64,000 nucleotides of DNA from an uncultured virus (IMG/VR IMGVR_UViG_3300031766_000002) (Duplodnaviria; Heunggongvirae; Uroviricota; Caudoviricetes): IMG/VR virus record IMGVR_UViG_3300031766_000002; one strand, given 5' to 3'. Both the position numbers and the translations under genes were made by a program. The notes beneath the pieces were generated by a model. It was not told where the DNA came from, ran no database searches, and saw only the letters and a program-made list of their open reading frames with translations. Every line of letters starts with the position of its first letter. Within the stretch, counting starts at the first letter, position 1. This document shows, piece after piece, positions 1-64,000 of the stretch.

Positions 1-223
1 TTGGCTCGAAATTAAATTCTGCCTCATATACTATTTTATTCCAATTATATTGGTCTATTACTCTATCATACTCTTCTTTTAGCTGTATTAGCTTCTGCTG
101 AGTGTCTCTCTCTATACTAGAAATCCCTCGCGACTTGAATGAAGTGAGGTCATTCTTGATTATAGGAGGAGATAAGGTAGAGACTGGATATGATAGAAAA
201 GCCGAACCAGTGGTATCATTCAT
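1..223 (-). CDS. DUF2452-like protein (partial, runs off the window edge)
   Basis: Not in the ORF track. ATG at 223 translates MNDTTGSAFLSYPVSTLSPPIIKNDLTSFKSRG...EEYDRVIDQYNWNKIVYEAEFNFEP, resembling the DUF2452 pattern (YP..S..PPI...D...K; WN..Y.A.FNFEP). Confidence 0.65.
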   Translation of the reverse strand, partial: MNDTTGSAFLSYPVSTLSPPIIKNDLTSFKSRGISSIERDTQQKLIQLKEEYDRVIDQYNWNKIVYEAEFNFEP

Positions 224-224
224 A

Positions 225-1064
225 CTAAATTGCTACTTTTAATTTGCCAAAACATCTAGTCAGACCTTCTTCAATTGATACCAAAGGATTAAAACCCAAA
301 TCTTTTTTTGTCTCAGTTATGTCTGCTAAAGTATTTTTTACATCCCCTTTTCTTTCTGGAGAGTTATCCCATTCGACCCTATGCCTTTGATTTATAAAAT
401 CTCTAATATAATTCATTGAGACTGATTCTCCAGATCCTACATTATAAACCTTACCCCCAAGCCAATCTTTTGATTCCATAGCACAAATATTTGCTAGAAC
501 AATATCTTCAACATGAACAAGATCACGAGTTTGCTCCCCATCTCCGTCCATACGCAAAGGTTTTCCTTCTCGTATCATTTGCATCCATGCACCAATCGCT
601 GTCGAATAAGCCCCACTGTAGCTTTGATCTTCAGAGTAAGCATTAAAATAACGAAGACAAACTGTATCTAGGCCATATAATTGAGAAAATAACTTACATT
701 CCATTTCTGAAACTAACTTGTGTAGTCCATAAGGCGAACAAGAAACACCATCTCCATTGCCATTTGCAGCACTTGAAGAACTAAAAATAACACGCTTTAC
801 ATCATGATTTGTTGCCCACTCTAAGAGTGTCGAGGTGACAAGAACATTTTGTTTCATTGTGTAAGACGGATTACGAACAGAGAACTCAACTCTTGGTTCA
901 GCAGCAAGATGGAATACATAATCAAAATCTTCATCAGGTAAACAGTGCAGGACATCTTCATTATCTTTTATGTCTATACCACGCACATCATGGCCTAGAG
1001 ATTTTAATTTATCAAATATATGACTTCCGATATACCCTTTATGACCTGTTACTAATATTCTCAT
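225..1064 (-). CDS. NAD-dependent epimerase/dehydratase (extended SDR, nucleotide-sugar epimerase)
   Basis: TGHKGYIG Rossmann motif, SSS, YGLHK (YxxxK), LRYFN, GDGEQTRD. Confidence 0.9.
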   Translation of the reverse strand: MRILVTGHKGYIGSHIFDKLKSLGHDVRGIDIKDNEDVLHCLPDEDFDYVFHLAAEPRVEFSVRNPSYTMKQNVLVTSTLLEWATNHDVKRVIFSSSSAANGNGDGVSCSPYGLHKLVSEMECKLFSQLYGLDTVCLRYFNAYSEDQSYSGAYSTAIGAWMQMIREGKPLRMDGDGEQTRDLVHVEDIVLANICAMESKDWLGGKVYNVGSGESVSMNYIRDFINQRHRVEWDNSPERKGDVKNTLADITETKKDLGFNPLVSIEEGLTRCFGKLKVAI

Positions 1065-1071
1065 AATTATT

Positions 1072-1671
1072 CTATTTAGGCCAATAAAAACCCTTTTCTA
1101 TTAGAACCCGCTGACCAAAAATTTTATTTTTCCATAATGTTTTGCCAACTTCTACGTCTTCAAATATAGAATATTTATCTCCAAGTTCGTATTCAGCTAA
1201 AATCAAAGCTGATCTTTTAGATAAAAAATAAGCTCCTCCCATGCAATAAAATATCCAAGGAATAAAAAGCTTTACATTGTGCAACTCTTCATTTTCACAT
1301 TTTCCGAAATGCCAACTAGAATGATAACCTCCTCTAACTAGTAGCCCAGAATAATCACTCTCTGAAGCATCATCAACGATTTGATCGAACCCATCTAGGA
1401 AAACAACATCATCATCTGTTTTTAGCAGCAAGTCAAAATCTTTATTCTCAACTACCCACTTAACAGCCATTAAACTTTTTCTGCTTAAACTTTCATAATT
1501 GTCTGGGCAAGGCAAATAAACTACTTTCCCTTTAACTAAGGGAGAGGATAGTGTGGGGTCGCCAATGAAATACATATGATCCCCAAGCTTAGAAGTATCT
1601 TGCGACAACATTTTGTGCCTATACTTCTCACAAGATAAAATTATTGTAAATAATCGCTTCTTCGATCCCAT
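1072..1671 (-). CDS. Galactosyltransferase-like glycosyltransferase (GT31 / Galactosyl_T fold)
   Basis: DNYESL..K, KTDDD, YCMGGAYFLS and EDVEVG motifs. Confidence 0.8.
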   Translation of the reverse strand: MGSKKRLFTIILSCEKYRHKMLSQDTSKLGDHMYFIGDPTLSSPLVKGKVVYLPCPDNYESLSRKSLMAVKWVVENKDFDLLLKTDDDVVFLDGFDQIVDDASESDYSGLLVRGGYHSSWHFGKCENEELHNVKLFIPWIFYCMGGAYFLSKRSALILAEYELGDKYSIFEDVEVGKTLWKNKIFGQRVLIEKGFYWPK

Positions 1672-1674
1672 ATT

Positions 1675-3012
1675 TTAAAATTTAAGCTTAATAGCCCTAG
1701 AAGTCCCTGCTAGTCCGAAGAAAACATCTTTACCTTTGACTGTAGTGCAAGTAGAATAACCAGTTCCAAGACTCATAATCCCAGAACCTTCTTTCACTGT
1801 AGAACAACCATCCTTAAACTGATACTCATAGTCCTCCCATTGGATCTCTTGAGTGAGTGGATTCACCCTAAAGCACTTAGTATCTCCCCAGAATGCACTG
1901 TAAAGCCATCCGTCAGGAGCGAGGTAACCGTGAAAGTTTTTATTTTTATTAGCTACCTTTAAATATTCTGCTGGCAAATCAATCTCCTCATAACTATCAT
2001 CAGCACAATTAATAATTAAAATCTTTTTGCCCGTCCTTGGTAGGCAGAATACCTTATTAACACTTGGAACATAAGTAGCTCCAACATACTTCACGCTAAA
2101 TCCAGAAACTCCAGAAGTGACAGGCTTACCTTCCAACAAGAAAGAGTCACCATTCTGATCTATCTTTAGAATCTTACTTCCTAAAGCTGGTGGCATATAA
2201 ACATTGCCATCTGAATCTGCTGCTGCTCCCCACACATGACCAAAGAATCCTGTTTGTGGAGGAGTGAATGACCCAATCTCACCCGTCTTAATATTTAAAG
2301 TATAAATTTTTAATGTCTTTGTATAAGATGGCATGTAGATAATACCATTAGCCCCTTCTGCACCAGATCTAATTTGAGGGCAAGAATTAAATTTCTTTTC
2401 TAAAGTAATCTCACCAGTTGATCTTTTTAACTTAGCGATAGAAGTAGAATACGCTGGTAAAAAATAAGTATAGCCATCAGAAGCTTCTACATTACCAATG
2501 AAACCATGACTCCCATCAGTATTTCTTTTAATAGAACCAGAAAGAGTATCTGTCTCAATATACATATCAGACTTGTAGCCTAACGAATGGATGACCCCAT
2601 TATCATCCATCGCCATCGTGCGAGTCTTTGTCAGATTACCGCTGATCTCGCCTTTTAAATACTCCAGCTTTGGCCAAAATGTTTTCGATGAGTCTAAAAA
2701 AAAACCTTCCGAACTCGACTCCGCGCTGGTGTATTCAGCGGAGGTTTCAGCACTCGTCTCCGCACTCGTCTCCGCACTCGTCTCCGCACTCGTCTCCCAA
2801 GGTGGCTCAGAACTTGACTCAGAACTTGACTCAGAACTACTGTATTCCGCGCTGGTGTATTCTGCACTAGAAGTACATTCAGAACTAGAAACCTCTAACT
2901 CAGCACTAGAAATAAGCTCAGAGCTTGATAAGTTATTTTTTAATCGTTTTAATTGATTTACTGAGGTCTCTAATGAGTCAATTACTAATGAGATTTGATC
3001 TGACGTTTTCAT
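1675..3012 (-). CDS. Hypothetical protein: N-terminal Ser/Thr/Glu-rich repeat tract followed by a probable beta-propeller
   Basis: ETSA/SSES repeats, then ~45-aa spaced G.(I/V)Y(M/F)(L)P motifs (DGYTYFLP, NGIIYMP, DGNVYMPP, NKVFCLP, DGWLY). Confidence 0.6.
   Translation of the reverse strand: MKTSDQISLVIDSLETSVNQLKRLKNNLSSSELISSAELEVSSSECTSSAEYTSAEYSSSESSSESSSEPPWETSAETSAETSAETSAETSAEYTSAESSSEGFFLDSSKTFWPKLEYLKGEISGNLTKTRTMAMDDNGVIHSLGYKSDMYIETDTLSGSIKRNTDGSHGFIGNVEASDGYTYFLPAYSTSIAKLKRSTGEITLEKKFNSCPQIRSGAEGANGIIYMPSYTKTLKIYTLNIKTGEIGSFTPPQTGFFGHVWGAAADSDGNVYMPPALGSKILKIDQNGDSFLLEGKPVTSGVSGFSVKYVGATYVPSVNKVFCLPRTGKKILIINCADDSYEEIDLPAEYLKVANKNKNFHGYLAPDGWLYSAFWGDTKCFRVNPLTQEIQWEDYEYQFKDGCSTVKEGSGIMSLGTGYSTCTTVKGKDVFFGLAGTSRAIKLKF
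2750..2797 (+). repeat. 12-bp tandem repeat GCACTCGTCTCC x4 (encodes ETSA on the minus strand), flanked by degenerate CTCAGAACTTGA and CGCTGGTGTATTC repeats
   Basis: Directly visible at 2750-2797, with related units extending over about 2720-2890. Confidence 0.9.
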
Positions 3013-3020
3013 GCTAATAT

Positions 3021-3049
3021 ATTCTAATAGAAGTTGGTTTAGTTGTCAA
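3021..3049 (-). promoter_or_regulatory. sigma70-type promoter, near-leaderless
   Basis: TTGACA-N17-TAGAAT, then 8 nt to the ATG at 3012. Confidence 0.7.
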
Positions 3050-3059
3050 GTTAATTTAT

Positions 3060-3135
3060 TGGTGCGCTCGGCGAGATTCGAACTCGCGACCAAGGGTTTA
3101 TGAGACCCCTGCTCTAACCACTGAGCTACAAGCGC
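3060..3135 (-). tRNA. tRNA with CAT anticodon (Ile2-like or elongator Met), CCA encoded
   Basis: GCGCTTG/CGAGCGC acceptor stem, GCTC-AGTGGTTA-GAGC D arm, GGGGT-CTCATAA-ACCCT anticodon arm, GCGAG-TTCGAAT-CTCGC T arm, ACCA end. The 1:72 pair is formed, so it is not an initiator. Confidence 0.95.
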
Positions 3136-3142
3136 ATTTTTA

Positions 3143-3727
3143 TTATCCAAATTTGTAATTAAAAGCTTCTATATCTTCAGAATACTTATCTTGAACCAGC
3201 TTTTTATTTTCATCAGTATACCATTCAGTATAATGCTTATGAACCGTTTTGTTTTCATGCGGTAATTGTTTGGATTCAATCCCCAAATTTTCGCAAACTA
3301 AATCGAAGTCTCCTTGTAGATCCTCAAACTTACCTATAAAATCTATATTTTTATTGATAAAATAAGATTGCGGTTTGCAGTGACTCTCAAATACAGGAGA
3401 ATTAAAAAAAGATTTAAAAGTAAACTCATAACCAAGCCTCTTGGAATATAAGTAAGAAGACATTATCCTGTCCCAAGGATTCCTGACGAAAGTAAAAGAA
3501 AAATATTCTTCCTGCTTTTCTAATGTAAAATTCCTTAAAGACATGTGTTGCGACTGCTTAAACCCAATGTTGAATTCAGCTCTCACCTTCATTGGCAATG
3601 CTTCCAAAGGGTATTCCCTTGTCCAATCATTACTTATACCATATTGGGATAAAAAAAACCTCTCTATCGAAGTACCACCACACTTAGGTATATGTATAAA
3701 TATAAATTTATCTTTATGACTAATCAT
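3143..3727 (-). CDS. Sulfotransferase family 2 protein
   Basis: FIHIPKCGGTSI (5'-PSB), FVRNPWDRIMSSY (3'-PB), DFIGKFE, EDIEAFNY. Confidence 0.9.
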   Translation of the reverse strand: MISHKDKFIFIHIPKCGGTSIERFFLSQYGISNDWTREYPLEALPMKVRAEFNIGFKQSQHMSLRNFTLEKQEEYFSFTFVRNPWDRIMSSYLYSKRLGYEFTFKSFFNSPVFESHCKPQSYFINKNIDFIGKFEDLQGDFDLVCENLGIESKQLPHENKTVHKHYTEWYTDENKKLVQDKYSEDIEAFNYKFG

Positions 3728-3733
3728 ACAAAT

Positions 3734-3810
3734 TGGTAGCTGTGATGAGATTCGAACTCATACTGGACGGATTTTAAGTCCGTTGTCTCTGCCAATTGGA
3801 CTACACAGCC
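3734..3810 (-). tRNA. tRNA-Leu(TAA), CCA encoded, short variable loop
   Basis: GGCTGTG/CACAGCT acceptor stem, ACGGA-CTTAAAA-TCCGT anticodon arm, variable region CCAGT, ATGAG-TTCGAAT-CTCAT T arm, ACCA end. Confidence 0.93.
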
Positions 3811-3917
3811 GAAAATAAAAAATTAAAATGTATCAAAAATATCTTCCAATAAACCAAGGCGATACATCATGAATAATATTATGGCAATAAATATTGCTAA
3901 AACAAGTTCGCTTTTGT

Positions 3918-4160
3918 TCATGATTCTCTTACCCTAACTACTTCTTTCTTGACATTCTCAAAGTCTTTATCATATCTATCTGACCAGTGAGGATCTTTAG
4001 CTTGTAGAGCCTCTTCGTATTCCTTGTCGATAAGTTGATTCTGGATCTGCCTCTCTCTCCAACTTGGAGGATTCAAAATTTGTTTTAAATCAAGAGTCGA
4101 TTCCTTCCCAAACATAGATCGCTTGAGTTTATCTAAAAATAATTTAAATTTGTTTTTCAT
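3918..4160 (-). CDS. Hypothetical protein (probable start MKNKFK at 4160)
   Basis: ORF track. The ATG at 4160 directly follows the stop of the upstream small ORF. Confidence 0.6.
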   Translation of the reverse strand: MKNKFKLFLDKLKRSMFGKESTLDLKQILNPPSWRERQIQNQLIDKEYEEALQAKDPHWSDRYDKDFENVKKEVVRVRES

Positions 4161-4161
4161 T

Positions 4162-4326
4162 TTACCAATGTCTAATTGTATTTGCAATAATGAACCCGCA
4201 AGTTGTGATATGGATTAGCCACCAAAAAGTTCTAATGGCTGCTGCAATGTCTGCTTCTTTCCCATCATCTGAGATTTTTTGACCCATTGTCCTAGCCCAT
4301 ATTCTCCACAATCTTTTTACATTCAT
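4162..4326 (-). CDS. Small phage membrane protein (54 aa)
   Basis: Not in the track. MNVKRLWRIWARTMGQKISDDGKEADIAAAIRTFWWLIHITTCGFIIANTIRHW fills the gap exactly and has a hydrophobic C-terminus. Confidence 0.65.
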   Translation of the reverse strand: MNVKRLWRIWARTMGQKISDDGKEADIAAAIRTFWWLIHITTCGFIIANTIRHW

Positions 4327-4330
4327 TTCT

Positions 4331-4597
4331 TTATCCCATCAACGAATCACAGTATTCACTGAACGACTGATCCAACTTTCCGTTATAACAGTAATCAAAG
4401 AGCCAATCTTCTAACTCACTGGGGAACGGCCAGCGATCCTCTTCTTCGAAGCCTTTAACCAAGCCTTTTTCTTTAGCTTTTTTACAAAGTCCTTCCAACC
4501 AATCTTCTTGAATCTTGGCAAGTTGTTGAATAAACTTAGCAACTTCGAATGCTTTATCATCGAATTCCGCTGCTATTTCTCTTTTTTCCTGCTCCAT
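4331..4597 (-). CDS. Hypothetical protein
   Basis: ORF track, part of a tightly packed minus-strand run. Confidence 0.6.
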   Translation of the reverse strand: MEQEKREIAAEFDDKAFEVAKFIQQLAKIQEDWLEGLCKKAKEKGLVKGFEEEDRWPFPSELEDWLFDYCYNGKLDQSFSEYCDSLMG

Positions 4598-4605
4598 AAT
4601 ATTTT

Positions 4606-5025
4606 CTACTTAGCCGATACCACAATATATTCGTGATTGTCTTTATAACTGTGAGCGTAGTTAATACAATCCTTGAAGTCTCCATGATAGTCAATGAAAG
4701 AAGCATCGACAACAAAGAACTTACCATCTGGAAGAGGATACTTCTCTGCACCTTTAGCTAAGTGAGTCGAGGAGATTCTCCATCTGGTCCCCTCTCTCTT
4801 GACCAAGCTTTTAAAACGCTTCATCTCAGAGGGATGATCGTCCTCATTGAAATGACTAAGCATCTTCTCAAGTTGAAATTTAGTCAGAGATACACACGCC
4901 TCAACCTTTTCTGGATACACAAGACGAGTTTCAATCTTGGTTTGAGTTTTTGGCTCCTTGATACAGTGCCAAGTTGCAAGACCCCAAAGCGGGAGTGCTG
5001 TCGCTAGGAATAATTTTGTTTTCAT
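4606..5025 (-). CDS. Hypothetical protein with N-terminal signal/TM segment
   Basis: MKTKLFLATALPLWGLATW N-terminus. Confidence 0.6.
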   Translation of the reverse strand: MKTKLFLATALPLWGLATWHCIKEPKTQTKIETRLVYPEKVEACVSLTKFQLEKMLSHFNEDDHPSEMKRFKSLVKREGTRWRISSTHLAKGAEKYPLPDGKFFVVDASFIDYHGDFKDCINYAHSYKDNHEYIVVSAK

Positions 5026-5046
5026 TTTTTAATAATCAACTAGAAC

Positions 5047-5253
5047 TTAAGCATCGTCATCTGTATTAATGACTGAGTTAATACTCACTTGAGAGTAGCC
5101 CATAGACTTCAGCATAGGGACAACCATAGTATCCATAAAGTCTGTAAGGGTCATGTCATCCATTGGATGCTCAAGACTCAAAGTGCTTTGCATGAATCTT
5201 GGGTCTTTCTTCGAAGACCAGTTATCTGTCGTTGGTTCATATGTTAATTTCAT
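5047..5253 (-). CDS. Hypothetical protein
   Basis: ORF track, ATGA overlap with the upstream gene. Confidence 0.55.
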   Translation of the reverse strand: MKLTYEPTTDNWSSKKDPRFMQSTLSLEHPMDDMTLTDFMDTMVVPMLKSMGYSQVSINSVINTDDDA

Positions 5254-5444
5254 TTTTCTGGGTATATTTCTTTTTCTGATCCATCTTGAAAAAGTGCCAT
5301 GACTTTTCCTTTACATTGTATAGCATTTTGCTTTGCCATCTCCAAGCAATTGATGGAGGGATTCACTTTCTCAAGGTCAGTTGAATACCCGCCCATCCAA
5401 TCGCCCTTACGACTGTAGACGTTATATGTTTTAACTTCAGACAT
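5250..5444 (-). CDS. Hypothetical protein
   Basis: ORF track, coupled start/stop. Confidence 0.55.
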   Translation of the reverse strand: MSEVKTYNVYSRKGDWMGGYSTDLEKVNPSINCLEMAKQNAIQCKGKVMALFQDGSEKEIYPEK

Positions 5445-5662
5445 TATGCTTCAAGCTTGATGTCAATCTTTGATGCCTCTTCTGTAGGAGCTTCGCTGCT
5501 GGTAACTACTGCTGTAGGAGCAGAGTCAATAACAACATTTAATTTCTCCAGCCAAACTCTTGATACAGGGATTGTCTGCTTTCTACCAAACAAGTCGTTC
5601 AGTTGCTCTAGGTTGATGTTCACAAATGATGTGCCACCTTTGGGTCTTCCACGTTTTGCCAT
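5444..5662 (-). CDS. Small protein with an N-terminal AT-hook motif
   Basis: MAKRGRPKG contains the R-G-R-P AT-hook core. Confidence 0.6.
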   Translation of the reverse strand: MAKRGRPKGGTSFVNINLEQLNDLFGRKQTIPVSRVWLEKLNVVIDSAPTAVVTSSEAPTEEASKIDIKLEA

Positions 5663-5697
5663 TTTATTAGTTGGTTTGTTTTTTTTTGTTTAGGAGA

Positions 5698-5901
5698 TTA
5701 GTATCCGCACTTCGACACGACTGCACTAGCTTCTCTGGAGAGAACCTCAAGAGTATCGTCATAATCAATCACCTCTGCCTCTTTGAGAGCTTTCTCCAAG
5801 CCACCAATGAGTTCCCAAAGGTTCTCTGCTTTGATCTTCTCGCCGTTGACTGCAATGTCGATCTTAGTAAAGTCAATGTCCAGTTCGTCGTTCATGGTCA
5901 T
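5698..5901 (-). CDS. Hypothetical acidic protein
   Basis: ORF track, preceded by TTGACC-N16-TATTAT. Confidence 0.55.
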   Translation of the reverse strand: MTMNDELDIDFTKIDIAVNGEKIKAENLWELIGGLEKALKEAEVIDYDDTLEVLSREASAVVSKCGY

Positions 5902-5940
5902 ATAATAGTAGGTTTTATCTTAGGGTCAAGTTTTTTTTCA

Positions 5941-6873
5941 TTAAATTGTTTGAGCAAATGCCATACCCTGTCTGGTAAGTTTTCTCTTGACATCTATCTC
6001 TAGCAAGTTCTTCCTCACTAGGATCTGCTCATAGTCTCTCTGGATAGCTTGCTTCTGATAGCCAGTGACAGAGGAGAGGCCATTGAGCGTCATCGCTCCC
6101 CTTTCTTTTAGGGTCTTCACAATCTGAAGCTCAGAGTTAGAGAGGCCCATCGGATTGACTCCCATAGCTACGCAGAACTCAGACCAGACAGTCTTTGTGA
6201 AGACTTTCAGCTTGGTAGCGGAGGCATAGGTCTGAGCGTCCTGAGCTTTGACTACAGCATCCCTTGGGTTTCCTCTCAATACAGAAACGATCTCCTGCTT
6301 CGTTGCAGGATCAATCTGCACCTTTTTTTCTAGATTAGATTCGAAAATTTTGTAAAGCTCTTCCCCAGAGTAATCTTCAAAAGAAATATCTCTAAGTCGA
6401 TCTCTCAGTGGCTCACAAAGCTTTTCTTGATTTGTTGTCGCCATGCAAAGCGAAAGCTTCGAAAAATCAAATGTGAAAGTCCCCTCTTCTGTAGTAACAG
6501 TCCTAACTGGATTTTTGTCCACGTTCAGTGCTGTCAAGAAAATTTCCTGCAAGTCCTTGGGGATGTTGTGTCCCTCATCAATGAAAAGAAAAGCACTATG
6601 CTCAACCCACAATGGGTAAACCTGCTCAAAAAACGCACGAGCGTTTCTGATTGTCTTGCCGTTAATCTCAAGCATTGGAGGACGAGTGCCATCTGGACGC
6701 TCAAGAGCCTCGCGGAACTTACGAGCAAAGAAGGTTTTACCTCCACCCTTCTGGGTAGTGAGGTTAATAAACGGCAAACGGTTTGTCGCCTTGTAAGAGT
6801 CAATGAACACACTCAAAGTGCGCTTGACTGACTCTTGCCCAATTGCTTCTTTGAATATCTTGTTGATTTCCAT
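5941..6873 (-). CDS. ruvB: RuvB-like Holliday-junction branch-migration AAA+ ATPase
   Basis: IGQESVK, Walker A (GGGKT), LFIDEGH, MATTN, PLRDR, RGNPR, and a C-terminal winged helix ending E..L...L....R.LT..G. Confidence 0.8.
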   Translation of the reverse strand: MEINKIFKEAIGQESVKRTLSVFIDSYKATNRLPFINLTTQKGGGKTFFARKFREALERPDGTRPPMLEINGKTIRNARAFFEQVYPLWVEHSAFLFIDEGHNIPKDLQEIFLTALNVDKNPVRTVTTEEGTFTFDFSKLSLCMATTNQEKLCEPLRDRLRDISFEDYSGEELYKIFESNLEKKVQIDPATKQEIVSVLRGNPRDAVVKAQDAQTYASATKLKVFTKTVWSEFCVAMGVNPMGLSNSELQIVKTLKERGAMTLNGLSSVTGYQKQAIQRDYEQILVRKNLLEIDVKRKLTRQGMAFAQTI

Positions 6874-6879
6874 GCCCAG

Positions 6880-6907
6880 AGAATATCAGAATTCTCAAGC
6901 GGGTCAA
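6880..6907 (-). promoter_or_regulatory. sigma70-type promoter, leaderless
   Basis: TTGACC-N16-TATTCT with extended -10 TG, 6 nt to the ATG at 6873. Confidence 0.6.
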
Positions 6908-6926
6908 CACCTTTTTGATTAAAAAA

Positions 6927-7220
6927 TCACTTTTTTCTTAACTCGTTGTGTTTCAGTACCCAAGGAATGACTAAATTTTCTACACATCGAACATACGCTT
7001 CCTCATCATTATTCTCCATAAAGGCTATACCTGTCATCTCAAATATCACATGAGTCACTTCATGAACCAACGTCCACCAATGCTGCTCTGGGTCTTTTAA
7101 GCATTTTTTATTCAATTTAATTGTCTTTTCATCGAATAAACATTCACCCCAATCTTCCATTTCCTCGTAAATGATTTTTATTTTAACATTTAAAACCTCA
7201 ACGAAAGAAAGTCTCTTCAT
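6927..7220 (-). CDS. Small HExxH zinc-metallopeptidase-like protein (ImmA/IrrE-like fold)
   Basis: WGEC...I.LN, TLVHEVTHVI, downstream EEAYV. Confidence 0.7.
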   Translation of the reverse strand: MKRLSFVEVLNVKIKIIYEEMEDWGECLFDEKTIKLNKKCLKDPEQHWWTLVHEVTHVIFEMTGIAFMENNDEEAYVRCVENLVIPWVLKHNELRKK

Positions 7221-7277
7221 CTTAAATAATTACACTTTGATCTTGACTAAGGTCGCAAAACATTGAGAATATTATTA

Positions 7278-7496
7278 ATGACCTCAGAAGAAAAATTAAA
7301 AACGTTAGACCAAGCTAAGGAGAGAATGCTTGAATTAAAAGAAGCACAGAACGTTCTTTACCAAGAAACTAAGAAAAAATTAGGATTAAGCGAGAGATAT
7401 GATCGCGATCTTTGGGACTTTCTAGTGATTGGATTACGATTTGCTAGACATGAGATTGAAGTAGCCCTGCACACAAATGAAGGAAAAGATGCTTGA
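7278..7496 (+). CDS. Hypothetical protein (probable start MTSEEK)
   Basis: ORF track 7263-7496. TTGACT-N16-GAGAAT sits 7 nt before the ATG at 7278. Confidence 0.55.
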   Translation: MTSEEKLKTLDQAKERMLELKEAQNVLYQETKKKLGLSERYDRDLWDFLVIGLRFARHEIEVALHTNEGKDA

Positions 7497-7529
7497 CTTC
7501 AATTTTTAAGCGTTTAAATTAGCCCAGAC

Positions 7530-8027
7530 ATGAATATATTCTGTTTAGATAAAGATCCCGAAATTGCTGCTCGCCAGCATTGCGACAAACATTGTGTCAA
7601 GATGATTCTTGAATGCAATCAGCTTCTCTGCACTACATTCTGGATGCAGGATCTTGAAGCCCCATACAAAAAGACTCATTACAATCACCCCTCTGCAATC
7701 TGGGCCAGAGAGTCTCGTGGTAACTTTGAGTGGCTTGTTCAGCATACAGCAGCTTTACTTAACGAATATACTAGAAGATACGGCAAGCGTCACAAAAGCA
7801 CAGATACTTTTATTTGGATTCTGGAGAACAAACATCACTTGAACTTCGATAAACAAGAGCAAACAGAATTTGCTGTAGCGATTGCTCAAGACCAGAGATG
7901 CAGACAACTACCAAACTTCGAAACTCTTTCTGTTGTCGAAAAGTATCGTGAGTATTACAATCACGATAAATCCTATATGGCAAAATGGAAATACAGCGAA
8001 AAGCCAAAGTGGTATACCGTAAAATAA
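7530..8027 (+). CDS. Pyrimidine-dimer DNA glycosylase/endonuclease V-like (Pyr_excise family) protein
   Basis: MNIFCLD.DP..AA..HCDKHCVKMILE..QLL, THYNHPSAIW, YREYY...K. Confidence 0.8.
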   Translation: MNIFCLDKDPEIAARQHCDKHCVKMILECNQLLCTTFWMQDLEAPYKKTHYNHPSAIWARESRGNFEWLVQHTAALLNEYTRRYGKRHKSTDTFIWILENKHHLNFDKQEQTEFAVAIAQDQRCRQLPNFETLSVVEKYREYYNHDKSYMAKWKYSEKPKWYTVK

Positions 8028-8130
8028 AAAAAATAATATTCGGAAACACAATTTTCGCTTTATCTACTGGATATGCTATTGGACTTTGGGTTTCTATACT
8101 ACTAATTTTAATAAAAGAATACTTTAATTT

Positions 8131-8376
8131 ATGAGAGAAAAATTTGAAAACTGTTTAATAATAATTGGATCAATTGTAGTCGGAATACCCCTTGGGGTTG
8201 TAGTTGGATTAATCTGCTGGTTTAAATTTCCATTCCAAATATATTGGTCAGCAAGAGCCAACTTAGCTTTACAAAGAGTCGAGAGGGCGAAAGTAAAAAT
8301 AAAAGAATACGAAACTGGAGATATCTGGGAGAAGCACATCCAAAAAATGGAAGAAAAAAAATCTTATGACAACTGA
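8131..8376 (+). CDS. Membrane protein
   Basis: Hydrophobic segment LIIIGSIVVGIPLGVVVGLICW. Confidence 0.6.
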   Translation: MREKFENCLIIIGSIVVGIPLGVVVGLICWFKFPFQIYWSARANLALQRVERAKVKIKEYETGDIWEKHIQKMEEKKSYDN

Positions 8377-8704
8377 AGAACTACTAGAACTGCATGAAGA
8401 AACCTGCGAAACTTGCAGGAGAATCATGAGACAAAAAAATAGCGATTATACTGGTGGAGAAAAAGCCACTGATCCTTTCGCTAATTTTAACGCTGCATCT
8501 GTCCTTGGGATTGATCCAGTGCAAGGCTTACTGCTTAGAGTTATTGATAAGATCCAGAGGATTAGGTCTTTCACAAATGACAAGGAGTTGAAGGTCTCAA
8601 ATGAGAGTGTCGAAGATGCTTGCGATGATATCGTAAATTACGCGATATTAGCTAAAGCAATGCTTATGGAACAAAGATCTGAACTTAAAAAAACAGATGA
8701 TTGA
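8366..8704 (+). CDS. DUF1599 / nucleotide-modification-associated helical protein
   Basis: KNSDY, DPFANF, R..DK..R, ESVED...DIVNY. Confidence 0.7.
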   Translation: MTTEELLELHEETCETCRRIMRQKNSDYTGGEKATDPFANFNAASVLGIDPVQGLLLRVIDKIQRIRSFTNDKELKVSNESVEDACDDIVNYAILAKAMLMEQRSELKKTDD

Positions 8705-9215
8705 AGTAAAAGTTACCCCAGAAATATGGGAAGAAGCTAAGAGGAGAACCTCAGAAGCTGCTGAAAGATTTGGAGACAGAGGAACTCATAGGCTTAACAG
8801 TGATCGGCAAAAAACTACAGGCTATTTAGCTGAAGTATGTATCAACCATCAATTCCCTAACATTAAATACAGCGACGATTTAAATGTTGATTTTCATTTT
8901 AATTCAATGTCTCTGGATGCTAAGTCCCAAGGTTGCAACTCAAAACCTTTAGGTTATTATAGTGCCACTTTATATGAGGAGCAGAAGAAGAGGCCAGCTG
9001 ATTATTATATTTTCAATAGAGTCAAAAATGACTTCAGCAAAGTTTGGATTTGCGGAGTGATCTCTAAAGAAAGGTTTTTCCAAATAGCTAAACTAAAGAA
9101 AGCTGGAACAAAAACTAATAATTTTACCTATGATCAGGCTAGGTATGAGATTGAATACAAAGATTTAGACGGTCTGCAAAGTTTTGTGAATCATTATGGG
9201 CGCAAGATCAAGTAA
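8697..9215 (+). CDS. Putative PD-(D/E)xK restriction-endonuclease-like protein
   Basis: G.LAE, VDF, LDAKS, ADYYIF, VWICG pattern. Confidence 0.5.
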   Translation: MIEVKVTPEIWEEAKRRTSEAAERFGDRGTHRLNSDRQKTTGYLAEVCINHQFPNIKYSDDLNVDFHFNSMSLDAKSQGCNSKPLGYYSATLYEEQKKRPADYYIFNRVKNDFSKVWICGVISKERFFQIAKLKKAGTKTNNFTYDQARYEIEYKDLDGLQSFVNHYGRKIK

Positions 9216-9241
9216 AAACGATTAAAAATTCATTTACTTTA

Positions 9242-9272
9242 AAAACCTGCTTCCTCTGGGAGTGGGTTTTTT
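9242..9272 (+). terminator. Intrinsic terminator
   Basis: AAAACCTGCTTCC-TCT-GGGAGTGGGTTTTTT hairpin (with G-U pairs) plus T-tract, after the gene ending at 9215. Confidence 0.65.
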
Positions 9273-9286
9273 GTGTAATATAAGAT

Positions 9287-10159
9287 ATGCCTTCTGTAAC
9301 AAGAGTTCATTCTCATGAGAGCCAAGTCTATATTGATAGCACTTTAATTAGGGGCGTTCAGTCTTTCAACTATGAGAACCCAAAAAATGTTCAAGAGCTA
9401 AGGAAACTAGGGTCTTACAAACAAGAGGATTATATTTTAACAGCAGACCAGCCCATTGATACATCTATAGAATTTATTGTAAATGATCATGTTTTAGACA
9501 AGGATGGGAACTACTTGAAGTTTTTGAGTTCAGATGAGTCTAGTATAAAACTAAAAGATGCTACTTCTGAAACCACTTTCAATAAAGCAAACCTCACAAA
9601 CTTTTCATTGGATTTTAACGTCGGAGAATTCGCTATAGGCAACTATGGATATCAGTGTGATTCCTTGTCTGTAGATTCGTCAGAGTCATATGAAGATGCA
9701 GATATAGATTCTTCTAAGATAAATATTTTTAGACCACAAAATATAACTCTAACCACAACCTTAACTGAGGGCATAAACTCTACAGACTACCCAATCCAAT
9801 CTGCATCTATTTCTGTAGGCATAGAGAGAAGACCCACAATCAGAGTCGGAGAACGAGGAGCGAAAAGAAGATACCCTGTACTACCAGCACAAGGATCTTT
9901 AAATATATCTATTCTTAAAAATAAAGTTGAAGAGACTTTAGATTTATCAAGCTTAATTGCTAAAAAAGGAAACTTTACTTTTGTAATGTCAGAAACTGCT
10001 TTGGGTTCTGCTTCTACAAATCCAAATTTAAATATAAAAGTTCACAATTGTTTTTTAAATTCTGTAAACCATTCTCATTCTTTAGACGATAATGCATCAT
10101 TAGAATTTTCTTATACATTTCCGATTTCAAATGATGCCATCGAATATTATTTTTCGTAA
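9287..10159 (+). CDS. Putative tail tube / virion structural protein
   Basis: Beta-rich. GVQSF....ELRKLG and IQSASISVG.ER...RVG repeat in the two halves, as in tail-tube folds. Preceded by the GTGTAA element. Confidence 0.45.
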   Translation: MPSVTRVHSHESQVYIDSTLIRGVQSFNYENPKNVQELRKLGSYKQEDYILTADQPIDTSIEFIVNDHVLDKDGNYLKFLSSDESSIKLKDATSETTFNKANLTNFSLDFNVGEFAIGNYGYQCDSLSVDSSESYEDADIDSSKINIFRPQNITLTTTLTEGINSTDYPIQSASISVGIERRPTIRVGERGAKRRYPVLPAQGSLNISILKNKVEETLDLSSLIAKKGNFTFVMSETALGSASTNPNLNIKVHNCFLNSVNHSHSLDDNASLEFSYTFPISNDAIEYYFS

Positions 10160-10228
10160 GCCGATTTGTCACTTCCTTATTTGGCAAAATTCTGTTTAAA
10201 CTTGGGACTTTTTCGTGTATACTAAAAT

Positions 10229-10765
10229 ATGCCATTGCCAACGCCAAACAACGGAGAAAAAAAATCTGAATTTGTTAGTCGCTGTATTGTAGATCTTACA
10301 GACAAAAAAGAATTTCAAGATGATAAGCAGAGATCTGCTGTTTGTTACTCTCAATTTGAGAAGGCTGAAAGTAAAGCGTCCATAGTGATTAGCGATCCAT
10401 TAAATGGGAAAGATAGCATTTTATTTTTCTCAAAGGCATCTCCTGATGTAAAAAAACATTACTTCAAGACAAAAGAAGAAGCAATGAAGGATGCTGAAAA
10501 GATGGGATTAAAAGGTATTCACACTCATACAACAGAAGACGGAGAGACTTTGTATATGGCTGGCCCAGATCACAAGGCGTTTATGAAGCGTCATGACGAG
10601 ATCCTAAAAGAAAAAGAAAAGTCTGACAGTAGCCTGTGGGAAAACATCAGGAAAAAGAAAGAGCGAATCAAAAGAGGCTCTGGTGAAAAGATGAGGAAGA
10701 AAGGTGACAAAGGTGCGCCTACCTCTGATCAAATCGAAAGAGCTAAAGGCCAAAAGAACGACTAG
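10229..10765 (+). CDS. Hypothetical phage protein built from short conserved modules
   Basis: MPLPTP..GEK..EFVSRC...QR.AVCYSQ; EA..DA..MG..GIH.H; SLWENIRKK..R. Confidence 0.6.
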   Translation: MPLPTPNNGEKKSEFVSRCIVDLTDKKEFQDDKQRSAVCYSQFEKAESKASIVISDPLNGKDSILFFSKASPDVKKHYFKTKEEAMKDAEKMGLKGIHTHTTEDGETLYMAGPDHKAFMKRHDEILKEKEKSDSSLWENIRKKKERIKRGSGEKMRKKGDKGAPTSDQIERAKGQKND

Positions 10766-11013
10766 AAAACCTGCCTTTTCAAAGTTTTAAAGATGTCATA
10801 CAAGCACTGATCCTGCTTAGTGGCCTCTCTGACTTTATTCTTAATCTCAAATGAGTGTGAAGTGTGAGCTATGTCACGCTTAATCACCCAACCTCCTTCA
10901 ATAAAGTAGTCTGAGTCCCAATCAAATACCTCTGAAATATAATCAAGAGCAATCAAATGCCTTTGACCTTCAGAGATTTCAATTTGAACTTCCTGCTTGC
11001 CAGTTATTTTCAT
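10762..11013 (-). CDS. Hypothetical protein
   Basis: ORF track, GTGTAA 9 nt upstream of the ATG. Confidence 0.55.
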   Translation of the reverse strand: MKITGKQEVQIEISEGQRHLIALDYISEVFDWDSDYFIEGGWVIKRDIAHTSHSFEIKNKVREATKQDQCLYDIFKTLKRQVF

Positions 11014-11356
11014 GAACTTTTATTACACTATTTGTGTCGGAATTGTCAAGCGAATATCTCTCCTTCCAATATAACCATTTTTCATGGTCGAGTCTGCGTC
11101 CGAATAAATAATAAACCTTTGTGCCAATGGGGGTTCTGATTGCTGGGCCAGAAATATTATGTAGCTGCCCAAAATTCCAATATTCTATACAACCATTATT
11201 ATGAATAACCGCTGGACCATCAGTTCGATGCAGCTTTAAGCAAGCATCATCTAAATAATAACGCAATGACGAATGCTCTAAACGAATAAAAGATTTATTT
11301 TCACAGACAGGATCTTGAAATGGTGGTCTAATGAAATTATCAGGAGTTTTAGACAT
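10979..11356 (-). CDS. LHRxDGPA-repeat protein
   Basis: LHRTDGPAVI and LHNISGPAI repeats. Confidence 0.65.
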   Translation of the reverse strand: MSKTPDNFIRPPFQDPVCENKSFIRLEHSSLRYYLDDACLKLHRTDGPAVIHNNGCIEYWNFGQLHNISGPAIRTPIGTKVYYLFGRRLDHEKWLYWKERYSLDNSDTNSVIKVHENNWQAGSSN

Positions 11357-11360
11357 CAAA

Positions 11361-11555
11361 CTAATCTTTAGTAAATGTTATTTCTCGCACCTTAATATCT
11401 TCTGGATTCTTTTTTGCACGAGCTTCAGCCCTTTTCAATTCATTCTCTGTGAATAAAAAATGCCTTCCGTCATCAGAACTAATCTGGAAGTAAACGAGAG
11501 AAGCATTATTTTTCTTCTGGTTGTTGACAACTGTATTTATATAAGCGTATTCCAT
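11361..11555 (-). CDS. Hypothetical protein (probable start MEYAYI)
   Basis: ORF track 11361-11600. The ATG at 11555 avoids overlap with the upstream gene. Confidence 0.5.
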   Translation of the reverse strand: MEYAYINTVVNNQKKNNASLVYFQISSDDGRHFLFTENELKRAEARAKKNPEDIKVREITFTKD

Positions 11556-11565
11556 AATCCGCAAT

Positions 11566-11802
11566 TTATTCGTATTCAAAAAATGACTCTTCAATCCCAC
11601 CTAAAATATTATCTTCCTCTACTGGACATTGACTCAGAATGCTAGATAACATTTCATCTTCCTCCTCTGTAGGCTGTTCGGAATCATCAAGGATCTTTTT
11701 GAATCTTTCGATAGAACCAAAGTTATCAATGATATCCCCGTCTTCTAACTCATAAGTGCGAACTTGCTGAAGAGAGCGCAGTTCAATTTTTTTAATTTGC
11801 AT
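11566..11802 (-). CDS. Hypothetical acidic protein
   Basis: ORF track. Confidence 0.55.
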   Translation of the reverse strand: MQIKKIELRSLQQVRTYELEDGDIIDNFGSIERFKKILDDSEQPTEEEDEMLSSILSQCPVEEDNILGGIEESFFEYE

Positions 11803-11805
11803 AAT

Positions 11806-12432
11806 TTAATATCCCCAACTATTTAGAGTGTATCTAAATGGATTATCTTCAATATTCTTTACTAGATCAAGCATTTTCTGAGAAATTTCTCTGATTTCCT
11901 TTTGAGCGTGTTCACTATTCCTCAATTTAAGGAAGTTTGCGAACGATCTCATGTTGAACTGGACATCTGCTTGAATACGACTATTGTAAGTTTTAAAGAA
12001 ACGTGCGGATTCTTTTGCTCGTTTGCGACCCAACTCTGGTTCAAGATCAGCAAGGCATTTATGGTAAAGTCTATTACCATCCGCAGTATATTGCTTTAAT
12101 TGTTGCTGCCAGAACTCTGGCCAATCATCAGGGATGAAAGTTTTATCCTCTTTTAGTTCCTTGTATCGTGCCGATTCTGCATTGAGAGAAGATAATCTAT
12201 GCTTAAGTAAATGAATATGACTGGCAATATCGCAATCAACAAGAAAATGGACGCTACCTTTTTCAAAAGGGGTCTCGTGTCCATTGCTCCAAAGCATGTC
12301 GATGAGCTTCGGAATTCTCTGTCTTTTCTTTTCATCTAAGTCTCTTGAAGTTGATGTCCAAGCACTACAAGCAATTACTTCGTCACTACCATAGTATCCT
12401 AATAATTCTACTGTATTATCCATTTTTTTCAA
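11806..12432 (-). CDS. thyX: FAD-dependent thymidylate synthase
   Basis: GHETPFE, KHRLSSLNAESARY (ThyX motif), NMRSF.NFLKLR...HAQKEIR. Confidence 0.92.
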   Translation of the reverse strand: MKKMDNTVELLGYYGSDEVIACSAWTSTSRDLDEKKRQRIPKLIDMLWSNGHETPFEKGSVHFLVDCDIASHIHLLKHRLSSLNAESARYKELKEDKTFIPDDWPEFWQQQLKQYTADGNRLYHKCLADLEPELGRKRAKESARFFKTYNSRIQADVQFNMRSFANFLKLRNSEHAQKEIREISQKMLDLVKNIEDNPFRYTLNSWGY

Positions 12433-13203
12433 TTAATAATTTAAAGGATCTACCATCACAAAAGTGGAAGGCACGATCTTCCTGACAAAGAGATACCCAT
12501 CTTTACGATAAGTGTCAACCATACCTTTGCTAATTTTACTAAAAGCCCTTGGATTCCTGCCAACATTACCCTTCGAATCTTTCCTTATACTCCAATCAGA
12601 ATAGGTTGTAGCTTGTCCCATCTCAAAATCCATACCCAACTGTTTTGCAATTCCCCAAAAATAAAATTCATCGGCAAAAATAACCTTATTCTTTACGAAA
12701 TACTTAGCCCAATCATCAAAAGTCTCAACAAACCTAATCGCATCTTTTCTGCGACAAACGAAAAACTGACAAACTGCATTATATTCTCCAAAATTATAAC
12801 CCCTAACTCCTTCTCTGAATATTTTTTGACTTTTAACTTTCGTATGAAAGCTGAAATGTTTTGTGAAGGTCATTTTTTTATACCTTTCTTTTATTAAATT
12901 TACTGTAGAATCCAAATCATACAAGGGGAAATGAGAATCACTAATTAAGGCAAAGTACTCGTTCCCCTCATCTTCCAAAGCTGCTTTCATTAATTCTATA
13001 GTAGCTTCAACTAATGAGAAATGACCCCAAGCTGTTGGCACAATATTTTCTATCTGATAATCAGAAAACAAGCTTGGAGCTTTAAACTTGGAGTGCAAAT
13101 ATAAATTATATATATCATTACTACCACCGTCGATAAATTTTTTCCAAACATTGTTTTGGGTGAAAGAATTTATGGTCAAATTTAAGAAAGCTACTTTTTC
13201 CAT
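12433..13203 (-). CDS. Core-2/I-branching (GT14-like) glycosyltransferase
   Basis: TAWGHFSLVEA...L...AL, LISDSHFPL, ADEFYF, YSDW, LFVRKI. Confidence 0.8.
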   Translation of the reverse strand: MEKVAFLNLTINSFTQNNVWKKFIDGGSNDIYNLYLHSKFKAPSLFSDYQIENIVPTAWGHFSLVEATIELMKAALEDEGNEYFALISDSHFPLYDLDSTVNLIKERYKKMTFTKHFSFHTKVKSQKIFREGVRGYNFGEYNAVCQFFVCRRKDAIRFVETFDDWAKYFVKNKVIFADEFYFWGIAKQLGMDFEMGQATTYSDWSIRKDSKGNVGRNPRAFSKISKGMVDTYRKDGYLFVRKIVPSTFVMVDPLNY

Positions 13204-13250
13204 TTATTTAATGTTTCTGGTGTATTATAATAATGTAACCCAATTATACT

Positions 13251-13607
13251 ATGGATAATTTCGAAAATCCCTTACAAAGTCAGGCTAGCGTCAATGATGC
13301 TGGAGAAATGGAAGTCACTATCGCCAAGAAATATTCTGAAGCAGAAGCTGCTGTTTATAAATCATATATGAGCATGTGCGCTATGGAAGATAAGACATTC
13401 ACAGATACCGCTGGAATGGGAGACAAGGAGACTTACAGTGCTTGTGCTGTGCAATATGGTAAAATGCGAGCCATGATGATGGACGATAGCAAGGGAGAAC
13501 TGACCGAAAAGCAAAAAAAACTTCCACCTGCTCTCCAAAAGAAAATCATCGAAAAGATGAAAAAAGAGGGCAAACATAAAGGAGAAGAGAAAGAAGAAAA
13601 AGAATAA
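13251..13607 (+). CDS. Hypothetical protein
   Basis: ORF track, C-terminal LTEKQKKLPPALQKKI module. Confidence 0.6.
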   Translation: MDNFENPLQSQASVNDAGEMEVTIAKKYSEAEAAVYKSYMSMCAMEDKTFTDTAGMGDKETYSACAVQYGKMRAMMMDDSKGELTEKQKKLPPALQKKIIEKMKKEGKHKGEEKEEKE

Positions 13608-13641
13608 TTGATTTTTATATATTTTTCTATAAAATCTTTTA

Positions 13642-13941
13642 GTGAAAACGATTGTTAAAAAGAAATTAGAAATCGAAACCAAAAGACACGATTTCGATAA
13701 CGAATTTGCTTACATCGAAACATGGCATAACACCCAGCTAAAAGATTGCTTTTTCGCAGAGAAACAATTCCTCTGGCCTGATGGTAGCCTGAAGGCTGGA
13801 GGTAAAAAATATTTTTTAGGTAGGAATCCAGAATCTCCAGAAAAAGAAATTAAATGTATTAACTATAATAATTTTAGTCACTTCGACCATCTTTATCATT
13901 TGAGTGAAAATGGAGAGGTCATAAACATTCTTAATATATGA
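13642..13941 (+). CDS. Hypothetical protein
   Basis: ORF track, ATGA overlap with the next gene. Confidence 0.5.
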   Translation: MKTIVKKKLEIETKRHDFDNEFAYIETWHNTQLKDCFFAEKQFLWPDGSLKAGGKKYFLGRNPESPEKEIKCINYNNFSHFDHLYHLSENGEVINILNI

Positions 13942-14630
13942 GCGAGTCCAGCAATACATTTCATATGAACTCGTCTCCAGCAGACAGTTCGTCATTTACA
14001 CTGTATACAAACCCTTTTATGCCTCAAGCAATCCAGACTGGATTCAGTGATAACGCAAAGAAACAATTTCAATTAAAATTTAATAAAGGTTTCATTTTTG
14101 ATTACGCTAATGGTGGCAAAAGGGTTGAAGTCGGAGGACTAAGCCACGACATCGAAGAAGATAAAGAAACTTTCCAATTAAAAATTGAATTTGACCATCA
14201 TAATGGAGCGATTTTTAATGCAGAAATTTTAAAACAATCGGATGGAGGCTCAACATTTACTAATTTTGCAGCTGACAGTCAGATAGAAGGAGAAGAAGTC
14301 ACACTTGTTAGTCCAGCCGAATATTATCTAGATGTGTGCGAAGTAGAAGGCGGGACTCCTCAAGAAATCTACCTAAGAGAAAATATTCACCTACATCTTA
14401 GGGGCCATGTGCAACATTTTGATGAATTTCAGGATGGAAGTGATGAGGGAGTAGGTCATGGAGTTATGAAACCGCTTAGTTCTCTAGATGCTAATGGCCT
14501 TATTGAATATAGAGCGTTATGTGAAGACCCAGAAGAAGGTAATCAAGTAAGAATAACGACAGAGGGAAGCAATATTTACTTTTTCGTTCCAAGTGGTTCT
14601 GCGGAGGAGGGATCAGGTGGAGGAGATTAA
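13938..14630 (+). CDS. Hypothetical acidic protein
   Basis: ORF track, 230 aa. Confidence 0.6.
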   Translation: MSESSNTFHMNSSPADSSSFTLYTNPFMPQAIQTGFSDNAKKQFQLKFNKGFIFDYANGGKRVEVGGLSHDIEEDKETFQLKIEFDHHNGAIFNAEILKQSDGGSTFTNFAADSQIEGEEVTLVSPAEYYLDVCEVEGGTPQEIYLRENIHLHLRGHVQHFDEFQDGSDEGVGHGVMKPLSSLDANGLIEYRALCEDPEEGNQVRITTEGSNIYFFVPSGSAEEGSGGGD

Positions 14631-14935
14631 AGATAAAGTTCATCAAAGAACCTATTCCCATTGTAAGCCTTGTCATCAATCCAAAAGTCATATGCTGGTT
14701 TATCTGTTCTTAACTCAGTATATTTGACTCCCCACTCTTCAAGTTGCTTCTTTGTAAACTCTGACCAATCTTTACCTGAGTTAGCCCCTCTAGCTGTCCA
14801 GTAGATTATTTTATTCCCGCTATTAAATAATCCATTAAAATACTCAATACGAGCTTTCATAGGACGAGCTAACTCATAGCTACCCCGACTGTCGGTACAA
14901 ATAGTCCCATCAATATCTACGATAAAAGTTTTCAT
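14627..14935 (-). CDS. Minimal HAD-superfamily phosphatase (capsule-biosynthesis phosphatase-like)
   Basis: VDIDGTI, WTARG, KP..D.WIDDK. Confidence 0.85.
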   Translation of the reverse strand: MKTFIVDIDGTICTDSRGSYELARPMKARIEYFNGLFNSGNKIIYWTARGANSGKDWSEFTKKQLEEWGVKYTELRTDKPAYDFWIDDKAYNGNRFFDELYL

Positions 14936-15408
14936 AATTTTTTAATTTTTGTTATAATCTGGGTAGCACTTATATTTTCAGAGAATGGAATGAAATATAC
15001 CTCTGTTTGCCCACACTCTGCTCTCTCAGCGGGGTGTAATGTAGTGATACTATAATCTCCCCCTTTATACCAACGAGAAGGCTTTAAGTGTCTCAGGTAA
15101 CCAGAGACTGTTGCTTCATTAAATACGAAAACGTAGTCAACACACTCATTGCAAGCCACAAGGAAAGCTCTCTGCTCTTGGCTAATAATGGGCCTTTCTG
15201 AACCCTTATTTTTCTTAACACTTTCATCTCCATTCACACCAACAACTAGTTTGTAATCGTCAGGTAAATCTTCTTTTATTGATTGGAGAAGGTGCGCGTG
15301 ACCTGCATGAAATAAGTCGAAGCAACCGTTCGTAAAAGCCATCTTTTCCGTTCCCATTGAAAAACGGTGCATGATCGTAGATGTATCAACTATTTTAGGG
15401 TGATTCAT
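14932..15408 (-). CDS. rfaE2: D-glycero-beta-D-manno-heptose 1-phosphate adenylyltransferase (HldC / RfaE domain II)
   Basis: FTNGCFDLFHAGH, VVGVNGDESVK..KG..RPI, VDYV, KGGDY. Confidence 0.85.
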   Translation of the reverse strand: MNHPKIVDTSTIMHRFSMGTEKMAFTNGCFDLFHAGHAHLLQSIKEDLPDDYKLVVGVNGDESVKKNKGSERPIISQEQRAFLVACNECVDYVFVFNEATVSGYLRHLKPSRWYKGGDYSITTLHPAERAECGQTEVYFIPFSENISATQIITKIKKL

Positions 15409-16151
15409 ATCGTTGCTGTTCCAGCTTTACTGACGACGATGCTACAGCAAATCTGAGCATAATCAATAGCTAAATCTATATCTTGATTAAATAAATAATT
15501 AGTCGCGAAAGCAGCAAGGAAAGTGTCTCCAGCACCACTCACATCTCTTACTTGAGACACAGATTTCAAAGGGTGTTTCTTTCCTCTGAACCTACATCCC
15601 TCACCCCCCAAAGTAACAATAAGGTTATCCATACCCATCCCTTTAAATCCATTCTCTTTGTATTCCTTTCTGTTGATTTTGATTAGGTCAAATGAATTAG
15701 CCCAATCGGAATTATATTTTTTCTTAGTGTCTAAGAAAGACATTTGAGAATTATCTGCAATATATTTCAAATCTCTATCTGTAAGGTATCCCTTGTTGTA
15801 ATCAGAAACGATTACAGCGTCATAAGACCACACATTTGCTTCTTTTAATTTTATTTTATTAATCTCTTTGTAATCGTCTGAATCAACCCGCAAAAACATT
15901 TGATTGGAGCTAGAGTCAATATATCTAGCCTTTGCTCCAGTGCTTTTATTGCTTTTAATATCTACTTCTGCTTCTTTACCTAAATCATTAAGGCAAGCAA
16001 TGACATTTCTATGGACGTTTGAGGCCATACCCATAAAAGTAACTGCATCCTCTTGTTTAAAAACAGGGACTGGAGCTTCTGGGCATAATCGGTCAGCAGA
16101 ACCATAAATAAAAATATCTAAACAAGATTCTCCGATAATTAATATTTTCAT
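15405..16151 (-). CDS. rfaE1: Heptose-7-phosphate kinase (HldA / RfaE domain I, PfkB family)
   Basis: IGESCLD.F.YG...RLCPEAPVPV, VSDYNKG, DVSGAGDTF. Confidence 0.85.
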   Translation of the reverse strand: MKILIIGESCLDIFIYGSADRLCPEAPVPVFKQEDAVTFMGMASNVHRNVIACLNDLGKEAEVDIKSNKSTGAKARYIDSSSNQMFLRVDSDDYKEINKIKLKEANVWSYDAVIVSDYNKGYLTDRDLKYIADNSQMSFLDTKKKYNSDWANSFDLIKINRKEYKENGFKGMGMDNLIVTLGGEGCRFRGKKHPLKSVSQVRDVSGAGDTFLAAFATNYLFNQDIDLAIDYAQICCSIVVSKAGTATI

Positions 16152-16522
16152 TTTTGTGAGTCTCCTTTTTGGATTCTATAAGAATCATACTCAAAATGTT
16201 GAGTGCTAACTTCAAAAACTTTAGAATCCTTGAGAGCTATAAGCTTGTGAGGAATACATGGTCGCAAATGAACAGTGTCTCCTTCGTTCAACTCAACCTG
16301 TTTTTCTTCCGCATTACCCAAATCATAATACTTTAAAATCAATTTCCCTTGCATAACAGCCCAAGTCTCCTCTTTCTTGACATGGTAATGCATAGAAAAC
16401 TCCGCACCCTCATTGAACTTCAAAATCTTACCACAATACAAATCATTATTAGTGATCCAAATTTCTTCCCCCCATCCCTTAGCGTGTTTTTGTACTTTTG
16501 AAAATACAGGTTCTAACTTCAT
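16148..16522 (-). CDS. Cupin-domain protein (mannose-6-phosphate isomerase-like)
   Basis: KGWGEE.W, SMHYH..KEETW, PH.L, EVST. Confidence 0.8.
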   Translation of the reverse strand: MKLEPVFSKVQKHAKGWGEEIWITNNDLYCGKILKFNEGAEFSMHYHVKKEETWAVMQGKLILKYYDLGNAEEKQVELNEGDTVHLRPCIPHKLIALKDSKVFEVSTQHFEYDSYRIQKGDSQK

Positions 16523-16567
16523 TGACTAATTTTAGCCAAAACGTATAAAAATTCAATAGCTAATAAT

Positions 16568-16591
16568 AAAAAAAACCGTCCCGAAGGACGG
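16568..16591 (-). terminator. Intrinsic terminator with UUCG tetraloop
   Basis: Minus strand CCGTCC-TTCG-GGACGG followed by T8. Confidence 0.85.
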
Positions 16592-16772
16592 CTTTTAAAT
16601 AATTTAAATTGAGTTTATTTTTCTTTTTGTTCTTTTTTTGCCTTTTCTTTCTCTTTTTCTTTCTGCTTCGCTTCTACTTTATGCGTGATAGCAGAGTAAC
16701 AAAAAAAAGATGTAATAGCAGATAAGAAAATTACCCTCATGGCTTGATTATTTAGATTAAGATGTCTTAATC

Positions 16773-16976
16773 TTACTTTTTATCTCCCTTGTCTTTCGCT
16801 TTACCGAAATTAACGCTGAGAAAATCTACGATTTTATAAGCTTTTGAGAGCCAAGTTCCCTCTTTTGGAGTTGGGGTTGCAGCAGCAAATGCACTAGCAG
16901 CAGCAATAACAGCACAAGCCCAGTTAAACCAAGCCTGATCTTCAACGAATGATGTAATAATCTCAATAATATCCAT
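16773..16976 (-). CDS. Small membrane protein (holin-like)
   Basis: Single TM, then A.TPTPK....L.K.YK..D.L..N.GKAKD. Confidence 0.55.
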   Translation of the reverse strand: MDIIEIITSFVEDQAWFNWACAVIAAASAFAAATPTPKEGTWLSKAYKIVDFLSVNFGKAKDKGDKK

Positions 16977-17026
16977 AACAATATTTTGTTTGTATAGCTT
17001 ATTACACCAAGCTATGGGGCAGGGAA

Positions 17027-17155
17027 TTATCGACCCTGCCCATTATAGGGTTTTTTGTAGTTCGTGGAGTTTTTATTCTTAGAGGTCTTGCTTTTAGCAT
17101 GTACGCCTTTACGTCTAATCTTCTTCTTTGCTTGGTAAGTATTTACTTTTTTCAT
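17027..17155 (-). CDS. Small basic phage protein (42 aa) ending K.Y.GQGR
   Basis: Not in the track. MKKVNTYQAKKKIRRKGVHAKSKTSKNKNSTNYKKPYNGQGR. Confidence 0.65.
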   Translation of the reverse strand: MKKVNTYQAKKKIRRKGVHAKSKTSKNKNSTNYKKPYNGQGR

Positions 17156-17156
17156 T

Positions 17157-17384
17157 TTAACTGTCTTCTAGAATGTAGTTTTTTGATAAAAAACATGGAG
17201 TAGTATCTCCCATCCATGCTCCCAATTGGTTGAAATAGAAAAACTCTTCTGCTTCATCTCTATTCATACCTTGAGATTCCAGTTTGCAAAGCACTTTTTC
17301 TTTATCGTAGCAGAGAATTTCTTCCTGACCAAATCTTTCTACTACCCCGACAACACAGTCACTGTATCCGTCCATTACCAACAT
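17157..17384 (-). CDS. Conserved hypothetical phage protein
   Basis: DGY.D.VVG...YD.....EAEEFF.FN.LGAWMG..TP pattern. Confidence 0.6.
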   Translation of the reverse strand: MLVMDGYSDCVVGVVERFGQEEILCYDKEKVLCKLESQGMNRDEAEEFFYFNQLGAWMGDTTPCFLSKNYILEDS

Positions 17385-17395
17385 TTCTCCTCCAA

Positions 17396-17764
17396 TTACT
17401 GGTCTTTTACAAATTGTCCATTTACCATCTTACCTGTGCGCTTTTTAATCACACTATATGCAGCATCCAAGCTGTCAACCGTATCCATATCAACCATCTT
17501 AGCCAATAAAACAATGGTGACTAGCATATCTCCAATACCGTCCTTAACTTCTGCAAGAATATCCTCTTTAGTTGGAGTAGGCACTCCAATATTTTCCATC
17601 AGATCACGTTGATAATCAAAATCATTTAGCTTCTTTAAAGCTTCTCTTGTTTCATCAAGCTCTTCTTGCGTCTTATCTAGTTGGCGCAATGGAGTAGATT
17701 TGTTAAAGATACCTTTATCTTCTCCCCAGTTAATTACTAATTCACTTAACTCTTCGTATTTCAT
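17396..17764 (-). CDS. MazG-like nucleotide pyrophosphohydrolase
   Basis: W...KGI, Q..K..EEL.E, DGIGD..V, AY..IK.R.GKM.NG.FVKD. Confidence 0.8.
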   Translation of the reverse strand: MKYEELSELVINWGEDKGIFNKSTPLRQLDKTQEELDETREALKKLNDFDYQRDLMENIGVPTPTKEDILAEVKDGIGDMLVTIVLLAKMVDMDTVDSLDAAYSVIKKRTGKMVNGQFVKDQ

Positions 17765-18057
17765 AGACTAACCATTTTAGGAGCGATCTCTTCAATTTCC
17801 TCACAAAGCCTTAAAATTTCGGAGGTTTGCATGTTGAGTGCCTTTGTTTTCAACTTAAACATTTCATTATAGAAACGTTGGTAATCTTCTAGCTGATATA
17901 TATATTCTTGACCTGAAATTTTGAGGATAAAATCCCCATATGTTTCATATAATGTCGGATCAATGCATTTTTCAATTGGATCATAGGTAGCATTTCCTAC
18001 AACATAATCAAAAATGTCGTGACGATCCACGTTAATATTCATTATCTCTTGACTCAT
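17761..18057 (-). CDS. Hypothetical protein
   Basis: ORF track. Confidence 0.55.
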   Translation of the reverse strand: MSQEIMNINVDRHDIFDYVVGNATYDPIEKCIDPTLYETYGDFILKISGQEYIYQLEDYQRFYNEMFKLKTKALNMQTSEILRLCEEIEEIAPKMVSL

Positions 18058-18120
18058 GATCTTAATGGCGAGTCCACCGATATGTCAAGGGTGGACCCGC
18101 CTTTTTCTATGAACTACCCT

Positions 18121-18753
18121 CTAAAGCTCTTTAATGCGATTGATAACCTTTTGATAAGTCTCATCTGAAGGGTCATTCTTCCTATTAGGAGCAATCATCT
18201 TGTGCGTTAGAATATTGTCAATCCCAAAGTCAAATTTATCCATAAGGTATTTGCATTTCTTGGCAGCGGAATCAATTTCAGCAGCACTTGGTGTGCGTTT
18301 GTTGGTATCCCCATAAAAAGAAATACCGATACTATGACCATTTAGACCGCCCACACCTTTCCAAGAAGATCTCCCAGCATGCCAAGCTCTTTTCTTATCA
18401 TAAACAAATTGTGTACGAGATCCATCAGGCGCAATAAGATAGTGGTAACTAACTTTGGATGCAGCATTTAAAATCCATGAACGAGTCCCATCATGACTCC
18501 CACTGCTATGATGCAGAATCACATACTTAGGTCTTATCGTCCCAGACTGGTTTGGAGAAGCTTTGTAAACTTCAGGGTAGTCCTCTTTAAATTCTTGGAC
18601 TGGCAGTTCTGGCTTTTCTGGCTCACCTTTGTCCTCATGGACAAGATTCTCCCAAATCATTTTCCATGTAGCGGGGCCATCAATCCCGTCAGCTTTAAGG
18701 CCAAGTTTTTTTTGAACCTCTTTGACGATCTGATCTTTACCAGAAAAACGCAT
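18121..18753 (-). CDS. Endolysin: N-terminal peptidoglycan-binding domain plus Amidase_2 N-acetylmuramoyl-L-alanine amidase
   Basis: VQKKLGLKADGIDGPATW; ILHHS, SYHYLI, AWHAG, SIGI, LTH, RKNDP. Confidence 0.9.
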   Translation of the reverse strand: MRFSGKDQIVKEVQKKLGLKADGIDGPATWKMIWENLVHEDKGEPEKPELPVQEFKEDYPEVYKASPNQSGTIRPKYVILHHSSGSHDGTRSWILNAASKVSYHYLIAPDGSRTQFVYDKKRAWHAGRSSWKGVGGLNGHSIGISFYGDTNKRTPSAAEIDSAAKKCKYLMDKFDFGIDNILTHKMIAPNRKNDPSDETYQKVINRIKEL

Positions 18754-18755
18754 TT

Positions 18756-18944
18756 TTATTCGCCTTCTGTTGGAGCCTCTGCTTCTGCTTGTGGCAATTG
18801 CGATTTTGCTTGCTCTTGAATTTTAGTAGCAAGGAAAGAACCTGCTTCAGCAATCTGGAGTCCTTGAGCTTTTACAGCGACATCAATGATCTGAAGAAGT
18901 GCATTAGCCTCGTTTTCTTGTAAGGTAATTGTAATTTCGTTCAT
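18756..18944 (-). CDS. Hypothetical protein
   Basis: ORF track, with its own TTGAAT-N16-TATAAT promoter. Confidence 0.6.
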   Translation of the reverse strand: MNEITITLQENEANALLQIIDVAVKAQGLQIAEAGSFLATKIQEQAKSQLPQAEAEAPTEGE

Positions 18945-18999
18945 ATGTAACTGATTATAGGTTACGCTAAGAATAATTCAACAAATTAACACTCAAATC

Positions 19000-19992
19000 T
19001 TAATTTATTTTTTTTATTTTCAGAAATGCGTGTTTTATGGCCATCCACATATCTAAATACTTATATTGAGCTAATCTGCCTAAAAAAATTGTATTTTTTT
19101 CCTTGTCTGCTAGTGCTTTATAGTTCTTATATTTTTTGTGTGGGTCGCCCCAAGGGATAGGATAAAAAGGAATATCGTTCTCTTTAGCATCTCTTGAATA
19201 CTCTCTCGTTATGACTGTCAAACCACTATGGTCAGTTGTAAAATACGAATGATCATATTGGCGAGTCCAAGGATTGCTATAATTACACTCATTGAAAACC
19301 AAGGTATTTTGTTTTTTAGAGGTTACCTTGTGTTCGAAATCAAGGGTTCTATATGGTAGACTCCCGTAACAATTATCAAAATATTCGTCTATCTTGCCTG
19401 TATAAATCAACCTGTCATAAGATGAATTTTTCCAATCGTTTTTAGAGCAACCTAAGAAGATCTCAATTCCATCAAGCATTTTTTCAAACATCTTTGTGTA
19501 TCCTTCTTTCGGTACGCATTGATATTTTTGTCCTTCAAACCAAGTTGGGCTTTCATAACCCTTCGTCTTGGGGATTCTATTCGTTATGCTTGATGGGATC
19601 TCATTAAATGGAACTCCCCACTGCTTCTCGCTATAATCACAAAAGACAAGATCAACAACTTCTTGTTCTGTAAGTTTAAATCCAATAGCCTCCTCACAAC
19701 CTTTATCGCTATAAGGAAGAGGTATATCTCCAATTATTGTACGACCTATTGGTCTGTAATGTAACGGGGTCCATTCTGTATATTTAGACAAAAATTTAAA
19801 AACCTCTTCATCATCAGTATGGAAAATATGAGGACCATAGTTATGCATGATAGTTCCACACACATTACTGTCATAGCAGTTGCCTCCAATATGATTGCGA
19901 GATTCAAAAATCTGGACTTCATGCCCTTGATCTTTTAGCAATCGCGCACTTGTTATCCCACTTAAACCGCAACCAACAATAGCAAACTTCAT
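19000..19992 (-). CDS. glf: UDP-galactopyranose mutase
   Basis: VGCGLSG, HIGGNCYD, HNYGPHIFHT, YSEKQWG, LPYR, PFYP, GRLAQYKYLDM. Confidence 0.93.
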   Translation of the reverse strand: MKFAIVGCGLSGITSARLLKDQGHEVQIFESRNHIGGNCYDSNVCGTIMHNYGPHIFHTDDEEVFKFLSKYTEWTPLHYRPIGRTIIGDIPLPYSDKGCEEAIGFKLTEQEVVDLVFCDYSEKQWGVPFNEIPSSITNRIPKTKGYESPTWFEGQKYQCVPKEGYTKMFEKMLDGIEIFLGCSKNDWKNSSYDRLIYTGKIDEYFDNCYGSLPYRTLDFEHKVTSKKQNTLVFNECNYSNPWTRQYDHSYFTTDHSGLTVITREYSRDAKENDIPFYPIPWGDPHKKYKNYKALADKEKNTIFLGRLAQYKYLDMWMAIKHAFLKIKKIN

Positions 19993-20774
19993 ATGTTAAA
20001 ATGCAATCTCATACTCTTACTAATTTCCTGAGAGTACTTTAAATTAGCTTTACCTGAGTGTTGCTCATTATGAGAGCAGTTGTATATCGCTGCTCTAAAC
20101 TCAATATCCCCACCTTCATAACCTTTATGGTTAAAATAGTCCCATGACAATGCATGAGATCCGATAACTTTTATCAAATAATAATTTTGTGTAGATTTGA
20201 TTATAGTATTCTGGCATGAACTTAGATTGACATTTTTAAAATCAATTTGTTTTTTAAGTATGCTTGCTTTAGTTATATTACAAGTGCCACATCTTTTATT
20301 AAAATCACCAACACGTTTAAACGTATCGTCTATACCCATTTTAAAACCTTTATTTATTCTTAAAAAATCTTTGTTTGAATTATGAATAGTTCTAACTAAA
20401 TCTCTATGTATGAAGTCGTCCGCATCAACAAACATAACGTAATTATCATCATCAACTTCATTTAAAGCCAAAATATATTTAGTACCTCTATCTAATCTAA
20501 TTTGGCGCATCCCATCATCGACACTTACTTGAGTACCTATTTGCCAAGCATTGGATAATGATGGAGGGAGCCAATCAACTTCTACAAACTTTATGTCTTT
20601 AATTTTGGGATTATCTGGGAATTCATTTAATGTCTTATTCGAAACCACTATAACCTCAAATCTTTTATCTAGCTGACCGAAAACAGAAACTAAAGTATTT
20701 TCTAATAAATCCCAAGTATCATTGTATGAATGACAGTTTTCGTAATGTTTAACACATATAATAAAAGTAACCAT
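19989..20774 (-). CDS. GT-A fold (GT2-like) glycosyltransferase
   Basis: LL..TL.SV..Q, YVMFVDADDF, CGTC. Confidence 0.75.
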   Translation of the reverse strand: MVTFIICVKHYENCHSYNDTWDLLENTLVSVFGQLDKRFEVIVVSNKTLNEFPDNPKIKDIKFVEVDWLPPSLSNAWQIGTQVSVDDGMRQIRLDRGTKYILALNEVDDDNYVMFVDADDFIHRDLVRTIHNSNKDFLRINKGFKMGIDDTFKRVGDFNKRCGTCNITKASILKKQIDFKNVNLSSCQNTIIKSTQNYYLIKVIGSHALSWDYFNHKGYEGGDIEFRAAIYNCSHNEQHSGKANLKYSQEISKSMRLHFNI

Positions 20775-21367
20775 TAATCGCCAAATCTGTATTTAAACGT
20801 TTCTATATCCTCTGAAAAAGTTCTCTCAATAACCTTTATCAATTGATCATCATAATATTCAGTATAATGAGCGTGTTTTGTTGCGTTTACATGAGGAAGT
20901 TTTACTCTAGGAGTATCGACTTGATCACAAACAAAATCAAAATCATTTTGAAAATTTTCAAACCTACCCACAAAATCTGTTTTAATTGATCCGTCTACAG
21001 TAATGAAATCTAATTGTGGTTTGAAAAAAATCCATTGTTCCCAAACATGTTTCGCAAGTATAAAATCCTTGAACTTTGGATATTCTTGTTTAATCGCTAG
21101 TGTTTTAGGTCTGTCATAACGAGGTATTCCCCCTCTTTTGAGGTATTCATATGCACTGACAAATTTATCCCAAGGGTTACGGACAAACGCAAATTTAAAC
21201 AAATCATCTACAGATAAGTTAGGGCAGTAATCAGTAGGATTGAACCCCAGTTCAGATATCCCATAGTGGTTATGCTTTGTAATATTAAAAACTTTTTTAA
21301 TAGATCTACCTCCACATTTTGGAATATGCACAAAGGCAAATGTTTTATCACTATCTACAAAAGGCAT
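20774..21367 (-). CDS. Sulfotransferase family 2 protein
   Basis: FVHIPKCGGRSI, FVRNPWDKFVSAY, DFVGRFE, EDIETFKY. Confidence 0.9.
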   Translation of the reverse strand: MPFVDSDKTFAFVHIPKCGGRSIKKVFNITKHNHYGISELGFNPTDYCPNLSVDDLFKFAFVRNPWDKFVSAYEYLKRGGIPRYDRPKTLAIKQEYPKFKDFILAKHVWEQWIFFKPQLDFITVDGSIKTDFVGRFENFQNDFDFVCDQVDTPRVKLPHVNATKHAHYTEYYDDQLIKVIERTFSEDIETFKYRFGD

Positions 21368-22088
21368 TTTCTAACGATTGGTAAGGGCATTCTTGTTCAT
21401 TAAAGTCAGTCCAGATATATTGCATATCTTTAATGTGTGCGGTGATAAGATCTTTCTTTATATTGATTAACTTTTGACTTTTTTTCATTGTATCATTATT
21501 AAAAGAATACATTGGCTTGGGGTTAACAACATATATTTTATCATTTTTTTTATTCGCAGCTTTTAGCTTCCTATTTAAACGATAACACATTTGCGACAAT
21601 GCTATGTCAGAATGACTTTGAAAATGTCTATTTTCTTTCCATCCATTTTCTTTTACAAATTTCTTGATCAATTTAAAAGTTTTATCATTCATTAAAATGC
21701 CAGCCCCTCCGAATATACCAACGCTATCTTCGTAAAGCTGGGAGCAATATATTCTCAAATTATCTTCGGGCAATTTACTTATAAATAAATTTAAATTCTC
21801 AGTGTGGATGAAAGTATCATCGTCACAAATTATGTGCCAATCAGCATCACACCAATCTTTCTTAAATACTGATTCTATTTTTTCAACACAAGAATGGTAG
21901 TCATCAAGATCGCAAACCTTTATTACTGGAATTTCATCAATTGCTTCAACTCCTCCCAAAAGATAAAAATTATCTTCACAATCTTTGATTCTTTTAATGA
22001 CAGTATTATACAATGGTTTAGTTCTCTTCTCATGAAGAGCTTCGCAAACCATAAAATAATAGTTAATCACCTTCGACTTCTTCGGCAT
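21351..22088 (-). CDS. Fringe-like (GT31) glycosyltransferase
   Basis: WHIICDDDTF...NL..F, GGAGILM, HSDIAL. Confidence 0.75.
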   Translation of the reverse strand: MPKKSKVINYYFMVCEALHEKRTKPLYNTVIKRIKDCEDNFYLLGGVEAIDEIPVIKVCDLDDYHSCVEKIESVFKKDWCDADWHIICDDDTFIHTENLNLFISKLPEDNLRIYCSQLYEDSVGIFGGAGILMNDKTFKLIKKFVKENGWKENRHFQSHSDIALSQMCYRLNRKLKAANKKNDKIYVVNPKPMYSFNNDTMKKSQKLINIKKDLITAHIKDMQYIWTDFNEQECPYQSLENAFCR

Positions 22089-22407
22089 CTTCTTCTATAG
22101 GAGCTTCTTCTAATATTCCTTCTTTATAGTATGATTCAATAGCTGGTATCGCATCAAATACAGATTGCATAGCAGTAGCTGCTTCTGGAACGTTAGCGAC
22201 AACTTCCCAAAAGTCTAAATGAAGTATTTCTGAATTTTCAGAACTTGGATCTTCATCAGAATCTGAATCAAATGCAGTAAGCTTTAAGCTCATATAACCA
22301 TCTGAGGCATTAGGAGCATTAACAACAAGCTCTGATACCCATGTATGCGGGAGAGTTTTCTCTGCTTTTGCTGGGATCACTAATGGTGTTTCTTTTGTAA
22401 TTGGCAT
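22063..22407 (-). CDS. Hypothetical protein downstream of the tail fibre (possible fibre-associated/chaperone)
   Basis: ORF track, position, and its own TTGAAA-N16-TATAAT promoter. Confidence 0.55.
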   Translation of the reverse strand: MPITKETPLVIPAKAEKTLPHTWVSELVVNAPNASDGYMSLKLTAFDSDSDEDPSSENSEILHLDFWEVVANVPEAATAMQSVFDAIPAIESYYKEGILEEAPIEEDAEEVEGD

Positions 22408-22442
22408 AATATATTATAGTTTCTTTGATTTTATTTTCAATA

Positions 22443-25400
22443 TTAACCTGCTCTCCACGAAGAACCGTCAGAGTAAACTGGTACTACATAACTACCGTTT
22501 GTACTTACAACAGATCCGTGAGAAGTCGCTAAAGGATAGAAGCTGTAAGCAAATGCCCTCTGACCTGCTGGATAAGCAGACGGCAAGCTAGTCGCATTGT
22601 ATATTGTCTGGTGAATAGTCCCGCTCACATCAAGAGCTGTACTCGGATTAGTAGTGCCAATTCCTAATTTAGTATTAGCAAAGTAGCTAGAATTTCTTCT
22701 CACCGCTAGAACCTCAGTTCCTTGTGCTGCTGCGGTACTACCATACCTAAATGAAGCGATGCCTTGTGTGCTATTCGATTGAGCAGCTTGAACATATAGG
22801 GTGTTACTACTATGGTTCCGTGTAATTAAATTATAATTAACATTATTAGTGTCAGTTCTAAAAGTGTCAGCAGTAGCATTTCCTGTAACATCAATACCAG
22901 AAGTACCAACAATAAATCTTTGTGTCCCTGCGACTACCGCTCTAACAGAACTGTTATTTGACCACTGAATGTAATCATTACTATCGTAACCAATATAACT
23001 AATACTATCTCGGAGATCAGTCTCTAATTGGAATTCAGTCCCGCTAAGATCTAGACCTCTACCAGCGGAGTATGTCGTATTTGTATCGGTATTTGTATCA
23101 GTCCAAGGGACATTAACAAACATTTTCTCCGACGAATCAAGTTCGACTGGATAATTTTTACCACTTTCGGTATACCCAATCTTAACACCACCTCGTGTCG
23201 AACTAGAAGAAAGTGGTAACGAATAGTTGTTAGCGTTAGTTGCTCCAGTATAACCAAGGTTTGCAAGGGTTATTGTCCTTGTAGAATGTGAGGTTATCAC
23301 CCCATCTGTCATATTTAACTGATCTATAACCGTAGCCCCAGACGTATTGATGTCAGAGTCTGTTCCGATAATTGTGTTACCACTTGAGGTTACATACCCA
23401 GCACCGTTAGTAAGCTGGTTGTTATTAGTAGGAATCGTAGTAGAGTTATAAGCATTAGACCCAAAAATTTCAGCGAATCGCTTTCTTCTTTCAGCACCAT
23501 TATCAAGAAGAATGATTTCGTCAACAGATGGGTCAATACCACCAGTCATATCAGTTAGTTCTGATAGATCTAATGTGATAGAATTAAAGCTACCGCTGGA
23601 GCCAGTAACAGTTCCTCCCCCATCTAGACCAGTTCCGACCGATAAACCGACAGAGGTAAGTGTTCCAGTATTAGCTGTAGCACCAGTTGCAATACCATCT
23701 AACTTAGTCTTAAGCGTAGACGTAAAGTTTTTTTGAGTTAATCCACCATCTCCTACTGAGTAAGTTGTATTGTTGTCTGTCCAAGGTACGTTAACAAACA
23801 TCTTCTCCGACGAATCAAGTTCTACTGGATAATTTTTACCACTTTCGGTGAACCCAATCTTAACTCCACCTCGTGTCGAACTGGAGGAAAGTGGCAACGA
23901 ATAGTTGTTAGCACTAGTAGCGATACCGTCTAACTTAGATTTTAATGCGGTAGTGAAGTTCTGGTCAGTCTGAGATGCAACTGTGAAGTCAATCTCATTA
24001 TTGGTATCATCGTAGGTTACTGTAATCCCACTTTCAGTGTTGCCTGAAAGCATCGCGCCTACAGCGTCTTGAACTTGCTCAGTCGAAAGTTGAGTGTTTG
24101 AAGTGACATAACCAGCAGAAGCGTGGTTCCCCCATCCATATGCGGTATTCCAGTTGGAAACATTCGCATCACTCGCTCCAGTAATTGTACCTCCAACAAA
24201 GTTCCCAGAACCATTAATGCCTTTAGATGATCCATCAACAAAGAACCCACCATCAGCACGAATATATCGTGGGGTATAAATATTTTTAGCTGTCTCTTGG
24301 TTAATTCTCAACCAAGTTGTATCTTCAACCCCAATCTCACCAACACGAGTTGTTCCGTTATAGAAAACAATATGATCAGAAACATTATTATCCGATTTTT
24401 TAATGTGAAGGTTCGTGTCAGCAGATCCATTACCAATTGTAACATCACCAGTGAAGGTTGCCCCACTTAGGTTTGCCTTCGAAGCTGTATCCGTAAGAGA
24501 AAACGTAGTTCCGCTTAACGTGATCCCCGTCCCAGCAGAGTAGGTTGTGTTAGTGTTTGTATCAGTCCAAGGAACATTAACAAACATCTTCTCTGAAGAA
24601 TCGACTTCAACGGGGTAATATTTACCGCTCTCAGTATATCCAATCTTGAAACCACCCCGTGTCGAACTAGATCCTGCTGGCAATGAGTAGTTGTTTGCGT
24701 TAGTGGCTCCAGTATAACCAAGATCTCCAAGTGTCAGTGTTCGTGTGCTGTGTGATTGGATCACACCATCTGTCATATTCAACTGATCTATAACCGTAGC
24801 CCCAGACGTATTGATGTCAGAATCGGTTCCGATAATGGTATTGTATGTTCCTGCTACCTGCTTCCCAGCCAATGCAGTAGTGATAGACGCAGCGTAACTT
24901 GCATTATCATCAATTGCTGCTGCCAACTCATTAAGTGTATCCAACGCTGCTGGCGCACCATTAACTAGATTAGATATCTGTGTTCCTACATATGATTCTG
25001 TTGCATATCCTGAGAGTGATGGAATTGATGGTTTATTAGTTAAATCATTATAACTAATATGAGAGCCAATCTGCGCTCCAAAGTTCGCAGGTGTATAGTA
25101 GCGAATAAAACCATCATGGGATGCATAGATTCTACTTATAGCTGTAGTGCTATTATTACCTGATGTTGTGTTTATCCAGCCAAAATAAGCATACCCATTA
25201 CCCTGCGTTCTACACACTACATTTGCGCTGTCATTCCTATCATCGCTATTTAGTTGTAGCCCATCAAGTGTATCAGCATCTAACCCAGAACCAGATCCAT
25301 CGTTGCCACTATTCCAAATTGTTACAGGGCTTGACCAAGTTCCATTGTTTTTAACTCGTGCTTGAATAGCCGAAGCATCGGAATAGCTAGTGCTAGCCAT

Positions 25401-27341
25401 CTGCCAAGAATAACCTGTGGAGGTGGCGTGTTGTGCATTGAATCCAATAGTTCCAAACTGGTTACCGTTGTCCCTGTAGAACATCGAACGTGTGATATTA
25501 TCGGCCCCTATCCCACCATCAGTAACAAATGTATTTGTGCTTCCTAAAGTTCCAGTAAGAGCATAAGGAAATCTAAGAGAATCAATACCATCAAGCTTTT
25601 GTGAATCAGCAGCTTTACCTGATGTTGTTAAGTAACTAGCACCGTTGGTAAGTTGGTTATTGTTGGTTATATAGTTAGCGTTAGTGGCTCCAGTGTAACC
25701 AAGGTTGGCGAGGGTCAGGGTCCGTGTGCTGTGTGATTGGATCACGCCATCTGTCATATTCAACTGATCAATGACAGTAGCACCAGATGTGTTAATATCA
25801 GAATCGGTTCCGATAACAGTATTCCCGCTTGATGTTACATAACCTTGAGATTTTACATAAGCAGTCGTTGCTATCTTGGTGCTATTCTCGCTTGAGGATT
25901 GTGTAGTCGCCGTACTAAGCTTTGCAGCAGGAATAACACTTCCTGTCCATTCACCAGAACCATTAATTACCTGCGTAGTAGTAGAATTAGATGTTCCTAA
26001 AAGGGTTCCAACATAATATCCATTAGCAGTAGAAACGTGATTAGATGTGAATATACCTGCTCTTACAAGCGAATGATCATTAGTACCGTCTCCACGAATG
26101 TTAAGTACAGCTCCAGTTGATTTGCCATTATGTGTTGGGTTTGAATCGTTATAATCAAATACATCACCATCACCATCAGCATTCCAAATAGATGCTGCGC
26201 CATCAATGATGTTTTCATCACCTGCTGTAGCCTTTCCGTCTAGCGCACTTTGTAACCCATCAACATTAGAGATAATGTGATTATGAGAGTCGTCAGCAAT
26301 CGTAACTGAAATTGAAGTCGTTCCTGACCCGCTTACATCACCGCTTAATGTGATAGTTTGGTTTCCAGTAATATAATTAGCACCGTTGGTAAGCTGGTTA
26401 TTGTTGGTTATATAGTTAGCGTTAGTCGCTCCAGTATAACCTAGTGTAGCCAGAGAGGGTTTATTTCCAGAATGATAAATCTCATACTTATTAGCTCCCA
26501 ATGACCAACCACCTACAGATAATTTGTTGCTATCTGCGTCTAATCCAAAATACACGGCATAGTCACTAGAAGTATGGAAAGCCATAAAAGCGTCATTGCC
26601 TGATCCACTGTTGAAAACTTCAAGCCCACCCAGATTCTGGGTGCTAACTGCCATATTGTCATGGTTGTTGGTACTACAATTATCAAAACGAATTCTTTGG
26701 CTAAATGTATCCGCAGCGTCAGTCCGTGCAAAACTCGTACTATTAATACCATCAAGAAGTTCCGAATCCGCAGCCTTACCTGATGTACTCAACTTACCAT
26801 TTAATGCAGACTGCAAACCATCAACATTAGAGATAACGTGATTGTGTGAATCGTCAGCAACCGTAACTGAAATTGAAGTCGTTCCTGACCCACTTACATC
26901 GCCACTTAATGTAATAGTTTGGTTTCCAGTTAAAAATGAAGTACTATTAAATGCATTAGACCCAAGAGTCCTTTTAACAACCTGATTACTAGCGTTAATA
27001 AGCAAAGCAGTTGTTTCTGAAGAAGTGGTTAAACCTGTTAATGTTAAACTGGGAGCAGAGAATTTCTGATTAGATGTCCAAGAATCTGTCGAGTTAACCC
27101 AGTTAATCGTTTTATCTGTAGCTCCTTTCAAGGTAATTCCACCACCGTCTGCTGTACTATCAGTAGGAGATGACACATCACCGATAATTATATTCTTATC
27201 CTCAACTAATAGGTTAGCTGTATCAATAGTCGTAGTAGTACCATTGATATTCAGGTTACCTCCTATAGTAACATCTCCATTACTTTCGTAAGTATTAGAG
27301 GTGTGTGTTAGTTGTCTTTTTGATGAAGTTACTGTTGCCAT
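22443..27341 (-). CDS. Long tail fibre protein (1632 aa) with internal module repeats
   Basis: G/S/T-rich, GTTTTIDT.NL.VEDK, GSGLDADTLDG, APAALDTLNELA, LGIGTTNP..ALDV.G; three families of repeated modules. Confidence 0.85.
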   Translation of the reverse strand: MATVTSSKRQLTHTSNTYESNGDVTIGGNLNINGTTTTIDTANLLVEDKNIIIGDVSSPTDSTADGGGITLKGATDKTINWVNSTDSWTSNQKFSAPSLTLTGLTTSSETTALLINASNQVVKRTLGSNAFNSTSFLTGNQTITLSGDVSGSGTTSISVTVADDSHNHVISNVDGLQSALNGKLSTSGKAADSELLDGINSTSFARTDAADTFSQRIRFDNCSTNNHDNMAVSTQNLGGLEVFNSGSGNDAFMAFHTSSDYAVYFGLDADSNKLSVGGWSLGANKYEIYHSGNKPSLATLGYTGATNANYITNNNQLTNGANYITGNQTITLSGDVSGSGTTSISVTIADDSHNHIISNVDGLQSALDGKATAGDENIIDGAASIWNADGDGDVFDYNDSNPTHNGKSTGAVLNIRGDGTNDHSLVRAGIFTSNHVSTANGYYVGTLLGTSNSTTTQVINGSGEWTGSVIPAAKLSTATTQSSSENSTKIATTAYVKSQGYVTSSGNTVIGTDSDINTSGATVIDQLNMTDGVIQSHSTRTLTLANLGYTGATNANYITNNNQLTNGASYLTTSGKAADSQKLDGIDSLRFPYALTGTLGSTNTFVTDGGIGADNITRSMFYRDNGNQFGTIGFNAQHATSTGYSWQMASTSYSDASAIQARVKNNGTWSSPVTIWNSGNDGSGSGLDADTLDGLQLNSDDRNDSANVVCRTQGNGYAYFGWINTTSGNNSTTAISRIYASHDGFIRYYTPANFGAQIGSHISYNDLTNKPSIPSLSGYATESYVGTQISNLVNGAPAALDTLNELAAAIDDNASYAASITTALAGKQVAGTYNTIIGTDSDINTSGATVIDQLNMTDGVIQSHSTRTLTLGDLGYTGATNANNYSLPAGSSSTRGGFKIGYTESGKYYPVEVDSSEKMFVNVPWTDTNTNTTYSAGTGITLSGTTFSLTDTASKANLSGATFTGDVTIGNGSADTNLHIKKSDNNVSDHIVFYNGTTRVGEIGVEDTTWLRINQETAKNIYTPRYIRADGGFFVDGSSKGINGSGNFVGGTITGASDANVSNWNTAYGWGNHASAGYVTSNTQLSTEQVQDAVGAMLSGNTESGITVTYDDTNNEIDFTVASQTDQNFTTALKSKLDGIATSANNYSLPLSSSSTRGGVKIGFTESGKNYPVELDSSEKMFVNVPWTDNNTTYSVGDGGLTQKNFTSTLKTKLDGIATGATANTGTLTSVGLSVGTGLDGGGTVTGSSGSFNSITLDLSELTDMTGGIDPSVDEIILLDNGAERRKRFAEIFGSNAYNSTTIPTNNNQLTNGAGYVTSSGNTIIGTDSDINTSGATVIDQLNMTDGVITSHSTRTITLANLGYTGATNANNYSLPLSSSSTRGGVKIGYTESGKNYPVELDSSEKMFVNVPWTDTNTDTNTTYSAGRGLDLSGTEFQLETDLRDSISYIGYDSNDYIQWSNNSSVRAVVAGTQRFIVGTSGIDVTGNATADTFRTDTNNVNYNLITRNHSSNTLYVQAAQSNSTQGIASFRYGSTAAAQGTEVLAVRRNSSYFANTKLGIGTTNPSTALDVSGTIHQTIYNATSLPSAYPAGQRAFAYSFYPLATSHGSVVSTNGSYVVPVYSDGSSWRAG

Positions 27342-27345
27342 GATA

Positions 27346-29094
27346 TTAGTGCCTTAACCTTTTTCTATTTATCTTAAATTTAATGTTGGAGTCTTTTGCT
27401 GCTGCATGAAGTGAGCAATAACTTACTGTCAAATGACCTTCCGTACCGTCATAGTAAGGAGCCTTATTAGGATGGCCTGAAGCAGAGAGCTTAACTCTAA
27501 GTTGTGTTCCTGATGATGTAAATGCATGAGCAGTCGTAGATGCTAAATTGTAAGTTTCCCAAGTTGATCCATTATTGTTGGAAACATATACTGTTAGTGA
27601 ACAACTGCTTGGAATATTAAACTTATCCACATTTGATAAAAAAACCGAATCAACACTCGCGCTGTTTTCCAAAGTATAAGTTCCATAAACAATCTCCCAG
27701 TTTCCTATTAGCTCCATTGGCTTTACGCTCTCTGCATAAGTATGGAATCTATGCCCATCAGACCCGCTATAACCAGTGTGTATCCAGTATTTACTACCAT
27801 TAGCAGACTCCATGAGAATCATAGGTTGTCCATAATCTGTATCAATACTTCTACCTCTACCACCAGTTGAGGTATCTTCTGTTATGTTAGATCTTCTGGA
27901 GAAAACGGAAGCGTGGTTGTTATCTGTATCTATCCATCCTCTTGCCTCGAAATAACCACGATCAGACTGAATGTGAATCATATCAGTATATCCCGGAACC
28001 TTGTCCATTGGAGTTCCACTAGTTTTTTGATACTTGGTTCCGAATCTAAAGTGATTTGAATACGAATCAAGAGCTGACATATAAATGACATTATGTACTG
28101 TTGGTGCGCTACCAGTTAAACACGGCGTTATATCTATATCTAAAATACGACTGCTGCCACCTATCCACATTCTATTTGGAGAACCTGAAGGATCAGGTAT
28201 ATGTAATCCTTGCTCGTAACCATCATCGCCATGACCTGCATCTGCAATATCACACCATACTAACTCAGGATTAGCAGTAGAAGCATCATATACAACAATG
28301 AAGTTGCCGTTATAGAAGGGGAAACAAAACATTCTATCATTCACTTCGTCGTAAAACAAACAATATCTATACCCACTTCTATCTATTGTGGCTGATCCAG
28401 ATTTTAGATCACCTGTTCCTGAACTATTACCTATAAACTCTTGCGCTCCTGTTCTTAGGTTTCTTCTAGGAATTCTTTTGTAATGTCTAGTGTCATGCTC
28501 TCCTGCGTAAATCCACTCTCCAGCAGCAGCTAATCCTGAAGTATAAGAAGTTCCTACTCTTCTCACATACCCATCAGCTCGCGAGTTAGTTCCAGATGGG
28601 TCAATAAAATCTGTTGGATTAGTGTGCGTAGGTCTAGCATCTTTAACAAAAGTAGTACCACCATCCACACAACCACTATAATCAAATGTAGTGTAACCAT
28701 AGACATTGTAGGTCATTACAACGCCTTTCTTATTTACTTTGTCAATAGCTACACTTTGCAGGTGGTTATATGTGCTTGTAGTATCACGGTACAAGAAATT
28801 ATTATCGTGATAAATTTTAGTTAATGTACCATCATTGTTTAATCGACGAACAGCGAATCCATCTCCCCAACCAACAGTAAAAATAAGATCACCGTCTATT
28901 TCTATACCATTAGGAAATCCAATTACACGATCACCTCCATCATAATCACCGCTACTACTATCAACAGTTGTATTATCGTGTCCCCCTTTAAAAAGAGGTA
29001 AGATATGCCTGTATTGACCGTAATCAGTTTGGCCAGCACCTACGATAGAGATTATATCTCCTCGTTCTAATACTTCATGTTTAAATTTAGACAT
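27346..29094 (-). CDS. Virion-associated protein (possible receptor-binding beta-propeller)
   Basis: Lies between fibre genes, G/D/Y-rich beta content, C-terminal YVSNNNGSTW...G..LR.K motif. Confidence 0.55.
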   Translation of the reverse strand: MSKFKHEVLERGDIISIVGAGQTDYGQYRHILPLFKGGHDNTTVDSSSGDYDGGDRVIGFPNGIEIDGDLIFTVGWGDGFAVRRLNNDGTLTKIYHDNNFLYRDTTSTYNHLQSVAIDKVNKKGVVMTYNVYGYTTFDYSGCVDGGTTFVKDARPTHTNPTDFIDPSGTNSRADGYVRRVGTSYTSGLAAAGEWIYAGEHDTRHYKRIPRRNLRTGAQEFIGNSSGTGDLKSGSATIDRSGYRYCLFYDEVNDRMFCFPFYNGNFIVVYDASTANPELVWCDIADAGHGDDGYEQGLHIPDPSGSPNRMWIGGSSRILDIDITPCLTGSAPTVHNVIYMSALDSYSNHFRFGTKYQKTSGTPMDKVPGYTDMIHIQSDRGYFEARGWIDTDNNHASVFSRRSNITEDTSTGGRGRSIDTDYGQPMILMESANGSKYWIHTGYSGSDGHRFHTYAESVKPMELIGNWEIVYGTYTLENSASVDSVFLSNVDKFNIPSSCSLTVYVSNNNGSTWETYNLASTTAHAFTSSGTQLRVKLSASGHPNKAPYYDGTEGHLTVSYCSLHAAAKDSNIKFKINRKRLRH

Positions 29095-29245
29095 CAGTAA
29101 GTTGTTCTATTTTTAACTCAGCTTCGGACAATGATTCTTTTAAAAGATTTATAAGATAATCATCCTCATCTCTCAACATTTCTAAACTCAAATCCTCTTC
29201 TCGTTGGCTCTTGATTTCTTGCCAATGTTCCAAATCGTATTCCAT
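29087..29245 (-). CDS. Small acidic protein (52 aa)
   Basis: Not in the track. MEYDLEHWQEIKSQREEDLSLEMLRDEDDYLINLLKESLSEAELKIEQLTDV fills the gap between two structural genes. Confidence 0.55.
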   Translation of the reverse strand: MEYDLEHWQEIKSQREEDLSLEMLRDEDDYLINLLKESLSEAELKIEQLTDV

Positions 29246-29246
29246 C

Positions 29247-32200
29247 TTATGCTATAGTTGTTTCTACCCAAAATTGGTGGAAGTTATTATTATTAGTTCC
29301 GCTAATCTGATACATATAGTTTGTGTTCATTCCAGAATAAATTAAAGATGCTGAACTCCTACTCAAGCTACTTTGTGTCGCATGCTCATGTTTATAAACA
29401 TTATATGCTGTGACAAATCTTGCATTAGAACTTGGTGGATTCCATTGTACATAATAAGCGTTGTTAAGGTTTACGACACTCATCGTCGTAGGTTCAGCAG
29501 AAGAAACTGTATAAGAAACACTCGCTGTAGTAGCACTTGATAGAATACCATATTTCACTGCATATACGCGATATGCTTGTGTCCCTGTTTCATCAAATGA
29601 ATTATCAATAATGCTCATTGAAGCAGCAAAGTCATCAGGTGGTACAATAGAAATCAAACCATAATCACTTCCATCAATTGAACTATAAACAAGATAAGCA
29701 TCAATGTTTGAAGTAGTAGATGCTGCAAACGTAACCTCTACTGTATTCCCGACAATCGCTGCTGATGCGCTTGCTGGTGCGTTAGGTGCAGAGATGCCAA
29801 GGTTTGCAGCAGTTAATGTCCTTGTAGCAACTGTGCCATTAGCATCTGTAACATGGCCCAAACTGTTAGTTGTGATATTGAAATCAAGATCTGATATAAC
29901 TGTTGCTCCTGTGAGCGCACCAGTATCAATATTAATATCATCACCATTATGAGTTGGGTGACTATAAACTGTATTAGTATCAGTAGATGAAATAGTTACT
30001 TGCCCTCCCGCTTCTGAAATTGAAACATTCGAACCTGCGGTTAAAGCTAAAGTTTCGCCAGAGCCAAGTGTATTCCCTCCAGCAGTAACGGTTCTGAATG
30101 TGTTTGTGTCTGTGTTTGTATCAGACCAAGGTACGTTAACTACCGCTTGTCCAGCTGAGTTTAGTTGTATTCCGTATGTACGTCCAGCTGTAGCAGAGAC
30201 AGAATTAGCAGCAACACTTTGGTCAGTGTTGCTAAACAGTTCGATACCGCCTCTTACAGTCGCAGTCGCTTCTGGTAAGGAGTAGTTGTTAGCTGTAGTA
30301 CTAATGACTCCCGTAGAACTGTTATAACTAATTAATCCCGTACCAGATATTTTAGAACGTACTTGGGCAGTGCTAAGTTGTGTATTGTCATTTGCAGCTG
30401 TAATTGTAACAGCTCCAGCACTTTCTGTAATGGTTACATTAGAGCCAGCAGTAAAAGCCAAAGTTTCAGTAGAACCAAGCGTATTACCTCCTGCGGTGAC
30501 TGTTCTAAAAGTGTTGTTATCAGTCGTAATATACCCTTGAGATTTTACAAAAGCAGTGGTTGCTATCTTCGTGCTATTTTCACTTGAAGACTGCGTAGGG
30601 GCTGTAGGATTTCCTGTTAATGCAGGGCTTGCTAAAGGAGCTTTAGCAGCCAATAAAGTAGCCGTTTCACCAGAACTATATGCCCCGACTTGACTTGCCG
30701 TAACACTATGCGGATTGTTTGTGGCTGAAGTATGAGACGATAAAGAACTTGAAGATACTGCGTCTGTAATTCCATAACCAGCTAAAGTTGTTGGAGTACT
30801 AGTTATCGTAGAGAAAGCTTGTGTGTGAGATGCAGCAGCGAAAGCTGAAGAGGCTGAAGTCGCAGCAGTCCCCAAACCTAAGTTAGTGCGAGCATTTGAT
30901 TTTTGAGTAGAACTTAAACCCTGTGAAGCTGTATCAACTCTCAACCTATTCCCCAGAGATGTACTTATGGTAGTGCTGAATGAAGCATCGTCTCCAAGAG
31001 CATTAGCTAATTCATTAAGTGTATCCAACGCTGCTGGGGCAGAATCTACCAAATTACTAACTTGTGTAGAAACGTATGACTGAGTGGCATAAGTATTACC
31101 ATCTACGCTACCGTCAGCTTTGAGGAATTGTGATGAAGTTCCTCCTGATTTGATAAGTGATGTCGCAGTAACTGAACTTGCAGTGATATTATTTAAACTG
31201 AATTGATCACTATTACTAATGGTTAACCCTGACATAGCTAACGCTGAATCGCTGCTCATGTCTGTAAAGTTATTACCCCCAGCCAATTCCACGCAAGTTA
31301 CTCTTAAATTCTTGTTATTTGCGCCAGTAGGTACAGCTACAGAAAGACTATAGACAAAAGAACTTTCTTGTCTAAGATATACATGCCAAGAATCATTAGT
31401 TCCATTATCAGCCCCGTTTCCGTGACCGTTATGATCAGTAAGAGGGCGTAATCTCCGATAACCAGTTGCAAATGAATTGTAACCACCTCCCCAAAGATAT
31501 GTGCTAGTACCACTATTACCACCTGTTTCAGAGCCTACAGTAATTAAAATCTGAACAGTTCCTTCTGTATCAGTCCATTTACCTAACTTTTGTAAGTTAC
31601 CCGCAGTAACAGTCTTTTTCCATGTTCTCCTTGCTGTAATTCCATGAGACTCACCAGTATCAGAATCAGCAACAAAATTAATTGCATCTGGTGAAGGAAA
31701 TGTGACGTTACCTGTTAGTGTCCCACCTGCTAGTGGTAAATAAGAAGACAAAGCACTTGAGGAAGCGTAAGTACTACTATCTACGCTACCATCAGCTTTA
31801 AGGAACTCGCTTGAGCTACCACCTGATTTGATAAGTGATGTGGCAGTGACTGAACCTGCAAAGGTTGCGTTACCACCCGCTGACATATCAAGGGTAAGAG
31901 CTGTTATTGTAGAACCGCCATCGCTACCTTTGAAGAGAATATCCCCATCATCTACTTCATTTTGTATTAGAAGGTTACTACTAACCCTCTCTATCCTCAT
32001 GTCAGGGTTATCAATACTAGCCCCAAGCAAAAACTTAATAGCACTAACAGCATTTGTCTGATACCCAAATCCAATATTAGCTCCGTAGAGCTTTTTGCCA
32101 TTAGGGAGATTAATAAATGTCCCAGCAGGGTTTAAAGTTAGTGTCCCAGAAGCCGTAGTAATTTCAGAAGTAGCAACTGTACCTGCAAAAGTTGCATTTT

Positions 32201-32546
32201 GTGAAGCATCTAAAGTAAGAGCCGTTGTGCCATTAGAGTAAATACCAACCTCTGTCCCATTATGAGATCCAAGATAGAAACCATCTCCACCACTACCGTT
32301 AGGGTCTTTTGATCTTATTTGATAATCTGTTCCACCTAAATTATTAACAAACTGAATACTATGATCATCATTATCAGTGGTATCTTTTAGTATAATATTC
32401 GCAGACCCGCCTTGAACAGTTAGACCGCCAAATGTCGGAGAGTCTGTAGTATTTAACTGCAAGTCATCCAGAACCTCAGAACTGGTCAAAGATTCGAAGG
32501 TGGTTTGGTTATTTGCTCCTATTGTTCCTACGAAATACTCAGACAT
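29247..32546 (-). CDS. Tail fibre protein (1099 aa) with C-terminal FN3-like domains
   Basis: LPLAGGTLTG, FLKADGSVD x2, APAALDTLNELA, KAPLASPALTGNPTAPT...IATTAFV; the C-terminus has P.APAS...YLVY...YRVYAV and W.PP....YNVY. Confidence 0.85.
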   Translation of the reverse strand: MSEYFVGTIGANNQTTFESLTSSEVLDDLQLNTTDSPTFGGLTVQGGSANIILKDTTDNDDHSIQFVNNLGGTDYQIRSKDPNGSGGDGFYLGSHNGTEVGIYSNGTTALTLDASQNATFAGTVATSEITTASGTLTLNPAGTFINLPNGKKLYGANIGFGYQTNAVSAIKFLLGASIDNPDMRIERVSSNLLIQNEVDDGDILFKGSDGGSTITALTLDMSAGGNATFAGSVTATSLIKSGGSSSEFLKADGSVDSSTYASSSALSSYLPLAGGTLTGNVTFPSPDAINFVADSDTGESHGITARRTWKKTVTAGNLQKLGKWTDTEGTVQILITVGSETGGNSGTSTYLWGGGYNSFATGYRRLRPLTDHNGHGNGADNGTNDSWHVYLRQESSFVYSLSVAVPTGANNKNLRVTCVELAGGNNFTDMSSDSALAMSGLTISNSDQFSLNNITASSVTATSLIKSGGTSSQFLKADGSVDGNTYATQSYVSTQVSNLVDSAPAALDTLNELANALGDDASFSTTISTSLGNRLRVDTASQGLSSTQKSNARTNLGLGTAATSASSAFAAASHTQAFSTITSTPTTLAGYGITDAVSSSSLSSHTSATNNPHSVTASQVGAYSSGETATLLAAKAPLASPALTGNPTAPTQSSSENSTKIATTAFVKSQGYITTDNNTFRTVTAGGNTLGSTETLAFTAGSNVTITESAGAVTITAANDNTQLSTAQVRSKISGTGLISYNSSTGVISTTANNYSLPEATATVRGGIELFSNTDQSVAANSVSATAGRTYGIQLNSAGQAVVNVPWSDTNTDTNTFRTVTAGGNTLGSGETLALTAGSNVSISEAGGQVTISSTDTNTVYSHPTHNGDDINIDTGALTGATVISDLDFNITTNSLGHVTDANGTVATRTLTAANLGISAPNAPASASAAIVGNTVEVTFAASTTSNIDAYLVYSSIDGSDYGLISIVPPDDFAASMSIIDNSFDETGTQAYRVYAVKYGILSSATTASVSYTVSSAEPTTMSVVNLNNAYYVQWNPPSSNARFVTAYNVYKHEHATQSSLSRSSASLIYSGMNTNYMYQISGTNNNNFHQFWVETTIA

Positions 32547-32592
32547 ATCAACGAATTATACATTCTGTTACACTATTTAACAACAAATGCAG

Positions 32593-32628
32593 AAAAAAAC
32601 CTGCTCCAACGCAAATTGGAACAGGTTT
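32593..32628 (-). terminator. Intrinsic terminator
   Basis: Minus strand AAACCTGTTCCAA-TTTGCG-TTGGAGCAGGTTTTTTT. Confidence 0.75.
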
Positions 32629-32645
32629 AGTATTTATTTTATGTA

Positions 32646-34778
32646 TTAGGCTGAAGTATCTTCAATCCAGTTGTAATTAATAGTAGCGGAAGTAACTAAA
32701 TTACCAGAAGTCTGATCACTGTTAATTTTCAAGCCATTTCCACTCACACTTACAGATAGACCATAAGAAGAAGCGTTAGAGCCAGCGAATGTTTTAGTGA
32801 CGAAGGAGGATAACATATCAGTGCTATTCGAATCCCTACGAATCACACCTTGGATCTTCCACATGGCAACATAACTACCATTGTCAGAATCTTGATCTGA
32901 TCTTGCTGATTGGACAACACCTTCAAAAGCAACAGTTGTTTTGTCATTTAAGTCAATTGCAGTTCCATCATTTCCAGAAGTAGAAATTCCATCATTATCA
33001 GTTCCGCGAAGTATAATGATACCCCCCTTTGTTACGATGTTAGTCTCTGCGCTATTATCAGAACCAAGTTCAATCTCATCAAGATGGCCTTGGTCTGAGG
33101 TTGTGGTAATACTTGTTGAGTTTCCAAGAGCAACTGTTCCACCTCCACTAAGACCGACCCCAGCAGTAACTGTGAGACTACTATTGGAAAGTTTGCTGTT
33201 CGCAATCGAACCTGCTAACTGAGCATTAGTGATTGTGCCAACAAGTGCTGTTGTAGGATAGTTAGTAGCATCCGAAAGATTCAATGCGGGAGTCTCATCT
33301 GAACTACCTAAAGCAACAGTAACTCCACCAAAATTAACTGAATCAGAAACTAACTTAGAGTTGGCAATACTACCAGCTAACTGAGTATTGGTAATGGTTC
33401 CTACAAGAGCTGTGGTGGGATAATTAGTTGCATCAGCAAGGTCAAATGCAGGAGTCTCGTCTGAGCTGCCTAAAGCAACGGTAACTCCACCAAAATTAAC
33501 AGAACTATTTGATAACTTAGCATTTGCTATAGAACCTGCTAATTGAGCATTTGTAATGGTTCCAACTAATGCTGTCGTAGGATAATTCGTCGCATGTTCA
33601 AGATTGAAAGCTGGATCGGCATCTGCACCTCCTAAAGCAACACTCACGCCACCCAAAGAAATAGTACTATTGGAAAGCTTTGAGTTAGCAATAGAACCTG
33701 CCAACATGTTATTTTCAACAGCTCCATTTGCAATTGTCGCAGTCAGGGTCTCAGTCGTATCAGATCCATCAAATGCGACAGAACCACTCAAATCACCAGC
33801 CAAAGAAAGAGTCGTAGCAGCAGACCATTTTGAAGCTGTCGAAGCATTACCAACAATATCAGCAGCAATGTCTATGCTATTAGTTTTCCAACGATTGTTT
33901 GTACCATCAAAAGTAAATTCAGCAATGTTAGCAGCTCCAGTTCCATCAATGATAATACCTCCACCATCAGCAGAAGCTGCATTAGGCGCACCAGTACCAA
34001 GAACTAAGCTAAGATCATCAATCTGGACACTTGTAGAATTAATCGTTGTTGTTGTGCCATCAACCTGAAGGTCTCCAGCGATAATAACCTTACCTGATGC
34101 ACCAGCAGCGTCTGGATCAATCGTGATTGTAGCTGGACCTGTAATACTACCGCCACCAACACGAATATCACCAACAGTAATATCATTGCTTGTAACAGCA
34201 TTAACGTCAGTAACAGCATCGAAAGTAGGAACACCTGAAACAGCTTGAAGATCGTCAATCTGATTTTCCAAATAACCAGTAGCAGTCCTTAAAGTTGAAA
34301 GTTCAGCATCATTACCAGTAATATTAGTATATAAAACACCAGTAGCAGTCCTTAAGGTTGCTAATTCAGTATCGTTAGTACCAATGTCTGTCCTTAAAGC
34401 TCCAGAAATAGAATTAACATCTGTTTTAGGATAATAAATAGTATCTAAATCTATAGAACTAACAGCTGTTGCAACAACGTGACCATCTGCATCAAGGTCT
34501 ACAGTGATATTATTTAGAACAGAACCACTTGCATTTGCTGTAACTGCAATGTCAGAACCCGGAGTTATATCTGGATGATTTGCCTGAGTTGCTAAAACCC
34601 CAGACATCGCATGAATTGCGTCTTGAGAAGCTCCACGATCTGTAACGCCATTTGTAATGGAGTCTTGTATTGCTGCCCCCCTTACATCTCCAGTGAAGGT
34701 TGATATGTCCGTCAGGTTTCCTGTTTGGAAATCTACCTGAGTGCCTACAAGTGCGCCTTTATAAATTATATTCGACAT
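32646..34778 (-). CDS. Tail fibre/whisker-like structural protein (710 aa) with 40-aa tandem repeats
   Basis: GDLQVDGTTTTINST; repeat (GSIANSKL..SVNFGGVTVALG..D..PAF.L..ATNYPTTALVGTITN.QLA) x3 plus a partial copy. Confidence 0.75.
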   Translation of the reverse strand: MSNIIYKGALVGTQVDFQTGNLTDISTFTGDVRGAAIQDSITNGVTDRGASQDAIHAMSGVLATQANHPDITPGSDIAVTANASGSVLNNITVDLDADGHVVATAVSSIDLDTIYYPKTDVNSISGALRTDIGTNDTELATLRTATGVLYTNITGNDAELSTLRTATGYLENQIDDLQAVSGVPTFDAVTDVNAVTSNDITVGDIRVGGGSITGPATITIDPDAAGASGKVIIAGDLQVDGTTTTINSTSVQIDDLSLVLGTGAPNAASADGGGIIIDGTGAANIAEFTFDGTNNRWKTNSIDIAADIVGNASTASKWSAATTLSLAGDLSGSVAFDGSDTTETLTATIANGAVENNMLAGSIANSKLSNSTISLGGVSVALGGADADPAFNLEHATNYPTTALVGTITNAQLAGSIANAKLSNSSVNFGGVTVALGSSDETPAFDLADATNYPTTALVGTITNTQLAGSIANSKLVSDSVNFGGVTVALGSSDETPALNLSDATNYPTTALVGTITNAQLAGSIANSKLSNSSLTVTAGVGLSGGGTVALGNSTSITTTSDQGHLDEIELGSDNSAETNIVTKGGIIILRGTDNDGISTSGNDGTAIDLNDKTTVAFEGVVQSARSDQDSDNGSYVAMWKIQGVIRRDSNSTDMLSSFVTKTFAGSNASSYGLSVSVSGNGLKINSDQTSGNLVTSATINYNWIEDTSA

Positions 34779-34828
34779 GATTAGTAACTAGTTAAATCTA
34801 GTTACACAACAAAGGGAGAATCAGAAAA

Positions 34829-35368
34829 TTAATATTTCAATTGAGTTAAATCAATTTTACCTAACCATCGAATATTTGTATCAGATTTCCCTGTCGCAAA
34901 AAATTTTAAAGAACCATTGGAAGGACTTACCGAAAACTGAACATCTCCAACACCTATCCCATCGTGAATAATATGATTATGGGGTTCTCCCAATATTTCT
35001 ACAGAGTTTGCACTAGATCCTCTCCTTGCCCCGCCATTAACATGCATAACAGCACTGTCCCCATTTTCAGCTCTAGCTATAAACTGACAACTAAAAAAGT
35101 AAGAAGTATCGTCTTCTAAGATGAATCTAGCACTAGAACCATCTAAAAATAACTCAGTTTGAGAATCATCTGTGGAGCTACCACGAAGCAAAAACAAACA
35201 GGTCTGGGCATCACCTGCGGTAGAGAAAAAGCCATTAGAAATAATAAACTGACTCTGCTGAGAGTTAACATTTGGATTCTCAGAACCACCGCCAAAAATA
35301 GCCTTTGAGACATTCTCAGAGTTAAGAGTCTCTACAACTAAATTTTTTAATTTTACTTCTAATGCCAT
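34829..35368 (-). CDS. Virion structural protein
   Basis: In the structural block; G.FSTAGDAQ...L.G.STD...TELFLDG motif. Confidence 0.55.
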   Translation of the reverse strand: MALEVKLKNLVVETLNSENVSKAIFGGGSENPNVNSQQSQFIISNGFFSTAGDAQTCLFLLRGSSTDDSQTELFLDGSSARFILEDDTSYFFSCQFIARAENGDSAVMHVNGGARRGSSANSVEILGEPHNHIIHDGIGVGDVQFSVSPSNGSLKFFATGKSDTNIRWLGKIDLTQLKY

Positions 35369-36504
35369 TATGTATTTGGTATTGCTCTAGTTTGTAGTGT
35401 ATAGCCTGTCCCTATATTATCAGAAAGTTCAACAAAAAATCCAGTCGTAGTTATGTCTCTTACTGCTAAAAAGTAAGTTCTCTCACCACCATTTGGTAAT
35501 TGGAGTTCACACTGAACCATTGGCGCAGAAGAAAATGCACTACCAAATTCTATTCCTGTCTCATCTATCCCAGAAGGCAAAGCTGTATCAAACCTTTGGC
35601 TAGTTTCTTGAGATTGAACCCAAGCTCTAGTTGCAACCGTCTCTCCTCCCATTGTAATATTTTCCTGAACAGCAAAGCTCCCTGTCTTGACTTCTACTCC
35701 TCCCTCAAAATCAATAAATAAAGTATCATTCCCATGAGGCTCTTTTCTCCTATTTTGATTGTCTGCCAGATAAATATAACCATCGTAAGGCGTTGTGCCT
35801 GTGACATATGATCCGAAAATTTGTACCGACTCCGCACTATCAATATAATTGTTAATACCTCCACCTATAACACTGTTTCTAGAAGAAGATAAAGTGTTAT
35901 TCTTGCCTCCTCCAATAAAACTGTTTCTAGAATCTGATCGGAGCTTGTTTTCTAAACCTCCAACAACACTAGAATGAGAAGATTTGGATATTAAATTACC
36001 TGAACCAGCTCCTAAAAAATTAAAATCAGACCTGTACGTTGAATCACTCCCAGATATCTGGTTATCAACACCAGCGACAATGACATCATAATCCCCAAAA
36101 ATACTATTACCGCTACCAAGCAAGATAGCAGAATAAAGAGAGTTGACATCATTCGAATCTCCAACAATTAAAGATTCAGCATCAATAAACAATTTTTTAT
36201 TACCGTCAATTAAATCCCCAGTAACATTGATTGCCTCGTTATCTGCTGAAATAATTAAACCAGAAGCAAAGGTCTTTACTCCAGATATAGTTTCCTCTCC
36301 TGTGATATTTACAAAGGCATCTGGGTTGCCTCCTATTTGATTATACTGATCTAATGTTAAGTGATAATATTCCCCTGTACTCCCACCTTGGATACCCACA
36401 AGTGAATTGTGAGATGTACCACCAACACCTACATTCAACCCTGTCGAAGAAGATATCGACAAGTCTACATTCGGAGTTTCTGTAACTGTTACATTAATGC
36501 TCAT
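35368..36504 (-). CDS. Tail-associated protein with S.I.GG..N beta-helix-like repeats
   Basis: H.SL.GIQGG..GEYYHLT, G.ETISGVKTF, repeated (S/N).(I/V).GG..N units. Confidence 0.6.
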   Translation of the reverse strand: MSINVTVTETPNVDLSISSSTGLNVGVGGTSHNSLVGIQGGSTGEYYHLTLDQYNQIGGNPDAFVNITGEETISGVKTFASGLIISADNEAINVTGDLIDGNKKLFIDAESLIVGDSNDVNSLYSAILLGSGNSIFGDYDVIVAGVDNQISGSDSTYRSDFNFLGAGSGNLISKSSHSSVVGGLENKLRSDSRNSFIGGGKNNTLSSSRNSVIGGGINNYIDSAESVQIFGSYVTGTTPYDGYIYLADNQNRRKEPHGNDTLFIDFEGGVEVKTGSFAVQENITMGGETVATRAWVQSQETSQRFDTALPSGIDETGIEFGSAFSSAPMVQCELQLPNGGERTYFLAVRDITTTGFFVELSDNIGTGYTLQTRAIPNT

Positions 36505-36848
36505 GGAAGAGGAACGGCGGTTCCGCTAATAGTCGCCGTTCCGTATAACAACCTATCAACACAACCATCAGTTTTGATTAAAAATATATCATAGGAACTA
36601 TAAGCTGGTTCCATAGCTTGAGTGTCAGCACTATTTAGAGACATTTTCGCAGCACCATTAGCAGCGTCAGTTTCCGAATAAGTAAAGGTAGCTTGAACCG
36701 CTTGATCATAATCACGATAAATAACTCCAGTTAAATAAACCTGATCCGTTCTTAAATCGTAGGCTGAATTAGAGTCATCCGTCAAGGTTAGAGGGATGTC
36801 AAGACAAGCCCCTTGCTCAATAACGATATCATATTTTGTCCCAGCCAT
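36501..36848 (-). CDS. Small tail/baseplate-associated protein (BppU-N-like)
   Basis: YDIVIEQGA, YDL, G...MSL...DT, YDI, RLLYG pattern. Confidence 0.55.
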   Translation of the reverse strand: MAGTKYDIVIEQGACLDIPLTLTDDSNSAYDLRTDQVYLTGVIYRDYDQAVQATFTYSETDAANGAAKMSLNSADTQAMEPAYSSYDIFLIKTDGCVDRLLYGTATISGTAVPLP

Positions 36849-36870
36849 TGTTTTATGTTACACTAATTTA

Positions 36871-37185
36871 CTATTTTTTTAAGAATTTATCAGGATTCTT
36901 CTCAAACTTTTTGGCCAAAGCAATTACCCCATTAATTATCTCTGGAGCTACTACCCCAACAACACCATAAGAAATAGCCTTAATAAAATCACTTATAGGC
37001 GCATCCTGCAAGACAAACCATAGAATGCCAGATAATATGGCAGCAGCGACGACGTTCCTTAAAAAACATTTTATAGAAACATTCCCTTTATATGTGAGCA
37101 TACGAGCAATCATACCAGATGCTCCAATAACAGGGATCACCCAGCCACCATCTAGAAACTCCCTAATCAGATTTTTAAAATCCAT
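36871..37185 (-). CDS. Holin-like membrane protein (probable start MDFKNL at 37185)
   Basis: Three hydrophobic segments and a basic C-terminus; GTGTAA 10 nt upstream. Confidence 0.55.
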   Translation of the reverse strand: MDFKNLIREFLDGGWVIPVIGASGMIARMLTYKGNVSIKCFLRNVVAAAILSGILWFVLQDAPISDFIKAISYGVVGVVAPEIINGVIALAKKFEKNPDKFLKK

Positions 37186-37231
37186 GTAAATTACATTACA
37201 CCAAAAAAATGTTTTTGTGTATGAATAAGTG

Positions 37232-38104
37232 ATGGCACTGGATGATAAAGATCTTGACGAAGCAGAAAATTTTGCAATAAAATATTGCAATCCGCAAGAT
37301 AGTGAAATCATATCTGACTTAGATAGGCATGCCAGAGAGTCTGCTTGGGCTTTATTGCAAAGAATAAAACACTTGGAGAGCCAGAAGTGTGTTTGCGAAG
37401 AGTGTGGTAGTGAAGTTGAGGAAGAGATTGAAGAGGAGGTTGAAAACACTCCTGAAGAAGAGGATGAGAAAAAAGAAGAAAAAAAAGATTCAGATATTAA
37501 AGCAGAATCTCAAGAAACTTCGACTTTAGAAAAGTTATCGGAAATAGCTGAAGAAAATAAAGAATTAATTAAAAAAGCTACAAAGACTGTAGCTGGAGCA
37601 GGAGTTATGGCTGCTACAACTCAAACCGCAGCAGCAGCAGCGACTCCAACTTTAACTGCTGCAACAGCGACATTTTTCCAAGAAGCTGGTAAAAAAATCG
37701 CGACAATTGGAACTGCTGGAGTCATGTCTATTGGAAGTGGAGCCTACTTTCAAGCTAAAACCGCCAAAGCAGAAGGTATAGAAATCGCAGTTGTGACAGA
37801 ACAAGAATATGGAGTCTTTTCTACAGTAAACGGCTTCACTGAATCAGTCATGGGCATATCAACCTTTGATGGCGTTAGAAAATATGCTGAAGAGGGCTAT
37901 GGGGATGTTGAAGGGACGGGTCCAACAAAAGATGAGGGAGCGGAAGAAAAAGAGGGTCTTTCCGAAGAAGAGCGGAGTAAGCGAGCAGAAGAAGCCTCAA
38001 AAGCAAGAATCGAAATGGACGAGAAGGGTATTCTAAAAATAGAGGATGATGAATTAGAGAAAGACACTCCTGTAACTCCCGTCCCTAAAGTAACGGACTT
38101 GTAA
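37232..38104 (+). CDS. Hypothetical protein: acidic low-complexity tracts flanking an Ala/Thr-rich hydrophobic core
   Basis: ORF track; GTGTAT 9 nt before the ATG at 37232. Confidence 0.6.
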   Translation: MALDDKDLDEAENFAIKYCNPQDSEIISDLDRHARESAWALLQRIKHLESQKCVCEECGSEVEEEIEEEVENTPEEEDEKKEEKKDSDIKAESQETSTLEKLSEIAEENKELIKKATKTVAGAGVMAATTQTAAAAATPTLTAATATFFQEAGKKIATIGTAGVMSIGSGAYFQAKTAKAEGIEIAVVTEQEYGVFSTVNGFTESVMGISTFDGVRKYAEEGYGDVEGTGPTKDEGAEEKEGLSEEERSKRAEEASKARIEMDEKGILKIEDDELEKDTPVTPVPKVTDL

Positions 38105-38117
38105 TTAAAATAAGATT

Positions 38118-38312
38118 ATGCAAGAAATATTCGACAGGATTTTAGCCCCTTACATGTCATCAATGCCTGAGTTTGTGGTCTCAGTTGTAGGTCTCGTCGG
38201 AACACTTTCTTGTGTCATACCAGAAAACAGCAAATTGGGGAGACTACTTGGAAAAATTACTGGACCATTATCAAAATTTAAAAACTACCTACTAAAAAGA
38301 ATTAAAAAATGA
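38118..38312 (+). CDS. Small membrane protein
   Basis: One hydrophobic segment and a basic tail. Confidence 0.55.
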   Translation: MQEIFDRILAPYMSSMPEFVVSVVGLVGTLSCVIPENSKLGRLLGKITGPLSKFKNYLLKRIKK

Positions 38313-38992
38313 AAAAAATAATCATCACATTACTATCAATTGCTTCTATAGCTCACGCGACCACCATTGCATGGAATGCAGAGGGAGAAAACGTATTTGA
38401 TTTTTATAACTCTGAAAATTGGGATTTTTCTGAATCTGAATTACAAGAAATTGACCCAAACTCCCCTACAATTAATGATTTAATCATAGCCGACGCTTAC
38501 ATTATGGAGGGCAGTGCATCTTATTCAAATATTGAAATTGGAGATGGTTTTTCTGTGACTTTAATCTCTAGCACTTTTATATTCGAAAACGCCAACGGGT
38601 TTTCTGGAGTAAATGATGAGGATGATACGTTTTCCACTGTAAATCTAACTCAAGAGTCTGTTATGGACGCTATGTTTTCCTCGTTAGGTCTTGAAATAAA
38701 TGTAGACTCAACTAGTTCGTTAACATTAAGGGGTAGTGGAGATGCCATCAACAGTCTAGCAGAAAGATCTGTTGTTAATTTATCTCAGAATGCTAAACTT
38801 ACTTTGGACTCAATAGGAGAATTCGCAGAGCAAGGAGATGATATTTTAGTGAACGGAGTATCTTTTTCAGAAGACCCCTCTATTTTAATCTTTAGTGGTA
38901 CTACTGCTACCGCTATCCCAGAAACTCACTCAGTCCTGCTAAGTGCCTTGCCTATAATTTTACTTTTAAGACGAAGGAGTAGATTTAATTAA
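38309..38992 (+). CDS. PEP-CTERM-like exosortase-sorted surface protein
   Basis: Sec signal MKKIIITLLSIASIAHA; C-terminus AIPET-HSVLLSALPIILLL-RRRSR (motif, TM, Arg cluster). Confidence 0.75.
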   Translation: MKKIIITLLSIASIAHATTIAWNAEGENVFDFYNSENWDFSESELQEIDPNSPTINDLIIADAYIMEGSASYSNIEIGDGFSVTLISSTFIFENANGFSGVNDEDDTFSTVNLTQESVMDAMFSSLGLEINVDSTSSLTLRGSGDAINSLAERSVVNLSQNAKLTLDSIGEFAEQGDDILVNGVSFSEDPSILIFSGTTATAIPETHSVLLSALPIILLLRRRSRFN

Positions 38993-39237
38993 TCAAAAAG
39001 CTCTCTCTCTAGCTTCCTAAAGCGAGCATCTGAATGCCAAATCTCATCTGTCTGGGGGGTGTAAACTCCCTCTTCAGTTTGAATCGGTTGACCCGCCTTG
39101 AGCTTTAATGAAGACGGTTGATATATGTTCAAAGTCGTCGTTTTCGGATTTGAGACGCTTCCGCAAGAGGTCAGCGCGATCAGAGGAGTTACTATCGCCA
39201 GCAGCCCGTAATTCTTCAATTTCTTTAATGAGTTCAT
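38989..39237 (-). CDS. Lipoprotein, putative o-spanin (Rz1-like)
   Basis: Lipobox LTSC after a hydrophobic segment; overlaps a coiled-coil gene in another frame. Confidence 0.6.
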   Translation of the reverse strand: MNSLKKLKNYGLLAIVTPLIALTSCGSVSNPKTTTLNIYQPSSLKLKAGQPIQTEEGVYTPQTDEIWHSDARFRKLERELFD

Positions 39238-39340
39238 TTTTTATGTTTCTATGTTGATTTTTTATTTCAAAAAAAGCCAATCTATTCCTTAATTCAAGAT
39301 AAAGTTGTAGGCTTTTAGCTAGAGTTTTAATTAAAGACAT
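39074..39340 (-). CDS. Coiled-coil protein, putative i-spanin (Rz-like); probable start MSLIKT
   Basis: Helical charged protein overlapping the lipoprotein gene; GTGTAT 14 nt upstream. Confidence 0.45.
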   Translation of the reverse strand: MSLIKTLAKSLQLYLELRNRLAFFEIKNQHRNIKNELIKEIEELRAAGDSNSSDRADLLRKRLKSENDDFEHISTVFIKAQGGSTDSN

Positions 39341-39350
39341 TATTCTTATT

Positions 39351-40151
39351 CTATATACACTCCAAAACTTGTTTCCACTCCATCTCTCCAATCACAGATG
39401 TAAGCTTTGTAATATCTGCTTGAGTAAATTTTTGATATTGGCCTTTTAATTTTTCTGGCATCGCGATCTGTTTAACTTTTGCCCCAGAGTTTTCTGCCAT
39501 TTTATCAGCAATAGCCTTAAAAGATATGGAATTGCCAGTACCAACATTGAAGATACCAGAATTATCATGATGAAGCATCCTATAATGCACCTCACAAACA
39601 TCTTCCACATGGATAAAGTCTCTACTTGCTTTTCCCCTAAATACTTTGATCTCTCCATCTTCTTGAACTTGCTTGATAAATTTAGTGATGGGGCTAGCTT
39701 GATCCCCTTTGTGTTCTTCATGAGGCCCATAAACATTAAAATACCTGAACCCTTGATATGGATGTTGCTCATTCAAAAGCCAATTGTCAAACATATATTT
39801 ACTATACGCATAAGGACTTAGAGGAACGCAGAATTGGTCTTCTCTAAAAGAATCTGAAACGCCATAAACTGAAGCACTACTCGCGTATTGGAATTTAATA
39901 TCCATATTCGCGCACAATTGATAAAGTGTGCCAGAGAATATAAAATTCTCATTTAATATCTTTTTTAAATCAGTTTCTGTGGTGCTTGAATTAGCTCCAA
40001 GGTGGATGACCGCATCAATGCCATTCAAGGGAGGCAGATTACTCCCGAACTTAATATCGTAAGGAACTACCTCTATTCCTCTTTTCTCAAGATAAGGACA
40101 GAGGTTTTTGCCAATAAAACCTTCGCTACCAGTAACTAATACCCTTTTCAC
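39351..40151 (-). CDS. hldD: ADP-L-glycero-D-manno-heptose 6-epimerase-like SDR
   Basis: TGSEGFIG, HLGANSSTTE.D, YASSASVYG, PYAYSKYMFD, FRYFNVYGP.E.HKG..AS, YQ.FTQAD. Confidence 0.85.
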   Translation of the reverse strand: MKRVLVTGSEGFIGKNLCPYLEKRGIEVVPYDIKFGSNLPPLNGIDAVIHLGANSSTTETDLKKILNENFIFSGTLYQLCANMDIKFQYASSASVYGVSDSFREDQFCVPLSPYAYSKYMFDNWLLNEQHPYQGFRYFNVYGPHEEHKGDQASPITKFIKQVQEDGEIKVFRGKASRDFIHVEDVCEVHYRMLHHDNSGIFNVGTGNSISFKAIADKMAENSGAKVKQIAMPEKLKGQYQKFTQADITKLTSVIGEMEWKQVLECI

Positions 40152-40163
40152 AAAGGTATTATA

Positions 40164-41135
40164 TTAAAGTTCGCCTTCGTCTTCTACAATTTCTTTTACT
40201 GATTCTAAGAATGGATGTCCATTCAACAAATCTTGATGCTCTGCGAAAGACTCATCGTCCCAGCACCACTGAGAAAATTCTTCGTTATCGTCCCAAGCGA
40301 CAACTTCTTCAGAAGCCATTGAACTAACAGGCTTTTTAGACCAAAATTTACAACTCCAGTAGCGGGGAGTAGTTTTGTCTTTAGCTGAATCACACTTATG
40401 ACGAGCGCGAAAATTTCTGCGACGATCTGGGTCATCACGCTTGATCTCCATGTTAGGATCACCAAATTTAACCATGATGACATTACCAGTTTGGGGGTTT
40501 TTGACATAAACTCCGAACTTCTTTTTGCCACCTTTTAGGCGAAAGGGCTTGTTTAAAGTTTTTTTCTCTGCCTCCGTATATTCAAGATCCTCAATATCTT
40601 GATTAGATTCTTCTACCGCCTCAACTCTTTGAAGATCAAAGCGAGCATAAGCAAAATCAAGCTCGTCGAAATCAGTAAAAGCGTTTGTCGGGTCTTCTAT
40701 ATAATAATCCTCAGAACCCCTAGCGATATCTTGATCTGCTGCACGGTAAGACTTTTTAACTTTTCCTCCACGCACCATTTTTAAAAACATGTTCACCCTA
40801 GCCATCGCCCACTGACCTCTGGTCTTTCCAACGCGATGACTAGAGCTAAATGCCCCCGCACCTCTGCGGTATACTTTTTTAAGTTGTGTAAGCGAAACTT
40901 TTTTGGAATGTTTCTCGTTATGCTCCTTAACTTTGTTTTTTAGAGCAGTAACAACTTTTTCTGAGAAGGTTATTTTCTTTCCATCCTTACCCGCACTACC
41001 TTTTTTGTTCTTACTAGAACCTTTTTTTTGTTCACTAGGCTTCGCTGGAGTTTGCGCTCCACTTTTAGGCCCAGATCTCTTGGCAGCTTGAGACTCAAGA
41101 AATTCTTTAGCTTCTTTAGAAAAATCGTATTCCAT
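40164..41135 (-). CDS. Basic multi-module phage protein (possibly virion-internal)
   Basis: LKKVYRRG.GAF..SHR....QWAMARVN.F module and LNKPFR...VYVKNP..GNV..VKFGDP...RR.NFRARHKCD...YWSC..W module. Confidence 0.6.
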   Translation of the reverse strand: MEYDFSKEAKEFLESQAAKRSGPKSGAQTPAKPSEQKKGSSKNKKGSAGKDGKKITFSEKVVTALKNKVKEHNEKHSKKVSLTQLKKVYRRGAGAFSSSHRVGKTRGQWAMARVNMFLKMVRGGKVKKSYRAADQDIARGSEDYYIEDPTNAFTDFDELDFAYARFDLQRVEAVEESNQDIEDLEYTEAEKKTLNKPFRLKGGKKKFGVYVKNPQTGNVIMVKFGDPNMEIKRDDPDRRRNFRARHKCDSAKDKTTPRYWSCKFWSKKPVSSMASEEVVAWDDNEEFSQWCWDDESFAEHQDLLNGHPFLESVKEIVEDEGEL

Positions 41136-41144
41136 CAAGTGATG

Positions 41145-41333
41145 TTACACTTCTTTTTCAAAAACTTCACTATAACTTTGAAGTTTTTCTTCTTCACTCA
41201 TATTTTCAAGTTTACGATCAACCTCTTCTTTAACCAAAGTGGAGATTATATCTATTAACTCTGCGAAAGTTAAGTTGCTTGTAATATGATTCACAAGGGC
41301 TTCGTGAAGCTCTTGCTCTTGTTCTGGAGCCAT
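41145..41333 (-). CDS. Hypothetical protein
   Basis: ORF track. Confidence 0.55.
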   Translation of the reverse strand: MAPEQEQELHEALVNHITSNLTFAELIDIISTLVKEEVDRKLENMSEEEKLQSYSEVFEKEV

Positions 41334-41536
41334 TACTTCTGCAAAGCTTTGCTCTTGTAAATCCGAAGATCTGGCTGAGTATCCTTCTCTTTAAATTTGT
41401 TCTTAAAGATTACGATTTCAACTTTTTCGTCTCCGATTGTGAGGTTGCCAGAATAAAAGGGCTTTTCACCACCTTTACGCCATAAGGCTCCGATTTCACG
41501 CTCTGACCATTCGCTGGATGTATTATTTTCGTTCAT
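41333..41536 (-). CDS. DUF736-like small protein
   Basis: EIGALW.K....YSG.L......F.N......PD.RI. Confidence 0.6.
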   Translation of the reverse strand: MNENNTSSEWSEREIGALWRKGGEKPFYSGNLTIGDEKVEIVIFKNKFKEKDTQPDLRIYKSKALQK

Positions 41537-41681
41537 AAATTAATATAAGATTTAATTAAGTGCTTTTTATTGTGAGGAAGTTTAGTATAGCGTTTTTTAA
41601 GACGCTTGTAAACTCTTTTCATGATTGGGTCTGCTTGAAATGAAATCAAGTTTCTCAAATACCTTGAGGTAGAACCACTCA

Positions 41682-41891
41682 TTACTTACCAAATGATACT
41701 TTGTCAAGACTTGTCTTCGCGAAACGACGAAGAAGACCATTATTTCGGTCAAATACTTGAATATAACTATCAGTCTCACCACGAAATTGAGCATTCAAAG
41801 TCTCACCCTGAGAAGTGTGAAGACCAAAGAAACGACCACGAGTTCCGCGAATAACATTAAGTGCAGTTTTCTGCTTCCGATTTAATTTCAT
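41682..41891 (-). CDS. Hypothetical protein
   Basis: ORF track, with its own TTGATA-N16-TACAAT promoter. Confidence 0.6.
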   Translation of the reverse strand: MKLNRKQKTALNVIRGTRGRFFGLHTSQGETLNAQFRGETDSYIQVFDRNNGLLRRFAKTSLDKVSFGK

Positions 41892-41924
41892 AATCGCATT
41901 ATTGTAAGGGTAAACAGATTTTTA

Positions 41925-44219
41925 TCAACTAAGAAAACTCATTTCGGCTAAATTTATCTTTGAGTTGTTTTTCGTCAACTCTTGGCATATAAATTTATTA
42001 ATCTGGTTGTCAAAACGATCTTGAAAGTCCACCAAATTTTTTGAAGAACGAGCGAATTTTTTTAGAAAACTCAGTGTAAAAACGACCTCTATATCACTCA
42101 GCCTCAAATCCTCATTAATCTTCTGTATCTTGTGGTATAGGATTCTAAAAATATCTTTTTTGCGAACCTCATTCAACACTAAGTTGCAATCAAATAGGGA
42201 TAATAATTCTTTAAAAATAGATGAGGTTGGAGAGTCCTCTTTAGAATTGAACCCCATTGATGCTATATTCTCTACCCCGCTTGTCACAAATATTTTGGCG
42301 TTAGAGAAGTCTGCTAGGTCACCATTTGACATCTGGAGCTTGCCATCTTTTAATATTTGAGCAAAAATACTCTTTACGGAAGGGTGTAGTTTATGGAAAT
42401 CATCAATAATAATAACACTATTAGGATGGATGTTGACCTTCTCACATAGAGAAGTATTGTTCATAACCTCTGGCAAGATCTTAAACTTAGCAAACTCGTC
42501 AGAAAAATGAACACCGCTATAGTTTAGCACATTTACCCCGCTTTTCTCAAGAGAGTCCTTCAAAGTTGAGCAGAAAAAACTTTTCCCGCTAGACTCAACC
42601 CCAGTAATGCAATAAATACTAGGAGCTGCACCCTTTTTATGCATCCCGTAATTAGATAGAGAGATAGATTCAATAAGAGAATCAATAATCTTGTCATTAC
42701 CTATAAACTTTTTCTTCAAGCTCACGGAGAGGTCAGATAAATTTTTTGTCTTCCTAAGAGGGTTTTCTTTCTTTGAGAAGAAGTCTTTAAGATGCTTCAT
42801 TGTGACATCTGGAGTTTCGGAATCCTTGTCGTCAGACCAGCCTGATAATTTTTCTGTTACAAACGACAATACCGATTCGGTCGAGGTTAAATCTATATCG
42901 CTATCTTTTATTTCTTGTTGTAATTCTTTGAACGAGCTATCATTACCCCAGTGAGAAACTTTAGCTTGCGCTCCACAATGATCAACCACATCAATTGCCT
43001 TATCTGGATAGAATTTGTTGGGCAGATACTTCTCACAAAAATCAATAACATGATCAACAAAATTTTCAGTGTACTTCACCGTATGAAAGTCTTCGTAGTA
43101 AGAAGTTATAGTAGGTAGAATCTCCTTCATCTGAAACTTAGAAGGCTCCTTAATAATAACCCTTTCGAAGCGACGATCTAAAGCAGAATCTTTTTTGATC
43201 GTGTTTGTATACTCATTAATTGTAGTAGCTCCTATACAACTAATCGTACCACGAGCAAGCTCTGGCTTAAGTATATTTGAAGCTTCTAGAGAATTTTCTG
43301 TAGTTCCTCCTGCTCCGACAAGAGTATGGACTTCATCAATAAACAAAATAATGTTTTCATACCTCTTAACTTCATCTACAAACTTTTCTAACCTTTCTTC
43401 GAACTGACCACGATACTGTGTTCCTGCAACCATACTAGATAAGCTAAGAGAATAGATAACTTTATTAGCAATAAGTTCTGGAGCTTCTCCGTTTACAATT
43501 TGAGATGCCAAGCCCTCAATCAAAGATGTCTTGCCTGTCCCTGCTGGCCCCACTAAAATCGCATTGGGCTTTTTCTTTCTACATAGGATCGTGGCTATCT
43601 CTGAGATTTTGTCATCAAAGTCTACTATTTTATCAAACTCTTGGCGGGAAGCTTTTAAATTTAAATTTTCTGCGAACTGATCAAGAGTTGGGTTTTCATC
43701 AAACATCCCAATCCATTTCCCAACCATGTCAAAAGAAATGTCATCAGGTAAGGAATGTTCTAATTCTGGTTTAACTTCTTCTTCGTCTCTTATAAAACGA
43801 GTTATAGATTCAACCATTTTATCCCTGTCATCTTTGTCAAGAATCCCAGCAAAAGCCTTTGGAGTAAACCCTTCGCTTAAGAAACAAAGAAGTATCGCTT
43901 CTGTGCTGACATAATCTAATTCAAATAACTCCCGCTGTATAAACTTACATTCATTAATAAGCTTATTCAATTTAGTAGAATATTTCCTACAAACAACTTT
44001 GTTGGGCTTCTTTTTATCAATAATTTTTTTAGAAGCCAGAAGCAAAGCATCCCTACAAAAGAATTGTTCAAAAAATTTTTCGCAAGATAAACTTAAGTCA
44101 TTAATGAATGCGTGAAAAAAAACATCTATATCAACCTTATTCCTTCCAAGGAATTCATTCAAATCTTGAGCATCATTAAGGATACAGGTTAATTGAGGAG
44201 TAAATGGTAAGTCGTTCAT
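41925..44219 (-). CDS. ClpA/ClpC-family AAA+ unfoldase
   Basis: Clp-N-like N-terminus; D1 GPAGTGKT, AGTQYRGQFEERL, LFIDEVH, GATT..EY, ALDRRF, PDKAID; degenerate D2; MGF loop. Confidence 0.88.
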   Translation of the reverse strand: MNDLPFTPQLTCILNDAQDLNEFLGRNKVDIDVFFHAFINDLSLSCEKFFEQFFCRDALLLASKKIIDKKKPNKVVCRKYSTKLNKLINECKFIQRELFELDYVSTEAILLCFLSEGFTPKAFAGILDKDDRDKMVESITRFIRDEEEVKPELEHSLPDDISFDMVGKWIGMFDENPTLDQFAENLNLKASRQEFDKIVDFDDKISEIATILCRKKKPNAILVGPAGTGKTSLIEGLASQIVNGEAPELIANKVIYSLSLSSMVAGTQYRGQFEERLEKFVDEVKRYENIILFIDEVHTLVGAGGTTENSLEASNILKPELARGTISCIGATTINEYTNTIKKDSALDRRFERVIIKEPSKFQMKEILPTITSYYEDFHTVKYTENFVDHVIDFCEKYLPNKFYPDKAIDVVDHCGAQAKVSHWGNDSSFKELQQEIKDSDIDLTSTESVLSFVTEKLSGWSDDKDSETPDVTMKHLKDFFSKKENPLRKTKNLSDLSVSLKKKFIGNDKIIDSLIESISLSNYGMHKKGAAPSIYCITGVESSGKSFFCSTLKDSLEKSGVNVLNYSGVHFSDEFAKFKILPEVMNNTSLCEKVNIHPNSVIIIDDFHKLHPSVKSIFAQILKDGKLQMSNGDLADFSNAKIFVTSGVENIASMGFNSKEDSPTSSIFKELLSLFDCNLVLNEVRKKDIFRILYHKIQKINEDLRLSDIEVVFTLSFLKKFARSSKNLVDFQDRFDNQINKFICQELTKNNSKINLAEMSFLS

Positions 44220-46780
44220 TTTTTATTAAGATCCCTAAGTTTCATCATGATCTTAGTATCTATAACTCTGGCTGAGTTCACAAAACTACTACCACGACCT
44301 TTGCTGGCATTCAAGATTAAAATGCAGTCTTTCGATATTTTGTATTCTGAGAGAAAGTCAGAAAGAGTGTCTCCCCTAGAGTTGTCCATCATCAGGAAAT
44401 TAGCGGAGCCTGTATTATCAGACCCCCTAATCATCATATACTTATTACCACTTTGAGAAACTTTCGTAAAAAAATCTTTTACTTGGCAAGCCACTTTAAA
44501 GGTTGTTCTTTCTGATATTTCCTCTATGTCTCTCAAACAACTCATGGAGCCAAATTCATCTTCGAAGCAGTCTTTCAAATCAAAAGAATAACTATAGCCT
44601 AGCAAGGTATTCTCGTACCACCAATTACAAAACTTCTGGAATGGCTTGTTTTTATCAAACATCTCCTTGTAGTTCTTGAAGTTCTTTTTGAAAGTGTTAA
44701 ATCTAGACTCTTTCATTATTGGGCGACCATCATCAGCAACAGCGTTGACCTTAATCACTTCCGATATCGCTTTTAAAATATCATCGCCAAACCTCTCTTT
44801 AAATAGATTAAAATTTCTCTTCTCTCTGTCTGTCAATATATTGAAAGCTTGAGCCTCTAAAACTAACCTGCCTCTTTTGTATGTAGACTCATCCATAGCT
44901 CCAGCTTGGATCAAAGCTGCTAGCACTGAAATGTTAATGCCACAATTTTTAGCAGCAGCAAATACATCATACTTACTTTGGAACCCGTCTGACCCCTTGA
45001 AAGACAAAAGACCCTCTTTGGATTTAGAAGAAATGCCTTTAATTCCATTAAGGCCATATCTAATATCATTACCCTCAATTGAAAAATCCATTTTCGATTT
45101 AAATAAATTAGGAGGTAATAATTTAATACCGAAGTAATCTAACTCTTCATGCACAGAAGTAACAACTTCAAGAGGTTCTGGGTCAAACTCAGAAGACTCA
45201 AGAACAGATAGAAAAAACTCTCTAGGGTATTTGTATTTTAGGTATACGGTCTTAGCTGCTAGTTCAGCATAAGCGAAACTATGTGACTTGTTAAATGAGT
45301 AATCAGCGGAAGCTTGTAACGCAGTCCAATAGAAATCACTGATCTGATCATCTAACCCTAAAGATTTTGCAGCATCATAAATTCTATCCTTCCACTTCGG
45401 CATCTCCTCTACTTTTTTCTTACCAACAATCCGACGAAGAGTTTCCGCTTCTTCTAAGCTTAGGCCAAAAACCTTATTGGCGATTTGCATCAACTGCTCT
45501 TGATACAAAATAACATTCTTAGACCAAGAAAGGATTTCGTCTAAATCTTCGTGGAGATTACTTGATAGAGGAGATTGTTTTTGACGAACATATTCATCAA
45601 CAAATTGCAAAGCACCCGGCCTAGCGAGAGCTACAACGTCAGAAAGTTCATTTAAATTGTCTGGCTTAACGTCTTGGCAAACCCTAAAGTTTGTATCCGC
45701 AGAGATCTGGAAGAGACCTTCTGGGTGATTATAGGTTTGGAGTTTTTCATATATAAATGGGTCATTAGGATCTATATCCTCTATGTTAATACCTATCTTG
45801 TCACAAGTCCTGTGAGCAATTGTTAACGTTCTAAGACCAAGGATGTCAAACTTAACCATAAGGTCAGCAACATCGTGCATGTTGTAGCCTGTAACCAAGT
45901 CTCCGTCTTTAGTCTTTTGAAGAGGTACGACATCTCCGATTGATTGAGAACAAATGGCGATGCCAGATGGATGAACTCCTGTATTTTTAATAAGATTCTC
46001 AATCCGCTTTGCATTAACAAAAGTTCTATTGTGCTTTTTCGCCCAAGCATCAAACTTTTCATTTTCCTGCCTTGCGTTTTCTAGAGATGAAACTTTACCA
46101 TGCAGTTTTGGAATCATGTCGCTAACTACATTAGCCTGATCTTCCTTTGCTTCATCAAAATATTTTGTAGCCTCTCTAATACAGAGCTTAGAACTGAAAG
46201 TATTAAAGGTTAAAATCTTCGCTGTCCTTCCCTCATGTTTTTGCTCAATGTATTGGATGACCCTTTGTCTTTGCTCATAACTAATATCCGAATCAACATC
46301 AGGAAGGAGACTACCAACAAGGAACTCTTTATTGCGCTTATCGTAAACTTTTTTAGCACGACTCTTCGAAACAAAACGCTCAAAGAACAAGTTGTGAGGG
46401 ATGGGGTCAATATTAGTCACCCCAAGCAAATACAAAACTAAAGACCCAGCAGCAGAACCGCGACCTGCTCCAGTAGGAATTTCATTCTCATGGCAAAAGT
46501 TTAGAACATCCCAATTCAATAAAATATAATCTGTAAAACCAAGCTCTTCAAAAGTTTCTAGTTCTTGTTTTGCACGATCAAAATATTGTTTTTTGTTATC
46601 ATACTTAGTGATACCCTTATCCCGCAAACCTTTACGGGTAAGCTCATACATAATTTCTTTAGTAGAGCTTTCTTTATCTAGACCAATACTACTCAATACA
46701 GATTCGCTGACAGAAGTCTTCGGTAATTCAACACCGATAGGCTCGCAATCATCATAAACAGAAAAACTTTCAAACATCAT
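44216..46780 (-). CDS. dnaE: DNA polymerase III alpha-type catalytic core (lacks the PHP domain)
   Basis: GAGRGSAAGSLVLYLLGVT.IDP, FERF, PDVDSD, HPSG, VKFDILGL, YQEQ, FNKSH, C-terminal OB fold. Confidence 0.93.
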   Translation of the reverse strand: MMFESFSVYDDCEPIGVELPKTSVSESVLSSIGLDKESSTKEIMYELTRKGLRDKGITKYDNKKQYFDRAKQELETFEELGFTDYILLNWDVLNFCHENEIPTGAGRGSAAGSLVLYLLGVTNIDPIPHNLFFERFVSKSRAKKVYDKRNKEFLVGSLLPDVDSDISYEQRQRVIQYIEQKHEGRTAKILTFNTFSSKLCIREATKYFDEAKEDQANVVSDMIPKLHGKVSSLENARQENEKFDAWAKKHNRTFVNAKRIENLIKNTGVHPSGIAICSQSIGDVVPLQKTKDGDLVTGYNMHDVADLMVKFDILGLRTLTIAHRTCDKIGINIEDIDPNDPFIYEKLQTYNHPEGLFQISADTNFRVCQDVKPDNLNELSDVVALARPGALQFVDEYVRQKQSPLSSNLHEDLDEILSWSKNVILYQEQLMQIANKVFGLSLEEAETLRRIVGKKKVEEMPKWKDRIYDAAKSLGLDDQISDFYWTALQASADYSFNKSHSFAYAELAAKTVYLKYKYPREFFLSVLESSEFDPEPLEVVTSVHEELDYFGIKLLPPNLFKSKMDFSIEGNDIRYGLNGIKGISSKSKEGLLSFKGSDGFQSKYDVFAAAKNCGINISVLAALIQAGAMDESTYKRGRLVLEAQAFNILTDREKRNFNLFKERFGDDILKAISEVIKVNAVADDGRPIMKESRFNTFKKNFKNYKEMFDKNKPFQKFCNWWYENTLLGYSYSFDLKDCFEDEFGSMSCLRDIEEISERTTFKVACQVKDFFTKVSQSGNKYMMIRGSDNTGSANFLMMDNSRGDTLSDFLSEYKISKDCILILNASKGRGSSFVNSARVIDTKIMMKLRDLNKK

Positions 46781-47391
46781 AAATTCATTTCTTTCCTAAG
46801 TGCAGAAAAAACCTTAAAGCACATCTTGTTATCATAAAGCGCATCATGCAGTCTATCTTCTTCGAACTCTATCCCAAAAAATTTTAGTAACTGATTTTGA
46901 GAGACTCTAGCCTTTAGAGATCGGTCATGAATTATTTTATACTGCCAACTAAGTAAGTCTTTATTTGGCTTTTTTAAATCCTCTCTATACGCCTTGCCGA
47001 AAGCTCTAGTATCATAGATCCGATTAAGATAAGAATAATCAGGAGTTTCCCCCAATAACCTTTGCATGCCAGCCACCATATAGACATCAAAGCCCAATAA
47101 ATTTTGTCCAACAACTTTATATTCTGGATTAAACAAATCAACTTTAAAATCAGCCCAAACCTTCTTCAAAGGCTCCTTTCTCTCGTTATACTTATCCCAA
47201 CTAAAACCAGTCAAATGCTCTACCTTTTTATTAATTTGTAGATCCTTGTGACTAATATATCTATCGTTCTCCTTGATAACTCTATTGCCTTCGCAAATCA
47301 ACCATGAAACCTGCCAAGTGCGAGAAGAATGTAGGTTAAGACCCTCAGTCTCCGTGTCGAAGACTAAATATTTTTGATTATGTGGTAGCAT
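46777..47391 (-). CDS. DEDDh 3'-5' exonuclease (Pol III epsilon-like)
   Basis: VFDTETEG, GQNLLGFD, YDT, LHDALYD. Confidence 0.88.
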   Translation of the reverse strand: MLPHNQKYLVFDTETEGLNLHSSRTWQVSWLICEGNRVIKENDRYISHKDLQINKKVEHLTGFSWDKYNERKEPLKKVWADFKVDLFNPEYKVVGQNLLGFDVYMVAGMQRLLGETPDYSYLNRIYDTRAFGKAYREDLKKPNKDLLSWQYKIIHDRSLKARVSQNQLLKFFGIEFEEDRLHDALYDNKMCFKVFSALRKEMNL

Positions 47392-48079
47392 CTTTATAAG
47401 ACTCCCAACAGAACTCGTCTGAACAGAAGTGATTTAAGTTTGGGTTTTGGAAAGTTGGAGATTTACCCCCAGATCTATTACAAGCTGCTTTGTACATTTG
47501 TAAAGCAGCAAAATCATCTTTGTCACGATGAAGAATAGTTTTAACAGCTTGAGTCTTCACCCCAAGACTATCAATAATAGACTTAATTTGGAAGTCAAAA
47601 GGATGATTATTGTCTTCAATAAAGTAAACTGGATCTAAGTGCTTAATATCTATGTGAGATAAACCAAAATGAAACAAATTATTAAAAATATAAGAGTCGT
47701 AAAATGGGACACAAACTTTTATATTCTTGAAATCACTTTCGTCATAGTTAGACAAAATCAAAGAATTTCTATCATCTAAAGATGCATTAGAAAACATCCT
47801 TTTTAAATCCCGTATCCCTTCGTTATTTTTGGCGAAAAGAGCTAGCTTACTAGGTTTTTCACTGTAATCCCCCTCTGTGTTAACAACAGATATCCTTAAT
47901 CCGAAAACAAATGGAATTCCTTCGTCTTGGAAGAGCTTATTAAATACTCTAAACCCATAGAAAGTATCCTCTAACAGAATAACCCTTTCTAATTCGTTGG
48001 TTTGAGCTATGTCTAATATCTTCTCTGAAGTAAGAATAGACTTTCCTATACTGAATTGACTCTTGAAAAGAGGAACCAT
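47378..48079 (-). CDS. Stand-alone DnaE N-terminal PHP domain (metal ligands degenerate)
   Basis: VPLFKSQFSIGKSIL (cf. HLH.HS.YS.LDG), LEDTFYGF, FGLRI, LALFAKNNEG..DL. Confidence 0.75.
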   Translation of the reverse strand: MVPLFKSQFSIGKSILTSEKILDIAQTNELERVILLEDTFYGFRVFNKLFQDEGIPFVFGLRISVVNTEGDYSEKPSKLALFAKNNEGIRDLKRMFSNASLDDRNSLILSNYDESDFKNIKVCVPFYDSYIFNNLFHFGLSHIDIKHLDPVYFIEDNNHPFDFQIKSIIDSLGVKTQAVKTILHRDKDDFAALQMYKAACNRSGGKSPTFQNPNLNHFCSDEFCWESYKDATT

Positions 48080-48088
48080 GACTAGATC

Positions 48089-49159
48089 CTAAATAAGATC
48101 TGTAGACTTGTCAAAGGAAAAAGCAGGGCATCCTGAATATTTCTTGCTTTCAATATGAGTCCCCACTCCTTCGTCAAGAATGGATTGTAAATCTTCTTTA
48201 ACATAAGAGGACTTGATGAACTTATCGTTTTCACCAAGTAGGTGATAATAATCGAATGGGAACTTAAAAGGACAATGCCACATTAAGTCTCCATTCTTTT
48301 TTAATTGACCAACATAAGTTGCCCTACCGCAAACAATCTTCCCTGCAAACCCATCTTCTTTTGCTGGGTATCCTTTATCCCAAGCAAGTCCACCTACTGC
48401 TGTTTTTTCGTTAAAGTTATTTATAACTTTTTGTACATCAGTTAAGAAATATTCGAAACCCTCTAAATCTAAATCGTCCAGTGGCTCCATTTCTAAACAA
48501 CCTTCGCCTTCAAGGTCAAATTTTAAGAATAAAAATTCCATCTTACGTTTCAGGTAATCTGGATACAAGTATTTCACAGCAAGACAATACATGTAGTCTT
48601 GCATGTTGTCAGAATACTCTTTCCCCTCAAAAATGCTTTTAGAAGTTTTGAAGTCTCTAATGATAGCAGTCTTTTTTCTCTTGAATAAAAAAAGTTTGTC
48701 GATAAAACCTAAAATTCTATAGTTTTTATCCCCATCTTCTACAGATATATCGAAATCTTTCTCAGAGATAGATTCAGTTGGTTTGCCATCAGTATCACCA
48801 AAGAAATCAAAATTTAAACCCTCAACAGTCATTTTATTGATGAGGTCCATATTCTCAAAATCATCAATCTCATACTTTTTTGCATAAGCTTCTACCATTC
48901 GTTTAATGGGAGGGCTAACGTTTATGTCTTGAGCTTTAATTATTGACCTATAATGCTTTCGATGACGAGGATTGCCTAAGTTCTCAAACACTGCATGACA
49001 AATAGTTCCACGAAGAGAGCCGTGATTAGACTTGTCTGGTAAACGTAAGTGATATTTAGCCCAGTATTGCCAAGTGCAAGTTTGCATCGTTTTGATGCGA
49101 GATGCCGATAAAGGTTTGTTTTCAGATTTCGCCATAATGGAAGTCAAATTTCTTTTCAA
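48089..49159 (-). CDS. PD-(D/E)xK nuclease, RecB/AddB/Cas4-like
   Basis: LSASRIKT..TC, RGT.CH..FE, GFIDKL, IRDFKTS, Q.Y.Y; one N-terminal and three C-terminal Cys. Confidence 0.85.
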   Translation of the reverse strand: MKRNLTSIMAKSENKPLSASRIKTMQTCTWQYWAKYHLRLPDKSNHGSLRGTICHAVFENLGNPRHRKHYRSIIKAQDINVSPPIKRMVEAYAKKYEIDDFENMDLINKMTVEGLNFDFFGDTDGKPTESISEKDFDISVEDGDKNYRILGFIDKLFLFKRKKTAIIRDFKTSKSIFEGKEYSDNMQDYMYCLAVKYLYPDYLKRKMEFLFLKFDLEGEGCLEMEPLDDLDLEGFEYFLTDVQKVINNFNEKTAVGGLAWDKGYPAKEDGFAGKIVCGRATYVGQLKKNGDLMWHCPFKFPFDYYHLLGENDKFIKSSYVKEDLQSILDEGVGTHIESKKYSGCPAFSFDKSTDLI

Positions 49160-50171
49160 ACTTCCTCAAATTACTAGAGAAAGTTTTGTTGACTCCTCGC
49201 TTGTTCATCTCTTTAGCGAAATCAATAACGTTAGCCATTGATTCATTATGCTGAATTGATCCACAATATTCAACATATTTATGTATTTGCTTCTCACTCA
49301 TGTCCCCAAAGTCATTCTCTGGAGGAGGAGAAAAGAATACTTTGTCAAAATCAATTTGATCACAGAGTTTAAATATAGACTTTATCGAACCTTCAAATCC
49401 CCTGTTCGAACCTGAATTGAAATCATTATTAAACGCAACAATAATTTTATCTAAAGGCAAACTATGAAGTTTAGAAATAAACTTTGGTGAAATATTCAAG
49501 CCGAAAGAGACAAGCACGTTCTTAATACCAGCATCAAACAAAGAGATACAATCTCCAATAGATTCTACCACATATACACAACGATGCTCCTCAATAGCAG
49601 CAGAGACATCATTTATACTATAATAAGGATAAAACCAATCAGAACACCTCCCATTATGTAGCCATTTAGGTCTAGGGTCATCTGTTACCTTACGACCTGA
49701 AAACCCGTGTATCTTGCCATCAGAGCGCATAATAGGAAATATAACTCTCTGGTACATTTTACCAGACATAGCTAATCCGCATTTAAATTTTTTAAGAGTA
49801 TCTTCTGAGATCCCCCTATTAAAATAAAAATCATAATGAGGTAGCAGTCTATTCAAACAAGTGTCTGGGTATGTTTTTTCCTCACTCAAAAGATGCTTTT
49901 TTCTAGCGCGTTCATATATATTTACACTATCCGTCTTTAAATAAGAATTTAAAATATTCTTGTCGTTTGTATTGAGAGTTTTTTGAAGTAACGCCTCAAA
50001 CGGAAGAAACATAGAATCCTCCACATAATCTTTCCAGACCCCAGTGTCTTTATAAATTTGTAGGGCTGTAGTGTTATTACCAGACCTGTAAACTGCACTA
50101 GTTCTCCAATAAGAACCGTGATCTTTTAGTTTATAACCTAAGTCCTCTAAAATGGATCTGTAATCAGTCAT
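49122..50171 (-). CDS. dnaG: DnaG-type DNA primase (TOPRIM)
   Basis: RGIS, RVIFPI, GFSGR, PKW, VVESIGD..SL, AFNND. Confidence 0.85.
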   Translation of the reverse strand: MTDYRSILEDLGYKLKDHGSYWRTSAVYRSGNNTTALQIYKDTGVWKDYVEDSMFLPFEALLQKTLNTNDKNILNSYLKTDSVNIYERARKKHLLSEEKTYPDTCLNRLLPHYDFYFNRGISEDTLKKFKCGLAMSGKMYQRVIFPIMRSDGKIHGFSGRKVTDDPRPKWLHNGRCSDWFYPYYSINDVSAAIEEHRCVYVVESIGDCISLFDAGIKNVLVSFGLNISPKFISKLHSLPLDKIIVAFNNDFNSGSNRGFEGSIKSIFKLCDQIDFDKVFFSPPPENDFGDMSEKQIHKYVEYCGSIQHNESMANVIDFAKEMNKRGVNKTFSSNLRKFEKKFDFHYGEI

Positions 50172-51715
50172 TGCGAAAGGACCATTGGAATATCGTCATT
50201 CTCTTGATTAGTCTCTAAAGAAACATCCATATTATTAGCAGAGTTTACAATATCTTGAAGATCACCCCTTTCATCAACCCTAAAGTTTTCAATATTCAAG
50301 TTTATGAAATTCTTCCGATTAGATCCATCTGGCATTTCTACAGGATTGATTGCACGAAGAGCATCTTTACCCAAGTGCCTAGCTTTTAGATTGACTAACT
50401 TGTGAGTGCCGAAACGATCTCCATCTTCATGAATTTCATCTGGTATCTTTCTCCTCAATAAAAACAAGTGAGAACAAAACTGAGTGATCCCATCTGAAAG
50501 AGAAACCACACTTTCATCATCGACTATCGAATCTGCTCCCCTATTACCCGTTATACCAAGCCTATTTGCTTGGACAGAGGTCATCATTGAAACACAAGGC
50601 TTACCATCAAAACATAAATCCCTATGAATCGTTTGTTTAAACAAATGGACCATTGAAGCGACTTGTTGCCAACCATCATTTTTACCCAGATTATTAAAAT
50701 CTGTTTTGATGTAATCAAAGCTAAAGATCATCCTATTACCCCTGCCTACTTTAGAGTAATAGAATCTTTTCAAGTAAGAACACATTTCTTCAGCAGACAT
50801 CCCAGCGACATTTTGGTAATAGAATTTCATCTTACCTGACTTAATCTGATCCCAAGCATTGCGAACTTTTTCTACGACCTGTTCTACAGTCCAGTCTTTA
50901 TAACTAGATGTTCTCCACTTACCACTTTGTAAAAGATAAATTGGTATACCTGTCATCGCAGAACACTGACGAAGAGTTAACTCTTCTTCGCTCATCTCTC
51001 CATTGTCGAAGTGAAGAATAGGGATATCATATTTAGCACCAGTTCTAGTTGTATAATCCATACAAAATTGAGTTTTACCAACGCCAGAGCGAGCAACAAT
51101 GACAGAAATGTTACCTTCTAAAAGAAGAGACCCGTAAACATCATTGATGCGTTGGTGTGGTCCCATTAAACCCGTTTCTTCGATAGGATTATTGCCTCTA
51201 TCTTCGACCAACTCTTCCATAATATCAAATAGATTGATTGGACCGTCATCATTAAATTCAAACTCCTTGATATTCTTGTTATAGATCTCGTCAGACTTGT
51301 CGATAATCTCTGAATACTTGAGATTTGGATCTACCTTCTTGACATAAGCAGCTACGTTTTTTGCAGCGAAATAAATTTCTCTACGAGCAGAGAACTTCTT
51401 TAATTCTCTCACCGAAGAGATAAAGATTTCTTCAGTTATCTTGTGATAAACCAAAGAGCGTATATATTCTGGAAGATCAATACTATCTGGGAAGCTAACC
51501 TTCAGCTGATCCAATCTTGGTATAAGTATAGTATCATCTATAGTCTCCGCATTATCCAAAGCATTTCGAATGAGCTTGAAGATAGAAAGATTTACAACAG
51601 AATCATCACTAAAGAAATCTTTTTCATTTAGGAAGACTGAAACTTCAGCCCACTTGTGAGGGTGCTGGAGAAGACCTTTTAAAACGGTCTTCTCTAAGTC
51701 TAAGCTAGCTATCAT
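50168..51715 (-). CDS. dnaB: Replicative DnaB-like helicase
   Basis: LEK.VL.GL, ARSGVGKT, NGEM, FDYIK, VQANR, KARH. Confidence 0.88.
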   Translation of the reverse strand: MIASLDLEKTVLKGLLQHPHKWAEVSVFLNEKDFFSDDSVVNLSIFKLIRNALDNAETIDDTILIPRLDQLKVSFPDSIDLPEYIRSLVYHKITEEIFISSVRELKKFSARREIYFAAKNVAAYVKKVDPNLKYSEIIDKSDEIYNKNIKEFEFNDDGPINLFDIMEELVEDRGNNPIEETGLMGPHQRINDVYGSLLLEGNISVIVARSGVGKTQFCMDYTTRTGAKYDIPILHFDNGEMSEEELTLRQCSAMTGIPIYLLQSGKWRTSSYKDWTVEQVVEKVRNAWDQIKSGKMKFYYQNVAGMSAEEMCSYLKRFYYSKVGRGNRMIFSFDYIKTDFNNLGKNDGWQQVASMVHLFKQTIHRDLCFDGKPCVSMMTSVQANRLGITGNRGADSIVDDESVVSLSDGITQFCSHLFLLRRKIPDEIHEDGDRFGTHKLVNLKARHLGKDALRAINPVEMPDGSNRKNFINLNIENFRVDERGDLQDIVNSANNMDVSLETNQENDDIPMVLSQ

Positions 51716-51933
51716 TCTCCCACCTCCTTCTCTTGAGATATTTCAACCAACTTAGTTAGAGCCATATCAACACAAGCGTTGTCTGTTTTAGTGGCGAAAG
51801 TAGGATGACCTGATTCATTTATGTAAAATAAAAAGAAGCCCTTGTTCCCCCCACTTGGAGAACCAGTGCAGTCGAACAATTTAGTAAGAATACTTTGAGG
51901 TAAAGTATTTTCTGTTTTATCAAAAAGGCTCAT
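51712..51933 (-). CDS. Hypothetical protein
   Basis: ORF track, translationally coupled. Confidence 0.6.
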   Translation of the reverse strand: MSLFDKTENTLPQSILTKLFDCTGSPSGGNKGFFLFYINESGHPTFATKTDNACVDMALTKLVEISQEKEVGE

Positions 51934-52337
51934 ATTACGTCCAACTTGTTTAGTAGATCTTCATTGAGAGTATCCTTCTCCAGTATTCTTACAAGTCTAA
52001 TTTTGTTAATTTCACAAAAATACTCCTTCTTTTCATCTCTCTGCAATTGCGACAAGAAATTCTGCCTAGAGTTAGAATGAAAAAATTTATTATATTTGTA
52101 ATGCTGATTGCCATCAACCTCTATTGCAAGTTTTTTGTTTGCATTATAAAAGTCTATAGTCATTCTAGTCCCAAGAACAGGAAGCTCTTCAAAAACTATA
52201 TCAGAGATCCAGTGTGAGTATAAAAGGTCTTTTACTCTTTTTTGGATTTTACTACGACATTTCTTGTCCCAGTTAATTAAATATTTGGAAGAGTTTTTTA
52301 GCTTCTGTTCACGACCAGTTGTCGTCAAAAAAATCAT
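51930..52337 (-). CDS. DUF559/Vsr-like endonuclease
   Basis: DFY....LAIEVDG.QH, RD..K...C....I.L.RI. Confidence 0.75.
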   Translation of the reverse strand: MIFLTTTGREQKLKNSSKYLINWDKKCRSKIQKRVKDLLYSHWISDIVFEELPVLGTRMTIDFYNANKKLAIEVDGNQHYKYNKFFHSNSRQNFLSQLQRDEKKEYFCEINKIRLVRILEKDTLNEDLLNKLDVI

Positions 52338-53461
52338 ACAAAAATATTCTCAGCAATGAACAAGTGCATCCCTTTGGTGATTTCTTCATTGTTCTCCAAA
52401 AGGTCATAGAGAGATTTCATTCCTTGATACTTCTCTTGAACTTCGATCCCCCTATCACCAAGATACTTGATAAGCTCGTCATCAATCTTGAACCAAGAAC
52501 CAGACTTTTCAATGAAGTTCCACATTAGAAGCATTTCGATAATCTCACGCTCAATCCAAATAGATTTTCCGTCTAATCGACCATGCTTAATTGGATATCG
52601 GATACGCATTCCAGTACTTTCGTTCGTGGACTTTTGAATATGAACTTTAGCGTAATGACCTATAATAGAATTCTCTGGACTTGGCCTTGCTTTTTGATCT
52701 TGTAAAATTAGATCAGATTGATTTCTTTTTTCAAAGTTTATGATCCAATCTGGATAGTGAAGAGCTGCATTGCCACCGCTAGAATTAGTTTGGTTGTTTG
52801 GATCACTAGCAGCATACTGACTCGTTTTGATAGTTGACCGAACCTGAGAGATCATAATGCACATATGACCAAACTTACCCATACCAAGACTAACTCGCTT
52901 CAAAAAATCAGAAGTTAGAGCAGCACCTGCTGCAACTTTTGCTGCATCACTAGTGGTCTTCTCTAAATCAGATTTAGGGAGCAAGCCATCCATACTGTCG
53001 ATGACAATGCAAAATCTTTCTTTGTCTGGATTATTCCTTAGTAATTCTCTAAGGCCATCGAAAACTGTATCATAAATGTTACACTCCCAGACAAGACAAG
53101 TTCCTAACTCCCAATCGTCTGGATCACTTACAAATTTTAAACCAGAACGTTTCTGGATATCTTCTGATAAACGACCTTCTGCTTTAATATAGAGACCCTT
53201 TGTGTCTTCTACAGTCTCTAGCATGTTCTTCATAACATGAAGGGCTTCGTTCGTTTTACCTCCCTCGTTGCAGCCAATAAAACGCTGTAGTCCAGCACCA
53301 AGCCCACCACCGACAAACTGGTCTAGAATTAGAGAGCCAGTTGAAACTAAATAAGGCTTTGCTGTTTCTTCAAAGTTATAATGAAAATCTTTATTGCTCT
53401 TAAAAAACTTCGACATAAATTCCGAAGTACCAACTTTTTCTTTTACACTTTTCTTACTCAT
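52334..53461 (-). CDS. recA: RecA-family recombinase (divergent phage type)
   Basis: STGSLILD..GGG, G.NEGGKT, IKAEG, VIDS, ISQVR, SGGNAALHY, GSWF. Confidence 0.85.
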   Translation of the reverse strand: MSKKSVKEKVGTSEFMSKFFKSNKDFHYNFEETAKPYLVSTGSLILDQFVGGGLGAGLQRFIGCNEGGKTNEALHVMKNMLETVEDTKGLYIKAEGRLSEDIQKRSGLKFVSDPDDWELGTCLVWECNIYDTVFDGLRELLRNNPDKERFCIVIDSMDGLLPKSDLEKTTSDAAKVAAGAALTSDFLKRVSLGMGKFGHMCIMISQVRSTIKTSQYAASDPNNQTNSSGGNAALHYPDWIINFEKRNQSDLILQDQKARPSPENSIIGHYAKVHIQKSTNESTGMRIRYPIKHGRLDGKSIWIEREIIEMLLMWNFIEKSGSWFKIDDELIKYLGDRGIEVQEKYQGMKSLYDLLENNEEITKGMHLFIAENIFV

Positions 53462-53900
53462 CTAAAAAATCTCTCAGGGTTTTTCTTTTTTCGATCAACA
53501 TATCCTCTCCTGATTTGATCTTTTGGTCAACCATTTTTTCGGAGTTTTTTGGCTTATAGTGAAATTCCTTGTGCTTTTTGTCTAAATAGTCTAAACCCTC
53601 CTTAGATAAGAAGTACTTTATTGAACGATCAAACTTAAAGGGAGCTTTGACCTTTAGCAAAAAGTCAACGTCATTTTTGAACCGCTTGAACAGCTTTGTA
53701 GCTGCGATCATATCCAATTTGTAGTTAATAGAAGGCTGGTCATTCAGCATCTTCCTTATAAACTGTTGCCTCTCTTTAAAATAAGTAGGGCTTTTGGGTG
53801 TTTTTTTTTGATTTTTAAAAGCGAATCCACATTCACAGACTAGAGAACGAGAAGAACATAAGGCAGAACATTTGGGACACTCTTTTTTACCTCTTGGCAT
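53454..53900 (-). CDS. Hypothetical protein with an N-terminal zinc ribbon
   Basis: KECPKC...CECG. Confidence 0.6.
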   Translation of the reverse strand: MPRGKKECPKCSALCSSRSLVCECGFAFKNQKKTPKSPTYFKERQQFIRKMLNDQPSINYKLDMIAATKLFKRFKNDVDFLLKVKAPFKFDRSIKYFLSKEGLDYLDKKHKEFHYKPKNSEKMVDQKIKSGEDMLIEKRKTLRDFLDE

Positions 53901-53909
53901 AAGAGCATC

Positions 53910-54938
53910 CTAATATGACTCAATATCGTTTGCAACCATTTTTCTAACCAAACCCAAAAAATCTGTTTTCGGAGACCATCCCAGTTCCTTCCTAGCCGAA
54001 TCAGAAGAACCTAAAAGTAAATCTACTTCAGCAGGACGATAAAAAGCTGGGTTAATCTGTACTAATACCTTATCTTCGTGGTAATACTTCTCGTTAACAC
54101 TATAACCCTCCCACCGACACTGTTCTTTAGCAAATCCTGCAAAGTTGAAAGCCTCCTCAACAAATTCTCTAATGGAGTGCGTTTCGTCTGAAGATAAGAC
54201 ATATTCTTTTGGCTCTTTTTGATTAAGCATCAGCCAAACACCATGCACAAAGTCTTCTGCATCACTCCAATCTCGCTTTGCGTCCACGTTCCCTAACTCA
54301 AGAGGTTTGAAATCACCGCTAGGGTATTCTTTTTGAATACGAGCTACATTTTTGGTAATCTTGCGCGTCACAAACTCTTCACCTCGACGAGTGCCTTCAT
54401 GATTGAAAAGCCAGCCTTGAATAGCGAAAAGCCTATAAGACTCCCTCCAAACCTTTACTAAGTGCCTAGCACTAGCCTTAGAAACACCATATGGACTCCT
54501 TGGGCGCAATGGATGAAGTTCTGACTGAGGAGCATGCAAAACGTCTCCAAACTCCTCTGAAGACCCAGCATTATAGTAACGACATTTGGGACAGTATTTA
54601 CGGATTGCTTCAAGCTGATACAGAACAGCCATAGCGTTTGTCTCCATATGATTGACTGGCATTTTCCAGCTAACACCTACAAAAGAATTAGCAGCAAAAT
54701 TGATAAAGTAATCTGGCTTCTCTTCCGCGATAACCATCTCCGTGTTAGCTTGATCGGCAACGTCTAAGTCAATAAGTTTGAAGCGTGGATTATCTACCAG
54801 ATGAGCAATATTACTATGATTTTTGACACTTAAACGCCGAACTCCAGCGATAATAGTGTGTTCAGTATTCTTCAAAAGGTAGTCTGCCATGAAGCTACCA
54901 TCTTGACCTGTTACTCCTGTAATTATTACTTTCTTCAT
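53910..54938 (-). CDS. gmd: GDP-mannose 4,6-dehydratase
   Basis: ITGVTGQDGS, SFVG.SW, SSEEFG, PRSPYGVSK, LFNHE..RRG.EFVTRKI, LGN.DAKRDW, RPAEVD.L.G. Confidence 0.93.
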   Translation of the reverse strand: MKKVIITGVTGQDGSFMADYLLKNTEHTIIAGVRRLSVKNHSNIAHLVDNPRFKLIDLDVADQANTEMVIAEEKPDYFINFAANSFVGVSWKMPVNHMETNAMAVLYQLEAIRKYCPKCRYYNAGSSEEFGDVLHAPQSELHPLRPRSPYGVSKASARHLVKVWRESYRLFAIQGWLFNHEGTRRGEEFVTRKITKNVARIQKEYPSGDFKPLELGNVDAKRDWSDAEDFVHGVWLMLNQKEPKEYVLSSDETHSIREFVEEAFNFAGFAKEQCRWEGYSVNEKYYHEDKVLVQINPAFYRPAEVDLLLGSSDSARKELGWSPKTDFLGLVRKMVANDIESY

Positions 54939-54941
54939 TTT

Positions 54942-55610
54942 TTAATTCCAATTAACGGTTTTTTGAGGGGCGAGAATATACCCAGTATGATCTCCTTCAG
55001 ATGGATTCCAATCAACATCTAATTTTAAAAGACCATGTTTTTCTGAAAAAATTTCATAATTTAAATCTTTTAAATTGTTGAAATCAAAACCACCGTCTTC
55101 TGGCCAGACCCAATGAGGACAATCTTCATAGTTTTGATTATCCATATGCCTAGCTTGAGCGTGAATTTCAACATATACGATTGGCTTTGCTAGTCTAAAT
55201 ATATTGACGAGCGAATTTAAAACTAAAGACTCCATGCCTTCAATATCAATCTTCATGAAAGTTGGAGCCTCCAAATTATTTTTGCTTATAAAGTGGTTAA
55301 TATCAACATAGGTGATATCTTGTTCTGCATCATGTTCTTCTGTCCTACAGTCTCTAAATTTAGTCCTGCAAGAGTAGGATTTATCAAGTAATGCAACATT
55401 GAAATATTCCACATTAGAATATTTAGATGTGTTTAACTTTAAATCTTCAAAATTTTTAAAACATGGTTCAAATGCATATATTTTTTTAGGGTTTTTACTT
55501 TGGTTAAAGAACTCTATAGTTTCCCCAATATGCGCTCCAATGTCATAAACAACAGAGGATTCATTAATAAAGTTTAAATATGCAGCTTTTTCTATTTGTC
55601 TAAAGGTCAT
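54942..55610 (-). CDS. FkbM-family SAM-dependent methyltransferase
   Basis: YDIGAHIG, AFEP, KIDIEGME, VEIH. Confidence 0.85.
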   Translation of the reverse strand: MTFRQIEKAAYLNFINESSVVYDIGAHIGETIEFFNQSKNPKKIYAFEPCFKNFEDLKLNTSKYSNVEYFNVALLDKSYSCRTKFRDCRTEEHDAEQDITYVDINHFISKNNLEAPTFMKIDIEGMESLVLNSLVNIFRLAKPIVYVEIHAQARHMDNQNYEDCPHWVWPEDGGFDFNNLKDLNYEIFSEKHGLLKLDVDWNPSEGDHTGYILAPQKTVNWN

Positions 55611-55632
55611 TTCTCCGATTGTTTAATAAATT

Positions 55633-55974
55633 TTATGTTTTAAATTCTGTTGATTGGCTTTCTGGGAAAAATTTATTTCTAAATTTTTGCTTGGCATTAT
55701 ATCTATCCATATTGCAATCATCAACTTCTTTGGCTGTTATTTTGCCATAACGAGCTTCATCTACAGCTTTAAAAGTTTTTTGATTAACTTTAACCATATC
55801 CTCATATTCTTTGGATGAAATTAAATTATCCCAAAAATCTTTGGAGAACTGACTTGATAAGTATTCAAAACATTCAAGCCAAATCTGCGTTTGATCTGGA
55901 TTATTATTTTTCTTAACTTCAAGAATTGCCAAATAATCAAAAGCATATCCTTCATCAACTTTTAAAGTAATCAT
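55633..55974 (-). CDS. Small helical protein of glycosylation loci (DUF6165-like)
   Basis: I...V..G..FD.L.ILEVK ... N..R...K. Confidence 0.55.
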   Translation of the reverse strand: MITLKVDEGYAFDYLAILEVKKNNNPDQTQIWLECFEYLSSQFSKDFWDNLISSKEYEDMVKVNQKTFKAVDEARYGKITAKEVDDCNMDRYNAKQKFRNKFFPESQSTEFKT

Positions 55975-56795
55975 TTTGTTAGTAAATTAATATAGTTAAA
56001 AATAGTTTCTAAGCTTATATTACCGACATAATCAGACTCTAAGTATAGAGCATTTGGATTAATCGGAGTTCTATTGTAAAGTGGTGCGTGAATTGGATAA
56101 GATTTACTGGAATAAAGACCAAGAACATTTTGCTTATACCCAGACATGATCCAATTCATTCCAGTATCAGTCGTTAGAACCATTTTGCATGAAGCTGCTA
56201 TAATAACATCTTCAATAACACTTCCTCCTATTGGTTCATATGTGGTATTTAATTTTTCGTGATTTTTTAATCCAAGTTGAATTGTTTCATAACCAAGACT
56301 ATGGATATAGTCTATTATCTTATTACAAAAATCTTTTGGTATATCTCTAATGCCAGTCGCGCTAGAAAAAGCTGTAATTGCTATGCAATTTTTGTATTTT
56401 TTATCTAAATCAAACCAACGCTCCAAATCTATTTTTAGGTCTTCGATTTTTCCTAATCCATGATTATTTGCGAATGCTTGGATGTGATGAGTTTTCGTAT
56501 ACCATTGTTGATCTATGTGACAAGACATGGGATTAAAAATATAATCATATTCGCTAGAATAATCATCCAAAAATTTCTTATCAATTTTTGTGGGCCAATC
56601 ATCATAGCCATCCCATATTTTTATGTCATCAATGTATTTATTTTCTTTAAATATATCTTTGCAAGATTCGTATTTTTTATTAATTCCAAATGTAATATGG
56701 CTATCTGGAAAGATGTTTTTAAATCTTTTACACAGAACCACCTGCATAGCCAAATCTCCTATTTGGCCTTGATTGAATCCTAAAGCCTTTATCAT
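55971..56795 (-). CDS. GT9 (heptosyltransferase-like) glycosyltransferase
   Basis: GQIGDL......K..FP, IQLG, TTDTGM.W. Confidence 0.75.
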   Translation of the reverse strand: MIKALGFNQGQIGDLAMQVVLCKRFKNIFPDSHITFGINKKYESCKDIFKENKYIDDIKIWDGYDDWPTKIDKKFLDDYSSEYDYIFNPMSCHIDQQWYTKTHHIQAFANNHGLGKIEDLKIDLERWFDLDKKYKNCIAITAFSSATGIRDIPKDFCNKIIDYIHSLGYETIQLGLKNHEKLNTTYEPIGGSVIEDVIIAASCKMVLTTDTGMNWIMSGYKQNVLGLYSSKSYPIHAPLYNRTPINPNALYLESDYVGNISLETIFNYINLLTK

Positions 56796-57385
56796 TGGAA
56801 ATTTTTTAAAATATCTGAATGCTCAATGTCTGATAGGTAAGTTAGATTAATATCAGGAAAATATTTTTCGTTTATATACCAATCTTCAACAGCTCCATGT
56901 GGGCTTAAATTAACATTGTTGACCAATCTTTTGTATCCAAGCTCGCTAAATATTTCGAATCCTAGATCTTTTAATTCTGGTCCATTTGCATATAAATCAT
57001 GTTCGAATGTAATAAATTTAAATTGAAAATTTTTAAATGGAAATTTTTTAATTACATGATTGCTTGCTTCATCAATATCAAAAGAAAAATAATCTATCAA
57101 ATCTGGGCAGTTATGTTTCTTTAACAAAAGCTCAATATCACAGATAGTCAAATCAGTACATTCAGAGCTAGTGGATCTATATTTTTTAAAAATTGAAATT
57201 AAATAAGGGTCGATATCAATTGACAAACCATTCCATCCAATTTGCTCAAGCAAAAGGGTATTGTTTCCACATGGATTATTTGTAGAAACGCCATCCCCAG
57301 ATCCGAAATCTAAGAAAAAACCTTTTTTATTTTTAAATAAATGAGCCACAATTTTATCTTGTGACATTTGAGAGTAAGAATTCAT
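56792..57385 (-). CDS. FkbM-like methyltransferase
   Basis: YSQ..QD, GFFLDFGSGDG....NT.LLE..GW.GL.ID, IDY.S.DID, ITFEHD, EDWY. Confidence 0.8.
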   Translation of the reverse strand: MNSYSQMSQDKIVAHLFKNKKGFFLDFGSGDGVSTNNPCGNNTLLLEQIGWNGLSIDIDPYLISIFKKYRSTSSECTDLTICDIELLLKKHNCPDLIDYFSFDIDEASNHVIKKFPFKNFQFKFITFEHDLYANGPELKDLGFEIFSELGYKRLVNNVNLSPHGAVEDWYINEKYFPDINLTYLSDIEHSDILKNFQ

Positions 57386-58203
57386 AGTTTAAAAGTCTTT
57401 TGTGTTGAATTATTGTAAGGAAATATCGAAGAAATTCTATTTTCTAAAATATTTTTTAAGCCAACCACAAAGTATTGAGGATCAGAGTAAAGAGGCAAAC
57501 CCCTCTCTTGGAATGGCAACCACCTTGCTTTAATCATCGGATTAGTTGCTCCCACTTGTGAATAGTAGTCAGCAGTTTCTATTGTAGGGACTCCATTTGC
57601 ATAAGCCATATATTTAAAGCCAGAATCAATAGTTACAAAAGCTTTAGCTTCCATTACGGTAATACATGCCTCATCAATACTAGAGCAAACTATTTTAACT
57701 TTATCCAAAACATCAGAGTAACGCTCTTTTTCTTTTTCTGTACAAATCGCGACTAGCTTATTGCCAGTATCATAAAGAGAGTTGACCAGTTTAGTAATAT
57801 AATCCTTCTTAAGGTTTTTTGGCTCCCATAAATTATGAGTCAAATGAAGACAAACGTAATCGCCCTTTTCAACCTTAATCTCTGGCCTTGGAAAATAATA
57901 AAACCTACTCAACCAATCAAAGTCATAAGTAGTCCACTTCATTTTATCTATGTGAAGATCATAGAAGTAATCAAAGTCCTGCTCTTCTATCTCGCTCCAG
58001 AAACAATACCTATCAGACACACTTGAATAAAAATCTTCTAATACAGAAAGCTGGTAAGTCTCTCCTCTATCATTATCAAAAGCAAAAGTGATATGACAAT
58101 CAGGGTGATGTTCTCTGATGGCAGGGATAAATCTATTAGACAAAAGACAATCTCCTAATCCACCTTCAGCTCTGACTAAGACTAGTGGTTTAGATTGTGT
58201 CAT
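57382..58203 (-). CDS. GT9 (heptosyltransferase-like) glycosyltransferase; probable start MTQSKP
   Basis: GGLGD.L...FIPAIR..HP, FVTIDSGF..MA.A.GVPTI. Confidence 0.75.
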   Translation of the reverse strand: MTQSKPLVLVRAEGGLGDCLLSNRFIPAIREHHPDCHITFAFDNDRGETYQLSVLEDFYSSVSDRYCFWSEIEEQDFDYFYDLHIDKMKWTTYDFDWLSRFYYFPRPEIKVEKGDYVCLHLTHNLWEPKNLKKDYITKLVNSLYDTGNKLVAICTEKEKERYSDVLDKVKIVCSSIDEACITVMEAKAFVTIDSGFKYMAYANGVPTIETADYYSQVGATNPMIKARWLPFQERGLPLYSDPQYFVVGLKNILENRISSIFPYNNSTQKTFKL

Positions 58204-58801
58204 AGAGGTCGTTTTGTTTTTCTTGTTTTTGAATATCCTTAACATGAAGAATGCAAAAATGCTCAATAGGTTCACTAGATAATTTAGCTTGATTCTTCGC
58301 TCCCGCTAAAACCTCATGAACTTTATTTTGCCACTTAACATGGCCTTTAGTGGAAACGAAACGAGACTGAAAATCAGGGAATCCTTCCCAGCCCATTTCG
58401 TTTATTGTCCAGTTATATTTTTTGATGTGTTCTTCTGTCGCCCCGCGAACGACATTAATCCTTGGAATCCAAAGAAGATCAATATCTCCTTTTTGCACTA
58501 CTGCCCTTAATGCATTTAATAAAGACGGTGGTATTTGTTCATCAGCGTCAATCTGCATCAAATAATCTTTTGTAGATAACTCAAATAATGTATTCTTAAA
58601 CTCAGAAAAATCTTTTTTAAAATCAAAGTAGTTTACTGTCAACCCGCAAAGTTCACAGAACTCTTCAATCTCTTTCGTTACTTTGTTCTTATCTGCCAAT
58701 ATGACAATCTCTTCGTCTGGTAAAACATATGGCTCAAGTGAATTAATTAATCTTTTAAATTCAAAGAACTCGTCTGCTACCGTTATTCCGTAAGTGATCA
58801 T
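58190..58801 (-). CDS. GT2-like glycosyltransferase
   Basis: DFSEFKN, QIDADE, PRIN, FPD.Q.R, W..KVHE. Confidence 0.8.
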   Translation of the reverse strand: MITYGITVADEFFEFKRLINSLEPYVLPDEEIVILADKNKVTKEIEEFCELCGLTVNYFDFKKDFSEFKNTLFELSTKDYLMQIDADEQIPPSLLNALRAVVQKGDIDLLWIPRINVVRGATEEHIKKYNWTINEMGWEGFPDFQSRFVSTKGHVKWQNKVHEVLAGAKNQAKLSSEPIEHFCILHVKDIQKQEKQNDLYDTI

Positions 58802-58838
58802 AAAAAACTCCTTCTAGGTAAGCACAACCTAGAAGGAG
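58802..58838 (-). terminator. Intrinsic terminator after Hsp20
   Basis: Perfect 11-bp CTCCTTCTAGG/CCTAGAAGGAG stem plus T6 on the minus strand. Confidence 0.8.
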
Positions 58839-58860
58839 CGATATAAGTCACCTCAAAGTT

Positions 58861-59287
58861 TTACTTAACTTCAATCATTATATCTTTTTTCTCCTCTTTC
58901 TCTAGAGGTATTTTGACTCTCAGTAGGCCATTTTTGTATTCTGCCTGAATGGAGTCTTTATCAACGTTCTGGTGCAAGGTAAAGTGCTTCTTGACAGATC
59001 GTCGAGATATTTTTCTATGGTAGAATTCAGCATCATCATCTTTTTGATGAGACGCTGCCTCAATCTTTAAGGTTTGGCCAGATACATATACAGAAATATC
59101 TCCCTGATCTAATCCGACCAATGCAAACTCAAGAATGAAATTATCATCCTTGTCTTTATAAGCATCAAAAGGCTCTGAGCCTGAATACAATGGAGAGTTA
59201 GCTTGATTAGCTAACGATTGCATACGCTTAAAGATATCTCCCTCAAAAACCAAGGGAGCCAACATTTTGTTTATCATCATTGTCATA
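58861..59287 (-). CDS. Small heat-shock protein (Hsp20/alpha-crystallin)
   Basis: LEFALVG....DI.V, R.IS.R...F.L, A.YKNGLL.V.IP. The ATG at 59287 is preferred over the TTG at 59349. Confidence 0.88.
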
Positions 59288-59504
59288 CTACTATTTTTAG
59301 TTAGTTTTGTTTTTCTAGCCCCATTTGGGTGCTGGAAATTCTCAGACAATAGAGATACACTAAATCAATCCTCGTCGAATTGTGCTTCGTCGATACGATC
59401 TAGTATAAATGCTATTGTTTCGTCGAGTTCTACCTCGTCTGTAAAATTAATTTCTGGTTCGGTCATAGTGCATGTATATACACAATCCAGAACCTTGGGG
59501 AAAT

Positions 59505-61151
59505 TTACCCTTCGCAAGATTTACATTCCATCATAGATCTTGCTAGCTCTTGACTAGGATTAGCACTTCTCTGATAATAGAAACCTTTAATACCGTTCTG
59601 CCATCCATAAATTAAAAGTTGATTTACTTCTTTCGCAGGAGCTTTGGGGGCGACCATAATGTTAAGAGATTGACCTTGATCAATATACTTTTGTCTTTGG
59701 GCTGCTTGAATAACAATTTCTTTTTGGCTAATTTCCCCAAAAGTTTTAAATACTTCTTTCTCTTCCTCAGAAAAGAATGATAAATGCTGCACTGACCCTC
59801 CTTTTTCCAAGATGCTCATCCAAACATCATCGTTATTTTTACCCTTCTCTGCTAATAGCGTTTCGAGGTATGGATTCCTAAATGTGAATTTGCCTTTAGC
59901 GAGATCTTTAGTAAAATAATTCCCGTTGAGAGGTTCGATAGATGGAGAAACCTGACCCAAGATAAAGGAGCTACTTGTAGTTGGAGCTATAGCTAAGGTG
60001 GTGGTATTTCGACGGCCATACCCCTCACAATACATAGGCTCTCCTAAACTTAGGGATAATTCTTCTGTAGCTTCATCTGCCCGACTACGGATAACCTTCC
60101 AAATAGAGCTATTTTCCATTTTAGCCTCCATGCTTTCAAACCCAATCATCTTGCTTTGTAGGTAAGAGTGCCAACCAAGAACTCCCATACCCAAAGCCCT
60201 ATGACGCTTGGCAAAATTATGAGAGGACTCCATGAATGGAATGTTCGTTGTTTTTATGATATACTCCTCCATTACTGCATCAAGAAATGCAACTAATGTC
60301 TCAATAGCGTCTGTCTTTACAATGTCATCCCATCTAACTAGATTCAAAGAAGATAAACAGCAAACAAAAGACTCATCTTCTTTGGATGGCAAGCTGATCT
60401 CGTTGCAAAGATTAGAAGCATAGATCTTCATGTCTTTGTCTTTATAGCAGTCGGGAGCATTCTTATTCGCTGTATCTTGAAAAAATATGTACGGGTAACC
60501 AGTCTCAAAACGCTTTCTTATTACAGAAGCCCAAAGCTGACGTTTTTCTGGATCGCCATCAATCATACTTTGCATCCAATTATCAGTGACAGTAACAGCA
60601 AAAGACATGTCTTGAATAGCATTACCCTCGCTCTTTATCCGAAGAAACTCTTTGACATCAGGATGTTCAATAGGGAGGTAAGCTGCAAAAGAACCACGAC
60701 GGACATTACCCTGAGAAACAACCGCAGCGACCTTATCGAATAACTCCATAAAATGGACTGCCCCAGATGATTGACCACCAGAGTTTATTGATGCCCCACG
60801 CTCACGAAGATCACCAAAGTAAGCAGAAGTCCCTGACCCATGCTTAGTCTGCATTCCAACCTCAGACTGTTTAGCTAAGATGCCATCCATTCTGTCAGGA
60901 ACGTAGACTCCGTTACAGGATATGGGTAGTCCACGATCACGACCAAAATTAGACCAGACAGGGGAAGCTAAGGAATAAAATCCCTGCTTCATATACGACT
61001 CAAACTTGTCAGCAAACCCATCCATGCTTAGATACGCTTCAGCAGTATCTGCAATATCACGAATCCTCTGCTCTGGAGTTTCACCCTTCTTTAGATATCC
61101 CCTCTCAAGAAATAATCTTGAGTCATCATTTAGCCAATAGTAGTCTGTCAT
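59505..61151 (-). CDS. nrdA: Class I ribonucleotide reductase large subunit (short, no ATP cone)
   Basis: PISC, RRG..AAY, SNLCNEI, VCCLSS, AIAPT.SSS, QGQSLN, YYQRS, C-terminal CKSCEG. Confidence 0.93.
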   Translation of the reverse strand: MTDYYWLNDDSRLFLERGYLKKGETPEQRIRDIADTAEAYLSMDGFADKFESYMKQGFYSLASPVWSNFGRDRGLPISCNGVYVPDRMDGILAKQSEVGMQTKHGSGTSAYFGDLRERGASINSGGQSSGAVHFMELFDKVAAVVSQGNVRRGSFAAYLPIEHPDVKEFLRIKSEGNAIQDMSFAVTVTDNWMQSMIDGDPEKRQLWASVIRKRFETGYPYIFFQDTANKNAPDCYKDKDMKIYASNLCNEISLPSKEDESFVCCLSSLNLVRWDDIVKTDAIETLVAFLDAVMEEYIIKTTNIPFMESSHNFAKRHRALGMGVLGWHSYLQSKMIGFESMEAKMENSSIWKVIRSRADEATEELSLSLGEPMYCEGYGRRNTTTLAIAPTTSSSFILGQVSPSIEPLNGNYFTKDLAKGKFTFRNPYLETLLAEKGKNNDDVWMSILEKGGSVQHLSFFSEEEKEVFKTFGEISQKEIVIQAAQRQKYIDQGQSLNIMVAPKAPAKEVNQLLIYGWQNGIKGFYYQRSANPSQELARSMMECKSCEG

Positions 61152-62123
61152 TTAAAACAAGTCGTCTGCGTTGAACGTCTGCGAATTTTTTGAATACTCA
61201 ACTGGTCGAGCATAAAAGAAGTCGGTGGCATTATTGCCAAGCAACTCCTCTTCAAACCAGATGGTATCTTTCAGCAGATTTTTGTCAACATCAAAAGCTT
61301 GTTTAAAGCCTATTTTATCCAAAGAATCGTTAATTCTATTTTTAATGAACTCCTTGAGTACAATCGCATTCAATCCCTTCTCACGAATACCGTTAATCAT
61401 CCAATCCACGATCTTGCTTTCAGCATTAAAAGCTTGTTGAGCTTCGTCAAGAACACGCTCTTCCAACTCTTCATCAAAAAGCTCAGGATGTTCTTCACGA
61501 ATAGTGTTAATGATCTTCATCCCAACGAAAGCATGAAGGTTCTCTTCATTACGAGTATACTTAACTTGTTGGTCAGTGTCTTTTAACACATTCTTATGAC
61601 GAGCAAACCAGTTTATGACGTAAAATTGAGAAAATAGCGACACGTTCTCTACAAAAAGAGTAAATAGGATTAAAGCATAAACATATTGCTTCTTGCTGTT
61701 CTTGTAGAACTTATGGGTATACTTCCGCAAATAATTAACCCGACCCTCAATAAAATCTAGTTTTAGGTTCTCCTCAAATACTTCTTCTAAACCCAAAACC
61801 TCAAGCAAGCGTTCATAAGCGTTATTGTGAATAACTTCCACGTTTGCCATCACAAAACCCAAATCACTTAATGATGGGTGAGGCAAATTGTCCCCCAGCT
61901 TACTCCAAAACTTTTTAACAGCAACTTCGATCTGCCCAATAGCAGAAAGAGTTCTTACGATTATCTCTTTTTCTCTTTCATCAAGCACCACGTTGAAGTC
62001 CTGAATATCAGAAGCAAAACTGAATTCTTTGTCGGTCCAAAACCCGTTGTGCATTGCTTCGATAAAATCTCCTGCCCAAGAATAGTGGTCAGGCTTCCGT
62101 GATACTTGCTCTTCAAAAATCAT
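61152..62123 (-). CDS. nrdB: Class I ribonucleotide reductase small subunit
   Basis: FW...E, QIE, EVIHNNAY, VEN.SLFSQF, EENLH, TDFF..RPVEY. Confidence 0.93.
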   Translation of the reverse strand: MIFEEQVSRKPDHYSWAGDFIEAMHNGFWTDKEFSFASDIQDFNVVLDEREKEIIVRTLSAIGQIEVAVKKFWSKLGDNLPHPSLSDLGFVMANVEVIHNNAYERLLEVLGLEEVFEENLKLDFIEGRVNYLRKYTHKFYKNSKKQYVYALILFTLFVENVSLFSQFYVINWFARHKNVLKDTDQQVKYTRNEENLHAFVGMKIINTIREEHPELFDEELEERVLDEAQQAFNAESKIVDWMINGIREKGLNAIVLKEFIKNRINDSLDKIGFKQAFDVDKNLLKDTIWFEEELLGNNATDFFYARPVEYSKNSQTFNADDLF

Positions 62124-62169
62124 GTCTCATCTATTTACACAATTGACAAAAATGGGCAAGGAAAAAATG

Positions 62170-62280
62170 AAAAAAGTTGGCGAAGCCATTGTATTAATAC
62201 GAACGTAGTGAGTATTAATATAATACGAATCCTAACAGCACTGTAAGGATTCGTATCCTTACTAATGCGGCTTCCAATAC
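62170..62280 (-). ncRNA. Candidate structured small RNA / attenuator leader
   Basis: Begins right after TTGACA-N16-TATAAT. The 5' and 3' ends pair, there are two internal hairpins, and it ends in U6. Confidence 0.55.
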
Positions 62281-62284
62281 GTCT

Positions 62285-62312
62285 ATTATATTGACAAAGA
62301 AAAATGTGTCAA
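62285..62312 (-). promoter_or_regulatory. Consensus sigma70 promoter
   Basis: TTGACA (62312-62307), N16, TATAAT (62290-62285). Confidence 0.8.
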
Positions 62313-62370
62313 CAAAAAAATTTTACTTGATTTTTTGCTAAAAAATCCCTAGCATAATCGGTAGCTAAGT

Positions 62371-62958
62371 ATGGATAATGAATCTACTGACCCCGAATTA
62401 ACAACCTTGATCAAAGAGGAAGATCACGAGGAAGCATTGAATCTTTTAATATGCAGACACTCTGGCATATATATTGATATGGTCAGGAGGTACGCATCTA
62501 AGTCTCTCCCCATGAATGACATAGCGGATATTATCAACGACAAAGATTATATTATCTATAAAGCAGCTTTAGATTATGATGAAAATAAAGCTAAATTTTC
62601 GACGCACGTTGGGAATAAAGCCAAATACCTTTGTTTAAGCAGAAAGACTGCAAGGAAAAAAAATAAAACCACCTTATCTTTCGATTCTATAGACTATTCA
62701 GAGGAGTCAAGTGATCTACACCCAGATCAAAGCTGTGAAATTAGAGAGAGCTTCTCCGCGATTATTGATTTAATCAATAATCATCGTGACGAAAGAGTAA
62801 AAATTATTTTTAAAGAAAGATATTTTGGAGGAGAGAGGGGTAAGCTCAACACTTGGAAGAATATTGGCGATAAGATCGGAATATCTGCTCAAGGATGTAT
62901 AAACATCCACGATAAATCTTTAAAAGAATTTAAAAATCAAATTAAAAAAAATGCATAA
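62371..62958 (+). CDS. Phage sigma-70-family RNA polymerase sigma factor
   Basis: D.EL..LIK...EEAL..L; region 2 KAALDYD..KAKFSTH; region 4 HTH R...I...RY......TWKNIG..IGIS. Confidence 0.8.
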   Translation: MDNESTDPELTTLIKEEDHEEALNLLICRHSGIYIDMVRRYASKSLPMNDIADIINDKDYIIYKAALDYDENKAKFSTHVGNKAKYLCLSRKTARKKNKTTLSFDSIDYSEESSDLHPDQSCEIRESFSAIIDLINNHRDERVKIIFKERYFGGERGKLNTWKNIGDKIGISAQGCINIHDKSLKEFKNQIKKNA

Positions 62959-64000
62959 GCTGAACTTCGACGCTCCATTTAATTCCTTAAGCTTGGGGAA
63001 TGTCTCTCTAAATTTCTTAAGAGAATTAAAGAAAAAAGATTTAGAGTTAAATATTTTCCCAATGGGAAACTTAGATTTCTCTGCATTCGATAAACTACCT
63101 GAAGAAGAAGTCCAATATATAAAAGAAAACTCAAGTAATTCATTGAAGCGATTTGACAGGTCAACTCCAACGTTAAAGGTATGGCACATTAATGGTTCAG
63201 AAAAAAAGATCGGAGATAGTCAATTTTTATACACTTTTTATGAAGTAGACTCTCCTACAGACGAAGAGATCGCAATTGTGAAAGCTCAGAATCATGTTTT
63301 CTTTTCTTGCTCAGAGGCTGCTGAGATTTTTAAAAGCAAAGGTTGTGATAACGTTTCATACGTTCCGCTTGGGTTTGACCCAGACTTCCATAAGACAGAT
63401 AAGGAATATCTTGGTGATGATGTAATACATTTCGGACTTATTGGCAAAATGGAACGTAGAAAAAACACCCAAGCTCTCATACAGCTATGGTGCAATAAAT
63501 TTGGGAACAATCCAAGGTATCAATTAACCTGTTTAGTAGGGAACCCATTCTTGAAGCAAGAGCAAATGAATCAAATGATCGCTCAAGCAATGAATAACCA
63601 AAAATATTCAAATGTAAACTTTCTACCCCGACTTAAAACAAATAGTGAAGTTAATGATTTAATCAATTCAATTGATATTGACTTGTCTGGTTTATCAAAT
63701 GGGGAGGGTTGGAATTTGCCAGCGTTTAACGCAACAGCTTTAGGGAAGTGGTCTATAGTTAGTAATTGTAGTTCACATAAGGATTGGGCTAATAAAAGTA
63801 ATTCTTTACTCTTAAATCCTATAGGAAAGCAACCATGCTATGATAATATATTTTTCCACCAAGGATCTAAATTTAATCAAGGAGAATATTATCGACTCAA
63901 CGGAGATCAAATTTCAGCGTCAATTGATCAATCAGTTCAGATGGCGAAGTCAGAGAATACAGAAGGACTAAAATTACAAGAAGAATTCACTTACGAAAAA
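62951..64000 (+). CDS. GT4-family (GT-B) glycosyltransferase (partial, runs off the window edge)
   Basis: Not in the track. ATG at 62951 gives MHKLNF...YTFYE...VPLGFDPDF...IGKMERRKN...GEGWNLPAFNATALGK, open to the end. Confidence 0.8.
   Translation, partial: MHKLNFDAPFNSLSLGNVSLNFLRELKKKDLELNIFPMGNLDFSAFDKLPEEEVQYIKENSSNSLKRFDRSTPTLKVWHINGSEKKIGDSQFLYTFYEVDSPTDEEIAIVKAQNHVFFSCSEAAEIFKSKGCDNVSYVPLGFDPDFHKTDKEYLGDDVIHFGLIGKMERRKNTQALIQLWCNKFGNNPRYQLTCLVGNPFLKQEQMNQMIAQAMNNQKYSNVNFLPRLKTNSEVNDLINSIDIDLSGLSNGEGWNLPAFNATALGKWSIVSNCSSHKDWANKSNSLLLNPIGKQPCYDNIFFHQGSKFNQGEYYRLNGDQISASIDQSVQMAKSENTEGLKLQEEFTYEK

Follow-up and report, generated by a model that had tools for sequence, protein, structure and literature searches.

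What is the non-coding stretch that separates nrdB from a sigma-like gene in an uncultured marine phage: an RNA of its own, a leader of the genes that follow, or a DNA site? A preliminary description had proposed a promoter-bounded structured RNA of about 105 nt with mutually exclusive hairpins, serving either as an abundant phage small RNA or as an attenuator of ribonucleotide reductase (RNR) expression, with a replication origin as the alternative. We analysed this element in the window, i.e. the whole stretch of 64,000 nucleotides of phage DNA, and in its relatives in other phage records.

The locus and its neighbours

The element lies on the minus strand, in the intergenic region between two divergent genes:

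61152–62123, minus strand: nrdB, 323 aa (Pfam Ribonuc_red_sm, E 1.9e-45)
59505–61151, minus strand: nrdA (Pfam Ribonuc_red_lgC, E 2.1e-95)
62371–62958, plus strand: sigma-70-family-like gene, 195 aa, divergent from nrdB

The first gene of a long minus-strand block devoted to nucleotide metabolism and replication is nrdB. This block spans about 20 kb of co-oriented genes and includes nrdBA, a UvsX-like gene, a helicase, a primase, an exonuclease and a DnaE-like polymerase. The sigma-like gene matches the PHROG 36 transcriptional regulator (E 1e-6) and spans positions 1–164 of the 165 of the NCBIfam sigma70-ECF profile (E 1.1e-5), with a score of 25.1 bits that falls below the 42.9-bit cut-off. 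It also has weak matches to ECF sigma factors in PDB, and no match in Pfam. Within the ~105 nt of the element there is no conserved ORF, and the stretch is non-coding; a small ORF starting from an ATG at the hairpin junction was rejected, because its frame differs greatly in length between the window and two relatives (L009 and L112).

The computed GC skew changes sign at the strand switch. This, and the position immediately ahead of the nucleotide-metabolism and replication block, would fit a DNA-level element: an operator array for two divergent early promoters, or a replication origin of the iteron or T4 type, whose RNA would be incidental or a primer. Yet the change in skew follows the switch in gene orientation, and the annotation of the neighbouring genes revealed no initiator-like gene adjoining the element. 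We regard such a DNA-level role as rather unlikely.

A unique and conserved promoter

62285–62320, minus strand: strong sigma70-type promoter (T7 tract 62320–62314; -35 TTGACA 62312–62307; 16-nt spacer; -10 TATAAT 62290–62285)
62269–62281, minus strand: predicted transcript start (~62278), first ACGTA motif copy and GGAAGCC (62275–62269)
62327–62355, plus strand: divergent promoter-like site of the sigma-like gene, read from the sequence (TTGATT, 17 nt, TAGCAT)

The strong promoter, whose activity is predicted, had been singled out as the best sigma70 consensus of the window, and it is: it scores 12/12 in the promoter scan, and the 64 kb contain no exact TTGACA-N16-18-TATAAT besides this one (62312–62285, minus strand). 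Shuffled windows contained on average 0.08 exact consensus promoters, and 7 of 100 had at least one. The promoter is kept in all 39 distinct relatives with sufficient upstream sequence, 37 with a 16-nt spacer and two with a 17-nt one, although the sequence between promoter and hairpin is rearranged between relatives. Judging from the position of the -10 box, transcription would start near 62278.

The divergent site stands back to back with the strong promoter, the two having an A/T tract in common, and relatives retain TTGAC/TTGAT in inverted orientation, some 10 bp ahead of the -35 box of the minus strand. Contigs of the sigma-like gene from RNA libraries begin farther upstream, at 62301 and 62329, which the divergent site does not explain. 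We rejected an operator palindrome over the -10 box, because just 5 of the 39 members, three of them from one sublineage, have inverted repeats of 5 bp or more with an arm fully upstream of this box.

A family of elements in a hypervariable region

We harvested relatives from an nrdB scan that covered at least 600 loci. This yielded at least 39 distinct full-length copies, to which a covariance model (R1) adds at least 15 loci in IMG/VR. All copies lie between the sigma-like gene and nrdB, and they share the promoter, a motif array, an AU-rich hairpin, a GC hairpin that is usually followed by a T-run, and a GTGTAA element. In each phage record the model matches once, and always immediately before nrdB; the window and two large records, of 118 and 94 kb, each have a single copy and none elsewhere. 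From the spacings, the transcription unit would measure ~105 nt in the window and roughly 80–150 nt in relatives. The AU-rich hairpin is absent from one relative whose genome is 94% complete (G004), so the element must be dispensable or replaceable.

The intergenic region itself is hypervariable, and relatives whose NrdB is 92–93% identical can have completely different sequences there. In two groups of relatives (D and E), ACGT-rich quasi-palindromes occupy the same space, but they are read towards the sigma-like gene, from a consensus promoter on the other strand. The orientation of these quasi-palindromes relative to transcription is thus not fixed, and this, like the single copy per genome, favours a site acting as DNA.

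The motif array and the two hairpins

62223–62262, minus strand: tandem motif array with a period of 26 nt (unit 1 GTAAGGATACGAATCCTTAC, 62262–62243; linker AGTGCTGTT; unit 2 AGGATTCGTAT, 62233–62223)
62189–62223, minus strand: conserved AU-rich hairpin (5' arm TTATATTAATAC, 62223–62212; loop TCACTACGTTC, 62211–62201; 3' arm GTATTAATACAA, 62200–62189)
62170–62188, minus strand: small GC hairpin TGGC-TTC-GCCA (62188–62178), then AC and T6 (62175–62170); weak terminator-like site

In the window, the array comprises an inverted repeat (I1) with 16-nt arms that are 94% complementary, and two copies of the direct repeat TAATACGAA spaced by 26 nt. Its consensus is a quasi-palindrome of about 13 nt, GG-N-T-W-CG-W-A (in RNA, R-GG-N-U-W-CG-W-A), and exact GGATWCGWAT occurs nowhere else in the window, which argues against the operator of a regulon. 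Relatives carry one to eight copies in tandem, with a period of 13 or 26 nt; this range holds even among members whose NrdB identity is at least ~80%, and the differences are gains and losses of whole units. The motif itself comes in several versions, of TACGTA, TACGAA and TTTCG types. The family alignment shows the final copy always adjoining the AU-rich hairpin.

This architecture recalls the CsrB/RsmZ-type sponge RNAs, series of hairpins that repeat one short motif and in which a GGA core defines the CsrA sites. Like them, the element would be a short RNA from a strong (here predicted) promoter, with hairpins carrying a repeated motif and a terminator at the end. Unlike them, it lacks the GGA core in some units, which begin with GGA, GGG, GGU or AGA depending on the member around the invariant letters GG..U.CG, and it matches no Rfam family. 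A CsrA-type GGA motif was rejected on these grounds. By eye, the motif resembles the T-arm of a tRNA, and no tRNA model matches it.

The AU-rich hairpin consists of two copies of the palindrome GTATTAATA(C) placed 21 bp apart, with an 11-nt, near-invariant loop, UC(A/U)CU(N)CGUUC. Both sides have changed in 8 of its 12 pairs in the alignment of 46 distinct sequences fitted to the covariance model, and in 6 of 12 in a MAFFT alignment. All four pairs of the GC hairpin covary across the family in the model-fitted alignment. Its variants retain pairing (GGC/GCC, TGC/GCA, GCC/GGC, GTG/CAC, GAGC/GCTC, GTC/GAC), and its stem reaches six pairs in L107 and L112 and up to seven in L009 and L194. Taken together, the two hairpins have 95.2% of their cells paired and two-sided changes in 12 of 16 pairs in the alignment fitted to the model, against 30–48% paired in slid controls; the independent MAFFT alignment gives 94.9% and 8 of 16 pairs. 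In neither case did any of 500 shuffles reach these values. Conservation and covariation among relatives, which the preliminary description had named as a test, are therefore present, and they concern these two helices.

Could the region be a mere junction between a promoter and a terminator, a PeSL-like cassette whose spacer of slippage-prone tandem palindromes is kept by template switching and not by selection? Its hypervariability and the whole-unit changes of the array would be expected in this case, and a stem-loop, a T-run and a sigma70-type promoter make up the description of PeSLs in the relevant passages of PMC4122927. Yet the 11-nt loop and the inner stem remain invariant or nearly so in members with diverged flanks, the last motif copy keeps its place beside the hairpin, and the element is not dispersed, there being one copy per record and one consensus promoter in the window. 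Moreover, unrelated loci of Paenibacillus type have a nearly identical hairpin after a sigma70-type promoter. We find this explanation improbable.

The same data weigh on both sides of a role as DNA. The direct and inverted repeats, the very AT-rich core and the distance between the palindrome copies, which amounts to two helical turns, are in its favour. The spacing of 13 or 26 bp is nevertheless out of helical phase, unlike that of classical iterons, and the variable stem positions show compensation in at least five versions in close relatives, around an asymmetric 11-nt centre that does not change. Such a pattern points to a folded single strand rather than to a pair of protein half-sites. 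A covarying GC hairpin and a T-run on one strand would also be needless for an origin or an operator. Transcription-primed or iteron-type phage origins, such as T4 oriF and oriG or the lambda origin, have a promoter that reads into repeats and an AT-rich segment beside replication genes. The element is like them in this respect and in its non-coding gap, and it differs from them in its phasing, its covarying hairpin with a fixed asymmetric loop, the hairpin and T-run that follow, and the lack of a recognised initiator.

Folding of the RNA and competing helices

The RNA from 62280 to 62165 has a minimum free energy of -32.2 kcal/mol, compared with -18.1 ± 2.9 for its shuffles (z -4.87; none of 200 shuffles matches it). 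Every structural feature listed in the preliminary description was found in the sequence, from the promoter to the U6 tract: the 8-bp hairpin GUAAGGAU-ACGA-AUCCUUAC, the stem of 11–12 bp that competes with it, and the 9-bp AU stem enclosing UCACUACGUUC. At equilibrium the long stem dominates, with a pair probability of 0.98 versus 0.007 for the local 8-bp hairpin; forcing the latter gives -29.3 instead of -32.2, a penalty of 2.9 kcal/mol.

The idea that these hairpins form a switch did not hold. The 8-bp stem and its 12-bp competitor are not conserved together, and some relatives have plain 13-nt direct repeats devoid of a complementary arm. The apparent mutual exclusion results from tandem copies of a quasi-palindrome, each of which is able to fold on itself or to pair with the adjacent copy.

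The pairing of the first nucleotides of the RNA with its last ones stood in the window and failed as a general rule. The closing helix GGAAGCC/GGCUUC is present there, with pair probabilities of 0.79–1.0, and 7% of shuffles do equally well. Its 3' strand is GGCTTC (62187–62182), a sequence shared with the GC hairpin, which in the window RNA loses out to the closing helix (probability 0.002). It is nonetheless lineage-specific, being missing in L009, L112 and L023 types and broken in L132, and it does better than 95% of shuffles in just 2 of 39 members. We therefore rejected it as a family-wide feature. The preliminary description thus stands as regards a conserved unit that is bounded by a promoter and ends in a hairpin and T-run, and not as regards a conserved switch or a closing helix throughout the family.

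Folding is no different between strands. The sense strand is the more stable in 19 of the 39 members, with a mean difference of -0.03 kcal/mol, and we rejected strand asymmetry as a test of an RNA since it gives no signal. Several variants of the stem read A.C in the sense orientation and G:U in the antisense one, as in 9 of 46 cells at one pair, and there are mismatch variants that would be wobble pairs on either strand. As both strands fold equally well, the structural signal is that of DNA palindromes, which leaves room for a DNA-level role as operator array or origin.

Possible termination and the expression of nrdB

62124–62167, minus strand: promoter-like region of nrdB (second T6 62167–62162; TTGCCC 62158–62153; GTGTAA 62140–62135; 11 nt; ATG)

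On the nrdB-sense strand, at least five T occur in the 8 nt after the GC hairpin in 28 of 39 members, and T-runs are visible by eye in two further members whose hairpin our script missed. Five of the 39, L008 and L023 types among them, have an A-rich tail instead, and the RNA must there continue into nrdB. In the window, the T6 ends 47 nt before the nrdB ATG (62123), in line with the ~45 nt given earlier. A terminator scan of the window did not list this site, since the local hairpin beside the T-run is only four pairs long (UGGC/GCCA).

The GTGTAA element is kept in the 73 listed related loci with nrdB aligned from residue 1, and it lies ~60–80 nt before the nrdB start in four of seven other loci. 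It starts 17 nt before the ATG in 30 of 39 members and 15–16 nt before it in the other nine. Of the 25 GTGTAA sites in the window, 11 sit 6–30 nt before an ORF start, versus 7% for control hexamers. Its distances to the hairpin cluster at 65–66 and 75–81 nt, thus following an 11-bp step only partly. Contigs from the RNA libraries extend over nrdB as far as 62145, and over the sigma-like gene with starts at 62301, 62329 and 62381; they come from four runs, as contigs, and leave 62146–62300 without cover, which is uninformative on expression either way.

These results bear on the possibility that the element acts in cis, as the 5' leader of an early nrdB-nrdA transcript: an attenuator with a TRAP- or PyrR-like factor bound to the motif, or an antitermination hairpin of the nut or put kind. 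The element has the right place for this: it stands at the head of the block, with an early promoter on one side and the first terminator-like site on the other. In the window and its sublineage, the loop and 5' arm of the small hairpin pair with a 5' segment that overlaps one of the motif copies, which would block the formation of that hairpin, and pairing of this helix is retained in GGAGCC/GGCTCC, GGAGTC/GGCTTT and CGGAGC/GCTCCG variants. Read-through is needed where the T-run is lost, and one RNA-library contig (61965–62145) reaches upstream of GTGTAA, a weak hint in the same direction. Yet a complement of the 5' arm of the terminator, as a terminator/antiterminator pair would have, exists in this sublineage and a few others and is absent from several. 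The conserved promoter-like element directly after the T-run means that RNR expression need not rely on read-through, which weakens the attenuator idea. The free change in copy number is unlike that of tuned attenuators, there is no conserved junction resembling a ligand pocket, and Rfam has no matching riboswitch or leader. A role as cis-acting leader is in our opinion doubtful. Conversely, a separate gene-start motif for nrdB implies that the unit from promoter to T-run can stand alone.

Searches for known families and partners

At gathering scores, Rfam 15 has nothing at the element, its matches in the window being two tRNAs near 3–4 kb, and ARAGORN places tRNA or tmRNA genes in the window at 3060–3135 and 3734–3810 only. 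The absence of resemblance to a tRNA or a recognised riboswitch is thereby confirmed. Even at E <= 10, Rfam has no match on the nrdB-sense strand between 62100 and 62400, and the four weak matches on the opposite strand are all far below gathering (the best has 23.2 versus 52.5 bits). Among cultured phages, megablast with 2.5 kb gave no match, and blastn with the 247-bp gap gave short pieces at chance level (best E 0.2), none on the hairpin among the 20 matches listed. A non-exhaustive check of the literature found no description of such an element.

Other candidates were set aside. A promoter controlled by NrdR was rejected, with no match in the whole window at up to three mismatches to the NrdR-box consensus (tandem 16-bp boxes); this also speaks against a DNA operator of that kind. 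A role of the loop as antisense seed was rejected as well, the loop complement having 10 matches at up to two mismatches in the window versus 11.9 expected, and its only exact match being the loop itself. Differential gene content in three genomes, a number too small for this comparison, singled out no partner gene: 37 ORFs are common to G002 and G003 and absent from G004, 15 of them are also in the window, and these encode repair, thymidylate synthase (ThyX), cupin or sugar-epimerase domains, or nothing recognisable.

Comparison with known systems

In T4-type phages, PeSLs are stem-loops directly before an early sigma70-type promoter, which form a composite terminator/promoter and occur, in the passages that describe them, in many dispersed copies per genome flanking variable ORFs (PMC4122927). 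The element is like what is described there in that a hypervariable intergenic region contains a small stem-loop of the form A-run/GC/loop/GC/T-run, followed directly by an early sigma70 promoter close to consensus. The order here is AATGGC-TTC-GCCA, T-runs, TTGCCC or TTGAC and then GTGTAA of nrdB, i.e. a stem-loop before a promoter. It differs from PeSLs as so described in being present once in the window and in the 94–118-kb records, and in the ~80 nt that separate its own promoter from the stem-loop, which contain a conserved hairpin and the motif array and no ORF.

Type III antitoxin (ToxI) loci offer another parallel, with a -35/-10 promoter, tandem nucleotide repeats with a unit of 36 nt and a short palindromic terminator, in the account of PMC3401426; a phage mimic of such an antitoxin, the 'pseudo-ToxI', is also known (PMC5449768). 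As far as these accounts describe them, the likeness extends to the order of promoter, tandem repeats, short palindromic terminator and next gene, to a copy number that varies between close relatives, and to a phage-borne element whose expression is expected in infection. The likeness is one of architecture, with some differences: the unit measures 13 or 26 nt here, an extra AU-rich hairpin is present, and the next gene is nrdB instead of an endoribonuclease of the ToxN, CptN or TenpN type. Since a stand-alone phage mimic needs no toxin gene, the missing toxin lowers the case for membership among ToxI loci and not the analogy.

Discussion

The reading that we prefer, and hold tentatively as a possible one somewhat short of probable, is that the element belongs to an undescribed family of short early phage sRNA or leader units with a multivalent motif array, acting in trans. 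The promoter, the motif array, both hairpins, their conservation and their covariation are observed; the ends of the transcript, its termination and its action in trans are what we infer from them. This reading rests on a unique and conserved promoter, covarying hairpins, the frequent T-run, the single copy, and the lack of both an ORF and an Rfam family.

Host RNA polymerase would initiate at the consensus sigma70 promoter and transcribe ~105 nt. The resulting RNA would have two modules: at the 5' end the fast-evolving tandem array, with copy number and arrangement that vary between close relatives, and at the 3' end the conserved AU-rich hairpin with its near-invariant loop, then the small GC hairpin and usually a U-run. 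Hairpin and U-run would halt part of the transcription. The T-tracts would occupy the UP-element position of the next promoter, making a composite terminator/promoter as in PeSLs, and nrdB would then be served by its own GTGTAA-type promoter. The product would be an immediate-early small RNA, whose repeated motif may offer several identical binding sites to a protein or RNA partner, as a decoy, sponge or scaffold, while the AU-rich hairpin may act as a fixed element of recognition or stability.

Several observations count against this early-sRNA reading: the weak terminator of the window, the A-rich tails in 5 of 39 members, G004 without the hairpin and the equal folding of both strands. In addition, template-switch correction or a dimeric DNA-binding protein can likewise produce covariation in palindromes.

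A more specific version of the early-sRNA reading, which we consider very unlikely as it stands, is an immediate-early decoy, an array of short structured repeats made in bulk from the genome's strongest promoter to titrate a host RNA-binding defence or a target of takeover. A candidate target, by analogy with the pseudo-ToxI of PhiTE, would be a toxin-antitoxin or abortive-infection endoribonuclease. In such a case the copy number of the array and the version of its motif would track an arms race, which would explain why it is the fastest-changing piece of a conserved region.

The phages that carry the element are common in marine viromes and metagenomes, as indicated by the number of nrdB loci and by the presence of the ~1-kb stretch around the element in 20 public runs from 16 studies. 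If it is transcribed into a functional RNA, this is probably among the first products of these phages, alongside their own sigma-like factor. Such an RNA would have an unusual build, combining a conserved hairpin with a freely expanding array of motifs, and would offer a tractable example of how uncultured marine phages use RNA for host takeover or counter-defence. As a DNA element, it would mark the control hub, and possibly the origin, of the replication module. Under either reading, it is an undescribed and well-delimited family, with a searchable model (R1) and alignments (A1 and A2).

Gene context and promoter

The 247-bp gap between nrdB and its divergent neighbour belongs to a portion of a large uncultured marine phage (37% GC). 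The gap and its borders have the following features.

62371-62958, plus strand: 195-aa sigma-70-family-like gene, with weak, below-cut-off family matches
62312-62307, minus strand: TTGACA -35 box, preceded by a T7 tract
62290-62285, minus strand: TATAAT -10 box, after a 16-nt spacer from TTGACA
62175-62170, minus strand: T6, after the 4-pair hairpin UGGC-UUC-GCCA and AC
62140-62135, minus strand: GTGTAA, gene-start motif at nrdB
61152-62123, minus strand: nrdB (Pfam Ribonuc_red_sm, E 1.9e-45), ATG at 62123

The minus-strand sigma70-type promoter, which the preliminary description had singled out as the window's best and as pointing into a non-coding stretch, scores 12/12 and is indeed the single exact TTGACA-N16-18-TATAAT site in the 64-kb window (shuffle mean 0.08). 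The first T6 is followed by a second T6, TTGCCC, GTGTAA and the nrdB ATG. This gene heads a long minus-strand block with nrdA, Hsp20, glycosyltransferases, a UvsX-like recombinase, an HNH endonuclease, a DnaB-like helicase, a primase, an exonuclease, a DnaE-like polymerase and a Lon-like protease. The closest cultured-phage proteins stand at 61% for NrdB and 28% for the polymerase, and searches with 2.5 kb and with the 247-bp gap found no DNA match to cultured phages. The HNH gene, of homing type, lies between the UvsX-like and helicase genes. In the replicative polymerase region (44216-48079 and 51930-52337, minus strand) three ORFs lie side by side. One encodes an N-terminal polymerase-like piece and one an exonuclease subunit; the third, a DnaE-like body, shares 28% identity with DnaE-like proteins of Streptomyces phages.

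Distribution among related phages

A scan of IMG/VR for NrdB matched at least 600 stretches, of which 597 passed confirmation; the analysis used the best 80 (79-99% identity). Over the 260 nt before nrdB these 80 loci diverge widely, and 11 of them (L001-L010, L023) have a clear homologue of the element. R1, a covariance model built from the element's 3' part, was searched against the window and 56 of the 80 loci, leaving out the 11 already aligned and 13 whose upstream sequence was, by eye, identical or nearly so to that of an included locus. It found the element in 15 further loci (E <= 0.04), always on the nrdB-sense strand and ending about 50-55 nt before the nrdB start in 14 of them (the L076 match lies about 175 nt upstream); the remaining 41 searched loci gave no match. 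An exact-pattern scan contributed 14 more IMG/VR contigs, with one match apiece, and at least 120 metagenome stretches, 65 of them with at least 9 of 12 complementary arm positions. Pooled, the members amount to 36 distinct nrdB-linked 3' modules and 39 distinct full-length units, from the -35 through the nrdB ATG; two further loci had too short an upstream sequence for the full-length set. In whole phage records, R1 gave a single match in each of G002 (118 kb) and G003 (94 kb), and none in G004 (104 kb, 94% complete), a relative with another upstream type.

Anatomy and covariation of the family

All 39 full-length members keep TTGAC-N, with a 16-nt spacer in 37 of them and a 17-nt spacer in two, and the -10 is TATAAT in 20, with close variants in the others. 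Upstream of the promoter is a T-rich tract and, beyond it, an inverted TTGAC/TTGAT whose sequence fits a back-to-back promoter for the sigma-like gene. The first ACGTA lies directly 3' of the -10 and precedes the motif array (consensus roughly R-GG-N-T-W-CG-W-A), which has one to eight copies by regular-expression count and a variable arrangement: some members have palindromic units of 26 nt (in L009, three copies of GGATACGTAT spaced at 26 nt), and the L086, L088 and L094 types have bare 13-nt direct repeats without a complementary arm. The last copy always adjoins the AU-rich hairpin module (columns 1-7 of alignment A1), whose inner stem ATTAAT and loop TC(A/T)CT(N)CGTTC are invariant or nearly so and whose outer and closing pairs covary. 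Directly 3' stands a small GC hairpin that keeps its pairing while its sequence changes, and then a T-run: 28 of 39 members have five or more T among the following 8 nt, and T-runs are seen by eye in two others where the script missed the GC hairpin; the remaining tails have four T (four members) or are A-rich (five). A second promoter-like region and GTGTAA follow. One sublineage (L076, L136, L214) is without the GC hairpin; its AU hairpin directly abuts the self-complementary T/A run T8-AG-A7, and a longer leader then separates this from nrdB, some 170 nt downstream.

Of the cells in a MAFFT alignment of 36 sequences (32 distinct), 94.9% are paired, and 8 of 16 pairs change on both sides, values reached by none of 500 shuffles; one stem pair is AU in 12 sequences, UA in 11 and CG in 8, and the loop-closing pair is CG in 21 and UA in 9. 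A model-fitted alignment of 51 matches (46 distinct), biased to the structure by construction, has 95.2% of cells paired and two-sided changes in 12 of 16 pairs, including all four of the GC hairpin; here too none of 500 shuffles does as well, and slid controls are 30-48% paired. Covariation in both alignments indicates that the AU-rich and small GC helices are real conserved pairings.

Predicted RNA fold in the window

The structure that the preliminary description envisaged for a predicted RNA of about 105 nt was borne out by folding: the sequence past the promoter folds with a minimum free energy of -32.2 kcal/mol (z -4.87), equalled by 0 of 200 shuffles, and the listed stems and T6 are present. 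The predicted fold is a three-way junction.

Closing helix: GGAAGCC/GGCUUC, joining the RNA's ends
12-bp stem: pairs two motif units
AU stem, 9-12 bp: encloses the loop UCACUACGUUC
After the junction: small hairpin UGGC-UUC-GCCA (four pairs), then AC and T6

Each array copy can fold on itself or pair with its neighbour, because the array is one quasi-palindrome in tandem; in the AU hairpin, too, the palindrome GTATTAATA(C) occurs twice, at a distance of 21 bp. Of the mutually exclusive hairpins proposed earlier, the 8-bp one exists, but it is less stable by 2.9 kcal/mol and has a probability of 0.007 at equilibrium, and the competition is not a designed switch. The pairing of first with last nucleotides is likewise present in the window but confined to few lineages. 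It occurs in the window's sublineage and a few others, with wobble-compatible changes (GGAGCC/GGCTCC, GGAGTC/GGCTTT, CGGAGC/GCTCCG); the L009, L112 and L023 types do not have it, and in L132 it is broken; and, compared with shuffled 5' segments, it falls in the best 5% in 2 of 39 members (the window stands at 7%). In the window's RNA this helix displaces the small hairpin (probability 0.002), so the T6 would at best be a weak terminator. A covariance-model search of the locus gave no Rfam match at the element and ARAGORN found no tRNA or tmRNA there, in keeping with the first impression that it resembled neither a tRNA nor a recognised riboswitch.

Transcribed unit or DNA site

Several traits favour a transcribed unit with an RNA-level function: the promoter is conserved, the T-run is one-sided and follows a covarying hairpin, a fixed asymmetric loop lies between compensating stems, the element is single-copy, and nrdB has a separate promoter-like element. 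We tentatively regard an immediate-early small RNA of an undescribed family as the most likely reading. The unit might instead serve as a cis leader or attenuator or as an antitermination signal; with the separate element at nrdB, this seems rather unlikely.

Other evidence is neutral or speaks against an RNA-level function, and bears on a DNA-level operator array or origin, which we likewise find rather unlikely. Both strands fold equally well (sense better in 19 of 39 members, mean difference -0.03 kcal/mol). The stem mismatch seen most often, A.C on the sense strand, would pair as G:U on the antisense (9 cells; one variant shows the opposite), and template switching can keep palindrome symmetry without selection on RNA. 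In other upstream types, different ACGT-rich quasi-palindromes occupy the same gap, and they can be read from the other strand: in L037, an opposite-strand consensus promoter TTGACA-N16-TACAAT transcribes through them into the sigma-like gene. A junction cassette without function of its own is very improbable.

Loci of types D/E (L037 2788-3001 and others, e.g. L018, L039) are without the hairpin. Their opposite-strand promoter, TTGACA-N16-TACAAT or TATAAT, adjoins the nrdB promoter and points through AACGTT-type quasi-palindromes, over about 115 nt, towards the sigma-like gene; judged by sequence, this control region is rebuilt, with its strong promoter facing the other way.

The stretch occurs in 20 public runs, including four RNA libraries (contigs only). 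Contigs of these four extend over nrdB as far as 62145 and take up the sigma-like gene at 62301; none covers 62146-62300, and they are uninformative on the element's expression. Those of the sigma-like gene start at 62301 and 62329, upstream of the start expected from a TTGATT-N17-TAGCAT site, and those from 62301 take in spacer and -35 sequence of the strong promoter on the minus strand. A different start site, library DNA carry-over or read-through could be responsible.

Proposed function and similar elements

As an immediate-early small RNA, the unit would be transcribed by host polymerase from the region's strongest promoter. The 3' hairpin pair would provide the end and stability of the RNA and, with the next promoter, form a composite like the PeSL (promoter-early stem-loop) cassettes of T4-type phages, as described in PMC4122927; the 5' array would present a partner with one short word in several copies. 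The boldest reading, a decoy RNA against a host RNA-binding defence, is a long shot. Type III antitoxin arrays, as listed in PMC3401426, consist of a promoter, tandem repeats and a short palindromic terminator, the same order of parts as in the phage unit, and a phage evades ToxIN through expansion of a mimic of the antitoxin array (PMC5449768). The decoy reading is weakened, however, because the repeat unit is far shorter in the phage unit and no toxin-type gene lies 3' of it.

Early non-coding units of phages next to a terminator/promoter composite are already known as a kind. What could not be placed in any described family is the pairing of a motif array that expands freely with a hairpin that stays fixed. 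A limited full-text literature search found no description of the element among the titles listed, and no Rfam family or cultured phage matches it.

A near-identical hairpin with an AT-rich stem and the loop TCACTACGTTC occurs in L234 2921-3030 (Paenibacillus sp.), L142/L152 and L172, about 50-75 nt 3' of a sigma70-type promoter in the same orientation. It is embedded in 900 bp of non-coding sequence in a prophage-like region, and an integrase lies 1.2 kb off; a GATACGTTGG-type word comes after it. These loci were selected by pattern, so their model scores are no independent evidence, and the resemblance may reflect a shared module or convergence. Direct-repeat GTGTTAATAC arrays occur in L104, L141, L171/L188, L122/L175 and L138, and in L215, L218 and L233 (one Bacteroidales MAG), on several contigs of one genome. 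Spacers such as TCACTTCGTTC resemble the hairpin loop, and the arrays look like an iteron or dispersed repeat family.

The sigma-like neighbour and the GTGTAA motif

The 195-aa neighbour spans the whole NCBIfam sigma70-ECF profile, below cut-off (E 1.1e-5), and has weak ECF sigma matches in PDB and a match to PHROG 36; nothing in Pfam matched. It looks like a small sigma-70-family protein. A 202-aa homologue occupies the same place in relatives (L037 2179-2787).

In relatives GTGTAA keeps a fixed distance from nrdB: 30 of 39 members have its start 17 nt before the ATG, and for the other nine the figure is 15-16 nt. Within the window, 11 of its 25 occurrences (44%) lie 6-30 nt 5' of the ATG of an ORF of at least 60 aa, against a mean of 7% for 89 hexamers of the same composition. 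Besides the nrdB site these are:

9273, plus strand; 53448, 41150, 37201 and 36863, minus strand
34807, 32573, 17007, 11028 and 7235, minus strand

The motif precedes structural genes too. Its probable role is that of a promoter element specific to the phage, which the sigma-like protein encoded next to nrdB may recognise, and in that role it would yield mRNAs that are leaderless or have very short leaders.
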